NCBI GenBank assembly: GCA_964236955.1
Contig: CAXSGP010000039.1
Location: 1 to 40,110, forward strand
DNA: 40,110 bases
From: an uncultured Oligoflexus sp.
Lineage (GTDB): Bacteria > Bdellovibrionota_B > Oligoflexia > Oligoflexales > Oligoflexaceae
Direction: 5' to 3'
Part shown: positions 1 through 40,110 of the stretch, one piece after another
Layout of the letters: every line of letters begins with the position of its first letter
Position numbering within the stretch: position 1 is the stretch's first letter
Made by a program: the position numbers and the translations under genes
Notes under the pieces: generated by a model
Database searches by the model: none
Seen by the model: the letters and a program-made list of their open reading frames with translations, nothing else
Told to the model about the DNA's origin: nothing

Positions 1-55
1 ACTGCTTCCAAAGCGACTTTAGCCTTAAATTCGGCTGTATGAACTTTTCTTTTCA
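1..55 (-). pseudogene. IS3 OrfA transposase N-terminus; start codon split (A at 1951, TG at 55-54)
   Basis: Joining 1951 to 55 on the minus strand gives GGAGGTCTC-ATG AAA AGA AAA GTT CAT ACA GCC GAA TTT AAG GCT AAA GTC GCT TTG GAA GCA. Confidence 0.88.
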
Positions 56-1950
56 GTGCGCCACGAGGCGCGCACTTGTCAGCGGGAGATAGACCCGTCG
101 GGAAAGTGGCGACCCACCACACCCGTATATAGGTTTGGAGCCATGGAGGTGACGATATGGTTTAAGCGTAACCAATGAGAGATACGAAGCCGCAATCCGC
201 AAGGATGAAGCGATTGAGCCTCGACATAAAGCATCCGGAGTGGCTGCCAGGCTTGAAAACCTGATGCCGCTACATCGCAATTACCGACATGGGCATGGAG
301 ATTGTGGCACTCCCGGGGTCATAGAGCGTGGCGTAGTATCACAGGCAAGTGCGTGAACGTGGGATATCTCGTGGCCTCTTCAGGACGAAGTACTGGCAAA
401 CAAGTCTAAACGCGAGAATGCCAGGATGGGTTCTACACGAGAAGTCAGATGGGGCATATTACTCCGAGTATGGGAAAGCCATATACATGGGGAAGGCCTC
501 TAGGTTGAATCGCCCTCAAAGAGGAAACGTTATGGGGCCAACAGAGCACCAATTCTCGACGAAAACGAAATTAGAGAGGATAACTTGGTTGTCCAGACGC
601 GATCCCATAAAGAAGTTTGATTGCCTCATGCATCTCTTCAATATGGAATCGCTTACGGCATGTTACCACGAGTTGGACGGGAGAAAGGCTGTCGGTAGCG
701 ATCGTGTGAGCAAGGAGGACTATGGACAAGCGTTAAGTGAGAACATCGAAAGGCTAGTGCCTAGAATGAAAGAGATGGCCTATCGACCGGGTCCTGTACG
801 AGAAGTACTGATACCAAAGGAAGGTCAGGCCGGATCTTATCGCCCTCTTGGAATAGCTAATTTCGAGGACAAAATGGTGCAAAAGATGACATCGAAGATA
901 CTTGAGAGCATTTATGAGCCGATATTTATGGGCTGTTCTTATGGATTCAGACCTGGACGAAGCTGCCATGATGCGATACGAGATCTTAGTAATTATCTTT
1001 ATCGTCATGAAGTTGAATCGATAATTGATGTGGACTTAGCAAATTTCTTCGGGACCATCCGTCCGATGGTGGTAGATGAAATCTTGCGGAAGAAAGTCGG
1101 CGATAGCCGATTCCTACGATACATCCAGCGACTTTTCAAAGCTGGAGTATTGAAAGATGGTGAGCTAACAATGAGCGATGAAGGTGTGCCTCAGGGTTCG
1201 CCCGCAAGTCCCATTATCGCTAATATCGTTGCGCACGAAGTACTAGATGTATGGTTCGATAAAATCGTCAAAGCCCACTGTCGTGGCCGCGTTGAGATAT
1301 TTCGATACTGTGATGATCTGGTTATCTGCTGCCAGTATGCGACGGACGCATTAAGAGTGCATAAATCACTTGGTCTGCGACTGAAGAAATATGGATTGAA
1401 ATTGAATGAAGAAAAGACACGTCTGATCCGCTTCTCCAAGGGGAATATGAAAAGAGGCGAGGCACAGGAGAGTTTCGATTTTCTTGGCTTCACTTTCTAC
1501 CTGGGTAAATCGCGCAAAGGAAGCATCATTCCTAAGCACAAAACCAGTTGTAAACGCCTTAGGAGCAAGTTAAAGCGAGTCAAAGAATGGGTCCGGGATC
1601 ATCGCAGTAAAATGCGACTCCCTGAACTATGGGCGATATTCTGCTCAAAACTTAGGGGGCACGTCGCCTACTATGGGGTATCGTTCAATCAAGAAAGCGT
1701 GGGAAACTTTATCAAAGAATCGATTCGTATTGTCTTCAAATGGTTGAATCGCCGTGGAGGAAGGAAACGAATTTCCTGGGATAAATTCCAGCTGTTTCTA
1801 AACCGAAATCCACCGCCAGCAAATATAGTCCATCACAAACTTTTCACGATACAATCAAGCCAATGATTCAATCTTAAGCCCGTTGCCTTAATAGGGCACG
1901 GCGGGTTTGAACGGGGGGTGCGTTTAGGAGAACTAGCGCATCTACCCTCT
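56..1950 (+). mobile_element. Group II intron (ribozyme plus RT/maturase ORF), endonuclease-less, probably bacterial class E-like
   Basis: 5' GUGCG at 56. EBS1 UGAAAA (254-259) sits in a CAGG/CCUG-closed loop and is complementary to the 5' exon TTTTCA (50-55). Domain V has the AGC triad (1877-1879) and an AC bulge. Domain VI has a bulged A in CUACCC. Both boundaries are confirmed by reconstitution of the IS ATG. Confidence 0.95.
532..1866 (+). CDS. ltrA: Group II intron reverse transcriptase/maturase
   Basis: RT motifs RPLGI, SYGFRPGRS, GVPQGS, RYCDD and FDFLGF, then an X/thumb domain, with no HNH. The frame is open from 349, but ATG 532 follows a GAGGA RBS at 521-525. Confidence 0.93.
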   Translation: MGPTEHQFSTKTKLERITWLSRRDPIKKFDCLMHLFNMESLTACYHELDGRKAVGSDRVSKEDYGQALSENIERLVPRMKEMAYRPGPVREVLIPKEGQAGSYRPLGIANFEDKMVQKMTSKILESIYEPIFMGCSYGFRPGRSCHDAIRDLSNYLYRHEVESIIDVDLANFFGTIRPMVVDEILRKKVGDSRFLRYIQRLFKAGVLKDGELTMSDEGVPQGSPASPIIANIVAHEVLDVWFDKIVKAHCRGRVEIFRYCDDLVICCQYATDALRVHKSLGLRLKKYGLKLNEEKTRLIRFSKGNMKRGEAQESFDFLGFTFYLGKSRKGSIIPKHKTSCKRLRSKLKRVKEWVRDHRSKMRLPELWAIFCSKLRGHVAYYGVSFNQESVGNFIKESIRIVFKWLNRRGGRKRISWDKFQLFLNRNPPPANIVHHKLFTIQSSQ

Positions 1951-2182
1951 TGAGACCTCCGAGACCTTCCTGGCAGAGTATGCCATTGCAACTTAACTAA
2001 GTCACTGGTCTAGTTTTCGGGGTCCTTCTCAGTTCAATGGTAGTCGAGATTTTCCGACTCACCTAAAGTCTGTCCGAAACCTCTCAAGTAAGAGTTGATG
2101 TCATCGCGAAGCGAGGATCGAACTAACTGGACAAAATAATTCGGTGATTCTATAAAAATAGATCCTGTTAGAAAGGAAACGT

Positions 2183-2617
2183 ATGGTCAGCTTTCGAGAA
2201 GTGAAGATTGAAGATGCTGAACAAGTTGCAGAATTAATAACCCAACTTGGATATCAGACTGACAAAATACAAATGACTGATCGATTGCAGAACTTGATTC
2301 ATAAGTCAGATCGCGCAACGATTGTAGCTGAAGTGGACGGTGCTGTTACTGGCATCATAGGAATGAATATCAGCCCATATTATGAAAAAGATGGCCTTTA
2401 TGGACGTATCGTTGTGTTAGTTGTGAATGAAAGACATCGCGGAAAAAACATCGGAAAGAACCTCCTAAATCAGGCTGAGCAATGGTTTCGTAAGAATGAA
2501 GCTAGCGATGTTGTTGTCAATAGCGGCGTTCAACGCATGGATACTCATCGGTTTTATGAAAAATTTGGCTACGAAAAAACTGGCTTTCGTTTCGTTAAAA
2601 AGATCATTGCAAAATGA
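2183..2617 (+). CDS. GNAT family N-acetyltransferase
   Basis: VVNERHRGKNIGKNLL acetyl-CoA motif A and RFYEKFGY; AAGGA RBS. Confidence 0.88.
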   Translation: MVSFREVKIEDAEQVAELITQLGYQTDKIQMTDRLQNLIHKSDRATIVAEVDGAVTGIIGMNISPYYEKDGLYGRIVVLVVNERHRGKNIGKNLLNQAEQWFRKNEASDVVVNSGVQRMDTHRFYEKFGYEKTGFRFVKKIIAK

Positions 2618-2678
2618 CCGTTCAGAATCAGGGCTTGCATGTCTATTCAGTTATTTATCAGCATATTGCCAGGGCAAA

Positions 2679-3170
2679 ATGCATATTCTCAAGCAAGCGC
2701 ATTCAAACGACGCGGATAAACTTTGGTCTCTTCGAACTAAAACGATTTTAGCCATTCCATCGTCATTTTATGAAAAAGCATCTACTGAGATGTGGGCTAA
2801 TAAGCGTCAATTTCCTCAATTTAAATCTATAATCGAAGAAAACTTCTATCTTATTTATGAGTTGAAAAATGAGATCGGTGCAGGTGGTTTTTTAGATTTA
2901 AAGAATCAATCTATCGAAGCAATGTATGTTGCGCCTGAGTTACAAGGAAAGGGAATAGGAAAATCTATTTTAAATGCTCTTCTATTAGAAGCCCGAAAGA
3001 GAGAAATGAAAACGGTTTCTCTATCCTCGACCCTAAATGCAGAAAAATTCTATACGTCACTTGGCTTTAAGAGCCTGGGTTTGTCGAAATACAGATTTGA
3101 AAATGGGCAACAGTTTGACTGTGTCGAAATGAAAATCGAACTTGACGCACCTTACATATGCGGACTTTAA
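2679..3170 (+). CDS. GNAT family N-acetyltransferase
   Basis: MYVAPELQGKGIGKSIL and NAEKFYTSLGF. Start placed at ATG 2679 to avoid overlap with the upstream gene (the ORF track starts it at 2496). Confidence 0.85.
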   Translation: MHILKQAHSNDADKLWSLRTKTILAIPSSFYEKASTEMWANKRQFPQFKSIIEENFYLIYELKNEIGAGGFLDLKNQSIEAMYVAPELQGKGIGKSILNALLLEARKREMKTVSLSSTLNAEKFYTSLGFKSLGLSKYRFENGQQFDCVEMKIELDAPYICGL

Positions 3171-3387
3171 TATTTAAAAAAGTAGTAATGTGAGCTAGGC
3201 ATTTTTACGTCTTTAAGATTGTTCGCGTAGGCGTTCGGTCCCACGGCTTACTCCCGCCGCTAGGCATCTCGGTACGCCATAGGTGGACAGAATCCTGACG
3301 AAAGCGATCATGGAAAAACGGGTCGTCTTCGAGGCCGAATTCAAGAATTAAAGATCGCCGCGCATATCCGTGACCCGAGAAAATCCC

Positions 3388-4206
3388 TCACATCTGGTCA
3401 GCATTTCTCGAATTATCCGTCCAAGGAAACCATTCAGGAATCTTTCCCGATATCAGAAGAATTCCCAGGATGACAAATGGAATACTCAAGAGCTGCCCCA
3501 TATTCAGGAGCATATTGCTTTCGAACGAAACTTGGTTTTCTTTCGTGAATTCGATTAGAATTCTGCTCAGAAATATCCACGAGAGCATTAAACCTATCAG
3601 TTGCCCTCTGGCCACACTTGATCTTTTGAAATAGAATCGATAGAGAATACCGGTCAGCACGAAATAACTTATCGCTTCGTAAAGCATGGATGGATGCCTA
3701 GGAATGTTATCATGATTTTAAGTGAAAATAATTGCCCAAGGAAGATCTGATGGATGCCCAAGAATTTCGGAGTTGAAAAAGTTTCCTATTCTTATGCAAC
3801 CTGCTGTGAAAGCTACTCCGATGGAAAGTCTGTCAGCGAGCCACAGATAACTCAGGTCCTGATGTTTCCTATGATAGATCCATACGGCAAGCAACACTCC
3901 TATGGCTCCTCCATGACTTGCCAATCCACCTTGCCAAACAAATAGTATGCTCAGAGGATTCTGGAGATACTCTAGAGGAGCATAGAACAGACAATGCCCC
4001 AATCGGGCACCGATTATCGTCCCGATAACAATATGCGTAAGAAGCGAAGAAAGATCCTCGGTCGATCGACCTTCTTTTTGAAATATTCTCTGTGTTATTG
4101 AATAGCCAACCAAAAAGCCTAGGGCAAACATCAGCCCATACCATCGTGGGCCAAACGAGCCGATTTTAAAGATCTCCTTTTGAAAATCCCAAACAAAGTG
4201 ATTCAT
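3388..4206 (-). pseudogene. lgt: Prolipoprotein diacylglyceryl transferase with an in-frame TAA at 3718-3720
   Basis: Lgt motifs RWYGL, GARLGHCLFY, GGLASHGG, RIGNFFNSE and PRHPSMLYEA. Both halves are in the same frame: WAIIFT*NHDNIPRHPSMLYEA. Confidence 0.88.
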
Positions 4207-4243
4207 TCAAAATGTCCTTCACAAGACCGGCCTTAAGCCTAGA

Positions 4244-4657
4244 TTAATAAGCGATAAAGAGACTAGGTAGTACAATTATCGCGGTAACAACTTTGAGGAC
4301 AAAATCTTTGGGTAGACGTGAATGTCTCAGCCCCAAATGGTTCAAGGTCGCCTTAAGCATTTTGGTCGCTCCGTAGATTTTCGAAAAATCCATATCGCCT
4401 AAGTGGGCTTTATCTTCTCGAAGAAAAAGCGACCCCTTCTCTATGGTTTCTGGAATCTGTTGAATCTCAAGTCTGAGGTCATTAAGCCTTTTTTCATTCA
4501 AGCGGGCGGAAATCCACTCCTCGATTTCTTCCTTTTGATGAGAAGTCATCTTAATGGATGCCGATGGAATGAACTCAAACGACGCTCGATCTATAGTTCC
4601 GACTTCTTTGCGCCGGATTCGGAGTTCGAATTTCAGAATCGTTCGCAGCAGGACCAA
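4244..4657 (-). CDS. Hypothetical protein, possibly 5'-truncated, with a C-terminal hydrophobic segment
   Basis: Open frame with protein-like composition, co-oriented with lgt. Its 5' end overlaps the integrase remnant on the other strand, so the start is doubtful. Confidence 0.35.
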   Translation of the reverse strand: MVLLRTILKFELRIRRKEVGTIDRASFEFIPSASIKMTSHQKEEIEEWISARLNEKRLNDLRLEIQQIPETIEKGSLFLREDKAHLGDMDFSKIYGATKMLKATLNHLGLRHSRLPKDFVLKVVTAIIVLPSLFIAY

Positions 4658-5172
4658 CGAACTTAATTGGTAAGGCCGCTATCGAAAGAGAAAAAAATAC
4701 TTTCATCGCGTCAATAAATGATCGGCACAAGCCGGTAGCGTTCCTTCACGTCCAAGCGGCGGAAAAAGCGAACATAAAGAACAAGCAGGTATCGAATCTT
4801 CTCGGCACTCCCGATGACGATCCGAAGAGTGGCCCTTACTTCGCTTGCTGCCTTTCCATAGAGCTTGGAAAGATGATTGCCGAGGCGATTAAGAATGGCG
4901 AGCACTTGCGCCCTAAAGGTTTTACCTTATATTCGGTTCGCAATTCGATTCTAAAATTGCCCGATGACGTCTCCAACGTGAAGTTTGATCTTTGGAAAAC
5001 TCACGATTTTCGACGCGCTCATATCACTCTTGCCGCTCTTGCCTGGGGAAGTTTCGGCGACGTCGCGAAAGCTCATGGTCAAGCTTCAGAGATGACAGCG
5101 CGAAGATATTTTCAATGGGGATTGGCCATGAAGAGAAACGAAGAGACAGTCGAGTTTGTACTAAACCTCTAG
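4597..5172 (+). pseudogene. Tyrosine recombinase/integrase catalytic domain, N-terminally truncated
   Basis: The frame of ORF 4873..5172 stays open back to TAG 4594-4596. It contains GFGVRISE (box I Arg), PKSG, HDFRR, HGQ and TARRY (catalytic Tyr), with no start codon before box I. Confidence 0.8.
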
Positions 5173-5175
5173 TCG

Positions 5176-6630
5176 TTATCTTACTTTCACCATTTTTCTC
5201 CCAGTTCGAGCTACACATACACCGTTTCTGATGATGAACGCTTCAACCCAGTGGGTCCCACGAAAACTCGTGCTTTCCCAACGGATAGTTGGAGCGTTCT
5301 TCTCTCCATCTATGAAATCTCCCCGAAGTTCATTGACGCTCGCTGCTTCCTGCCCGCTATTGACAACTTGCCATTTAACGTCGAAAGTCCCAGGTACGTT
5401 CGTTGATACTCTGAATTGAATGTGGGTCTTTTTGCCAATTGGACGGTCAGTAAGGGCGCCGATATTTTTATGGCTATATTTTCCAGGGTGAAGCGTCGCG
5501 GAAATAGCCGCTTTGTACTGCGTAGCTATCGGCCAAAGGGGGGCTTGACAATGATGCGTTGACGCTAAGGCAGGCACCAAAGACAACGGATTCGCCGGTA
5601 AACTTTTTTGCAGACGTTCCGTAAGAACTTCCGCCTTCCTCACGATACCTAATCCCATCATCTGCTCTAGCATTATCTTGGCGCCGAACAAGTCTTTCGC
5701 GGCGAACATTGCGGTAAAGTCAGTTTTCGCTTTCTCTAGCCATAGGAAGATGTCCTTACGTCTTTCGGGGTACTGATTCCACTTGTCTGCGAAATTTTCG
5801 CCCTCATCGGCAGGGTTTTGTACGATATATTTGCCGTCTTTTACCTGAATGAAAACCTCCATTCCATTCAGTATGCCAAGTAACGATGGCTGGAGATCGT
5901 CTTGATTTTGATAGGCCCAAGCGGCCAGCGTCGTGATAATAATTGACACCGGGCGTCGCTCGCACTCGTTGGCAAAGAATACATCCCTATGTCTCTTTAA
6001 AATCTGCACAACTCGTTGAAGGGGAGTTTTTACTTGCCAATCGGGAAGTTCGGCTACTTCCACGCTAATGGATTTGGCAAACGCCGCTCTTTTTTCTAGG
6101 AGCACTATTCTCATGCGATCTTTAAACCAGTCAGCATATTTAATCGGATTGCTGTATTGCCAGTGTCGAAGTTCCTTGTCCGTCAGCGAGATTCCTGTGG
6201 GCAAATTTTCTTCGTTAGGTATTGCTGGAAGAACGTCCATGTGCAACTGATCTGTGAAATTTATTCGCCAGCAACGACGACTTTCAACAACCTTCCCTTT
6301 GAGATCATCGTCAGATTTTAATCGATCACCAACTCTCTTTTTAAGTTCGGCCTGAGTGATAGACGTTTTCTGGATGTCAAGCTCGCAAACCAAATCGATA
6401 TCGTACTCGTCCTTATCGCTCAAAGGTTTTACTACCGTACCCAATCGAAACGAACCTTGAGGATATATTTTTAAAGAGTTCGTAGTCAGCTTCGATTCTT
6501 CATCAGACAAGTGCTCTGCCATTTGAAGATATTTTAACTTTACGTCTTCGTGGAGTTCATCGGGGATGTCAAGAGCTTCGGCAACGGATTTCAAAAGACT
6601 CTCGATATCGGAACGAGCTGTTCTAAACAT
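5176..6630 (-). CDS. CBASS cGAS/DncV-like nucleotidyltransferase (CD-NTase) with a C-terminal AGS-C domain
   Basis: QGSFRLGT...YDIDL...DVLP NTase core, followed by LKRHRD, SIIITTLAA and ENFADKW. The C-terminal KWQVVNSG..A..LRGDF..WEST.F.G.HWVEAF matches AGS-C. Confidence 0.92.
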   Translation of the reverse strand: MFRTARSDIESLLKSVAEALDIPDELHEDVKLKYLQMAEHLSDEESKLTTNSLKIYPQGSFRLGTVVKPLSDKDEYDIDLVCELDIQKTSITQAELKKRVGDRLKSDDDLKGKVVESRRCWRINFTDQLHMDVLPAIPNEENLPTGISLTDKELRHWQYSNPIKYADWFKDRMRIVLLEKRAAFAKSISVEVAELPDWQVKTPLQRVVQILKRHRDVFFANECERRPVSIIITTLAAWAYQNQDDLQPSLLGILNGMEVFIQVKDGKYIVQNPADEGENFADKWNQYPERRKDIFLWLEKAKTDFTAMFAAKDLFGAKIMLEQMMGLGIVRKAEVLTERLQKSLPANPLSLVPALASTHHCQAPLWPIATQYKAAISATLHPGKYSHKNIGALTDRPIGKKTHIQFRVSTNVPGTFDVKWQVVNSGQEAASVNELRGDFIDGEKNAPTIRWESTSFRGTHWVEAFIIRNGVCVARTGRKMVKVR

Positions 6631-6636
6631 ATTTTC

Positions 6637-7590
6637 TCAACTATGTATCGGTGTATAGATGCTTGCGCGATGGCCGCAGAATTTTGCTTTGAAAGTCGGT
6701 GCGAAATTCCTGCTGTGAAAAGCACCTTTGGCTAACAAATCATCGGTTTTTGAGATGCCATCAAGTGTAAAAGTTCCATGCGCGACCTTCGGATCGAGTC
6801 GTTCAAATCTCTCTTCGCCAAGGAAAAACTTCGACTGGTTTGCAGCTCCTCGACTTTGACCTCGTAAAATCACGCTTACGCCCTCTTCTTTCCAATGCCA
6901 CTTTCCGCCACGAGTTAGAGAACTCGCTCTTTCGGAAATTTCATCAGAAGTTCCTAAACTGCAAATTGATATTTTATCGAGCGGAACCAATAAAGTCCCT
7001 ATGGCTTCGACTAATGCAACCATCGACGGGTTGTTAGCCCATACGCCCCCATCGACGAGGCGTGCCTTATCAACTTCAGTGCAACTCGGAAAATAAGAAG
7101 GGGCGGAACTTGTCGCCAATGCTGCCTTCCAAATCGGAACTCTATAATCTCGTGCTAGTCGCTCATGGTGAGGTGTACGAAATATATAAACGTCGTCATC
7201 GGTCAGTGAATAGGAGGGGATTACGACACGTTTTTGAAGATCTGCAATACGTTTATCGCCAAAGCATTCCTTTAGAGCATCTGAAAGCGGTTCAGAGGAA
7301 AATTTATTACCAAAATATCCTTTGAATGAACTCTTGCGCCGCTTAAATATCTTTGGACCGTTATTCACGTAAAAATTTACTATTTCTCGTGGTCTGATGC
7401 CGTTCGCGAGAGCGAGCGCAATGATTCCTCCTGTCGAAGTCCCTGCTATGAGATCGAAATGATCACTAACATTGATTTTGAGGTCTTCTTCTAGGTTGGC
7501 GAGGATCGCGGCTGACATGAGACCTTTGATCCCGCCCCCGTCAAGAGACAGAATTTGAAACTTCGGAGTTGAGTTTTCCAAGATAAGCAC
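6637..7590 (-). CDS. CBASS patatin-like phospholipase effector (CapV-like)
   Basis: LSLDGGGIKG, GTSTG and DGGVWANNP motifs; ends 6 bp upstream of the CD-NTase. Confidence 0.92.
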   Translation of the reverse strand: MLILENSTPKFQILSLDGGGIKGLMSAAILANLEEDLKINVSDHFDLIAGTSTGGIIALALANGIRPREIVNFYVNNGPKIFKRRKSSFKGYFGNKFSSEPLSDALKECFGDKRIADLQKRVVIPSYSLTDDDVYIFRTPHHERLARDYRVPIWKAALATSSAPSYFPSCTEVDKARLVDGGVWANNPSMVALVEAIGTLLVPLDKISICSLGTSDEISERASSLTRGGKWHWKEEGVSVILRGQSRGAANQSKFFLGEERFERLDPKVAHGTFTLDGISKTDDLLAKGAFHSRNFAPTFKAKFCGHRASIYTPIHS

Positions 7591-7670
7591 CCGCGTTCGA
7601 TAAGATTTTCGGGTGAGTCTATAAGAATAGTACGAAGCTGTCCAAGGATTCGGAGTAGCGCCGCGAAGGT

Positions 7671-8039
7671 TTAAAGGGCCGGTTGAAACTTAAAGATGCG
7701 CTTGTTAAAACCGACCATACGACGGCAATAATCGTTGATCCAAAACAGGTCCTTTTGCTCAAGCGAGTCACTTTCTACCCGCATGCCAATCTCAACTGCG
7801 TTCTCTACAGTTGAAAGCCACCCACCGAGGAAGTCTCGCCAGTGCGGAGTTCCTGACTTAGCGTCGTCTTCGAAAACGATCTTGTAACGTCGTGATGATG
7901 AGTTTGTGTTGAGGTCTTGGTTTGCTATTCCATTTACCATTTCGACCCTCAAAAAGTCCCGAAAGCTTTTCACACCAAAGTGTTCAAACGAAAAAATCAA
8001 ATTGGTAACGCTACTCAAAATCTGGCTACCATTCCGCAA
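7671..8039 (-). CDS. Hypothetical protein
   Basis: 122-aa ORF between the tRNA terminator and CBASS; no recognised motif and the start is uncertain. Confidence 0.35.
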   Translation of the reverse strand: MRNGSQILSSVTNLIFSFEHFGVKSFRDFLRVEMVNGIANQDLNTNSSSRRYKIVFEDDAKSGTPHWRDFLGGWLSTVENAVEIGMRVESDSLEQKDLFWINDYCRRMVGFNKRIFKFQPAL

Positions 8040-8050
8040 ATTCCAGACAC

Positions 8051-8077
8051 AAAAAAAGGAACCTAAGTTCCTTTTTT
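8051..8077. terminator. Intrinsic (bidirectional-type) terminator after tRNA-Leu
   Basis: AAAAAAA-GGAAC-CTAA-GTTCC-TTTTTT, 10 bp past the tRNA discriminator. Confidence 0.8.
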
Positions 8078-8086
8078 AGTAGAAAG

Positions 8087-8438
8087 TACCTCGCGCCAGA
8101 CTCGAACTGGCACACCTTGCGGCAATGGATTTTGACGCTTTGCGGACTATATCATCACCCTACTACCGTTTCCGATATGAGGGGCCGGGCGCTTTTTCAC
8201 TGAGGCATTACTCCCAGCTAATTCCTGTAGTTTAAGCCATCTCGCGACAGCACAGGTAGTCTCTGAACCTTCCGCATCTGCGGCTTGGCTGCTGATTGTT
8301 ACGTCAATAACTTCCCAGCAATTCACCCGATTTCATCATCTCAAATTGCTCTGAGAGTGGACTCGTTGTTTTTTTCTGCGTCTCTTGCAAGACCTTCAGA
8401 CACTTTATCCATCGTGTCTACCATTCCACCAGCGAGGC
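8087..8438 (-). tRNA. tRNA-Leu(CAA), intron-containing; exon 1 is 8438-8407 and exon 2 is 8135-8087
   Basis: The joined exons fold as acceptor GCCUCGC/GCGAGGU, D arm GUGGAAUGGUAGACAC, anticodon arm AUGGA-UUCAAAA-UCCAU, long variable arm, T arm GCCAG-UUCGAGU-CUGGC and A73. CCA is not encoded. Confidence 0.95.
8136..8406 (-). ncRNA. Group I self-splicing intron (271 nt, no homing endonuclease, with P7.1/P7.2; IA-like)
   Basis: Core elements P GAAUUGCUGGGAA, Q AAUCAGCAG, R GUUCAGAGACUA and S GAUAUAGUCC; P3 UCGGGU/GCCCGG. IGS GUCCA (8362-8358) pairs with exon UGGAU, giving U·G at the splice site. Terminal G at 8136. Confidence 0.95.
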
Positions 8439-8632
8439 ATTCTTATGTTTAAATCGATAACTTTTGCCCCTGGGGAGCATCGGTTAGCAACTAAAAACCA
8501 AAAGCCATGTTTTCCTAATATCACCAGGCATCTTAAGACTGAAAATCCAAATTGGAAAAAGCGTCCTAAGGGTATCCAGCAAATGAGTCTGAAAGTCCTG
8601 GACTGACTCGATTTTTCGCGGGGACTCGGCCC

Positions 8633-8670
8633 TTTTGAATCCATCGTGCCTAGTCTTCCACCTTCGAGGC
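8633..8670 (-). repeat. Degenerate intron-less copy of the tRNA-Leu(CAA) 5' half through the anticodon loop
   Basis: GCCTCGAAGGTGGAAGACTAGGCACGATGGATTCAAAA versus the spliced tRNA GCCTCGCTGGTGGAATGGTAGACACGATGGATTCAAAA: 32/38 identical and ungapped. Confidence 0.85.
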
Positions 8671-8891
8671 CTTGGACCGGAAACCCAAGCGCCCTGCTCG
8701 GATTAGGTAATTTCCGAGAGGGATAAATATTGCGGATGGTGATCCGGAAGTAAAGAGATAATTTTCCCTATTTCCATTTTTTTTGTATTAGCCAAAACGA
8801 CATCTAAACGGGTCTTCTCCCGCCTTATGCTTATTTTTCCGTGGAAACTGTCGATACGAAGAGACTGAATCTGTTTTCCTGAGGAGACCCC

Positions 8892-9260
8892 ATGTCAGCA
8901 GTATCCTGGCCTATGATGCGAGCCGAGGCTCGGGCAGCAGTTTTGCCGGTCGAAATCAAAGGGCTCTTGAACTGGCGCGATGAGCGCTCGCGTCAGGTGC
9001 CATTTTTAGTATGGGATATTTCCGTCAGTGGGATCGGCTTACTCCTATCCGATGAATTGAAAGTCGGGGAACGCATTCAGCTGACCTTTGGCCAGCCTCT
9101 GTCTTTGGTTATCAATGGCGAAGTGAAGTGGTGTGCGACTCAGGAGGCCGATTATGACTTCCAGGAGCCAAGCTATCGCTGTGGAATTAAAGTAACTCAC
9201 CCCGGTATGAATTTCCAGGGACTGGTCGATCATATCAATTGCCTGCGAAGCAAAGAGTAA
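8892..9260 (+). CDS. PilZ domain protein (c-di-GMP receptor)
   Basis: RAEAR (RxxxR) and DISVSG (DxSxxG) motifs; GAGGAG RBS. Confidence 0.85.
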   Translation: MSAVSWPMMRAEARAAVLPVEIKGLLNWRDERSRQVPFLVWDISVSGIGLLLSDELKVGERIQLTFGQPLSLVINGEVKWCATQEADYDFQEPSYRCGIKVTHPGMNFQGLVDHINCLRSKE

Positions 9261-9283
9261 TGGCCGTGAAAGTCAGGCCGGGG

Positions 9284-9640
9284 CTAGCTGCTAGCCTTCA
9301 GATCCTCTTGCACCTGTTTCCTAATCTGCAATTCAGTAATCAAATTTTTCAGTTTCCTACCGTGCGCCATCACTTCCAGCATGACCATCGAAAGCTGAAC
9401 ATTGTCACAATGTTGACATTGTAAAAACTGCAGATCCTCGTGGGCGATCTCCTTGAGGTCATGGCCACAACAGCCACATTTATGATAATGCGCCGTGCGC
9501 GCTAAAAGTTCCTGTTTTTTCCTCTCGGAATCGTGCATCTTTTCGATGAGCGCACGGTCTTTCTTATAAAAATATTCTTCTTCATTTAAACTGTGATCAT
9601 TAAGACGATCGGTGTACATAGGGTCTCCGTAAGAGGACAT
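9284..9640 (-). CDS. Small zinc-ribbon protein (zf-TFIIB-like)
   Basis: EEEYF helical N-terminus, then KCGCCG...QCQHC. Confidence 0.7.
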   Translation of the reverse strand: MSSYGDPMYTDRLNDHSLNEEEYFYKKDRALIEKMHDSERKKQELLARTAHYHKCGCCGHDLKEIAHEDLQFLQCQHCDNVQLSMVMLEVMAHGRKLKNLITELQIRKQVQEDLKASS

Positions 9641-9787
9641 GCTAAAATCAATAAATGTCTTTTCGGAACTTTTGTGAAAATCATGAGAAGCAATGCTTTA
9701 TCGATTCCTTTCGCTAAGATAAACTGGCCCTTAGCCGGGCACAGCATCAGCCAATATAAATTATATCTCTATTAAACCTATGATATC

Positions 9788-9855
9788 ATGTGGATACAAG
9801 AGAGTTCTCAGAAGAGCTGTCGATCCATTCAATCGGGTGCCATTTTCACATTGAA
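9788..9855 (+). promoter_or_regulatory. Possible divergent SAM-I/IV-like riboswitch in the metH leader
   Basis: P1 AUGUGGA/UUCACAU, then CAAGAG, hairpin AGUUCU-CAGA-AGAGCU and GGUGCC; several SAM-core nucleotides deviate. Confidence 0.3.
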
Positions 9856-9877
9856 AACAGCCAAGGAATTTTTAAGA

Positions 9878-12800
9878 ATGAAGCCTTATTCCAAGCGCGG
9901 CCAGGATATAGAGAAACTACTGAAGCAGCGTATTCTTGTGCTCGACGGCGCAATGGGCACCATGGTGCAGCAGTATAAACTCAACGAACAGGACTTTCGG
10001 GGGGACCGTTTTCCTGACCATCCCATCGATCTGAAGGGTAACAACGACCTTTTGGTTTTGACGCGCCCCGATGTAATTAAGGAGATTCACCTTCAGTATC
10101 TCGAAGCGGGATCGGATATCATTGAAACCAACACTTTCAGTGGAACGCAGATCGCCCAAGCCGACTATAAACTTGAGCACATAGTCTTCGAGCTCAATAA
10201 AAAAGCCGCCGAACTTGCCAAACAGGCTGTAGCCGAACATAAAGCCAAGACGGGCAAGGACTGTTACGTGGCCGGAGCTCTCGGACCGACCAACCGTACG
10301 TGTTCCCTCTCCCCCGACGTGAATAATCCCGCCTATCGGGCGGTTACCTTCGACGAACTTGTCGATACCTATTACGAACAAATCGAAGGTCTGATGGCCG
10401 GCGGGATCGACCTCCTGCTACCCGAGACCGTGTTCGATACTTTAAATCTCAAGGCCTCGATCGTCGCGATCGATAAATACTTTGCCGACAAGCCTTTCCG
10501 TGTTCCCGTCATGCTCTCCGTGACGATCACCGATGCTTCGGGACGGACGCTCTCGGGCCAAACCGTGGAGGCGTTCTGGTATTCCGTGCGGCAGGCGCGG
10601 CCCTTGAGCGTTGGAATCAACTGCGCACTGGGCGCTTTGGAAATGCGTCCCTATATCGAAACCCTCTCGAAGATCTCAGAATGCTATATCAGCTGCTATC
10701 CAAATGCGGGTTTGCCCAACCCCCTCAGCGATACCGGTTATGACGAAACACCGGCAATGACATCGGGATTTCTCGATGAATTCGCCCGCAGTCAACTTCT
10801 CAACATCGTCGGCGGCTGTTGCGGAACCACGCCCGACCATATTCGAGCGATCGCCGACCATGTGAAAAATAAAGCGCCGCGCAAAGTGCCTTCGCTGGAA
10901 GTCATGACGCGATTGAGTGGCCTGGAACCCCTTGTAATCAAGCCCGACGGCGGTCTTTTCTATATGGTGGGGGAGCGGGCCAACGTTACGGGTTCTCCCA
11001 AATTCGCGAAGCTTATCAAAGAAGGCAATTTCGATGCCGGTCTCGCGATTGCCAGGCAGCAGGTGGAAAGCGGCGCGAATATTATCGACATCAACTTCGA
11101 CGAAGGTATGCTCGAATCTGAAAAATGCATGACGCACTTTTTGAACCTTGTCGCCTCCGAACCTGATATCTGCCGCGTGCCTATCATGATCGACAGTTCG
11201 AAATGGTCGGTGCTTGAAGCCGGCATGCGCTGCATCCAGGGGAAATGTATCGTTAATTCGATCAGCCTCAAGGAAGGCGAGGAGATTTTCCTAGATCATG
11301 CCCGGACCGTGATGAAATATGGCTGTGCAGTCGTCGTTATGGCCTTCGATGAGAAAGGTCAGGCGGCAACACTCGAAGACAAGATTCGTATCTGCCAACG
11401 TGCTTATAAGCTCCTGGTCGAAGAGATCGACTTTCCCCCGGAAGATATTATTTTCGATGCCAACATTCTTACCGTCGGTACCGGCATCGAAGAGCATGCG
11501 AACTATGCCGTTGATTTCATCGAAGCGGTGCGGGCCATCAAAGCCACCTGTCCCCATGTTTTGACCAGTGGTGGTATCTCAAATATCTCCTTTAGTTTTC
11601 GGGGCAACAACGTCGTCCGCGAAGCGATGCACTCGTCCTTCCTCTACCATGCGATCAAAGCCGGACTGGATATGGGCATCGTCAACGCCGGTATGCTCGA
11701 AGTCTATGAAGAGGTCGAGCCCACCCTTCTGAAACTCGTTGAAGATGTTCTTCTCAACCGCAGTCCGGAAGCGACCGAACGCCTGATCGATTATGCGGAG
11801 CAGGTCAAAGATCAGGCCAAAGCCGGCAAGGAAAGCGATAAAAATGCATGGCGTGAGCATGCCGTCGAACATAGGATCATCCATTCCCTGGTCAAAGGCA
11901 TCGATGAATTCATTGAAATCGACACCGAAGAAGCCCGCCTCAAGCACCCTAGACCTCTCGATGTGATTGAAGGGCCGCTCATGGACGGAATGAAAGTCGT
12001 CGGTGGGCTGTTTGGCGAAGGCAAGATGTTCCTGCCACAGGTCGTCAAGAGCGCCCGGGTTATGAAGAAGGCCGTGGCCCACCTTCAGCCCTTCATGGAG
12101 GCCGATAAACTCAAAAACGGCGGTCGGCAGAGCCAGGGCCGCTTCCTCATCGCCACGGTAAAGGGCGATGTCCACGATATAGGCAAAAATATCGTCGCCG
12201 TCGTGCTGGCCTGTAATAACTACGAGGTTAAAGATCTTGGAGTTATGGTGTCGTGCGAGGAGATCCTGCGCAAAGCCAAGGAGATGGACGCCGATATCAT
12301 CGGTTTGAGTGGACTCATCACACCGTCCCTTGATGAAATGATTTACAATGCGGGAGAAATGGAGCGACAGGGCTATACGATTCCGCTGCTAATCGGCGGT
12401 GCCACCACGAGCAAGGCCCATACCGCAATCAAGATCGCCCCGCATTATCACGGTGCCGTGTGTCATGTCGGTGATGCTTCGCTGGTCGTTGAGGTGGTTA
12501 ACGATCTTATCAGTGAGGAACGCCGCGGCGCATTCAAGGAAAAGCTTAAGGTTGACCAGGAAGCCATTCGAATTCGTCATGCGGCGCAGGTAAAAGACAG
12601 CGTGTTCCTTAGTCTACGGGAGGCGCGGGAAGCCAAATTCAAGACCGACTGGCAATCATCGCCCATCGATGTACCGAGCCGTCTGGGAGTTTGGGAACAG
12701 GAGGATCTCAGCCTTGAAGAGGTTGCCCGATACATCGACTGGTCGCCTTTTTTCTGGACTTGGGATATCAAAGCCCTTTATCCGAAGGTCCTTACCCATA

Positions 12801-13576
12801 AAGTCTGGGGCGAGCAGGCAACCGAGCTGTTTAGAGATGCCCAGAATATTCTCGACGACATCATCAAACACAAACGTTTTAATCTCAGGGCCATCACCGG
12901 CATCTGGCCCGCGCAGAGTGTTGACGACGACGTGATAGTCTATGATCCCGATCATCGGCAGACGCCGTTGGAAACCCTTTATTTCCTGCGACAGCAGCGG
13001 GAGCGGGAGGAGAAGAAGCCGGCCTTTTGCCTGGCGGACTTTATCGCTCCCCAGGAAAGCGGCCGCATGGATTACATAGGTGGTTTTGCCGTAACCTCCG
13101 GCGCGGAAGTCGATTCGTTTTCAGCTTTTTACGAAGCTAAAAATGATGATTATACGTCCATTATGATCAAGGCCATAGGGGATCGCTTTGCCGAAGCTCT
13201 CGCGGAGATGATTCATAAAAGGATACGCGTGACGTGGGGCTATGGCAGCACCGAGGATAGAACAATAGAGCAGCTAATCAAAGAAGATTACCGGGGCGTT
13301 CGGCCGGCTCCCGGGTATCCGGCCTGTCCGGATCATACCGAGAAGGCCACCCTTTGGACCTTGATGAACGTTAAGGAACGGGTTGGCATTTCACTCACTG
13401 AGAGCTTTGCTATGCATCCGGGAAGTTCGGTGTCGGGATACTACTTCTCCCATCCGGAGGCCGAATATTTCCGCGTCGGAATGATCAATCGTGAGCAGAT
13501 GGAAAATTATGCTAAACGTAAAGGTATGACGATTCAGGAGACCGAGCGTTGGTTGCAGCCAAACAAGGGCTATTGA
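9878..13576 (+). CDS. metH: B12-dependent methionine synthase
   Basis: [30 protein letters not shown] (B12 His ligand) and [12 protein letters not shown]. Start placed at ATG 9878 after AAGGA. Confidence 0.98.
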
Positions 13577-13812
13577 GCTTTAGCTGGGCCTTGACGAACT
13601 GTTAGCGCGAAAATTTTTGAAATAGACGAATAAGGAGTTTATTTGCCGGTCTTTTAAGGACTTAACGCCTGGTTCCCGCTGTAGCGCCGTAGATCTAATA
13701 ATACAGCGGGAGCATGCCGGCCCTTACTTTTCGAGATTTTTGCATACTCTTGCTGGTAGAAAACCCATAACTTTTGCATACTGATTGAGACCGCTAGTTC
13801 TTCCTATAGTCT

Positions 13813-14307
13813 GTGGAGATATGTGTGCTCACCTATACTCTTCAAGAAAAAAATCAACAGGTCGCTATCAAGCTGCTTGGCCCGGTCGATGAGCATGCTT
13901 CCAAGGTCCTCCTTGAACTGCTCACTCAACTTTCGCCCAAGGACGTGGTGCTCAATATGGAGGCCGTAGCCTATTTTAACTCCATAGGCATCCGGGCTTG
14001 GATCAATTTCGTAAAACCACTCGTCGATGGCCGTAAGGCCGCCTATGAAAAATGTCCACCGGACTTTATAAACCAAATAAATCTCATGCCCCTCTTGGCT
14101 CATTCCATACAAATTCTTTCGTTCATGTCAGAATTCGTTTGTCAGAATTGTAACCATACGCAAACCCAACTCTTTGATGCGCAAAAGGAAAAAGAAGTTC
14201 TTCTCGAGGAATTTGAAATGTTGATCTGTGAGGAATGCGGAGGGGATTTATCGCCAGATGAAGATCCTCAGGCCATCCTTTATTTTAAAAAAATGCTTAT
14301 AAAATAA
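13813..14307 (+). CDS. STAS/anti-sigma antagonist-like domain plus C-terminal zinc ribbon
   Basis: GPVDE...VAYFNSIGIRAWI resembles a STAS phospho-Ser loop; CQNC and CEEC pairs. Confidence 0.7.
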   Translation: MEICVLTYTLQEKNQQVAIKLLGPVDEHASKVLLELLTQLSPKDVVLNMEAVAYFNSIGIRAWINFVKPLVDGRKAAYEKCPPDFINQINLMPLLAHSIQILSFMSEFVCQNCNHTQTQLFDAQKEKEVLLEEFEMLICEECGGDLSPDEDPQAILYFKKMLIK

Positions 14308-14335
14308 AGGAAACCCGTAAAGTCTACTCAGGACT

Positions 14336-14872
14336 ATGCCGATGGGTGAGAGAGAAGAAATGGCGGGGATGCTAATGGTAGAAAAGGGCTGTAAACTGGA
14401 TTGGCATTCTTCCAATTCCGTAGTGATCAGCGGCGAGATTGACGAATACGCAGATTTTTCCTCACTCGTACAAAGTGCAGGACAAATTCTTTATGTTAAT
14501 TTTGCAAGGGTGACGCGTCTGAATAGTTCAGGACTGCGGACTTGGATTCAGACTATAATGAAGAACAAAATTCAGTTAGTCCTTAGAGAATGCTCCGCCG
14601 TCGTAGTTGAACAGTTTGCGCTTATCCCTCAATTTATCGGTAAGAATGGAACAGTGGAGTCCTTTTACGCGCGCTATCAATGTATTTCTTGCTTTTATGA
14701 GGAACTCCGTCGCTTTCAAGTCGGACAAAATCTCAATATCCAAAAGCCCCAGCTTGCAGTCGAATTGAACGATCCTTGTCCGGAGTGTGGCGATCACGTC
14801 GAACTTGATCAGTCCCCCGAGGTTTATTTGTCGTTTCTTCGTTATAGTAAGCCTGAAAGCGCAGCTTCCTGA
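14336..14872 (+). CDS. STAS/anti-sigma antagonist-like domain plus C-terminal zinc ribbon (paralog)
   Basis: SGEIDE...VTRLNSSGLRTWI; CISC and CPEC pairs. The true start may be a later Met. Confidence 0.7.
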   Translation: MPMGEREEMAGMLMVEKGCKLDWHSSNSVVISGEIDEYADFSSLVQSAGQILYVNFARVTRLNSSGLRTWIQTIMKNKIQLVLRECSAVVVEQFALIPQFIGKNGTVESFYARYQCISCFYEELRRFQVGQNLNIQKPQLAVELNDPCPECGDHVELDQSPEVYLSFLRYSKPESAAS

Positions 14873-15101
14873 ATCTTTTGCGCTAAGCTTAAACTGCTTA
14901 GTCTGGCCTAATTGAAACTCATCCTATATTCCTTAATCTTTTCCCATCTCAGTAATCTTTGACTATCTCAGCCTCTAAAGCCTCGCCAAGTCTACAAAAT
15001 TCTACTCATATGCCTGATTCAAAAAAATCTAACTATCGAAAATGGATATTAATTTGTGCCGAGAGTTGGCGATTTTGAAATTTTTCTGAAGTTTCCTGAG
15101 C

Positions 15102-15118
15102 TTGGCACGCGGCCTGCA
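15102..15118 (+). promoter_or_regulatory. Sigma54 -24/-12 promoter
   Basis: TTGGCACGCGGCCTGCA gives GG-N10-GC, ~57 bp upstream of ATG 15175. Confidence 0.7.
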
Positions 15119-15174
15119 TTAACTCCATTCATGAAGGAAATTGCTTCTCAAATATCACACCGAAAGGTTTAACA

Positions 15175-15897
15175 ATGAGCATGATCACAAATCTCGCTAA
15201 GATCCTCGTGCCGGCGGCTCTTTTTGGAGGAACTGCCTATGCAGCAAAACCAAAGCCAACGACACCTGCGGCTCCTGAGGCAACAGCTCCGGCGACTCCA
15301 GCTCCGACTGGTGCTGAGGCTGCAGCGCCTAAAACTGGAACGGTTCAGATCCTTAGCATCAAGGCTGCTGGAACAGGCTGTGCGGATCCCAGCACTTTTT
15401 CGACCAACATATCTCCTGACAACCAGGCGTTCACTGTAACGTTCTCAGAATTTGTCGCCGAACTTGGCGCTGGGATGCCTTTGAGTGCTGGCCGTAAAAA
15501 TTGTTCGATCACGCTCGACCTTCAGGTTCCAAACGGCTGGCAGTATAGCATCGCAACCTTTAATTATCGCGGTTTCATGGACATCGGAGAAGGGGTACAG
15601 GCTGAGCACGTGACCAAATACTTCTTCCAGGGTCAAACCAACCCAGGTGAATTCAAAGCTTTGGAAATGGGCCCTCTTTCAAAGGATTTCGTTTATACAG
15701 ACAAGGTGGGTCTGACATCGACCTACATCCCCAGCGTCTGGTCACCCTGCAATGCCCGTCGCGCTTTGACAATCAATCCCTCAGTCCGGGTCAGCAAACT
15801 TCCTGGCGCCGCGGCAGACGCTCAGGGATTGATCACCAACGACTCAGTTGATGGTGAATTGAAACAAGTCTTCGGTTTCATTTGGAGAAAATGTTGA
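15175..15897 (+). CDS. Secreted DUF4360-family protein
   Basis: Signal peptide ending AYA, Pro/Ala/Thr linker, then GTGC, RKNC, VPNGWQYSI..YRGF, YFFQG, WSPC and terminal WRKC. Confidence 0.85.
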   Translation: MSMITNLAKILVPAALFGGTAYAAKPKPTTPAAPEATAPATPAPTGAEAAAPKTGTVQILSIKAAGTGCADPSTFSTNISPDNQAFTVTFSEFVAELGAGMPLSAGRKNCSITLDLQVPNGWQYSIATFNYRGFMDIGEGVQAEHVTKYFFQGQTNPGEFKALEMGPLSKDFVYTDKVGLTSTYIPSVWSPCNARRALTINPSVRVSKLPGAAADAQGLITNDSVDGELKQVFGFIWRKC

Positions 15898-15949
15898 TTC
15901 CGAACTCCGTCCGTCTTCTCAGAAGTCGGTGACGGAAGGAAGAGTTAAA

Positions 15950-15981
15950 TGCGTCTCTGGCGTCAGAGGCGCTCTTGCTTT
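15950..15981 (+). terminator. Putative intrinsic terminator between convergent genes
   Basis: GCGTCTCTG-GCGT-CAGAGGCGC followed by a T-rich tract. Confidence 0.5.
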
Positions 15982-16004
15982 GTGGGGATTACGAGAGCTT
16001 AGGT

Positions 16005-16331
16005 TTAGAAGTTGTCGTGTACGGGTAAACTGTGCTGTTCATCGATACGGCAGCTTTCGCGCCAATCGGCAAAGGGAAACAGTTTTCGGTCTGAGGTATA
16101 AGTGAGAAAAAGCCAAAGATTTCGAGAATAGTTGCCAAGATCGGAACTGAAATCATAGAGATAGATGAGTCGTCTCATGAATAAGAGCTGCGCAAAGAAC
16201 TGCACGAGCATGATCGCCAGCAACAAGGGCTGAATGATGAAGTGCTGCGTTATAAAATAGACGAGCATGGGCAATGCCCGTTCCCAGGTCAGTGGATTTT
16301 TAATATTGCCTTTGATTTCTTCTGGAGTCAT
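16005..16331 (-). CDS. Small membrane protein (DUF4389-like)
   Basis: W.R.L.M, a hydrophobic helix, and FLTYTSDRKLFPFADW. Confidence 0.7.
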   Translation of the reverse strand: MTPEEIKGNIKNPLTWERALPMLVYFITQHFIIQPLLLAIMLVQFFAQLLFMRRLIYLYDFSSDLGNYSRNLWLFLTYTSDRKLFPFADWRESCRIDEQHSLPVHDNF

Positions 16332-17332
16332 GGAAACTTCGCTCTCCCTGGATTGTCATCATAATTGAATTGAAAAGCCAGCCGTCCGCTCATCGGTTTG
16401 GAGATAGGAAATTGCATTCTGCGCAAGGCCAGCGTCAGACACTCGATGGCCTTCGGATTGGTGAGTGTCCCTCCACTATAACTCAGCGACTGAAAACTAC
16501 CATTATTGGGGGCGATCTGGAATTTAAAATTGACGCTACCCCGAAGACCATCAGCAAGGTCAAGTTGATCCATATAGCACCGTCGTAAATCCGCATCCTG
16601 AGCGCTGATCGTTGCCGACATCAATTTGCGGCCTTTCTGGGTACCCGACGCGTTCACCTGATGAATCATAGATATCTGCCGGTTCATAGTAAAGGCTACC
16701 CTTGCTTCGTCCCGGCTTCCAAAATTGACTTTGGCATCCTTCATGAGCTGACTTCCCCCGAGACGCTTTTGGATGTTACCTTTGTAAGCGTCCACCACGG
16801 CCATGAAGGACTGATGACTGGAAGGATTCACAAAAATATTGGGTTTTGATAAAAAATCGATCTTTAAACCGTCTTTTTTAAAAGGGCTCAGCCTGATCTC
16901 GCCAAGATTGGAAAGAACCAGATATTTGATCGTGAACACCGGCGCCTTTTTGTCAGGCACCCAAGTTCGGGTCAGCCCGGTATTTTCGTTGATGCTTAAT
17001 TTATCTACAGTATAGCTGCCAGAGGGCATTTTCCAAAGCTGCACGGGCTCCGCAGCATTTTCGGTGGGTGGCTGGCTCAGGACGTAGACATCGCCGGTCT
17101 TCACATTGCGGATATTCATAAAGATGCTGGTCGTAATTTCTTTGGACCGGCGTGATTTTCGAAACTTATCAAGATAGAAACGACCGTATACCGCTCCTTG
17201 CTCGGTCTGCATATATTCACCATTCCAAGGGGATAGCGGTGAATTTAATGCGGGAGCGGCGCGAGCTGTTCCTGTCATCACAATTGTGAAAAAGAGGTAC
17301 AGAAAGAGAACGGTTTTCAATGGTCTATCCAC
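16328..17332 (-). CDS. Secreted protein with an AgmX/PglI-like (TonB-C-like) C-terminal domain
   Basis: Signal peptide ending ARA; LRRCY...LRGSV..KFQI..NG...ECL..ALRRMQFP. Confidence 0.7.
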   Translation of the reverse strand: MDRPLKTVLFLYLFFTIVMTGTARAAPALNSPLSPWNGEYMQTEQGAVYGRFYLDKFRKSRRSKEITTSIFMNIRNVKTGDVYVLSQPPTENAAEPVQLWKMPSGSYTVDKLSINENTGLTRTWVPDKKAPVFTIKYLVLSNLGEIRLSPFKKDGLKIDFLSKPNIFVNPSSHQSFMAVVDAYKGNIQKRLGGSQLMKDAKVNFGSRDEARVAFTMNRQISMIHQVNASGTQKGRKLMSATISAQDADLRRCYMDQLDLADGLRGSVNFKFQIAPNNGSFQSLSYSGGTLTNPKAIECLTLALRRMQFPISKPMSGRLAFQFNYDDNPGRAKFP

Positions 17333-17481
17333 GGCTATAAGCTGGGAGGGAGTCAGTATACCTCTGCTCCCTTTCTATACTATAAGAACGCTGGGAGAAA
17401 GTTTTGCCGGGTTCGCTTGGATGTCAAGGCGCCGAGACCCGGGATAAGGGTTTTCCTCTTAGGTGCTCTATTAAAAGCAAT

Positions 17482-21279
<3,798 letters not shown>

Positions 21280-21543
21280 GATGTTCCCCTTAAGCTAAGG
21301 AAGGAGGACCCGTTAGATAACACAAAGACGGGGATATTTCCTCTATATAATATTCAATAAAATCAACATGATATAATCTAGATCTAAGTTGGCGTTAAAT
21401 TTTGGGCCTTTTCTACTCTTCGCCAAAAAAGACCTAAGAGCTCAATATCTATGTAGAAACAGCCTGCGTCTGAAAGTATGCAACTAGCGCTCGGGCGAGC
21501 AAATGTCTTATAAATCCAATGCGGACATTAAGGAGGACATATC

Positions 21544-22506
21544 ATGCGCTATTCGAATTTCATCTTAAGTCTCAGTCTTGGCTTGGCAGTTTTTGCCTGT
21601 GGTAAAAATGATAAGAACAAAATTTTAGGCAGCAATGGTGAAACCCCTCAGGATCAGGTCTATACCAACAACGTCGATGGGAATAAGCCTTTGCTCGTGG
21701 TGTATGGGGACAGTCTCTCGACTGGTGTTCTGTCTAATACAACGCTAGGTAAAGACGTTGATAATTCTCTGGCACTTCAGCTTGTCGATTACGCCAAGGA
21801 ACAGGAATTCAACGCCACAGGTTTTCAATCCAGTCTGTCAAACCCTGAACTTGCTGCTGCGACCACCGTCGATGCTTACGGTTTGCGGGCTTCTTTTGCC
21901 GCTAAGAGTGGGGTGACGGCCCCTGAGGTCGGGGTCGTAAGCTTTGCAAAATTTGGTGGCAAAGCGCGGGATTTACCGCATATGCTCGCCGCCTGGGAAA
22001 ATATGGAGAAGAGCACGGTCCCGAAAAAACCGGAGTATATTTACATCATGCTAGGGGGCAACGACTTTTGTTCCGACTTCACGGTTGACGACATTGTGAA
22101 GGATCTCAAAGAGCAATCGAAGGCGATTCACAAAGATGCACCCGACGCACAAATAGTGATCTCCCCTTCGCCACCGATTGATCAGTTGGCAGCGATAGAT
22201 TTTACCTATGGTCCGACCTTGGCTAACGTAACAGGCGAAGAGTTATCGTGTCGTAAGTTCCGCGAAAAGCTTTGCAAAAGGGTCTATGAAGATCCGGCTG
22301 CCGTCAAGGAGCGTATCACTGCAATCAATAAGGGCATTCAATCTGCTGCAGATGAATTAAAGGCCGATGGTGCGAAGGTCGTTTTTGTTTCTGAAATGCT
22401 ACAGTGGCAGATAAAACCCGAAGAGCTTGCAGTCGATTGTTTTCACCCAAGTGCCCTGGGTCAACAGACGATCGGTGGCTTTGTAAAGGCCGCACTTTCC
22501 CGATGA
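21544..22506 (+). CDS. SGNH/GDSL hydrolase lipoprotein
   Basis: Lipobox VFAC; GDSL, GGND and DCFHP motifs; AGGAGG RBS. Confidence 0.88.
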   Translation: MRYSNFILSLSLGLAVFACGKNDKNKILGSNGETPQDQVYTNNVDGNKPLLVVYGDSLSTGVLSNTTLGKDVDNSLALQLVDYAKEQEFNATGFQSSLSNPELAAATTVDAYGLRASFAAKSGVTAPEVGVVSFAKFGGKARDLPHMLAAWENMEKSTVPKKPEYIYIMLGGNDFCSDFTVDDIVKDLKEQSKAIHKDAPDAQIVISPSPPIDQLAAIDFTYGPTLANVTGEELSCRKFREKLCKRVYEDPAAVKERITAINKGIQSAADELKADGAKVVFVSEMLQWQIKPEELAVDCFHPSALGQQTIGGFVKAALSR

Positions 22507-22854
22507 TAAATCTTTGCCTGTCTGCTTAGCAGGTGAGCACCCGTTATTTTTACAATTCTTCATGAGGGGCTGTTGATGTTTGGCTTGGCCAAGGTCACAG
22601 TCCCTGAGCTTACCAGGCCCTTTATGCGGCCGCAGTAATGGTTGGTCTTAGAGGGCCCGTCATTCGACTCGGACATTTCCCCTCTGTTTTTAATACGGGA
22701 CAGAATCACCCGGTATCATCACAAGAAACTCATCGAGACCCAGGCGAAATCTCATGGCCTACCCATTTGAAAGTATTCGTATATTAGGAATGGTGAAAGT
22801 TTTTCGATGATCGACCCGATAGTTAAGTTAGGGAAACTATGCTGGAGGGGCATT

Positions 22855-23664
22855 ATGAATCGATTCATGAGTCAAGGTCTAAAAAATAACATTATTCGCA
22901 ACTTTATCGCCTTAAGTCTATCTTCCGTTTTCATCCTGTCTCTTTCTCTTACGGCGTGTAGTGATGATACTAGAGAAATGTCCATCAGTAAAAGCACGAG
23001 TAGCGGAAGCAAGCAAACCGAAGCTGATAAAATCAACGGCATAGTTGATTACTCGAGCAGTAACGCCGAGATTCAACCTTTAGCACGACGCGATTCAACC
23101 GCTAGCTTGAACCTTTGTCTCGGTCAGGACATTAATACCTTCCACTGTATAGACGACACTTCGTTTCAGCAATGCACCGGCAACGGGACCTTTGCGGTAA
23201 AATCTTGTCCCGCGAATCTTTGCGCAACCCGCACGCCGGCAATAGGAAATCCATGTATCGGCCGGGCTCGTGCCGCCCAAGTCGATGGCGTGGAACCTCC
23301 CGTCGCCGGCAAGCCTAGCGGCGTCGTTAACAACGGACAGGTCAATAATGGAGTCGTCGCTCCGCCTGTGATCGCTGCTCCGCCCGTAGTCGTCGCTCCG
23401 CCTGTGATTGCTGCTCCGCCTGTGATCGCTGCTCCGCCGGTAGTCAATAATGGAGGCAACAACGCCCAGTGCGTCGGAGGTCCTAAATTTGACCCCGCCG
23501 GTGTTAAGAACATCGGTAATGGCATCGGTCAACAGTTCATCGGCGGCCAATGTCTCAGCTCTGCCGATTGTGCCTCGGGTTGCTGTGCCAATCCCTGTGG
23601 TATCTGTTCAGGTGTTGGCGCTCAATTCCAGGCTGGAAAGCTTGGTTGCGGATTTGGGGACTGA
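22855..23664 (+). CDS. Lipoprotein with two Cys-rich domains and a Pro/Val repeat linker; C-terminal domain resembles fungal BAS2
   Basis: GGAGGGG RBS; lipobox LTAC; C-terminus NIGNGIGQQFIGGQCLSSADCASGCC...CSGVGAQFQAGKLGCGF. Confidence 0.75.
   Translation: MNRFMSQGLKNNIIRNFIALSLSSVFILSLSLTACSDDTREMSISKSTSSGSKQTEADKINGIVDYSSSNAEIQPLARRDSTASLNLCLGQDINTFHCIDDTSFQQCTGNGTFAVKSCPANLCATRTPAIGNPCIGRARAAQVDGVEPPVAGKPSGVVNNGQVNNGVVAPPVIAAPPVVVAPPVIAAPPVIAAPPVVNNGGNNAQCVGGPKFDPAGVKNIGNGIGQQFIGGQCLSSADCASGCCANPCGICSGVGAQFQAGKLGCGFGD
23353..23442 (+). repeat. Intragenic tandem repeat, 5 x 18 bp, encoding (V/I)(V/A)APPV
   Basis: Units such as ATCGCTGCTCCGCCTGTG, flanked on both sides by GTCAATAATGGA (23341-23352 and 23443-23454). 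Confidence 0.92.
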
Positions 23665-23920
23665 TCGCTAGGGCCTGGAGAAGTGACCTCAGAAAGAAAG
23701 TTCTTGGGAGCTTTAAAAAAGATCTGAGACTTCCCTCCCGAGCCTGCTTCTAAAAATGTTTTGAAAGTTAAGGCCGGGAAGAAATTCCCGGCCTTCCTGC
23801 GTTTTCGGCCTTGGAAGATGGCGATGGCTGCGGTGGACACCACGGCCCCATTGCTGGTGCCAAGCTTATTGTAAATCCCTTTAGCTTGGCATAGAGTTAT
23901 GAGGTAGCAAGCGAGGAAAT

Positions 23921-24115
23921 ATGCCTTTAACTTTCGTCGAAATGTGTCTGCTCCTAATTGTCCTGGGCCTATTAATTTGGCTTTTGCGACCGCTGCAAAG
24001 ATGGTTGGAAAGTAGGTTGGTGGTGCTTTTCGCGAGATTTGGCGTCCCATCGCGTGATCGTTTCCTCAATACAAGCCATAATGATCTTAACAACTCAAAA
24101 AAAGAAGACGAATAG
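23921..24115 (+). CDS. Small membrane protein
   Basis: GAGG RBS, one hydrophobic helix, and a stop 1 bp before the SPFH start. Confidence 0.55.
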   Translation: MPLTFVEMCLLLIVLGLLIWLLRPLQRWLESRLVVLFARFGVPSRDRFLNTSHNDLNNSKKEDE

Positions 24116-24116
24116 T

Positions 24117-25055
24117 ATGAGACCACGTCCCATTAATCTAAACACTCCTGAAGGTCTTGCGTGGATGGCGAGCCGCATCACGGTGGGAGTGGTCGCCTTT
24201 CTTATTCTCATCTCCCTCTTTAGTTCTTACACGGTGGTCGCGCCTGGCAATACGGGTGTCGTGTTTAACCTATGGACGGGCTCACTTCGAAATGTCGGAC
24301 AAGGCATGGTATGGAAGATTCCCTGGGTCACTCAGGTGCAAAGTTACCCAACCTCCCTGCGGACTTATACCATGGTGCGGAGAAGCGGCGAGGGATCCAA
24401 TGCCGGTGACGACAGCATGGATCTTCCCACGCGCGAGGGCCAGCATATCCGGCAGGATCTCTCGGTGACTTACAATACGACTGAAAATAGAGCTTCGGAC
24501 GTATTTAAGGCCTTTCGGGGCGCAAATATGGAAGAAATTGAAGACACCTTCATCCGCCGAACTATTATCACTGTGGCCCAAAACGTTGCCGGTCAGATGT
24601 CGCTGACCGAGATCATCTCATCGCGACGTGCCGACTTACAAAATGGTATTCAGGAAGCTCTCAGCGGCGAGCTGGAGAAAATGGGCTTTAAACTCGACAA
24701 GATCAACATGGGCGCCAGTCATCTGCCACAGGCTATAGAGTCCCAGATGCAGCAAAAGATGGCAGCCCAGCAGCAGGCTCAGCAGGCGGAATATGAACTG
24801 CAAAAACAGGAGACTCTGGCCAAGGCAAACGTCGCGAGAGCGGAGGGTGAGGCGCAGGCCGTTATCATCAGGGCCAAGGCGGAAGCGGAAGGAAACCGTT
24901 TGCTTCAGCTGACCTTAAATGCGAATCTCATTCAAAGCAAAGCCATCGATAAGTGGAATGGTGTGCTGCCGCAGATCACCAGCGCCGCGACACCCTTTAT
25001 CAATATGAGTCTCCGGCGCAATGAGGATCCGAAAGCTGCTAAGGATGTCCAGTAG
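24117..25055 (+). CDS. SPFH/prohibitin (Band 7) family membrane protein
   Basis: N-terminal TM, VAPGNTGV, Q/A-rich coiled coil with AEGEA, and IDKWNGVLP. Start placed at ATG 24117. Confidence 0.88.
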   Translation: MRPRPINLNTPEGLAWMASRITVGVVAFLILISLFSSYTVVAPGNTGVVFNLWTGSLRNVGQGMVWKIPWVTQVQSYPTSLRTYTMVRRSGEGSNAGDDSMDLPTREGQHIRQDLSVTYNTTENRASDVFKAFRGANMEEIEDTFIRRTIITVAQNVAGQMSLTEIISSRRADLQNGIQEALSGELEKMGFKLDKINMGASHLPQAIESQMQQKMAAQQQAQQAEYELQKQETLAKANVARAEGEAQAVIIRAKAEAEGNRLLQLTLNANLIQSKAIDKWNGVLPQITSAATPFINMSLRRNEDPKAAKDVQ

Positions 25056-25100
25056 GTCTGAAAACCTGGAAGAACCTAGAGTCCAGGCTTAAGGGAATTA

Positions 25101-25706
25101 TCACTTCTTATCTGCTGCTGCCTGAACAGACGGCGTTAACGAACTATCCTTTTTGCCTGTCTCGTCGGCTAAAAGTGCAGGATTTTGCAGAACGGCGTTT
25201 GCAAAGGGATCGTGATTACTGTCATCTTTTGGCATTTGGGCCGGCAAATGCCCCTCGTGATAGCTGGCTTCGTTTTGTCTCAACTCATCAGGGGGCATTG
25301 CGCTGTTTGAGGAGCCGCTACTCTTACTTGAAGCTGCCTCAGCCGCCGCAGTGCTGGTCGATGATCCCTCGGCCGCCACTGCCGATAGCAGCCGACCATC
25401 CGCAGTATGTAAGCCGTCGTCTGAAATCAAGGGTTTACTATGATCCGTATGCTTTGCATCGATTATATCGGCAAGACTCGCCGCCTTTATCTGTTTTTGG
25501 AGTTCTCTTATTCGGTCCAGCTCCAGCTCACGCTCGGCTTCGTGAATCGCTTGATCGAAACCGCTTTTAACATCATTCGCGTGGCGTTTGGCCTGGACGT
25601 AGAAGCGTCCAAACTTTTTTAGCAGCTCCGGGAGTTTTTCCGGTCCGACGAAAACGACTGCCACAACGGCAATGACTAAAAACTCCATAGGACCGATTCC
25701 GAACAT
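25101..25706 (-). CDS. tatB: Twin-arginine translocase subunit TatB
   Basis: MFGIGPMEFLVIAVVAVVFVGPEKLP followed by a long disordered tail. Confidence 0.85.
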   Translation of the reverse strand: MFGIGPMEFLVIAVVAVVFVGPEKLPELLKKFGRFYVQAKRHANDVKSGFDQAIHEAERELELDRIRELQKQIKAASLADIIDAKHTDHSKPLISDDGLHTADGRLLSAVAAEGSSTSTAAAEAASSKSSGSSNSAMPPDELRQNEASYHEGHLPAQMPKDDSNHDPFANAVLQNPALLADETGKKDSSLTPSVQAAADKK

Positions 25707-25816
25707 ACAGGCACCCTTTCAATAAGATCGAGCTTTCCAAACGGCTTTTATTCTATCTGCGATGAGTCCAATTGTACACAGCTCACATCGGCCGTCATTT
25801 AAGGCTTAACAGCTCC

Positions 25817-26857
25817 TTAATGGCTTTTAAAAACCTGCAGCAATGCCTTTTGCGGATCGGCAAATTTCTTGATGCCGTCGCTCATCAGGAATTCTTCAAG
25901 TTTCGCAAAATCCACATCTTTGTCAATGGCCGTGAGAATCGCTTCCGAGGGCAGGCTTGCAATCGAGGAGGTGAAGGTCTGGCCACTTTGCTCAACAGCT
26001 TCATTCGTCTCTGGAGGATTGGTCTCAATGTCACTGCCGGCAAAGGCCCCTACATATTTCCATTTTGGATCATTGGGCTTTTTCGTGCCCGTACTGGCGA
26101 AAATCATCTCCTGTTCAAGGGGAAGCTTTTTCTGTGCCCAGAAGTCTTTGTTTAATTTCCAAATGCGCTTCGCATTAACGATGCCAACCCAACCCTGAGC
26201 GTCTGGGCTTAGATTTTTGACGTGCTCGTCGGTGTACACGTCCAGACGGGACACAAAGATACTGTAGACGCTTTTGAAACGCTTAAGATCCGGGTGACGA
26301 TCCAGTCCCTTAACCACGGCATCACGAGCCGCGAGGTACTGACGGGTCGAAAAAATAAGGGTAACATTAAGATTGATGCCGGCCGCGACAAGTTCACTAA
26401 GGGATTCTATTCCTGCCGGAGTCGCCGGTACTTTGATCATGCGGTTGGGATGATTCTTAGCCCATTTTTTTCCCAGCTCGATGTATTTTTTTACGCGTTC
26501 TGCGTGAGGCATATTGAGCGTAGGATCTTCAATCAGAGGGTCAACCTCAAAGCTTACATAACCATCATTGCCTAAAGTGGCTTCAAAAACCGGCAGAAAA
26601 ACCTTTTCTACCGCGCTAACCAGACGATCAGTCAGGGTCCAGGCCAGATCTTCACCGCTATGACCAGCAGCTTTCAGTTCGGCGATATCCTTATCGAACT
26701 TTCCTGACTTCACAAGATTCGCGACGATAATCGGGTTCGAGGTGGCTCCCGTGGCACCCTGGCTTTTGCTCAGGGCTACCAGCTGCGGGTCGATCGAGTC
26801 GAGCCAAAGTTTAGTTCCGGATTTTACTAATGATTGAAGGGGGGAGGTTGCGCTCAT
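25817..26857 (-). CDS. tal: Transaldolase
   Basis: [33 protein letters not shown] and ASTGTK. Confidence 0.93.
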
Positions 26858-26931
26858 GAATCAAGTCCTTTCGAGTCGTAGCTTGTCGGCGGATGCTAGC
26901 AGAGCTTGCAAAGAAGAAAAAGATGCATTCT

Positions 26932-28386
26932 TTAGTCAAACATTGCCAACCATTCATTCATACGTTGTTCAGGATGCTTGGACTGAATCAGATCCGAAAT
27001 TACGGCGATGCCATCGGCACCCTGAGCAAGAACCGCTTCGGCATGCTCCAAAGTCAATCCGCCTATCGCAACGATGGGGAAAGCAGGAAGGCGACGAACC
27101 CATTCACCCACCCGGGAAATACCCTGCGGACCAAATCGCATCGATTTGCTGGTCGTTTCAAAAACCGGTCCTAAGGCTATATAGGAAGGCCGGAGGCGCT
27201 TAGCCCGAGCCGCCTCTTCCAAAGAATGAGTGCTTAAACCAAGCCTTAGGCCGGAGGCACGGATCGACTCGAGATCCTCGGCGCTTAAACAATCCAAATC
27301 CTCCTGTCCCAAATGAACGCCAAAGATTTTATGCTCAAGAGCCAACCGCCAGGCATCATTGACAAACAAAGCAATATCGTTTGCTTCGCAGATTTTTTTG
27401 GCTTCCGCGATCGCTGCACCCAGCTCAGCTTCAGACTTGTCTTTTAGCCGCAATTGAACCGTTTTAACACCGGTCCTGGCGAGGCGGGCAATCCATTCCA
27501 CTGAGGGAAGCACCGGATAAAAACCAAGCGATCGGCAGAGGGGTGCAAAGGCCGGACCGGCATCCGGAGCGACATTTCCATAAAATAATTCCGACAAAGG
27601 AGCGAGTTCAAACTCCGAGGCCAGATGGGAAAGTTCAGCCTCTGCAGCCCTGGCTATCGCCGCCTGGACATAAGAATGAGCGGCCACCACCGCATCGCGG
27701 AGCCCGAGGCCCTGAGCATGATAACAGGCGATCGCCGTACTTAAGGTGCAGCCAGTCCCTCGAAAATTTCCTGGCTTACGCAGAGCGGATAGATCAAAGG
27801 GTTTGCCGCCATCATCGAAATAATCGTAGAGCGTTTCGCCTTCGCTATGCCCACCTTTGATCAAAACGGCTTTTACCCCTTGGGAACGGATAAGCACCGC
27901 AGCACGTTTGACATCATCCAGGGTCTTGACACTGAACCCAACGATGGCCTCAGCTTCGGGACGATTCGGGGTGAGCAGGTCCACGGCTGGAAAAAGATAT
28001 TCCCGCAGACCAAGCAAAATATCATTGCCGAGAAATGATGTACCTGAACTTGTTTTAAAGACCGGATCCACAATAAGCGGAACCTCAGGCCGGATGGTAT
28101 CGGCCAACCAATTGATCGTTGAGGTATTCAAAAGCAAGCCGACTTTATAAGCCGCCGCATGCTCCATCGCCGCCAAAGCTTCCCATTGTTTATCGAGCCA
28201 GGGAATCGAGCTTGGTTCCGCAGCGAAGACTCGATTGTCGTTTTGGGCTGTGAAACTGGTGATAATCGTGCGGAGATCCTGGTTCAGGGCCGCAGCGACC
28301 CGCATATCAGCCTGAATACCCGCACCTCCAAATGGATCATGGCCGGCCAGAGACCAAACAGCAGGCGATGCGTGAGGTCTATTCAT
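26932..28386 (-). CDS. thiDE: Fused HMP/HMP-P kinase (ThiD) and thiamine-phosphate synthase (ThiE)
   Basis: N-terminal [20 protein letters not shown] and GTGCT; C-terminal [21 protein letters not shown] and VAIGG. Confidence 0.92.
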
Positions 28387-29171
28387 AGGTTTTGCTCATG
28401 ATGCCAAAAAGGAAGGCCTACAGTGGGCGACGACGCCTGCGCCCGAGTCGATGCTTTCATAATACCACTTTCATAAGCCATGCGGCCCGCACTGACAGCA
28501 TGACTGAAGGCCTTAGCCATAGTCACCGGATGCTGAGCCTGGGCCACCGCTGTATTGAGAAGCACGGCATCAAAGCCTAACTCCATGGCATGGGCGGCAT
28601 GCGAGGGGGCACCGATGCCGGCATCGACGATGAGCGTAAGGTCTGGAAGCCGTCGTCGCATCGTCTGAAGCGCATCGATATTACGAAGTCCCTGGCCACT
28701 GCCTATAGGCGCCCCCCAAGGCATGATGATACGGCATCCCGCATCCCGCAATTTTTCAGCCACGATCAAGTCATCGGTTGTGTAGGGGAAGACTTCAAAG
28801 CCCTCGGCGCACAGAATGCGAGCCGCTTCCACTGTCGCAAAGGGGTCGGGCTGTAGGGTGTCGTCGTTACCGATCACTTCGAGCTTTATCCAATTCGTTT
28901 CAAAGAGTTCTCTTGCCATGCGCGCGGTAACCAGGGCTTCCTTCACGGAGTGACAGCCGGCTGTGTTAGGCAGAATATGAGCGCCGCTCTCCCGCAGATA
29001 ATCCCAGAATCGCCCTGAATTGTTGTCCTGGGCTGACTCGCGGCGCAGCGAAACGGTGATGACCTGACTTCCCGATGCCCTGATGGAATCCTGCAGAATA
29101 CTGGGGCTGGGATAACGGGCCGTGCCGAGGAGCAGACGGCTCCCGATGAGTCTATCGGCAAGTGTCCACAT
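28383..29171 (-). CDS. thiG: Thiazole synthase
   Basis: SRLLLGT, LPNTAGC, WIKLEV, PIGSGQG and VDAGIG. Confidence 0.97.
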
Positions 29172-29174
29172 ACT

Positions 29175-29375
29175 TTATCCTCCGGCCATAGGGGCAAGTA
29201 TTTCGATTTGATCTTCGGCCTGTATCCATTGAACGCCATAATTTCGGCGTAAAACACACTCTTGATTGACCGCAACGGCCACAAAATGATCGAGGTAGCC
29301 AAGGCGGTGAAGAAGTTCCTGGACGCTGAGAGGCTTTTCAACAGCTGTCGATTTTCCGTTGATTACGATATTCAT
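29175..29375 (-). CDS. thiS: Sulfur carrier protein
   Basis: 66 aa, VAVAVN, C-terminal GG. Confidence 0.95.
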   Translation of the reverse strand: MNIVINGKSTAVEKPLSVQELLHRLGYLDHFVAVAVNQECVLRRNYGVQWIQAEDQIEILAPMAGG

Positions 29376-29378
29376 GCT

Positions 29379-32203
<2,825 letters not shown>

Positions 32204-32367
32204 TTACCGTCACTCAGTCAGCGTTGAGGTCTCATCAGCGTCGCGCGCGAGTCTAACCCGGAAGGTCCTAGGTCAGTGCAGGCAAGCAAGAGAGCCTTAA
32301 AGCTAAGGAGTGCAGCACGGAACAGGTAAATTAAGACACAAAGGAGCAGCCGCAAGCAGAAAATCAC

Positions 32368-32469
32368 TTCGCACTTCCTACGCTGGTATGAACCAGTTCA
32401 GGTACTAGAGTTGGATGACTGAGCTCCTGGGCAGATTCATCCTCTCAGCCTTGCGGCACCCCTGGCGAA
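32368..32469 (-). promoter_or_regulatory. TPP riboswitch
   Basis: GGGGUGCC-GCAA-GGCUGAGA...ACCUGAACUGGUUCAUACCAGCGUAGGAAG upstream of thiC. Confidence 0.96.
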
Positions 32470-32696
32470 ACTGGGAGAGTCTTAGCACATTTTGGATAAG
32501 AATGAAATCCTTGAATCCTGGGAATACTGAGGCGAAACTGCCGACGAGAGAGACTGGGTATTCTCTTGCTTCAGGAATGGCGGATGCCGATCCAGATTCT
32601 TTAAAAGTTGTTGTTCCGGAATAAAAAGACCCAAAGTCGGTCGAGCGCGAAGCCAGGCCTGATTTGAGTCTTTCTTTTCATGCGGCCAAGACCGTA

Positions 32697-33371
32697 TTAG
32701 AGGGCAAAATCCGCAGCCAGAGTGATGGTTTGCTCGCCCACCAGGAGGAGATCGGCGCGCAGCCCAAAATTCGGACTCGCATTAAAGGCTGCACCGAGGC
32801 GAATATTCAATCGATCATCACGTTTAGCATCGCCGGAAAAGTTGCCTTGTTTAAATTCACCATTGGAAAAGGCAACCACCTCCAGGCCACCGTAGAGCGA
32901 GAAATCACGCACATCGCGCATGATCAAAGCGCCAATTTTCAATTCGGTCATCGTGAAATCGATATCGATGTTGGACTCGCTGAAACTAAAGCGATCATGG
33001 CTCAAAGTTCCGGTGAGGAGGACCTTGTTGAGATTGAAACGATGAACTTCATACTGCAGATCGCCAAAGAGACGAAAACCGTCCCCGCCACCAACCTGAT
33101 TGTTATTGCCTATATCGCCATCGATCATGAGGCCGATGCCGCCGCCGATAGAGAATCTTGGGTTGATGGCAGCTTTATAACCACCAAATAAGAACTGGCC
33201 ATCGACATCGATCGAGTTATTGTAATTGAAATAGTTGTCTATTCTATAATTGGTATCCTGGAGTATAAGGCCACCCGTGAAACGATTTGCGCTAACGATC
33301 GATGTTTGGGCCCGGGCAGCCGTGAACGGAAGCAAGGCGAGGGTCGCGAGAGCTAGGTTTCTGAGGTACAT
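32697..33371 (-). CDS. Putative outer-membrane beta-barrel protein
   Basis: Signal peptide ending ARA; alternating amphipathic strands; AGGAG RBS before ATG 33371. Confidence 0.7.
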   Translation of the reverse strand: MYLRNLALATLALLPFTAARAQTSIVSANRFTGGLILQDTNYRIDNYFNYNNSIDVDGQFLFGGYKAAINPRFSIGGGIGLMIDGDIGNNNQVGGGDGFRLFGDLQYEVHRFNLNKVLLTGTLSHDRFSFSESNIDIDFTMTELKIGALIMRDVRDFSLYGGLEVVAFSNGEFKQGNFSGDAKRDDRLNIRLGAAFNASPNFGLRADLLLVGEQTITLAADFAL

Positions 33372-33471
33372 GAGAAACTCCTGATGGCTATATCCAGAAA
33401 GACGAATACAATTTCTATCATTTTTTACCGGTGACGCTATCAAAAAAGTCAGCCAAGGGTTGAATCGTCGC

Positions 33472-35439
33472 TTAGGATTCCGCCTTCTCGCTTCGCAAGC
33501 GGTCCATGACAGTCAGGTCTTCTAAGGTCGACAGGTCACCCCGGGAGATACGGTCAGCCGCTATATCCCGAAGCAATCGACGCATGATTTTACCGGATCG
33601 GGTCTTCGGGAGGCTCTCGGTAAATCGAAGGTCATCGGGACGTGCCAAAGCCCCAATCTGCTTCGATACGAACTGAATCAGCTCGACCTTGAGGGCATCG
33701 CTGGGCGTCACCCTTGCTCCCAATGTGACAAAGGCCACGATGCCTTCCCCTTTGATTTCATCCGGCCTTCCCACCACGGCTGCCTCGGCCACTGATTCAT
33801 GGCTTACCAACGCGCTTTCGATCTCCATCGTCGACAGGCGGTGTCCCGACACATTCAAAACATCATCAATTCGGCCCATGATCCAGAAATCGCCATTGGC
33901 ATCCTTTCTTGCACCATCGCCGGTGAAATACATTCCCGGGATCTGCGACCAATACTGCTGGTGAAAGCGGGCATCATCGCCGTAAATTGTTCTCGCCATA
34001 CTGGGCCAGGGCCGTTTCACCACGAGAAATCCCCCTTGATCCGCCCCCACATCGTGACCCAGCTCATCAACGACTGCCGCCTCGATTCCAAAGAACGGTA
34101 CGGTCGCGGTTCCCGGTGACGTCGCTATAGCCCCAGGCAATGGCGCGATCATGATAGCCCCCGTCTCCGTTTGCCACCAGGTATCGACAATGGGGCAACG
34201 CTCCTTGCCTATCACCTTGTGATACCACATCCAGGCTTCCGGATTGATCGGTTCACCCACGGTTCCCAGCAACCGTAGCGAAGTCAGATTAAAGGGACTA
34301 ACAAATTCATCGCCCCAACGGATGCACGAACGTATCGCCGTGGGTGCCGTATAAAAAATGGAAACCTTATAACGATCGATGATCTGCCAAAAACGGGAGG
34401 CGTCTGGGTAATTGGGAGCACCTTCATACAGGATGACCGTTGCACCGTTGATAAGGGGACCATAAATCACATAGGAATGCCCCGTTATCCAGCCCACATC
34501 GGCAGTGCACCAGTAGATGTCGTCCTCCCTGTGGTCAAAGATATAGGAAAATGTGAGCGCGACTCCAAGCAGATAACCACCTGTTGTATGCAGAATGCCC
34601 TTCGGTTTGCCCGTGCTGCCGGAGGTATAGAGAAGAAATAACGGGTGTTCGGAATCGACGATTGTGGGTGGGCAGGTTTTGGATTGTTTATTGAGAGTTT
34701 CATCCCAGTCGTGATCACGCCCGGCGACTTGCGAGCTCATAGTGCCCAGGTTTTTCTTGATCAGTACCTTTTTAAGGCATGGGGCAAGAGCGATGGCCTC
34801 TTCGACATTTTTTCGAAGGTCAAGCATGGCCCCTTTGCGATAGCTGCCATCGGCAGTAATGAGAAGGGTGGAATCGGAGTCATTGATGCGACCTCCCAGA
34901 GCTTCGGAACTGAAACCTCCAAAGACCACATTGTGAACCGCCCCAAGCCGCGCACAGCTCAAAACCGCTATGATCAGTTCGGGGATCATAGGCATATAAA
35001 TAGTGACCCGGTCGCCGGTCTTGGTGCCCAAGTCCTTGAGGGCGTTAGCGCAGCGACAGACTGCGTCGAGGAGCTGCTGATAGGTGAATTGCTGTTGCTC
35101 GCCCCGTTCCCCTTCCCATATCAATGCCATTTTATCGCCTCGGCCCTCGTCGATATGCTTATCCAAACATTGAACGCTGGCGTTGAGACGACCATCGGCA
35201 AACCATTTTGCATGCGGCAACTGCCAATCGAGGACCTGGGTAAAATCCTGCTCCCATTTTAAAAAGCGACGGGCTTGCTCGGCCCAGAACTTATCCGGGT
35301 TGGAAAGCGCTGCACGACTCAGAGCCTCATACTCTTCCCGCGAATTGACCTTGGCCGCTTCCTGGAAGGCAGGGGGAGGCGGAAATCGACGGTCTTCGTG
35401 CAGCATGCTGCTAATATTTTCTTGAGTCTTTTTTGACAT
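33472..35439 (-). CDS. acs: Acetyl-CoA synthetase
   Basis: YTSGSTGKPKG, DTWWQTETG and PKTRSGKIMRR. Confidence 0.97.
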   Translation of the reverse strand: MSKKTQENISSMLHEDRRFPPPPAFQEAAKVNSREEYEALSRAALSNPDKFWAEQARRFLKWEQDFTQVLDWQLPHAKWFADGRLNASVQCLDKHIDEGRGDKMALIWEGERGEQQQFTYQQLLDAVCRCANALKDLGTKTGDRVTIYMPMIPELIIAVLSCARLGAVHNVVFGGFSSEALGGRINDSDSTLLITADGSYRKGAMLDLRKNVEEAIALAPCLKKVLIKKNLGTMSSQVAGRDHDWDETLNKQSKTCPPTIVDSEHPLFLLYTSGSTGKPKGILHTTGGYLLGVALTFSYIFDHREDDIYWCTADVGWITGHSYVIYGPLINGATVILYEGAPNYPDASRFWQIIDRYKVSIFYTAPTAIRSCIRWGDEFVSPFNLTSLRLLGTVGEPINPEAWMWYHKVIGKERCPIVDTWWQTETGAIMIAPLPGAIATSPGTATVPFFGIEAAVVDELGHDVGADQGGFLVVKRPWPSMARTIYGDDARFHQQYWSQIPGMYFTGDGARKDANGDFWIMGRIDDVLNVSGHRLSTMEIESALVSHESVAEAAVVGRPDEIKGEGIVAFVTLGARVTPSDALKVELIQFVSKQIGALARPDDLRFTESLPKTRSGKIMRRLLRDIAADRISRGDLSTLEDLTVMDRLRSEKAES

Positions 35440-35663
35440 AAAAAGGGTTCCCCTTCAGCACCATGGAAAGTCAGAGGCTAGCATCGAAGGTTAGCTGACA
35501 AAACACATAATTTAGCTTGACTGCGGAATGAATACGGAGAGGCCAATTGGAAAATGATAAGGCCGTGGTGGCCCGGCTTGCGCTTAAGACGGGATCGACG
35601 CCGTCGCGCGCTCACCAATGGCGCCCATTCGCGGATAAAAGGGGCGAGCTCATGGCTCGCGTC

Positions 35664-36848
35664 TCAACCTTCGGTGATCTGAAGGCAATCCCTGGCGGTT
35701 TTGGCCTTGACCAACGCCTCATCCAGACTCTCCCCCGTCGCCAGACATACAGCCATTCGGCGCCCTTTGGTGGCGTTGGGTTTGCCAAAGATGCGGAGGT
35801 CGACGCCTTTGACGCTTAAGGCCTTTTCCAGCCCATGAAATACAGGATTTTCAAAGGTCTGGGTGGCCTTTACCGCGGCGCTGGCGCCAAGACTGTGACG
35901 ATGAATATGGGCGACGGGTAAACCAAGGATCGCGCGTGCATGGAGAGAAAATTCGCTCCAGGTTTGCGTGAAAAGAGTCACCAGTCCCGTATCGTGAGGC
36001 CTTGGGCTTACTTCGCTGAATAAAACCCGGCCATCCTTTAATAGAAAGAGTTCCACACCAAACAGTCCCCGGCCGCCGAGGCGATCACAGATGGTTTTGG
36101 CGATATGCTTCGATTCGTGGAGTTGAGCCTCGGTCATGGGATGCGGCTGCCAGCTTTCAACATAATCCCCTTCTTCCTGCTTATGGCCGATAGGATCACA
36201 GAACTGAGTTTCGTTCTGGCTTCGTATCGTAAGAAGGGTGATTTCGCTGTCAAAGGCTATAAATTCCTCAGCGATGACCCGGCCTGCTCCGCTGCGACCG
36301 GCCTCCTGGGAAAGCTTCCACGAGGCCTGAAGATCAGCCTGGGTTTTGGCGACCGATTGACCCTTGCCGCTGGAGCTCATCAAGGGCTTGATAACGAGGG
36401 GATAGCCAAGGACCTGGCCGGCCTTTTCGAGTTCGGCAAAATTATCGGCGAATGCATAGCGGGCCGTCGGCAGTTTCAATGACTCGGAGGCCAGGCGCCT
36501 GATGCCCTCACGATCCATGGTCAAGCGGGTGGCTTCTGCCGTTGGAATCACGGTGAAACCAGCCTTTTCCAATTCAAGCAGTTTGCTCGTCGCGATGGCT
36601 TCCACCTCAGGCACGATCAGCTGGGGTTTTTCCTTTTTGATGATGGCTTCCAAAGCTTTCGGGTCGAGCATATCAAAAACATGGAAGCGATGGGCTACCT
36701 GCATCGCCGGCGCATCAGCATAGCGATCGCACGCGATGACTTCGGCACCGAGACGCATGAGTTCCATGGCAAGTTCCTTGCCGAGCTCACCGCTACCAAG
36801 CAAAAGGACTCGCGTGGCTTTATTCTTAAGAGGCGTACCGATTGACAT
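35664..36848 (-). CDS. purT: Formate-dependent phosphoribosylglycinamide formyltransferase
   Basis: LLGSGELGKE, DREGIRRLA, MSSSGKGQS and SEVSPRPHDTG. Start placed at ATG 36848 after GGAGG. Confidence 0.96.
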   Translation of the reverse strand: MSIGTPLKNKATRVLLLGSGELGKELAMELMRLGAEVIACDRYADAPAMQVAHRFHVFDMLDPKALEAIIKKEKPQLIVPEVEAIATSKLLELEKAGFTVIPTAEATRLTMDREGIRRLASESLKLPTARYAFADNFAELEKAGQVLGYPLVIKPLMSSSGKGQSVAKTQADLQASWKLSQEAGRSGAGRVIAEEFIAFDSEITLLTIRSQNETQFCDPIGHKQEEGDYVESWQPHPMTEAQLHESKHIAKTICDRLGGRGLFGVELFLLKDGRVLFSEVSPRPHDTGLVTLFTQTWSEFSLHARAILGLPVAHIHRHSLGASAAVKATQTFENPVFHGLEKALSVKGVDLRIFGKPNATKGRRMAVCLATGESLDEALVKAKTARDCLQITEG

Positions 36849-37022
36849 TTGACCTCCAGAGATTGGGGAATGCACAGTGGGTATCACAGTTAGCCGGGAG
36901 AAAAAACCAATCTATGGCCTGTCCATGTGACGCAAATTGGCCTGCGAATGGAAAAGGTGTTGAGGCGGATGCTATCGCCCGGACCCAGTCTATGGTAACG
37001 AGCGGGAAGGGAGGTATTTGCA

Positions 37023-37628
37023 ATGAGTGAGGTTCTTGTTAAAGGCATTTTGGATTTTTGGTTTGGTCCGCTGGACAGTCAGGGTCTGGCGCAAAAATCC
37101 AAGGTAAAACAATGGTTTGCAAAAGATGATGCGTTCGATAACACGATTCGAAGCCAGTTTGGCAACCTAATGGAACTGGCGCCAATGGGGGCCTATGACC
37201 TCTGGAGTAAAAATCCAGAAGGACGGGTGGCCCTTATTGTTCTTTTGGATCAGTTTCCCCGCAATCTTTTTCGCAGCCAGGCACGGGCCTTTTATTGCGA
37301 CGAAAAAGCTCAGGTGCTCTGCCTGCAAGCGGTCGCTGCCCACGAACATTTAACTCTGCCTTTAAGTTATGCCTATTTTGTGCTCATGCCGTTGATGCAT
37401 GCGGAGAAGCTGGAGCTTCAGGATTTGGGCGTAAAGTTATGGGGTGAACTGGCGGAACGGGAAAAGGGAGACGGTAAAGATCTGATGCTGGGAGCTGTCT
37501 CCTATATGATAAAACATCGCGACATCATCGCGCAATTTGGTCGCTTTCCGCATCGCAATGCAGCTCTTGGACGGAGCAGCACAGCAGCTGAACTTGAGTT
37601 CCTGGCAAATGGCGGTCCCACATTTTAA
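37023..37628 (+). CDS. DUF924 family protein
   Basis: ILDFWF, LDQFPRNLFR, MPLMHAE and FGRFPHRNAALGR. Confidence 0.9.
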   Translation: MSEVLVKGILDFWFGPLDSQGLAQKSKVKQWFAKDDAFDNTIRSQFGNLMELAPMGAYDLWSKNPEGRVALIVLLDQFPRNLFRSQARAFYCDEKAQVLCLQAVAAHEHLTLPLSYAYFVLMPLMHAEKLELQDLGVKLWGELAEREKGDGKDLMLGAVSYMIKHRDIIAQFGRFPHRNAALGRSSTAAELEFLANGGPTF

Positions 37629-37633
37629 GCTTT

Positions 37634-37670
37634 AAAAAAAGCCATCTCCTCTATGGGAAATGGCTTTTTT
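37634..37670. terminator. Bidirectional intrinsic terminator
   Basis: AAAAAAAGCCAT...ATGGCTTTTTT between convergent genes. Confidence 0.75.
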
Positions 37671-37693
37671 GTTGATTCCAATATCAAAGGCTC

Positions 37694-38383
37694 TTAAAGT
37701 CCTGTGGGAAGCGAGGGATCACGAAGGTTGTCGCGATCACGGAGACCATTTGGATTGGTCCTTTCATAAGAGGCATTGTGGGTTGATGTCATGGTGTCTG
37801 CTGCATATACGCTACCATCGTGCTGCTTATGACGATCATTGACATCGGTTCCATCGATGATGTTGCTGCCGGATTCTGTTGTGGAGGCGATATCGTTTCC
37901 ACCTTCAGCTTTAAGAATTTCTTTGGCACGACTTATCAAATCGCTGGTATCACAGTGCACGGATAGAAGGATACCGCCGTCTTTGACCATCCCTTCATAG
38001 CGTTTGGCTTCAAACTCAGGAATACCCATACCAATCAAAGCACCCGCGACTCCGCCGACAGCTCCACCGATTCCAGCACCTGCGAGCGCAGCCATGATAG
38101 GACCTGCGGCTACGAACGGCCCAATACCTGGGATCGCAAGACTGCCGATACCAACCAACCAGCCCAAGGCCCCGCCAATGACAGCTCCCGACGAAGCACC
38201 AGTCGTGGCACCCTCTGGAGCTTTGGTGTTCTTTTCATGGGCGAACTCACGGGAACCGTCTTTATCAGGGAAAAGGACAGAGATATCTGAATTTACGAAG
38301 CCTGCCGTTTTTAGGGCATCAACAGCACGTTCGACGGTATAACGGTCTTTAAAAATTGCAAATACTGCGGTGTTCTTAGCCAT
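37694..38383 (-). CDS. General-stress-type membrane protein with a Gly-zipper
   Basis: AVDALKTAGF..SDISVL, HEKNTKAPEGA, GSLAIPGIGPFVAAGP and GIPEFEAKRYE. Confidence 0.8.
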   Translation of the reverse strand: MAKNTAVFAIFKDRYTVERAVDALKTAGFVNSDISVLFPDKDGSREFAHEKNTKAPEGATTGASSGAVIGGALGWLVGIGSLAIPGIGPFVAAGPIMAALAGAGIGGAVGGVAGALIGMGIPEFEAKRYEGMVKDGGILLSVHCDTSDLISRAKEILKAEGGNDIASTTESGSNIIDGTDVNDRHKQHDGSVYAADTMTSTHNASYERTNPNGLRDRDNLRDPSLPTGL

Positions 38384-38801
38384 CTGAGGAACCTTTCTAT
38401 GTTGGTAGAGAAGCGAGCCCTTGCCCGTCTTCTTATATGCTATCTCTAAGTTTTCGAAAAAGAACAGATCGCAATCAAGCTATTGACGCCTGGCAATAAA
38501 ATCGTAGACACAAATCGGAGGCTTTACGTACCAGTCCCTCCCATTCGTCTGCTTCTGTCTAAGAACTCTTCGACACTGATCTGGACTGTGTCCCTACCGG
38601 CCTAAAATTTTCCTGCTCCAGAATACAGTTCTGATCGTCGAAGTTCCGTACCTAATAAAGTCACTGATGCTGGGCATCTCATCTTTACGGGTATGGTGCC
38701 CCAATTTCCCTGGCTCATTAGTCCGATGAGGACCGAGAGCCATTTCACCAAGATCATGCCCCAGTCTCATCGTCCAAGAGCCAGACTCTTGAAAGAACTA
38801 A

Positions 38802-38818
38802 TGCAGGACTCGTGCCTA
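38802..38818 (-). promoter_or_regulatory. Putative sigma54 -24/-12 promoter
   Basis: Minus strand TAGGCACGAGTCCTGCA gives GG-N10-GC. Confidence 0.5.
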
Positions 38819-39069
38819 ATTTATGTTTCGGCGTGAAAATAAGCCTATAGGCTAAGCAAGCAGAGAGTTTTATGAGCCCAATCACTAAATTGATACAACT
38901 GTGAATGAAATTTGTGATACTTAGAAAATGGCAAGTTAGGGCGTCAATAACGCCGAAATAAGGGCAATAAGCAACCGCTGAAAGGCGGCTTTCAGACTAG
39001 GGAAACGACTCAGTTGATGGACAGGAACACCATCCCTTAATTTGCCAAAAGGCGACGGCAGGCATCACC

Positions 39070-39987
39070 TTAAGGCGCAAGTTTAAGACGCGCAATCCGA
39101 GAGTCGAGATCCGGGTGGGTTGAGAAGAATCGACCGAACCCCTGGCCCTTGCGGCTTTCAATTTTAAAAGCAGCGACCGACTGTTCGCCCTGGTGCGGAG
39201 TGGCTGCCACAGCCCTATTTCGTTTGAGTGCCACCAGCGCCCCTATCATATTGTCCCGGCCTCCCAGTCGTGCACCACCTGCATCAGCCCGGTATTCACG
39301 CCGGCGCGAGTAGCTTGCAACGATCATCGATCCAAAGATCATAAAGATGATTTCAAGGACGAAACTTATGGCATAGAAAGCAATACCACCCATCGACGAG
39401 CCTTCTTTTTCATCACTGCGCATAAACTGAGTGATCGCATAAGCGATAACACGGGCGAGGAACATGACAAAGGCATTCACCACCCCTTGAAGAAGGGTCA
39501 TGGTTACCATATCGCCATTGGCGATGTGAGCGACTTCGTGGGCTAAGACGCCACGCAGTTCTTTTCTATCCATAGAGCGAAGCAGGCCGCTGGAAACGGC
39601 TACCAGCGAGCGATTTTTCGTGGGACCGGTGGCGAAGGCATTAAGATCCTCGGATTCATAAACGCCGACCTCGGGCATGACTTTAATGCCAGCCTGTTGG
39701 GCCAGTTCATAGACGGTTTGCCTGAACTCAAGCAGTCGAGCATCATAAGTATTATCGGCAACCAATTTAACGCCCATCGTCCATTTCACCATAATCCGCG
39801 ACAGTGCGAGCGAGAGGAAGGCGCCACCCATACCCCAGACCAGGCAGTAGACAGCTAGACTTTGTAAGTCGAGACCGTTAGCGTAGAGATAGCGATCGGC
39901 ACCTAAGAGGGATAGAATCGTCGACAGGCTTATAACGATCACTAAGTTGAGTGCTAAGAAGAGACCTATCCGTTTGAGACTTTGCAT
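39070..39987 (-). CDS. htpX: Membrane zinc protease HtpX
   Basis: NAFATG, HEVAH, NGDMVTMTLLQG, SRRREYRAD and FSTHP. Start placed at ATG 39987. Confidence 0.95.
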   Translation of the reverse strand: MQSLKRIGLFLALNLVIVISLSTILSLLGADRYLYANGLDLQSLAVYCLVWGMGGAFLSLALSRIMVKWTMGVKLVADNTYDARLLEFRQTVYELAQQAGIKVMPEVGVYESEDLNAFATGPTKNRSLVAVSSGLLRSMDRKELRGVLAHEVAHIANGDMVTMTLLQGVVNAFVMFLARVIAYAITQFMRSDEKEGSSMGGIAFYAISFVLEIIFMIFGSMIVASYSRRREYRADAGGARLGGRDNMIGALVALKRNRAVAATPHQGEQSVAAFKIESRKGQGFGRFFSTHPDLDSRIARLKLAP

Positions 39988-40110
39988 AGGACTTACTCCC
40001 AAAGATTTTTTTCACGTCGAAGTTGGTCAGTCTAACGTTTTACGGCACGACCTGGTTATAGCTAAAATCGATAATAAATATCTTTTGCATCGTTTTAGTA
40101 GATAAACTTA

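Follow-up and report, generated by a model that had tools for sequence, protein, structure and literature searches.

A tRNA-Leu(CAA) gene interrupted by a group I intron between U32 and U33 in an uncultured Oligoflexus species, and a predicted route for the intron's removal

The split tRNA-Leu(CAA) gene and its surroundings

The window, by which we mean the whole stretch of 40,110 bases analysed here, carries on its minus strand (8438..8087) a gene for a class II tRNA-Leu with a long variable arm and the anticodon CAA. The gene is split by an intron. Exon 1 (8407..8438, minus strand) provides tRNA positions 1-32 in 32 nucleotides and ends in AUGGA followed by U32, and exon 2 (8087..8135, minus strand) provides positions 33-73, beginning with U33-CAA-AA-UCCAU. 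The sequence of the second exon reads to an A73 discriminator at 8087, and CCA is not encoded. Between the exons is a group I intron of 271 nucleotides (8136..8406, minus strand), which begins with AAAG and ends with an omega-G at 8136. When introns are allowed, ARAGORN recovers the split gene (8087..8438, minus strand) as c[8086,8438] tRNA-Leu(caa), i(33,271), that is, with a 271-nucleotide intron after base 32. With default settings the same program reports no tRNAs across all 40,110 bases of the window, as had been anticipated when a sequence-only reading of this locus proposed that standard finders might miss the gene. The paper on tRNAscan-SE 2.0 describes that program as not designed for the detection of group I introns.

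The junction can be located precisely due to the existence of an intron-free orthologue, which was found among 61 related genomes in another member of the same genus (G004, locus L020, 1501-1581). In that gene, exon 1 (32 of 32 bases identical) and exon 2 (49 of 49) lie back to back, and the tRNA model RF00005 gives the uninterrupted sequence 53.6 bits. The two loci are syntenic on both flanks, the intron is absent from the G004 locus, and the flanking alignments break exactly at 8407 and 8135. Moreover, the junction cannot slide: the intron opens with A where exon 2 opens with U, and it closes with G where exon 1 closes with U. As read from these sequences, the insertion point is fixed between U32 and U33.

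Joining the exons at this point restores a standard tRNA with a seven-nucleotide anticodon loop, UUCAAAA, and the interruption has the U(-1) and G(omega) borders of an anticodon-loop group I intron. The orthologue and the ARAGORN borders agree with each other, and they uphold the original claim of a genuine group I intron at 32/33. We consider it barely credible that the junction lies elsewhere, for example at 33/34, with 32/33 arising as an artefact of numbering. After the AUGGA stem strand only one U remains in exon 1, the terminal bases of the intron are A (5´) and G (3´), and the borders GGAU / UCAAAA are identical throughout a set of 13 related sequences described below. Any shift would yield a loop that disagrees with the intron-free orthologue, in keeping with the earlier argument that no other junction gives a proper loop.

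Just 3´ of the tRNA gene is a perfect inverted repeat with A/T runs (8050..8079), noted on reading the sequence, that looks like a two-way terminator. It drew no call in a consensus terminator scan, and it accounts for spurious matches to microRNA models in our Rfam scan. A promoter scan gave no hit for the minus strand. The tRNA gene is followed immediately downstream, on the same strand, by a CBASS-like defence pair (5176-7590): a phospholipase of the patatin-like type (6637-7590) and an enzyme of the CD-NTase/SMODS kind that carries an AGS-C sensor domain (5176-6630). This pair fits the presence of an island beside a tRNA gene, and no att-like repeat of the tRNA 3´ end was found in the window within three mismatches. 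Elsewhere in the window, the plus strand near the contig start matches domains D1-D4 of a group II intron (89-328; RF02005, 99.9 bits) followed by an ORF of 505 amino acids (349-1866), and a TPP riboswitch is located on the minus strand at 32357-32473 (RF00059, 58.4 bits).

Two diverged, partial copies of the split gene (88-92% identity) are present in permuted order on the minus strand of another contig of the same assembly (G000:C118:10273-10530 and 11084-11261; L019 and L026). The first contains the 3´ part of the intron, exon 2 and the terminator, and the second, located approximately 550 nucleotides later, contains a mutated exon 1 and the 5´ part of the intron, ending before the 3´ strand of P3. 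The two parts overlap by approximately 85 intron bases, and genes for HTH and HipA-like proteins adjoin them. Together they carry three exon substitutions, one of which falls on the leading G of the GG pair conserved in the D-loop, presumably G18. Their order is that of an engineered permuted intron-exon construct, and they are most likely the debris of a duplication or an island junction. A different rearrangement is evident in another genome of the genus (G002:C30, L011), where the truncated 5´ half of one tRNA-Leu(CAA) gene is followed downstream, after approximately 180 nucleotides, by another tRNA-Leu(CAA) gene that is complete and differs from it. This arrangement looks like a scar of integration or replacement.

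The ribozyme core and its pairing with the exons

The Rfam group I intron model RF00028 matches the minus strand from 8399 to 8138 over its full length (model positions 1-253) with a score of 48.5 bits and an E value of 2.8e-11. Given that the gathering score of this model is 50 bits, a scan at gathering level omits the intron, whose score is 1.5 bits under the cut-off. The 12 other homologues found at the same site all exceed the cut-off (50.9-86.5 bits), and the window copy is the lowest of 13.

The 13 distinct sequences comprise the window intron, four homologues from the same genus (G009, G008, G010 and G001; 84-93% identity), one of 543 nucleotides from another family of the same order (G042), and seven recovered by a pattern scan of species-representative genomes. 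These were aligned with MAFFT, a hand-drawn P1-P9 structure was projected onto the alignment, and the pairs were counted. Standard pairs occupy 93.9% of 920 cells versus 29.5-37.6% when the partners are slid by one to three columns, compensatory changes affecting both sides occur in 40 of the 78 pairs, and none of 500 shuffles reaches any of five measures, where the drawing of the structure from the window sequence and the relatedness of the sequences both favour the observed values over the controls.

The alignment reveals a conserved P3-P9 core with a P3/P7 pseudoknot. Proceeding from the intron's 5´ end (all elements are on the minus strand), a P2 hairpin (8339..8356) has compensatory changes in six of its six pairs. 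The 5´ strand of P3 (8324..8330) pairs with 8191..8185 in all aligned cells, and two of these pairs are compensatory. The P4-P5-P6 domain (8267..8320; helices 6-10 of our alignment) follows the RF00028 consensus alignment, as does the 5´ strand of the guanosine-binding helix P7 (8257..8261), which pairs with 8149..8145. Between P7 and the 3´ strand of P3 are a P7.1-like hairpin with a GCGA loop (8224..8256), which is found in all 13 sequences and whose inner stem is compensatory at six of six pairs, and a P7.2-like hairpin (8200..8217), which is compensatory at four of five pairs and absent from one relative (L114). Next come the 3´ strand of P3 (8185..8191; helix 5), a P8 hairpin with a GAAA loop (8158..8183; helices 15-16), the 3´ strand of P7 (8145..8149), supported by RF00028 and the alignment, and a small P9 hairpin (8136..8144; two of three pairs compensatory) that ends in the omega-G. 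All 13 homologues end in G. Overall, compensatory changes are numerous in P2, P5, the P7.1 inner stem, P7.2, P8 and P9, and some are present in P4 and P3. Covariation is uninformative on P7 because this helix is invariant in all 13 sequences. No homing endonuclease is encoded, as the small ORFs over this region (59, 55, 73 and 79 amino acids) match no Pfam family.

The proposed guide sequence fares equally well. The internal guide sequence (IGS) GUCCA (8358..8362, minus strand) forms the 3´ strand of P1, is paired in 100% of cells, and has as its partner exon bases U28-U32 (8407..8411, minus strand), which pair with the IGS in 13 of 13 sequences. U32 (8407) is opposite G8362, forming a U·G wobble in every case, and the outer pair of P1 (U-A in six sequences, C-G in seven) switches together with tRNA position 28. 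The sequence-only reading had predicted both this guide and its U·G pair, and the covariation with the exon now adds to that prediction. Because U32 is the only loop base that precedes the cut, the exon side of P1 is drawn in four of its five pairs from the anticodon stem's 5´ strand, and for the same reason P1 and the anticodon stem cannot coexist.

The distance from the splice site to the IGS is 9 nucleotides in L114, 44 in the window and 118 in the G042 homologue (L007), and therefore we interpret the stretch before the IGS as an apical insert of P1. In the window this insert (8363..8406, minus strand) is 44 nucleotides in length and includes a GCAA-capped hairpin at 8393..8380, in which five of five pairs have changed on both sides. 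The 118-nucleotide insert of L007 (G042:C39) is A-rich and belongs to a 543-nucleotide intron in an AT-rich genome, in which P7.2 is also expanded by three tandem repeats of 12 nucleotides. A nearer guide was considered as well, formed by intron bases +6..+10 pairing with U28-U32 through three wobbles. This candidate is absent from L007 and L114 and exhibits no covariation, and we reject it because it is not conserved while the distal GUCCA/GUCCG guide covaries with the exon.

Two further contacts with the exons can be suggested. Bases A and G at 8363..8364 (minus strand) could serve as P10 partners for U33 and C34, and on this reading of the sequence P10 would possibly extend to at most 2 bp (U33-A8363 and C34-G8364). 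The second candidate is a helix we call ‘Px’, in which intron bases +4..+9 (8398..8403, minus strand) complement exon 1 bases 20-25 (8419..8414). A perfect complement of 6-7 nucleotides to exon bases 20-26, the 3´ strand of the D arm, is found in 11 of the 13 Leu(CAA) introns. It occurs in three forms with two covarying positions, both sides changing together. L007 is without this motif, and no such complement was found in the Asn, Thr or Lys intron types examined. Together with P1, Px would topologically form a pseudoknot next to the cleavage site. As a component of the mechanism, Px looks promising but is unproven.

A site-specific lineage and its bearing on leucine decoding

The insertion site had been described from the window alone as rare or unreported, and the first of these terms is not borne out. 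The same intron at the same site of tRNA-Leu(CAA) is found in at least 13 species-representative genomes of two phyla. Within the phylum of the window, our intron search located it in 6 of 131 genomes, including 5 of the 14 in the genus and one of the two in genus g16. The seven other hosts carry titles of Gammaproteobacteria, Pseudomonadales, Cellvibrionales or Spongiibacter, one being Spongiibacter pelagi. An intron-free version of the gene is present in genomes G002, G004, G005, G006, G007 and G013 of the same genus, and no tRNA-Leu(CAA) gene was found in G003, G011 and G012, which are 72-86% complete.

A core pattern common to the window intron and L007 occurs at no fewer than 119 loci in species genomes and at least 123 loci in viral contigs. 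Among the 119 species-genome loci listed, ARAGORN with introns allowed reports a split tRNA at 81 (82 calls), consisting of 25 calls for Asn(GUU) at 35/36, 18 for Thr(UGU) at 33/34, 12 for Thr(GGU) at 33/34, 9 for Leu(CAA) at 32/33, 3 for Lys(CUU) at 36/37, and a remainder that is single or doubtful. Two of the nine Leu(CAA) loci are identical in sequence to the same-genus representatives L005 and L003. Position 35/36, which the earlier list of known insertion sites gives for Patescibacteria, appears in this census too, in tRNA-Asn. Two calls of Lys(CUU) at 32/33, both from Isosphaeraceae-titled genomes, read better as a CAU tRNA split at 36/37; because these are mis-calls, position 32/33 is used only in tRNA-Leu(CAA) among the core-pattern loci listed. 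More generally, loci L042, L053 and L065 (with Isosphaeraceae, Tundrisphaera and Paludisphaera titles) are called Lys(CUU) 32/33 or Gln(CUG) where a CAU tRNA split at 36/37 fits better, and therefore borders assigned automatically need to be checked for U(-1) and G(omega).

In a FastTree phylogeny of the intron cores (76 sequences, 329 columns), all 12 Leu(CAA) introns included form one clade with an SH-like support of 0.958, which is separate from the introns of the Asn, Thr and Lys types. L007 was left out of this tree for length, and L003 and L005 were represented by their identical copies L145 and L052. Judged by these sequence relationships, the Leu(CAA) introns are one site-specific lineage that spans two phyla and is patchy within the genus. 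Given this patchy presence at a single locus, the intron should be a handy marker of intron gain and loss. A different pattern is observed for the Asn 35/36 and Thr(UGU) 33/34 introns of Patescibacteria- and Saccharibacteria-titled genomes (L030-L148), which are intermixed in the tree. This hints that closely related introns have switched between the Asn and Thr(UGU) sites, unlike the one-clade Leu(CAA) lineage.

ARAGORN identifies 38 intron-free tRNAs in the assembly, which is 86% complete, and those for leucine have only the anticodons CAG, GAG and UAG; neither tRNA-Leu(CAA) nor tRNA-Leu(UAA) is among them. The tRNA-Leu(UAA) gene of this genome (G000:C23:45534-45876, L028) carries a classical group I intron of 256 nucleotides at 34/35, which scores 41.5 bits against RF00028. 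Thus, every UUR-reading tRNA gene found in the assembly is split, and the two genes are interrupted by different group I introns. Among 77,532 leucine codons counted over 1,196 long ORFs, UUG contributes 14.6% and UUA 6.7%, and so for approximately 21% of leucine codons in long ORFs no intron-free tRNA gene was found in the assembly. A tRNA-Leu(UAA) could also read UUG by wobble. Because both UUR-reading tRNA genes found are split, it is nevertheless reasonable to expect UUG decoding to depend on splicing, as had been suggested from the window sequence. The assembly is 86% complete and a second, intron-free copy may lie outside it; with this caveat, it is plausible that the dependence holds and that it extends to UUA. 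Genes such as this one are silently missing from tRNA annotations, and since the UUR tRNA genes found here are all split, inferences about ‘missing’ tRNAs or codon capacity in genomes of this kind will be wrong unless they are made with introns in mind.

We also considered whether this insertion site has been described before. A full-text search of the literature returned no description of an intron at 32/33, nor of a group I intron at this place in tRNA-Leu(CAA), where the type-by-type table of Williams 2020 lies outside the searchable text. That study, the only one found to bear on new tRNA sites, raised the number of known tRNA intron settings from 4 to 21 by using Rfam covariance models and ARAGORN with introns, the same tools that recover the Leu(CAA) gene. 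Type names in the same text (Leu.3Ug, fMet.2Ug, Arg.5Ug and Ile2.5Ug) match the list of known sites given in the sequence-only reading. Under that nomenclature the Leu(CAA) site would be ‘Leu.1Ug’, a name that was not found in the literature searched by text, and any genome of this kind in the 2017 data set used by Williams 2020 would have been typed as such. We therefore give roughly even odds that the bare 32/33 site is already among the 21 types. A broader claim of novelty is one we advance with more doubt than confidence: that an undescribed IA2-like lineage dismantles two tRNA arms, with the anticodon stem donated to P1 and the D arm to Px, such that splicing doubles as a folding switch, in a host whose UUR tRNAs, as found, are split by two unrelated ribozymes.

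Predicted splicing and comparison with known systems

With the above features in mind, we estimate a probability of approximately 0.85 that the window carries a working tRNA-Leu(CAA) gene whose precursor contains a 271-nucleotide group I intron between U32 and U33. The comparisons above demonstrate the exons, their exact junction, the guide sequence and the ribozyme core helices, and from these we infer the following order of events. Exon bases U28-U32 would leave the anticodon stem and pair with GUCCA, bringing the U32·G wobble to the point of cleavage. P7 would bind an external guanosine, which would then cut after U32. Subsequently, the last G of the intron (8136) would take the vacated site, and U32 would be joined to U33. 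The freed exons would be expected to refold, forming the anticodon stem and the seven-nucleotide loop UUCAAAA. The unfolded form of the substrate may be stabilised by Px, in which the start of the intron would pair with exon 1 along its D-arm strand. The intron that performs these steps would belong to a single site-specific lineage with an IA2-like core, distributed patchily at the same locus within the genus. A site located after U32 forces the substrate helix to be built from the anticodon stem itself, and thus the 32/33 intron would serve as a natural experiment on the extent to which a pre-tRNA can unfold and still splice and refold.

RNA libraries make up six of the 22 sequencing runs listed, and four of them (X4, X8, X18 and X19) were examined. 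No exon-exon joint was found in the X4, X8, X18 and X19 contigs of relatives, which could be DNA. Contigs corresponding to the unspliced form, 90-99% alike, bridge 8135/8136 (X4 and X18) or 8406/8407 (X8), and their origin may also be DNA. Some contigs match exon 2 up to 8135 and then continue into a different exon 1; we assign these to the intron-free tRNA-Leu(CAA) genes of other organisms.

The library results bear on the idea that the intron is real but has lost the ability to splice, in which case the gene would be a dying pseudogene and UUG would be read by tRNA-Leu(UAA) alone. In addition to the absence of spliced RNA from the four RNA libraries, whose contigs could be DNA, one might cite the RF00028 score of the window copy (48.5 bits, under the cut-off and the lowest of 13) and the presence on contig C118 of two decayed partial copies of this gene. 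However, the exons match the intron-free orthologue at 100% identity, every core helix is intact, differences from the relatives are compensatory, and the gene has been kept in five species of the genus. The C118 fragments also illustrate what decay looks like in this gene, namely three exon substitutions and truncations, and the window gene does not resemble them. We consider loss of splicing to be very unlikely, and continue to favour a working gene.

A second possibility is that removal in the cell requires a host protein or chaperone and that self-splicing in vitro is inefficient, given that P1 has to win a competition with the anticodon stem. Lacking any extension on the intron side, P1 reaches only 5 bp, the same length as the competing stem, and P10 would have at most 2 bp; furthermore, protein-assisted splicing of other group I introns is described in the review by Hausner 2014. 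Set against this are the complete core and its several GNRA-capped peripheral hairpins, as well as the observation that the closest sequence relatives, among the matches listed, are phage introns, a kind for which self-splicing is reported in one IA2 example from a DNA polymerase gene (PMC3428280). No candidate cofactor gene lies beside the tRNA. Dependence on a cofactor is therefore judged improbable, if less so than the loss of splicing, and we retain the proposal of a working, splicing-competent precursor.

The subgroup of the intron is most easily discussed by comparison with the introns it resembles. In IC3 introns the 3´ strand of P3 typically follows P7 directly, with no P7.1 or P7.2. 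In the Leu(CAA) intron, 63 nucleotides with two covarying hairpins are present between the 5´ strand of P7 and the 3´ strand of P3, a stretch that appears as one long insertion in the Rfam alignment, and hence the IC3 arrangement is not observed. All four classical tRNA intron types are IC3 as marked by GISSD, according to Williams 2020 (bioRxiv 10.1101/2020.01.27.920355). An IA2 assignment was made in PMC3428280 on the basis of ‘P7.1 and P7.2 linked by a G-U-A sequence’. Both hairpins are present in the window, and the linker there is AAUUAG, as elsewhere in its genus, which lacks the G-U-A of that definition; the linker is AAGUAG in L007 and in six of the seven gammaproteobacterial relatives, and L114 is without P7.2. 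With this imperfect fit, the most suitable description would be an ‘IA2-like’ intron with a phage-type core.

Phage IA2 introns, which reside in genes for DNA polymerase and other proteins, share with the Leu(CAA) intron the core sequence and the P7.1 and P7.2 hairpins. The best named phage matches, among those listed, are at or beside DNA polymerase genes. In contrast to these phage introns, the Leu(CAA) intron is located in a tRNA gene, lacks an ORF for a homing endonuclease, and has a P2. None of the 123 viral-contig core-pattern matches listed is a split tRNA, which leaves the tRNA intron without a phage carrier among these matches.

Like the Leu(CAA) intron, the classical tRNA-Leu(UAA) intron interrupts the anticodon loop of a leucine tRNA, has U(-1) and omega-G, and causes its gene to be missed by standard finders. 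The classical intron, however, is inserted at 34/35 rather than 32/33. The two introns within this host align poorly, and in the C23 Leu(UAA) intron the 3´ strand of P3 directly follows P7, as judged by eye against what we take to be the Azoarcus pattern, unlike the 63 nucleotides and two hairpins found at this place in the Leu(CAA) intron. The type ‘Leu.3Cg’, as named in Williams 2020, is likewise in a leucine tRNA but at 34/35 with C at position -1, whereas the Leu(CAA) intron has U at this position and interrupts 32/33.

The intron of Azoarcus pre-tRNA-Ile(CAU) is a compact IC3 intron of 205 nucleotides that is inserted at 36/37, after the anticodon. Because five loop bases precede the 36/37 site, its P1 could be formed largely of loop bases, whereas the P1 of the Leu(CAA) intron consists almost wholly of stem bases. 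The Anabaena tRNA-Leu(UAA) intron, in work attributed to Zaug et al. in 1993, reportedly requires the stem formed by one exon with the other. The Leu(CAA) intron presents the opposite case, in that four bases of the anticodon stem would be taken by P1, and judging from this arrangement the 32/33 lineage must work differently from the Anabaena intron.

Follow-up and report, generated by a model that had tools for sequence, protein, structure and literature searches.

The DNA analysed here, hereafter the window, is a stretch of 40,110 nucleotides from an uncultured Oligoflexus species. On its reverse strand lies a tRNA-Leu(CAA) gene that is split by a group I intron (Table 1). With introns allowed, ARAGORN reports c[8086,8438] as a tRNA-Leu(caa) that is split at position 33 by an intron of 271 nt, and the spliced exon-exon sequence is also called tRNA-Leu(caa) by the tRNA finder. 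Default ARAGORN did not report the interrupted gene, and Rfam at its gathering threshold did not report the intron; the match to RF00028 (Intron_gpI) at 8138-8399(-) scores 48.5 bits (E 3.5e-11), with the gathering score of 50 lying just above it. Four homologues from the same genus reach 50.9-60.7 bits with this model, and one distant homologue reaches 67 bits. Directly after the tRNA gene there is a terminator-like palindrome, which also produces spurious matches to miRNA models in the Rfam search.

In relatives that have intron-free alleles of the gene, query positions 1-34 are joined straight to positions 306-361. One of these alleles, G060, is syntenic, having both flanks in common with the window. 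Because this allele joins the exons exactly there, the ends of the intron are placed at 8406 and 8136, the very coordinates given in a preliminary description of this DNA, and the comparison with G060 shows a clean insertion or deletion of the intron.

The genome, which is 86% complete, contains 38 intron-free tRNAs according to ARAGORN, none of which is Leu(CAA) or Leu(UAA). Both of its UUR-reading tRNA-Leu genes carry introns, that of tRNA-Leu(UAA) being located after U34. As neither tRNA finders at default settings nor Rfam at its gathering threshold reveal the gene, the genome seems to be without both UUR-reading leucine tRNAs. An additional ARAGORN call on contig C1, tRNA-Leu(taa) i(30,215), was discarded as false because the region has no group I match.

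Table 1. Features of the split tRNA-Leu(CAA) gene and its intron, in window positions
Feature	Positions	Strand	Basis or remark
tRNA-Leu(CAA) gene, intron-split	8086..8438	(-)	ARAGORN with introns allowed; 5' exon 8438-8407, 3' exon 8135-8086
Group I intron, 271 nt, between tRNA nt 32 and 33	8136..8406	(-)	Rfam RF00028, presence/absence against the G060 allele, helix covariation
5'-exon D-arm segment AGACAC (D-loop end and D-stem 3' strand)	8414..8419	(-)	Partner of intron GUGUCU
P1 5' strand UGGAT (anticodon-stem 5' strand and U32)	8407..8411	(-)	5' splice site after 8407
Intron motif GUGUCU (family consensus GYGUCU)	8398..8403	(-)	Pairs with exon D-arm AGACRC
L1 hairpin ('L1b') GUCUU-GCAA-GAGAC	8380..8393	(-)	Stem kept through UC/GA to CU/AG changes
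A-rich linker GCAGAAAAAAACAACGA	8363..8379	(-)	A-rich run in all rows of alignment A2
Internal guide sequence GUCCA (P1 3' strand)	8358..8362	(-)	Alignment pairing
P2, UCUCAGA-GCAA-UUUGAGA	8339..8356	(-)	2 compensatory changes, 98.2% paired (8 relatives)
P5, short, GUUAU-UGAC-GUAAC, without tetraloop receptor	8298..8311	(-)	3 pairs changed on both sides
P7.1 (GCGA loop) and P7.2, between P7 5' strand and P3'	8200..8256	(-)	Covariation, 8 relatives
P8, outer CCCU/AGGG, long form with GAAA loop	8158..8183	(-)	Aligned helix
P7 3' strand UAGUC, partner GACUA at 8257-8261	8145..8149	(-)	Invariant, 100% paired
P9.0 mini-hairpin GC-AAA-GC, then omegaG at 8136; no P9	8136..8143	(-)	Both pairs covary
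Inverted repeat followed by T-run, terminator-like, directly after tRNA gene	8050..8079	(-)	Read from sequence

The catalytic core and the loss of P9

The secondary structure was compared in an alignment of eight distinct introns of the Oligoflexus type, in which 98.5% of the 600 cells are paired, against 34-40% in slid controls. Compensatory changes are observed in 14 of the 75 pairs, and the covarying pairs include both pairs of the P9.0 mini-helix and two of the five pairs of the inner L1 hairpin. Each of the core helices (P3-P4-P6-P7-P8, the P3/P7 pseudoknot included) is paired in 97.5-100% of the cells; P7.1 is paired throughout (100%), three pairs of P7.2 show compensatory change, and P8 varies in length, being short in three of these eight introns. 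All elements follow one another in the standard order (P1-P2-P3...P8-P7'-P9.0-omegaG). Because the catalytic core is complete, the intron is classed as group I despite the missing P9, and the Rfam match together with the pairing of the core bears out the identification as a group I ribozyme made in the preliminary description.

The core appears to be of the phage type and similar to subgroup IA. P7.1 and P7.2 are the defining features of this subgroup, to which the phage introns T4 td and Twort orf142 belong, and the label given here rests on these two helices and on the likeness to phage introns. As in phage IA introns, they are situated between P7 and P3'. At least 124 introns in phage contigs have P4/P6 sequences identical to those of the window intron (GAAUUGCUGG ... 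AUCAGCAGCCAAG), and many of these also have a short P5; most of the phage introns, however, keep a GNRA-capped P9, and their P5 loops are diverse. A search of viral contigs for the tRNA-specific pattern of the intron gave no match. In the part of a group I intron review that was available, P7.1 and P7.2 are named only among the features that sort introns into classes.

Behind the P7 3' strand UAGUC the sequence reads C-GC-AAA-GC-G and continues with the exon, UCAAAA; the intron terminates in ...GCAAAGCG at 8136, that is, a terminal omegaG is present. Eight nucleotides separate P7' from omegaG in the window intron, and the tails measure 8-11 nt in all eight close relatives. The mini P9.0 that had been described as the sole element after P7' is indeed a 2-bp helix, both pairs of which covary (AU4/GC4 and CG7/UA1 among the eight). 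The absence of P9 reported at the same time was confirmed by comparison with homologues, as P9 is lacking in all eight distinct introns of the Oligoflexus type.

The window intron belongs to a family at the same tRNA site, found mostly in marine Gammaproteobacteria. From 137 loci plus the window's own locus I obtained 68 distinct parsed introns, of which three were mis-parsed and 65 were kept; 60 family loci that could not be parsed are left out of the counts. A search of 401 gammaproteobacterial genomes yielded only further cases in tRNA-Leu(CAA). P9 is present in 50 of the 65 introns, with about 7 bp and a loop that is mostly GAAA, else GUAA or similar, and P5 in the P9-bearing members has the tetraloop receptor CUAAG...UAUG or variants of it. 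In the 15 members without P9 (eight of the Oligoflexus type, six of a gammaproteobacterial type and the metagenomic L148), P5 is invariably short (3-5 bp) with a (U)UGAC-type loop, and the receptor is gone. In total, at least 16 natural introns without P9 were seen, and all 16 retain GAC in the P5 loop, on stems that covary. A single origin of the loss is rejected, as the core tree does not allow one P9-less clade (AU p 0.022); the reduced architecture recurs in clusters that this tree does not unite, which fits convergence and module exchange alike.

In the Oligoflexus variant, the P9 hairpin and its P5 receptor would have been lost together. The remaining determinants of the 3' splice site would be omegaG, a 2-bp P9.0 with a loop of 3-6 nt and a P10 of 2-3 bp. 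The variable arm of the tRNA, which has a GCAA loop here, was considered as a stand-in for P9 and dropped, as its loop is of the UUCG/UUAA type in other P9-less members.

The 5' module and its pairing with the exon

The guide sequence is preceded by 44 nt of intron, a length already read correctly in the preliminary description; this stretch comprises GUCUU-GCAA-GAGAC and a run rich in A that ends in AACAACGA. The GNRA hairpin that had been proposed in this stretch is retained as far as its inner part is concerned: the inner stem covaries, and seven of the eight loops in the close relatives are GNRA (GCAA x4, GAAA x3, CAAAA x1). The proposed outer stem UCUG/CAGA has to be given up, being intact in only three of the eight, and its UCU belongs to a conserved pairing with the 5' exon instead. 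This exon-pairing element inside the '44-nt L1' had been overlooked. In the linker, a G is invariant at the next-to-last position in all rows of alignment A2, and the last two nucleotides of the linker, GA, could pair with UC of the 3' exon as a 2-bp P10.

The motif that pairs with the exon, GYGUCU, was found in 59 of the 65 parsed family members and is lacking in six. In 49 distinct rows, 99% of the cells of the exon-intron helix are paired, with changes at one pair (AU:40/GC:9) and at another (CG:48/UG:1), and a minimum free energy fold of the window intron as a single sequence also forms the GUGUCU/AGACAC helix. Within the 58 motif-bearing rows, the exon sequence AGACGC always goes with intron GCGUCU (9/9), and AGACAC or AUACAC always with the GU form (49/49). 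The paired bases switch together four times on the best tree, and an explanation by one change is obtained in 0 of 200 bootstrap trees, although well-supported branches alone force just one change. There is only one fully compensatory pair, and at one pair a U.U or U.C mismatch occurs in five distinct rows, which collapse to three in the 49-row alignment.

P1 is formed by exon UGGAU and guide GUCCA. All 49 distinct rows have the U.G at the splice site, and pair 13:116 covaries (GC26/CG13/UA10). The 49-row alignment supports P1 and the exon-intron helix each separately. The order of the strands, AGACAC - UGGAU - GUGUCU - GUCCA, is interleaved, which is the topology of an H-type pseudoknot and can be read directly; on this topological argument the two helices could form simultaneously. 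The pseudoknot of P1 with the GYGUCU-AGACRC helix would then tether the 5' exon. No report of a tRNA intron that pairs with the D-arm of its exon was found in the papers searched.

The L1 hairpin is present in all 15 P9-less members and in 7 of 49 P9-bearing rows. These seven relatives (L049, L060, L068, L089, L157, L160 and L164) possess both the hairpin, already GAAA-capped, and a normal P9, so the hairpin predates the loss of P9, and the earlier suggestion that it represents a P9 moved to the 5' end is not tenable. Where P9 is present the stem has 4-5 bp; among the members without P9 it has 5-10 bp in the Oligoflexus type and 3-17 bp in the rest. As every P9-less member has the hairpin, in a longer form, it may supply the stability that makes P9 dispensable, and in this way may compensate for the absent P9. 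The association of hairpin and P9 loss comprises two (well-supported) to four independent contrasts and is statistically not significant. The motifs that flank the hairpin, GYGUCUGAAG ... CWGAAAAA, are kept in P9-bearing and P9-less members alike. The 44-nt stretch would be read as a 5' module common to the family, composed of GYGUCU, an optional hairpin, the A-rich linker and a short guide for P10.

Alternative explanations

I consider it likely that the window contains a working group I intron with an IA-like core, which is a reduced variant, carried by the Oligoflexus lineage, of a wide family at this tRNA site, and that its 5'-most 44 nt are not a relocated P9. Within this frame the function of the hairpin can be read differently. 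GNRA loops can dock on helical receptors, and it is possible, though I regard it as doubtful, that the L1 hairpin uses its GNRA loop to dock on P5 and stands in for the L9-P5 clamp. Its distribution and its greater length in members without P9, as well as the seven GNRA loops out of eight in the Oligoflexus type, would agree with such a contact; the short P5 could act as a helical receptor, and it resembles the short P5 found in phage introns where a GNRA-capped P9 is retained. However, the GAAA-capped hairpin must have some other role in the seven relatives where it coexists with P9, and the seven P9-less members outside the Oligoflexus type have loops that are not GNRA (e.g. UCACAC, UAUAU, ACAUAG). 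No link of the L1 loop type to the P5 sequence is apparent by eye in alignment A3, where L083 (GCAA) and L099 (GAAA) have an identical P5, and therefore loop type and P5 do not covary. Moreover, the classical P5 receptor was lost together with P9, and the two to four independent contrasts are few.

Less probable still is a role of the P5 loop itself, by which (U)UGAC in the P9-less members would pair with GUCAA, i.e. omegaG and four nucleotides of the 3' exon including the anticodon CAA, and take over from P9 the positioning of the 3' splice site. The constancy of GAC in the loops above covarying stems (16/16) would suit this idea, as would the diversity of the P5 loops in those phage introns that share the core and have a short P5; the 3' splice site has the only conserved GUC besides P7' and the exon-pairing motif, and P10 has just 2-3 bp. 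On the other hand, the exon is invariant in the family, which precludes a covariation test, and omegaG must fill the G-binding site in the second step, leaving at most 2-4 bp. Some loops fit poorly (CGAC, UAGAC, and UGAC as a tetraloop closed by a stem of 3 bp), and the conservation of the loop could reflect shared ancestry or module exchange. A bolder picture, to which I would give equally little credence, combines these elements: P1 would be locked in the H-type pseudoknot with the tRNA D-arm, the A-rich strand would run back along the helix and the 5' exon would be gripped by 11-12 bp instead of 5-6, while in P9-less lineages the lengthened L1 hairpin and the codon-like (U)UGAC loop on the short P5, paired to omegaG-UCAA, would be a new clamp for positioning the 3' site and closing the domain. 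If true, this would be a natural alternative group I architecture that reads its host tRNA.

That the intron works, as the preferred reading holds, is suggested by its helix covariation and by the finding of no intron-free tRNA-Leu(CAA) in its own genome; it looks functional. The opposite view, that P9 was simply deleted from a decaying, splicing-dead intron and the gene is a pseudogene, is very unlikely. It could draw on the Rfam score just under the threshold, on a genome that at 86% completeness might have an unassembled intron-free copy, and on the literature, in which P9 is called essential (PMC3873408, in the text available). However, eight distinct sequences keep all helices by compensatory change, the 2-bp P9.0 included, and the reduced architecture recurs in clusters for which a single clade is rejected. 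In four other intron-bearing genomes of the genus, BLAST gave no other match among the matches listed (at most seven candidates per genome). A truly decaying copy also looks different: the second copy in the same genome, at a different locus on contig C118, is broken, with the 3' part placed upstream of the 5' part, and has mutations in the acceptor stem, the D-stem, P7' and L7.1.

With respect to transcripts, 6 of the 22 listed runs are recorded as RNA, and the contigs of four were compared, in which relatives occur at 85-99% identity. Contigs from the RNA libraries continue without splicing over the 3' site (X18, 8084-8221) and likewise over the 5' site (X8, 8216-8461), with DNA carry-over being possible. 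No exon-exon joint was present in the RNA-library contigs of the four runs, and given possible DNA carry-over these contigs neither prove nor exclude splicing. Loose contig ends at 8135 in these libraries derive from tRNA-Leu of other organisms.

The idea advanced in the preliminary description, that an intron circle reopened at a new position gave a naturally permuted ribozyme with P9 now at its 5' end, for which the window offers only a GNRA hairpin near the 5' end beside a missing P9, the rearranged copy being a decaying one at another locus, is already contradicted and barely credible, as all core elements are colinear, cis-arranged and in standard order, same-site relatives have both hairpin and P9, family motifs flank the hairpin with or without P9, the hairpin differs from the P9 of relatives in length and sequence on direct reading, and the syntenic intron-free allele shows the intron to be cleanly inserted or deleted.

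Related introns and implications

Among known tRNA introns, those of subgroup IC3 (cyanobacterial and plastid tRNA-Leu(UAA), Azoarcus tRNA-Ile(CAU)) are similar in that the host site is the anticodon loop and P1 derives from the 5' strand of the anticodon stem, and in being small and without an open reading frame. IC3 introns have no P7.1/P7.2 and possess L2-P8 and L9-P5 tetraloop-receptor pairs; the Azoarcus intron has P9 and the L9-P5 receptor pair. In contrast, P7.1 and P7.2 are present in the window intron, which is inserted at 32|33 instead of after nt 34 or 37, lacks P9 and the L9-P5 receptor pair, and has the additional pairing with the exon D-arm. From permuted intron-exon (PIE) and trans-split group I introns it differs by its colinear arrangement in cis.

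Absence of P9 with an intact P3-P8 core is reportedly also a property of engineered sunY/td mini-ribozymes. The same combination occurs in the intron Pr.rnl.1 of Prasinoderma, whose loss of P9 is termed 'very unusual' in the portion of the paper available, where P9 is considered 'essential' (PMC3873408). Compared with both, the present case concerns at least 16 natural, cis-spliced tRNA introns, with P9-bearing sisters at the same site, and P9 loss goes together with loss of the P5 receptor and with a hairpin near the 5' end.

Group I introns in anticodon loops of bacterial tRNAs were catalogued by Williams (2020; 10.1101/2020.01.27.920355), who, in the text available, added 17 new tRNA/position settings to the four classical ones; the introns listed there likewise have U(-1) and omegaG. 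In that numbering the window intron would be 'Leu.1Ug' (U/a...g/UCAAAA), a designation absent from the text available, although Table 1 or the supplements may list the setting; P9, L1 and exon pairing are likewise not mentioned there. A literature search yielded no article that describes a group I intron at this tRNA site or the loss of P9 in it, with the same reservation that Table 1 and the supplements of Williams (2020) may list the site.

What appears to be new is the conserved GYGUCU within the 'L1' and its covariation with the exon D-arm. P9 and the L9-P5 contact are regarded as close to obligatory in group I introns. A single tRNA site offers here a natural series of sister introns that differ in P9, the P5 receptor and the L1 hairpin; it shows that P9 and the receptor can be dropped together, and the sister introns provide ready-made constructs with which to study why P9 can be dispensed with. 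If confirmed, the pairing with the D-arm would let a tRNA intron hold its 5' exon and delay folding of the tRNA until splicing.

Boundaries, anatomy and setting of the intron

On either side of the intron lies one half of a type II tRNA. Default ARAGORN called no tRNA in the window, and with introns allowed it returned tRNA-Leu(caa) with a 271-nt intron at position 33 (see table). The Rfam group I model scores 48.5 bits (E 3.5e-11), just below the gathering score of 50, which is why a default Rfam scan does not report the intron. Query positions 1-34 abut 306-36x directly in G028 and in four congeneric genomes (G060, G066, G071 and G063), and the intron-free allele of G060 has both its flanks in common with the window: the 440 nt downstream are 79.5% identical and the 1558 nt upstream 71%. 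These intron-free relatives fix the ends of the intron and agree exactly with the coordinates in the preliminary description. After splicing, the anticodon loop reads UUCAAAA, with the junction behind the first U.

P1 (UGGAU/GUCCA, minus strand) has U.G at the splice site, and the guide sequence begins 44 nt into the intron. There follow P2 (GCAA loop), P3, P4, a short P5 (GUUAU-UGAC-GUAAC), P6/P6a, P7, P7.1 (GCGA loop), P7.2, P3', P8 (GAAA loop in the window), J8/7, P7' (UAGUC) and the 3' end C-GC-AAA-GC-G. In eight distinct close relatives (the window, four genome sequences labelled Oligoflexus, Oligoflexaceae or 'Proteobacteria bacterium', and three metagenome contigs; hereafter the Oligoflexus type), 98.5% of 600 cells are paired, versus 34-40% with the partners slid. 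Changes on both sides occur in 14 of 75 pairs, among them both pairs of the P9.0 mini-helix, three in P5, three in P7.2 and two in the hairpin of L1, the 44 nt preceding the guide sequence. The P9 absence described earlier holds in all eight, with 8-11 nt between P7' and the intron-terminal omegaG, and the proposed L1 hairpin covaries, while only three of them keep its outer stem UCUG/CAGA intact.

The four classical bacterial tRNA introns belong to subgroup IC3, and 17 further tRNA/position settings are reported, in Williams 2020 (bioRxiv 10.1101/2020.01.27.920355), in whose numbering the present intron would be 'Leu.1Ug'. Unlike the classical IC3 introns it has P7.1 and P7.2, and in P4/P6 its strands match exactly those of at least 124 phage-contig introns, so that, judged by these features, the core is phage-type, IA-like. 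According to PMC3873408, a group I intron without P9 is 'very unusual' and P9 is 'essential'. A literature search found no paper on a group I intron at this site, its P9 loss or a pairing with the exon D-arm, though the settings table of Williams 2020 may include the site.

The intron is a real, natural P9-less group I intron and is probably functional, because its helices covary and because the reduced form recurs in several clusters. In addition, among the 38 intron-free tRNAs that ARAGORN called in the window's own genome (86% complete) there is no tRNA-Leu(CAA) or tRNA-Leu(UAA), and the tRNA-Leu(UAA) gene carries a 256-nt group I intron (Rfam 41.5 bits) after U34, the cyanobacterial/plastid intron position; the titles of related genomes name Oligoflexus. 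The genome thus has both of its UUR leucine tRNAs split by introns. Finally, a truly decaying copy of the intron-split gene looks different. Its order is permuted: the 3' part, from P7 to the 3' exon and terminator (92% identity), precedes by about 545 nt the 5' part, which runs from the 5' exon to J8/7 (89% identity). The parts overlap by 85 nt, and acceptor stem, D-stem, P7' and L7.1 are mutated. A hipBA-like pair adjoins this copy, and the contig ends 1.7 kb beyond.

Coordinates of the intron, related loci and neighbouring features (window unless a contig is named; G000, the window's own genome; G256, a gammaproteobacterial genome; C, contigs; L, sequence stretches)
Feature	Position	Strand	Details
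Intron	8406-8136	-	271 nt
Rfam group I match	8138-8399	-	
tRNA-Leu(caa), ARAGORN	c[8086,8438]		
L1 hairpin flanks	8394-8397 and 8376-8379	-	GAAG, CWGA
tRNA-Leu(UAA)	G000 C23:45534-45876		L002 about 1473-1815
Decaying copy	G000 C118:10273-10534 + 11079-11261	-	L027 1501-1762 + 2307-2489
P9-less intron-split tRNA-Leu(CAA), two identical genes	G256 C1:1071109-1071149 + 1627781-1627821		L300, L301; 557 kb apart
Group II intron domains D1-D4	89-328	+	RF02005, 99.9 bits
Reverse-transcriptase ORF, after these domains	349-1866	+	505 aa
lgt fragment	3718-4206		162 aa; profile positions 2-149 of 240
CBASS-like defence pair, directly downstream of the tRNA gene	5176-7590	-	SMODS/AGS_C nucleotidyltransferase (484 aa), patatin phospholipase (317 aa)
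TPP riboswitch	32357-32473	-	RF00059, 58.4 bits

P9 and the L1 hairpin across the family

A pattern that ran from J8/7 through P7', a gap of 4-34 nt and omegaG into the 3' exon matched 60 genome-contig and 76 metagenome-contig stretches. Of these 136 loci and that of the window, 60 did not parse as an intron-split tRNA-Leu(CAA) (truncated contigs or chance matches); the others gave 68 distinct introns, and 65 after the mis-parsed L085, L128 and L151 were dropped. The hosts are, by record titles, mostly marine Gammaproteobacteria (Cellvibrionales, Alteromonadales, Pseudoalteromonas, Colwellia and others). Fifty members have an ordinary P9, which spans about 7 bp, contains a bulged A and ends in a loop that is mostly GAAA and in some GUAA. 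The P5 of P9-bearing members contains CUAAG...UAUG, the 11-nt GAAA receptor, or variants of it. P9 is missing in 15, namely the eight of the Oligoflexus type, six gammaproteobacterial introns (L034, L047, L072, L073, L080, L134) and L148. A sixteenth P9-less intron, outside the 65, is present in G256 in two copies, whose identity extends over about 100 nt upstream. The more distant intron of G001 (identical to L087), from the window's own order, has P9 and a 118-nt A-rich L1 with no hairpin.

In all P9-less members P5 has 3-5 bp and a covarying stem, and its loop retains (U)UGAC, UAGAC or CGAC, complementary to GUCAA, that is, omegaG and the first four nucleotides of the 3' exon. Judged from this complementarity, GUCAA is an attractive candidate partner of the P5 loop in P9-less introns; the 3' exon is invariant across this family, and the P5 loops of phage introns that share this core are diverse.

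That the L1 hairpin substitutes functionally for the lost P9 seems rather unlikely. It occurs in 15/15 P9-less rows versus 7/49 P9-bearing rows (64-row tree set, L069 dropped), with stems of 5-10 bp in the Oligoflexus type, 3-17 bp in other P9-less and 4-5 bp in P9-bearing members. However, on a tree built on core columns (L1, P5 and tail excluded) the P9-less state changes four times, at least two of these forced by well-supported branches, and a single P9-less clade is rejected (AU p 0.022), so that the independent contrasts number only 2-4, not enough for a test. Moreover, the P5 receptor was lost together with P9, the hairpin loops of the seven non-Oligoflexus P9-less members are non-GNRA, and within the Oligoflexus type the loop does not go with P5 sequence, L083 (GCAA) and L099 (GAAA) having identical P5. 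In L080, from an Alteromonadaceae MAG, the hairpin holds CCUAAG...AUAGG, close to the 11-nt GAAA receptor, and the tail reads C-AU-GAAA-AU-G, so that a contact between mini-P9 loop and L1 hairpin is conceivable there; its sister L134 is without this motif.

The earlier proposal of a permuted ribozyme with a relocated P9 is contradicted by the standard element order, by a frame (GYGUCUGAAG - hairpin - CWGAAAAA...GA - guide) common to P9-bearing and P9-less members, and by seven members with both hairpin and P9 (L049, L060, L068, L089, L157, L160, L164; stems of 4-5 bp, loops GAAA in five, AAAA and UAUA); the hairpin therefore predates the P9 loss. A second small hairpin lies between the 5' splice site and GYGUCU, in the first 12-13 nt of L043, L099 and L123, three of the eight Oligoflexus-type introns (GCC-GUAA-GGC, GCC-GCGA-GGC, GCCC-UCG-GGC), and as GC-GAAA-GC in many P9-bearing gammaproteobacterial members (e.g. 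L037), so L1 has two distinct insertion points.

A covarying helix between intron and D-arm

The GYGUCU motif, absent from the preliminary description, lies a few nucleotides past the 5' splice site in 59 of the 65 members, and its complement AGACRC lies in the 5' exon, where it comprises the D-loop end and D-stem 3' strand. This 6-bp helix has 99% of its cells paired across 49 distinct rows, three of which carry a mismatch at a single pair. At one pair A-U (40 rows) alternates with G-C (nine rows), and at another C-G (48) with U-G (one). Among 58 motif-bearing rows, exon AGACGC goes with GCGUCU in 9/9, and the other exons with GU at that pair in 49/49. The best tree implies four joint changes of the covarying bases, and a single change suffices on none of the 200 bootstrap trees, although the well-supported branches alone force only one.

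The strand order AGACAC, UGGAU, GUGUCU, GUCCA interleaves this helix with P1 as in an H-type pseudoknot, whose first loop would have 1-2 nt and whose last loop would be A-rich, and the single-sequence MFE fold contains the exon-intron helix. The two helices may form simultaneously. Tandem sheared G.A pairs could arise between the conserved flanks GAAG and CWGA, extending the L1 hairpin and stacking it on the exon-intron helix.

This covarying helix is the most interesting new point. Plausibly, it would retain the 5' exon once the first step is complete and prevent the tRNA body from folding before splicing.

Follow-up and report, generated by a model that had tools for sequence, protein, structure and literature searches.

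The window, the whole stretch of 40,110 nucleotides that was analysed, contains an intron-bearing tRNA-Leu(CAA) gene on the minus strand (8438..8087) and, upstream of it, a second copy of the 5′ half of the same tRNA. Read in the direction of transcription, the locus is organized as follows:

8671..8754, minus strand: native 41-nt leader (8711..8671) and conserved promoter-like block, located upstream of the orphan half
8633..8670, minus strand: orphaned, decaying 5′ half of the tRNA (positions 1–38), the putative host side of an attL-type junction, assigned from its 32/38 match to the spliced gene and from the alignment with genomes G004 and G010
8439..8632, minus strand: spacer of 194 nt and putative foreign origin, absent in G004 and G010, read as a remnant attP arm (P′ arm)
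8407..8438, minus strand: 5′ exon of tRNA-Leu(CAA), positions 1–32, 100% identical to positions 1–32 of the intron-less tRNA of G004
8136..8406, minus strand: predicted group I intron of 271 nt between loop positions 32 and 33, from Rfam family RF00028, with boundaries placed by comparison with G004
8087..8135, minus strand: 3′ exon of tRNA-Leu(CAA), from position 33 to the discriminator; exon and terminator are 98% identical to G004
8050..8079, minus strand: palindromic hairpin followed by a T run, a likely tRNA terminator, kept in G004, G009, and L104

ARAGORN called no tRNA in the window, and the intron-bearing gene was recognised from its exons and from the match to the Rfam group I intron family (RF00028, 8399..8138, minus strand), which scores 48.5 bits, just below the gathering score of 50, with an E-value of 4.3e-11. 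Read against the intron-less gene of G004, the intron is preceded by a U at the 5′ splice site and has a G at its 3′ end. Its 271 nt contain no endonuclease reading frame, and eight related intron copies, complete or partial, were found. The gene is the only tRNA-Leu(CAA) found in the window's assembly (G000), which is 86% complete. The promoter-like block is formed by a −35-like hexamer (8754..8749) and a −10-like hexamer (8731..8726), both read by eye and separated by a 17-nt gap, and is conserved in G000, G004, G009, G010, G001, L102, and L104. A scan for consensus terminators and promoters called neither the hairpin nor this block.

The 38-nt fragment (8670..8633) aligns without gaps to positions 1–38 of the spliced tRNA, assembled from the 5′ exon (8438..8407) and the first six nucleotides of the 3′ exon from 8135, with 32 of the 38 bases identical. 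The mismatches are located at tRNA positions 7, 8, 16, 17, 18, and 22, and the alignment confirms that they affect U8 and the D-loop GG, as the first-pass annotation of this DNA had reported. The splice junction is crossed uninterrupted, so the fragment has no intron, and the similarity ends after position 38, the final base of the 7-nt anticodon loop, beyond which lies non-tRNA DNA. When all 38-mers on both strands of the window were scanned without gaps, the fragment scored 32/38 and the genuine 5′ exon 33/38, and the remaining window reached a maximum of 21/38 (four sites) followed by 20/38 (21 sites). The description of an ungapped, intron-less copy that ends with the anticodon loop thus stands well clear of the background. 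A repeat search also recovered the pair of fragment and 5′ exon, with a start-to-start spacing of 232. The fragment is positioned on the upstream side of the intron-bearing gene, 194 nt from it and about 497 nt from the 3′ exon, and the latter distance comprises the spacer, the new 5′ exon, and the intron.

Truncated, not called by ARAGORN, and substituted at the invariant positions U8 and the D-loop GG, the fragment has the properties of a tRNA pseudogene. A whole pseudogene with its 3′ half hidden in the spacer was rejected, as the alignments were not significant. When the 3′ exon and trailer were aligned locally with the spacer, 396 of 2000 shuffles scored as high, and under four scoring schemes 38, 222, 26, and 97 of 500 shuffles did so. 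Therefore, the fragment was treated as a half.

The genus was sampled with 14 species genomes, of which 11 match the region; no match was found in G003, G011, and G012, which are 86, 82, and 72% complete, respectively. The order of MetH, orf118, PilZ, and the tRNA is syntenic across the genus. In G004, ARAGORN identified an intron-less tRNA-Leu(CAA), positions 1–38 of which fall exactly on 8670..8633. It is preceded by the same promoter-like block and by a leader that is likewise 41 nt long, and its upstream flank is 75% identical to the flank of the fragment over 224 nt. Intron-less alleles contiguous with position 8670 had been predicted in the first-pass annotation, and G004 provides one. 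The pattern named there as contradictory, an intron-less tRNA at the position of 8438 preceded by the same upstream fragment, was not seen. In G010 and G001, the intron-bearing gene is at the native position, with neither spacer nor scar. Because the genes of G004, G010, and G001 occupy exactly the position of the fragment, we read the fragment as the front half of the chromosome's own intron-less tRNA-Leu(CAA), a remnant still at its native position.

The preservation of the orphan half differs among the relatives. G009 is 92% identical to the window across the gene and lacks about 200 nt, including most of the fragment. In the metagenome contig L102, the orphan half is recognisable in its D-arm part only, and in L104 in its acceptor part only. 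The spacers of G009, L102, L103, and L104 are all shorter than that of the window, and nothing larger is located between the two copies in any relative. Since the fragment is mostly lost in G009 and fragmentary in L102 and L104, it appears to be under no selection and, judged from these sequences, is a decaying half without function. It is very unlikely that the fragment serves as a working part of the leader, such as a tRNA-like processing or regulatory signal, or that it is a chance or slippage duplicate. Its location between the promoter-like block and the tRNA makes it probable that the fragment is transcribed. However, U8 and the D-loop GG are substituted, and G009, L102, and L104 retain the tRNA with the fragment deleted or fragmentary. 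A duplicate arising by chance is opposed by the 32/38 match, which is far beyond chance, and by the comparison with relatives, according to which the spacer does not repeat the native leader.

The last 20–65 nt of the spacer are common to G009, contig C118 of the window's assembly, L102, L103, and L104. The spacer contains one 13-nt direct repeat (8536-8548 and 8586-8598, identical in 11 of 13 positions). The 194-nt spacer resembles the arm of none of the other elements. No homology was detected between it and the spacer of genome G002 described below (327 of 500 shuffles scored as high), and a motif common to C118 and G002 is borderline (47 of 500 shuffles).

In G002, the same break is present together with an element. 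The native promoter and leader are followed by tRNA positions 1–38, 139 nt of unrelated DNA, and a complete tRNA-Leu(CAA) with a differing acceptor and anticodon stem. A tyrosine integrase of 404 amino acids starts 62 nt beyond the complete tRNA and is followed by IS66 genes. The integrase contains the tyrosine-recombinase motifs and matches phrog_1 'integrase' with an E-value of 2.6e-10; its match to PF00589 reaches only 18.6 bits, which is below the cut-off. A separate contig of G002 carries tRNA positions 14–85 with the native terminator, and the acceptor strand of this piece fits the orphan half. ARAGORN called no tRNA in the 14–85 fragment. The orphan half and the displaced 3′ fragment share an exact repeat of 25 nt, and the tRNA and terminator of G006 match the displaced fragment and its terminator at 91% identity. 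G002 is an independent event at the same break as that of the window. An integrase-bearing element had been predicted for some strains in the first-pass annotation, and G002 carries one at this break, but not between the two 5′ halves, which are 139 nt apart.

The break also occurs in other bacteria. A pattern of tRNA positions 17–38 followed by any base but T, with one genome taken per species, matched 17 loci, the record titles of which name Colwellia, Shewanella, Thiothrix, Marinomonas, Bdellovibrionales, Bacteriovoracaceae, Tenacibaculum, and other hosts. At 13 of the 17 loci, a complete tRNA-Leu(CAA) follows the orphan half on the same strand after 91–868 nt; the distance is 91–243 nt in 11 of these 13, and 348 and 868 nt in the other two. 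The remaining four loci comprise one with the tRNA on the opposite strand, one true tRNA, one contig end, and one with no tRNA within 3 kb and an integrase directly at the junction. Integrases scoring above the Pfam PF00589 cut-off adjoin the junction in L046, L052, and L040.

The complete chromosome of G095 (L046) displays the full arrangement: tRNA positions 1–38 are followed by a spacer of 105 nt and a complete tRNA, which an integrase (PF00589, 44.4 bits) adjoins. The displaced tRNA positions 8–85 are found about 50 kb downstream, and their acceptor strand pairs with the orphan half. The block shared by the two parts is 31 nt long, compared with 25 nt in G002, and spans the D arm to the loop in both. 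G096 (L049) has the same layout, with a displaced 3′ fragment that begins at A31, 8.2 kb downstream, and therefore has a shared core of 8 bp; a single repeated motif flanks its reconstructed attP on both sides. Thus, displaced 3′ fragments were located 8–50 kb from the junction (G095 and G096), and G097 has a similar 3′ fragment 56 kb away. The element body lies downstream of the complete tRNA in G002, G095, and G096. No phage genes were seen in these islands. The junction integrases of L040, L046, L052, and G002 have no likeness detectable by BLASTP, so a single element family is not supported.

We consider it likely that the locus is the attL remnant of an island that split a tRNA gene without rebuilding it and supplied a tRNA copy of its own. 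An element with a tyrosine integrase would have recombined with the native intron-less gene through a core ending at the last base of the anticodon loop. The attP of this element would have lacked the rest of the tRNA, unlike that of classical tRNA-targeting islands, and neither junction would have rebuilt the gene because attP carried no matching 3′ part. Instead, a whole tRNA-Leu(CAA) would have been part of the element, just within its left end and preceded by one attP arm, to which the 194-nt spacer corresponds. The position of the replacement tRNA just behind one attP arm would account for the short and fairly constant spacers. The replacement copy, here with a group I intron at 32/33, would then have taken over as the sole tRNA-Leu(CAA) found, and we infer that the native promoter still drives its transcription, with the transcript passing through orphan half and spacer. 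The element origin of this copy is suggested by the 13 of 17 parallel loci, and the window locus presumably went through the same process as the loci of the G002 type. What can be observed is that attB lies inside the tRNA gene and that the junction does not rebuild it in the window, G002, G095, and G096, and that the window retains the attL-type junction, the spacer, and the replacement gene, with no intact element.

The proposal of an att-type scar, with the ancestral 5′ half displaced in the anticodon loop, had been made in the first-pass annotation and is supported by the position of the G004 gene and by the recurrence of the break. Its idea that the element supplied a replacement also agrees with the data, but the replacement is a whole tRNA-Leu(CAA) rather than a new 5′ half alone. 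A different arrangement can be envisaged, in which an element with an attP carrying only the 5′ half (positions 1–38) was inserted between the two copies, the gene was rebuilt at the right junction, and the insert was later deleted down to 194 nt. The final structure would be identical to that observed, and islands bounded by a 5′ tDNA fragment are on record (159 of 3919 in Table 1 of the Islander article, PMC4383910). Nevertheless, a short spacer with a complete tRNA is the intact state in G002, G095, G096, and 13 of 17 loci, the island lies downstream of the complete tRNA where it was located, and no relative has a larger insert between the copies. We therefore regard a former insert between the copies as improbable.

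As the uninterrupted orphan half indicates, the native gene was intron-less at the time of the split. It could be asked whether the intron itself caused the break, by one-sided homing or break repair from an ectopic intron-bearing copy, with synthesis extending into the donor upstream and a non-homologous join after position 38. The break is only 6 nt from the intron site, and contig C118 has another intron-bearing copy, which is fragmentary and preceded by the same 20 nt. However, the intron contains no endonuclease gene, and the same break is found with intron-less replacement tRNAs and integrases in G002, L046, and 12 further loci. Since the break occurs with intron-less replacement tRNAs, the intron is unnecessary to explain it, and homing or repair has a very low probability.

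Under the preferred reading of an island that brought its own tRNA, the intron could have arrived with the element. In favour of such delivery, the last 20–65 nt of the spacer accompany the intron-bearing gene in G009, L102, L103, and L104, including L103, although its PilZ is only 53% identical, and the spacer end also occurs with two broken copies on C118 of the same assembly. Furthermore, the neighbouring genes and the introns group the loci differently. The tree of orf118 and PilZ has a single starred fork, which pairs G000 with L102 (97/89), whereas the intron tree has a split of four versus five (91/89, not starred) that places G000 and L102 in different groups. The orf118 and PilZ tree does not separate one scar event from several. 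Against delivery, the intron of G010 and G001 occupies the native position and no scar is present there; recombination between the two 5′ halves could erase a scar.

The 8-bp core of G096 includes the intron site at 32/33. The intron splits this core, so the intron-bearing gene should no longer be a target. A broader idea is that tRNA-Leu-splitting elements serve as vehicles for endonuclease-free group I introns and that the intron then confers immunity to anticodon-loop integrases, which we regard as unlikely but conceivable. The intron would ride in the replacement tRNA of the element and enter the chromosomal locus when the element integrates. Recombination between the two 5′ halves, together with a second event between the replacement tRNA and the displaced 3′ part, could then leave the intron natively placed.

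Contig C118 carries two more broken pieces of the intron-bearing tRNA-Leu(CAA) (C118:10253-11263, minus strand, L014 and L022). The first consists of the 3′ part of the intron, a 3′ exon 100% identical to that of the window (51/51), and the terminator. The second, located 485 nt further, contains the spacer end, a 5′ exon with three changes, and an intron without its 3′ end, and abuts a repeat that is also present on C36 and C14. The terminator also occurs by itself at C118:5761-5794. In addition, a repeat of about 125 nt at C118:1314-1436 recurs with 80–98% identity on more than 50 other G000 contigs, often at contig ends.

On the downstream side of the tRNA, the window contains a broken relative of the G002 integrase:

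4528..5139, plus strand: broken tyrosine integrase gene, assigned by homology to the G002 integrase, with its C-terminal catalytic part readable and its N-terminal half missing

The broken gene is 34% identical to residues 184–371 of the G002 integrase (E-value of 7e-16). Three stops (one TGA, one TAG, and one TAA) are located near its start, and the catalytic motifs are readable. It lies 2949 nt (about 2.9 kb) from the tRNA, and the two genes are oriented towards each other; the G002 integrase, in contrast, is co-directional with its tRNA. Members of the G002 integrase family were detected in 4 of the 95 genomes representing the order, always near a tRNA-Leu gene, at distances of 62, 306, 474, and 2949 nt, the last belonging to the broken copy of the window. 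In G013, a homologue of the G002 integrase is located 306 nt from a tRNA-Leu(UAA) gene, which it faces (C212; L028, 2565-2893, minus strand). In this tRNA, a group I intron follows the first anticodon base, which is the classical site, and no orphan half is present within 868 nt upstream of it.

The genes orf122, a patatin-like gene, and a CD-NTase gene separate the broken integrase from the tRNA. The CD-NTase gene (SMODS and AGS_C, 484 amino acids) adjoins the gene of the patatin-like phospholipase (317 amino acids) at 5176-7590 on the minus strand, and from their predicted products the two are a CBASS-type defence pair just downstream of the tRNA. The pair was not found downstream of the tRNA in relatives, and none of the genes located there in G009, G010, and G005 is present in the window. 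The only window gene below the tRNA that was found downstream of the tRNA in relatives is orf122, with a 68% match in G004 and partial matches in G006 and G009. G004, G009, and G006 share with the window the terminator and about 60 nt beyond the tRNA. Since relatives have this post-tRNA segment, the element body is missing from the place expected under the model, which has to assume that it was lost. A displaced 3′ fragment (attR) was found neither in the window nor in the 86%-complete assembly. Most of the element body was probably lost later, for example by recombination between the tRNA of the element and the displaced 3′ fragment. Alternatively, the downstream 3.5-kb stretch with the CBASS genes and the broken integrase may be a remnant of the element.

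About 30 nt beyond the terminator, ten bases (8026-8035, minus strand) equal tRNA positions 12–21, and the same stretch is present in G004, G009, G006, L103, and L104. As a candidate for an old attR remnant, this post-terminator stretch was rejected as weak, with 35, 136, and 242 of 1000 shuffles scoring as high in G000, G004, and G006, respectively. G018 has a stronger tRNA-like stretch 87–126 nt beyond its tRNA (0 of 1000 shuffles).

The mechanism proposed here is already known, as it has been published for actinobacteriophages (Guerrero-Bustamante and Hatfull, mBio 2024, PMC10865867). In the tRNA-dependent lysogeny described in that article, a tyrosine integrase uses an attB inside a tRNA gene with cores of 8–17 bp, the host tRNA is not reconstructed, and the phage provides a tRNA with the same isotype. 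Phage Gaia, for example, targets tRNA-Leu-CAA with an 8-bp core (PMC10865867). The loci described here resemble this account in the split tRNA that is not rebuilt, and the core of G096 equals that of Gaia in size (8 bp). They differ from it in that the elements are islands, the hosts according to record titles include Gammaproteobacteria and others, and the shared blocks of G002 and G095 are longer, at 25 and 31 nt. The replacement tRNA is positioned 91–243 nt from the junction in 11 of 13 loci. Moreover, the window holds a scar only, and its replacement gene has a group I intron.

In the Islander model, the part of the tRNA that is lost on insertion is present in attP, and the gene is whole again after integration (Hudson, Lau and Williams 2015, PMC4383910). 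The same article counts 3760 islands with a 3′ fragment among 3919 and places the island between fragment and gene. The integration proposed here shares with these islands a tyrosine integrase, of which the window has a broken homologue 2.9 kb from the tRNA, a crossover in the anticodon loop, and a tRNA fragment that marks the island end. In contrast to the islands as described there, the fragment of the window is 5′, the gene is not restored, and the distance from fragment to gene is only 194 nt, which is below the 2-kb length filter of the Islander pipeline (PMC4383910). A classical tRNA-restoring island was considered for the window and rejected, given the 194 nt between fragment and gene and a junction after position 38 that is not tRNA.

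The Williams 2020 preprint counts 21 types of tRNA group I introns, four classical and 17 added; the classical types are those of Leu(UAA), after loop position 3, Arg, fMet, and Ile2. Like the introns described there, that of the window is short, endonuclease-free, located in the anticodon loop, preceded by U, and terminated by G. Compared with those four types only, it is distinct in its location in tRNA-Leu(CAA) after loop position 1 (32/33).

The locus adds a decayed example from another lineage, relatives that display intact, split, and scarred states of one locus, and a replacement gene with a group I intron. The 13 of 17 loci, spread over diverse bacteria and the genus of the window, suggest that elements which break a tRNA gene and bring its replacement also occur beyond the actinobacteriophages. 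Such sites are probably under-counted, because tRNA finders miss them, as do island finders built to look for a reconstituted gene. In addition, the locus points to a specific path along which a group I intron without a homing endonuclease could pass from one tRNA gene to another, and the notion that an anticodon-loop intron may protect its gene from further integration is testable.

Other features of the window lie outside the tRNA locus. The lgt gene at 3388-4206 (minus strand) is split into two reading frames of 99 and 162 amino acids. It is a second paralogue, as another lgt is located on contig C53, and therefore looks like a broken extra copy. The start of the contig carries a group II intron (89-1866, plus strand; Rfam RF02005, 99.9 bits), followed by a reverse transcriptase frame of 505 amino acids. 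A TPP riboswitch with a score of 58.4 bits is located at 32357-32473 on the minus strand.

Follow-up and report, generated by a model that had tools for sequence, protein, structure and literature searches.

How does a bacterium come to carry, behind a predicted lipid anchor, a domain known from fungal proteins that are made during plant infection, and what might it do there? The question is raised by one gene in a 40,110-nucleotide stretch of DNA from an uncultured Oligoflexus sp., which was analysed at its full length and is called the window here. The domain is that of biotrophy-associated secreted protein 2 (BAS2), which, in the part of the literature available to us, is widely used to mark biotrophic invasion by fungal plant pathogens, including the rice blast fungus, and has been placed in the biotrophic interfacial complex and the host cytoplasm. 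The literature examined yielded neither a biochemical function nor a solved structure for BAS2, and a search of titles and abstracts, subscription journals excluded, returned no BAS2 in bacteria and no description of BAS2 as a binding module.

A lipoprotein gene on a bacterial contig

The gene occupies positions 22855 to 23664 of the forward strand, stop codon included, and is a genuine bacterial gene. Reading the sequence and its translation gave an open reading frame of 269 amino acids (the protein P0001, for which homologues exist) in which every motif listed by the first-pass annotation is present. The contig holds MetH, Tgt, ThiC/G, Acs and PurT, and the immediate neighbours of the gene encode a GDSL hydrolase and an SPFH protein. 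We favour the start at 22855 over an upstream ATG at 22807 because a Shine-Dalgarno sequence, GGAGG (22844 to 22848), lies 6 nucleotides 5' of the ATG, and because the closest homologue, P0003, which is 63% identical to P0001, starts in the same manner. Farther upstream is a weak sigma-70-like promoter match, TTAATA-18-TATCAT (22690 to 22719), which agrees with the consensus at 9 of 12 positions and is a consensus match only. A terminator-like hairpin of 11 pairs, 7 of them G-C, with a T-rich tail follows the gene at 23770 to 23805; these signals all lie on the forward strand.

The first coding segment (22855 to 22959) specifies a signal peptide with basic residues at K10 and R15, a hydrophobic stretch from 17 to 31 and then L32-T33-A34-C35. 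Substrates of signal peptidase II carry the lipobox consensus [LVI][ASTVI][GAS]C, and LTAC in P0001 conforms to it, behind a basic n-region and a hydrophobic h-region; a cysteine follows the hydrophobic stretch in 14 of 16 aligned two-domain homologues. The +2 residue is serine, which in E. coli directs lipoproteins to the outer membrane, a rule that may not hold in the window's phylum. P0001 is predicted to be exported and to carry its lipid anchor at Cys35, and by the +2 serine rule its destination is probably the outer membrane. The eukaryotic signal peptide of fungal BAS2 proteins is not present; the signal of P0001 is of the bacterial lipobox type, and its contig is bacterial. A Pfam scan of the whole protein, with a model set that does not include PF28293, returned no family at E ≤ 10, CBM_14 and CBM_19 included. 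One NCBIfam match, to TrsH/TraH at E 0.094, was taken as noise.

It had been noted that the 5' part of the gene looks more AT-rich than the part encoding the domains. The drop is real, with a GC content of 0.39–0.43 against 0.55–0.62 further on, but it does not mark a graft: it arises at the first and second codon positions, so the AT-rich 5' end reflects amino-acid composition. GC3 is 0.42 there and 0.48–0.55 elsewhere in the gene, and the synonymous codon use of the gene lies within the range of the other 26 open reading frames of the window. Codon use is therefore host-like, and a compositional graft at the 5' end was rejected on the basis of GC3 and synonymous codon use.

An assembly artefact, with fungal DNA from a metagenome joined into a bacterial contig, would explain a fungal domain in this place. 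The run that holds the stretch, X1, is labelled as a lichen metagenome, which must contain fungal DNA, and the source genome is a metagenome-assembled genome (MAG) of 192 contigs and 86% completeness. Two further runs from that study, X2 and X3, did not contain the stretch, and no RNA run with it was listed. However, a Logan contig of X1, made by a second assembler, spans window positions 21000 to 24487 with 0 differences and an even depth of 8.3, and so crosses both borders of the gene. The bacterial signal peptide, the first module (D1) and the BAS2 domain all lie in one frame; independent contigs have the same architecture (P0003 in locus L017 at 63% identity, L018 at 80%); and the eight-cysteine BAS2 form found here is confined to bacterial-looking loci, all 29 of 29 having 58–100% of their length in long open reading frames. 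The host-like codon use argues in the same direction. Misassembly, about which the first-pass annotation had been wary, is unlikely, and a fungal–bacterial chimera in particular has only the slightest chance of being the explanation.

Two cysteine-rich modules

The C-terminal module (23467 to 23661, forward strand) is, by precomputed annotation of its homologues, a BAS2 domain of the PF28293 type. Among the matches listed, PF28293.1 is assigned to 119 of 120 homologues, and fungal entries named ‘Biotrophy-associated secreted protein 2’ align to the last 21–28% of the query with 71–87% identity, which bears out the BAS2 pattern named by the first-pass annotation. A search without a word index against 1.84 billion representatives gave 241 proteins with E ≤ 1e-3, 30 of them with E ≤ 1e-30; significant fungal relatives of the module were obtained, and the best single-domain matches reach E 1.9e-27 at 86% identity. 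Compared with BAS2 repeats from Dikarya, Mycena and Trichoderma among them, the module is 75–88% identical; over 60 columns the mean identity is 80% for named repeats of basidiomycetes and 76% for those of Trichoderma. In the Atlas, the three best clusters for the module are 100% PF28293, with scores (0.76–0.79) that serve as leads only.

Fungal BAS2 proteins, such as those of Magnaporthe oryzae and Colletotrichum gloeosporioides and the repeat proteins of Mycena and Trichoderma, contain the same domain of about 60 residues, with six common cysteines and long identical stretches (mean 76–80% over the 60 columns). They are secreted and often have domains in tandem, with Pro/Ala-rich linkers between them. 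In contrast, the bacterial form has a lipoprotein signal in place of the eukaryotic signal peptide, is combined with D1, CBM5/12 or EF-hands, has no host-translocation context and carries an extra pair of cysteines. The six core cysteines of the C-x5-C-x3-CC-x6-C-x13-C spacing are all present (C233, C239, C243, C244, C251 and C265), and C206 and C248 come in addition to this core, making up the eight-cysteine form. An N-terminal extra cysteine is found in 104 of the 105 eight-cysteine BAS2 instances aligned at that column, and in a survey of cysteine patterns no BAS2 pattern joined it with the six-cysteine form; C206 and C248 make up one additional pair of the bacterial BAS2 domain and may be bonded to each other. 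Four eukaryote-looking proteins (P0150, P0153, P0173 and P0185) have the eight-cysteine form behind a KR site, and the domain of P0153 is 88% identical to that of the window. None of the 76 loci scanned was of this type.

Between lipobox and BAS2 lie a tether, D1 and a linker, all on the forward strand. The Ser/Thr-rich tether (22960 to 23109) is little conserved, with an alignment made mostly of gaps. It holds the LARR sequence that had been likened to a Kex2 site; Kex2 is a eukaryotic enzyme, LARR is not conserved (the closest homologue has LERG there) and the Kex2 reading was rejected. D1 (23110 to 23304) is a module with six cysteines (C88, C98, C107, C118, C123 and C134). The linker (23305 to 23466) is rich in Asn/Gly and Pro, and includes a tandem repeat of 18 nucleotides in 4.4 copies that reads APPVIA (23359–23438).

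The structure model of D1 has a pLDDT of 97. When it was compared with 48,161 chains, 11 reached Z ≥ 2, and six of these 11 are chitin-binding chains of the CBM14 type: Der p 23 (Z 3.5), Avr4 with bound chitin (Z 3.3), Blo t 12, the CBM14 domain of CHIT1, a second Avr4 and tachycitin. CBM14-type chains thus outnumber any other kind in this short list of structural matches. The values (Z 2.3–3.5, rmsd 2.4–4.1 Å, 46–59 residues aligned) are weak and fall in a range that the tool describes as common. Foldseek returned nothing at E ≤ 0.001, its top match being the CHIT1 CBM14 at E 0.3, and a profile search of the PDB with D1 gave no significant match. D1 resembles CBM14/peritrophin-A domains (Avr4 of C. 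fulvum, CHIT1 CBM14, Der p 23, tachycitin) in being of similar size, disulfide-rich and built on a small β-sheet, but it has no significant sequence match to CBM14 or the related CBM19 and its cysteine pattern differs. Weak leads to CBM19 are a CBM_19 match below threshold in the D1 region of P0091, a homologue (E 0.083; 13.3 bits, cut-off 20.1), and an Atlas lead (0.82) to a cluster with CBM_19 in 12% of its members. Secreted proteins of chytrid fungi (Phlyctochytrium planicorne, Kappamyces sp. and Globomyces spp.) contain homologues of D1 with the motif F-x-C-I-D-D-T ... C-P-x-G-x-C-x-T-R-x-P ... N-P-C-x-G; theirs is a four-cysteine form, lacking C88 and C107, in two to four tandem copies, none of them seen together with BAS2. 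D1 may therefore have a fold of the chitin-binding type, weakly like CBM14 or CBM19 as modelled, and is a candidate for chitin binding. The earlier comparison with fungal CBM19-like modules holds as far as the chytrid homologues and these weak leads go, and fails at the level of a CBM_14 or CBM_19 Pfam match on P0001 itself.

A patchy bacterial clan with fungal relatives

The eight-cysteine BAS2 form occurs in 86 proteins, 32 of which have both modules. By these comparisons P0001 is one member of a diversified clan of bacterial lipoproteins in which each module has one extra pair of cysteines. The first-pass annotation had proposed a fungus-to-bacterium transfer grafted onto a lipoprotein signal. 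The sharing between kingdoms stands, at about 80% identity, and makes a clear case of small secreted-protein modules common to fungi and bacteria; the grafting was not done in this genome, because the gene belongs to a diversified bacterial protein set.

The clan is rare and patchy, and mostly found in Myxococcota MAGs. Among 185,579 species genomes there are seven loci, in Polyangia, Haliangiales, Kofleriaceae (two), Myxococcales, a ‘delta proteobacterium’ and Gemmatimonadales. Within the window's phylum the gene is present in one of 131 genomes, the source genome itself (G000), and 40 relatives gave 0 true matches. The seven proteins that flank the gene in the window were matched in none of the homologue loci fetched. 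An orthologue of the SPFH protein was found in two genomes of the same genus (G009 and G004), and of 16 further window proteins that were tested, none lay within the 18 kb fetched around it, so the insertion site cannot be defined.

A tree of 103 representative BAS2 domains over 60 columns had 4 of 100 inner branches starred and has no root; given this lack of resolution, it speaks for neither nesting nor direction. A grouping of all bacterial sequences to one side of a branch is compatible with the data (AU p 0.70, unrooted). Judged from the sequence comparisons, both modules are common to fungi and to scattered bacteria through horizontal transfer. For BAS2 we lean slightly towards a passage from fungus to bacterium, and the window's lineage most likely received the gene from other bacteria.

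Candidate functions at the fungal wall

Relatives of P0001 offer clues to function. Five bacterial lipoproteins (P0144, P0215, P0235, P0236 and a Haliangiales protein at locus L005) follow the same plan, in which a lipobox and a small binding module are joined through a Pro-rich linker to an eight-cysteine BAS2 domain at the C terminus; they differ in having a recognized chitin-binding module, CBM5/12, above the Pfam cut-off where P0001 has D1, and their hosts are high-GC and Myxococcota-like. Two fungal GH75 chitosanases, from Chaetomium fimeti (P0183) and Thermothelomyces thermophilus (P0387), have two N-terminal BAS2 domains and were the only two fused forms in a search of longer proteins. 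An α-1,3-glucanase gene follows an EF-hand–BAS2 lipoprotein gene at locus L020, and a GH114 gene lies 366 nucleotides downstream of a lipoprotein with two BAS2 domains at L004. Some BAS2 lipoproteins have EF-hands and others no further domain. Such partners suggest that the BAS2 module sticks to fungal cell walls, and the pairing of bacterial BAS2 with CBM5/12 and a possible chitin module, together with the fungal GH75 fusions, yields a concrete and cheap hypothesis of glycan binding. The role in chitin or fungal interaction put forward by the first-pass annotation is thus plausible from the domain partners and neighbouring genes of relatives, whereas the gene's own neighbours are silent on fungi. 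Against wall binding count the lack of a conserved neighbourhood, the weak fold matches of D1 and the absence of CBM_14 or CBM_19 Pfam matches on P0001, the unusable BAS2 model, the scarcity of chitin machinery in the source genome, and the BAS2 lipoproteins with EF-hands or no further domain.

Our leading reading, which we hold at a little short of an even chance, is that P0001 is a surface adhesin for the chitin and/or chitosan of fungal walls, with both modules taking part in attachment. The exported lipoprotein would be anchored at Cys35, as predicted in the outer membrane, and would present, beyond a flexible tether, two disulfide-stabilized modules with a stiff Pro-rich spacer between them. 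D1 and BAS2 would both bind wall polymers and so fasten the bacterium to fungal hyphae, here within a lichen; BAS2 would then be an unrecognized carbohydrate-binding module and not a host-targeting effector fold. In the part of the fungal literature available to us, the localization of BAS2 in the biotrophic interfacial complex and the host cytoplasm gives no hint of wall binding. A wider version is more tentative, and we think it doubtful as a whole: BAS2, as a module for amino-sugar polymers of fungal walls, would have passed between fungi and soil bacteria that are fungus-associated or predatory (Myxococcota and, in the window, a Bdellovibrionota-like lineage), gaining in the bacteria a fourth disulfide, lipid anchors and other chitin-binding modules to become surface adhesins with which they attach to fungi or feed on them, here in a lichen. 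The finding points to a molecular means by which poorly known bacteria may live on fungi, also in lichens.

Other functions deserve consideration. D1 could target chitin while BAS2 acts as a knottin-like warhead that inhibits a fungal or host enzyme (a protease, chitinase or glucanase) or perturbs the fungal envelope. The spacing of the six core cysteines is compatible with the C-C-CC-C-C cystine-knot framework, in which disulfides 1–4, 2–5 and 3–6 are knotted, and the only sequences that the BAS2 profile matched in the PDB were EETI-II, a trypsin inhibitor of the knottin class (E 0.25), and Dickkopf (E 1.5–2.6), but these matches are non-significant and the BAS2 model (pLDDT 43.9, from a 44-row alignment) gives no usable fold. 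The position and number of BAS2 domains in the GH75 chitosanases resemble those of a binding module, and since fungi themselves make BAS2 in tandem arrays, a fungitoxic role is less likely; we regard the warhead as unlikely. Somewhat less probable still is a role that has nothing to do with fungi, as a general cysteine-rich lipoprotein of the envelope or of adhesion, be it to arthropod or protist chitin, to prey bacteria or in a structural capacity. This would agree with the lack of a conserved neighbourhood, with the several family members that have no carbohydrate-related partner and with the little chitin machinery in the window's own genome, where one GH18 match was found and CBM5/12 and α-1,3-glucanase were not (in a MAG of the completeness given above). 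It sits poorly with two modules otherwise known from fungi only, and with the recurrence of CBM5/12, GH75, α-1,3-glucanase and GH114 as partners.

The effector literature, as far as we could consult it, describes fungal BAS2 as gathering at the host interface and entering host cells, and this, with the lichen label of the source run and the very high identity to fungal domains, would suit mimicry, in which a copy of a secreted fungal protein, displayed by the bacterium, joins or disturbs signalling between the fungus and its plant or algal partner. We consider this improbable, the least favoured of the functional alternatives to the adhesin: most bacterial holders in the genome set are MAGs of Myxococcota for which no habitat is stated, saprotrophs such as Mycena and Trichoderma commonly have BAS2, and in bacteria the domain comes with a lipid anchor and with modules of the chitin-binding type.

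A lipoprotein gene with a BAS2-type domain

The open frame at 22855-23664 (+) has 269 codons, with GGAGG 6 nt upstream of its ATG and, about 105 nt past the stop codon, a terminator-like hairpin of 11 pairs with a T-rich tail. Its product, P0001, begins with a basic and hydrophobic signal that ends in the lipobox L32-T33-A34-C35, followed by a Ser-rich tether of low conservation (residues 36-85), a 6-Cys module that we call D1 (residues about 86-150), a linker rich in Asn/Gly and Pro, in which an 18-nt unit is repeated in tandem 4.4 times, and a C-terminal 8-Cys module (residues 205-269). All the motifs that the first-pass annotation had quoted for this gene were found in P0001; its reading of LARR as a Kex2 site does not stand.

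The window is one whole 40-kb contig of a 4.9-Mb metagenome-assembled genome (MAG; 192 contigs, 86% complete) and encodes MetH, Tgt, ThiC/ThiG, acetyl-CoA synthetase, PurT and transaldolase. The phylum assignment of this genome is only probable, because the best named relatives of its Tgt, at 89% identity, are MAGs labelled Bdellovibrionota and Proteobacteria. As a check for chimeric assembly, we used the Logan assembly of run X1, a run labelled 'lichen metagenome' and the sole public run with the stretch 22400-24100, which was not found in two other runs of the same study. A single contig spans 21000-24487 with no differences and even depth and bridges both gene borders, although X1 may be the source sample, so that the Logan assembler is independent but the data are not. 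The gene is bacterial and most probably not an assembly artefact. It had also been proposed that fungal domains were grafted onto a lipoprotein signal, and the 5' part had been noted as more AT-rich. GC3 of the gene (0.50) and its synonymous codon use are both inside the range of the other 26 ORFs in the window, and the low GC of the 5' part sits in codon positions 1 and 2 and therefore reflects amino-acid composition; a compositional graft was not borne out.

Judged by homology to annotated PF28293 members, the C-terminal module is a BAS2 (biotrophy-associated secreted protein 2) domain, as first suggested. PF28293.1, the family named BAS2, was precomputed on 119 of the 120 best matches listed in the protein search with P0001, and named fungal 'Biotrophy-associated secreted protein 2' entries (from Mycena, Roridomyces, Sphaerobolus, Ganoderma, Trichoderma, Phialocephala and others) align with the final 21-28% of P0001 at 71-87% identity. 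An exhaustive search retrieved 241 proteins at E<=1e-3. On average over 60 columns, the window domain is 82% identical to other bacterial-type domains; for fungal repeats the means are 80% (named basidiomycetes), 78% (Leotiomycetes) and 76% (Trichoderma).

An HMM built from the BAS2 alignment and run on the retrieved proteins gave 471 domain instances of two kinds. The 6-Cys form occurs in proteins that bear a eukaryotic signal peptide, all named fungi among them, whereas the 8-Cys form (128 instances) has two more cysteines, at the columns of C206 and C248. These co-occur: the N-terminal one is present in 104 of the 105 8-Cys instances aligned at that column, and no Cys pattern among the HMM instances couples it with the 6-Cys form, which suggests that the extra pair forms a fourth disulfide. 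Counted by protein, the 6-Cys form is present in 150 and the 8-Cys form in 86, the latter mostly behind bacterial signals of lipoprotein or Sec type. At the DNA level, the 76 loci scanned comprised 29 8-Cys loci, 45 6-Cys loci and 2 without a motif match. GC is at least 0.6 in 26 of the 8-Cys loci and window-like (0.46-0.50) in 3, and long ORFs fill 58-100% of the length in all 29; in most of the 6-Cys loci long ORFs are sparse, as expected of fungal DNA. What is new here is a bacterial form of a fungal effector-family domain, predicted to be lipid-anchored and to have an extra disulfide, in new domain combinations.

D1 and its possible kinship with CBM14 and CBM19

We found 75 D1 instances, 40 in the bacterial 6-Cys form and 35 without C88 and C107. 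The latter group, frequently in 2-4 tandem copies, contains chytrid (Chytridiomycota) proteins from Kappamyces sp., Phlyctochytrium planicorne and Globomyces spp. In BAS2 and D1 alike, the bacterial form equals the fungal form plus one Cys pair. Both modules occur together in 32 proteins, 31 with the 8-Cys BAS2 form plus the lipoprotein P0168, and in none of the fungal-looking proteins retrieved.

The AlphaFold model of D1 is confident (pLDDT 97, pTM 0.82) and has a three-stranded sheet and a short helix. Foldseek returned nothing at E<=0.001 for this model, the top two rows being CBM14 of human chitotriosidase. In an exhaustive structural comparison, just 11 of 48,161 chains reached Z>=2, six of them chitin-binding CBM14-type proteins: Der p 23 (Z 3.5), Avr4 bound to chitin hexasaccharide (3.3), Blo t 12 (2.9), CHIT1 CBM14 (2.5), a second Avr4 (2.5) and tachycitin (2.3), low values of a size that can reflect a common arrangement. 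A seventh was Aplysia EHEP, which we take to be built of peritrophin-A domains. A repeat structural look gave the same picture of CBM14-type matches.

The first-pass annotation had called this domain CBM19-like. In favour are weak CBM19 leads, namely a sub-threshold match on the D1 of the homologue P0091 (E 0.083) and an Atlas lead (feature score 0.82) to a cluster of basidiomycete proteins, 12% of whose members have CBM_19; Pfam places CBM14 and CBM19 in one clan. However, neither Pfam model matches the D1 of P0001, which puts it outside both families. D1 is possibly CBM14/19-like, as model and sequence comparisons hint, without membership of either. Three unnamed, eukaryote-looking proteins (P0164, P0237 and P0263) carry one or two D1 modules behind an N-terminal Cys-rich region; in P0164 this region (residues 37-71) has a sub-threshold CBM_19 match (E 0.013).

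Distribution and transfer

The window genome has one copy of the gene and is the only one of 131 examined from the phylum to have it. A search of 40 relatives, among them 13 congeners, did not find the gene; the one match (E 3e-5, 28% identity) was low-complexity. A one-genome-per-species scan of 185,579 species yielded 7 loci, a minimum, since the scan relied on exact peptide patterns: one each in Polyangia, Haliangiales, Myxococcales, a 'delta proteobacterium' MAG and a Gemmatimonadales MAG, and two in Kofleriaceae. The closest relatives, P0003 at locus L017 (63% over the full length) and the protein of locus L018 (80% over residues 111-269), lie in unrelated neighbourhoods. Given this absence, patchiness and lack of shared context, the window lineage acquired the gene horizontally, most simply from other bacteria.

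The cross-kingdom BAS2 tree is poorly resolved and unrooted. When all 20 bacterial representatives were constrained to one side of a branch, the tree was not rejected (AU p 0.70), so that a single cross-kingdom event for BAS2 is compatible with the data. This constrained tree scored above the free quick search (lnL +22.4), its bacterial group being partly defined by one Cys column present in the alignment. The fungus-to-bacterium transfer initially proposed keeps the cross-kingdom homology of both modules but not its direction, which cannot be read from a tree without a root. BAS2 is widespread among Dikarya and bacteria seldom have it, and bacterial and basidiomycete domains share 78% mean identity against 72.5% between basidiomycetes and Trichoderma, both of which count for that direction; the D1-BAS2 combination, seen in bacteria only, counts against it. 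Either direction needs two events, because the fungal relatives of D1 are chytrids and those of BAS2 are Dikarya. Four unnamed proteins (P0150, P0153, P0173 and P0185) have fungal-looking prepro-leaders with a KR site directly before the first Cys, yet the 8-Cys BAS2 form, and could mark a lineage that took part in the transfer; among non-bacterial sequences, P0153 comes closest to the window domain (88% identity).

Possible binding to the fungal wall, and other features of the window

Our best explanation, held tentatively, is that P0001 would be a surface-tethered adhesin for chitin or chitosan of the fungal wall, in which BAS2 would act as a binding module. Five bacterial lipoproteins (P0144, P0215, P0235, P0236 and the Haliangiales protein of L005) share the plan of P0001 with a CBM5/12 module, above the Pfam cut-off, in D1's place. 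Two Sordariales GH75 endo-chitosanases, Chaetomium fimeti P0183 and Thermothelomyces thermophilus P0387, have two BAS2 domains at the N-terminus, the usual seat of binding modules. The metagenome contig L020 (window-like, GC 0.49) carries at 1477-4749 the gene of a lipoprotein, P0135, in which a Pro-rich linker stands between EF-hands and an 8-Cys BAS2 domain; an alpha-1,3-glucanase gene (CatAgl D1/D2) comes next. On L004 (5842-8183), a 3.3-Mb contig of the 'delta proteobacterium' MAG, a two-BAS2 lipoprotein (P0080) and a possible 120-aa ORF precede a GH114 gene. The substrates of both enzyme families are polysaccharides of the fungal wall or matrix. Mycena-type proteins combine BAS2 repeats with a Kre9/KNH-like region, a weak match below the cut-off (E 0.0028). 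The lichen label of run X1 also fits a link to fungi.

Many BAS2 family members are without a chitin- or wall-type partner, and BAS2 neighbourhoods are not conserved between the window flanks, which encode a GDSL hydrolase lipoprotein and an SPFH protein, and the homologue loci. In the window genome, at 86% completeness, we found one GH18 match only, and neither CBM5/12 nor alpha-1,3-glucanase. The main rival, that BAS2 is a knottin-like inhibitor or warhead, seems unlikely to us: its core Cys spacing fits the C-C-CC-C-C cystine-knot framework, but a PDB profile search with BAS2 gave nothing significant, the sole matches being a squash knottin (E 0.25) and Dickkopf (E 1.5-2.6), and the predicted structure is of low confidence (pLDDT 43.9). 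The adhesin reading retains the homologies and the fungal-wall idea of the original interpretation, but not its Kex2 site or compositional graft.

The available portions of a review (PMC10669146) and of PMC10094246, PMC6073657 and PMC10118281 give no biochemical function for BAS2. Those of PMC10094246 describe ab initio models with a Z of just 3.2, to an unrelated kinase, and those of PMC6073657 report altered conidiation and penetration in a BAS2 knock-out.

Large proteins with an eCIS core domain are encoded about 2.5 kb from BAS2 genes at L008 (2730-5453, -), in a Kofleriaceae MAG, and at L058 (2787-5192, -), on a similar metagenome contig. In the window, a CBASS-like pair occupies 5176-7590 (-), comprising a SMODS/DncV-like nucleotidyltransferase with an AGS-C sensor domain (5176-6630) and an adjoining patatin-like phospholipase (6637-7590). 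Close to where the contig begins, and ahead of a GNAT acetyltransferase gene, 349-1866 (+) encodes a 505-aa reverse transcriptase (RVT_1, E 9.5e-37) that could be of retron, group II intron or defence type. The DUF4360 protein at 15175-15897 (+; E 8.5e-50) belongs to a family that occurs in fungi too, and may be one more case in this genome of a secreted protein with mixed distribution.
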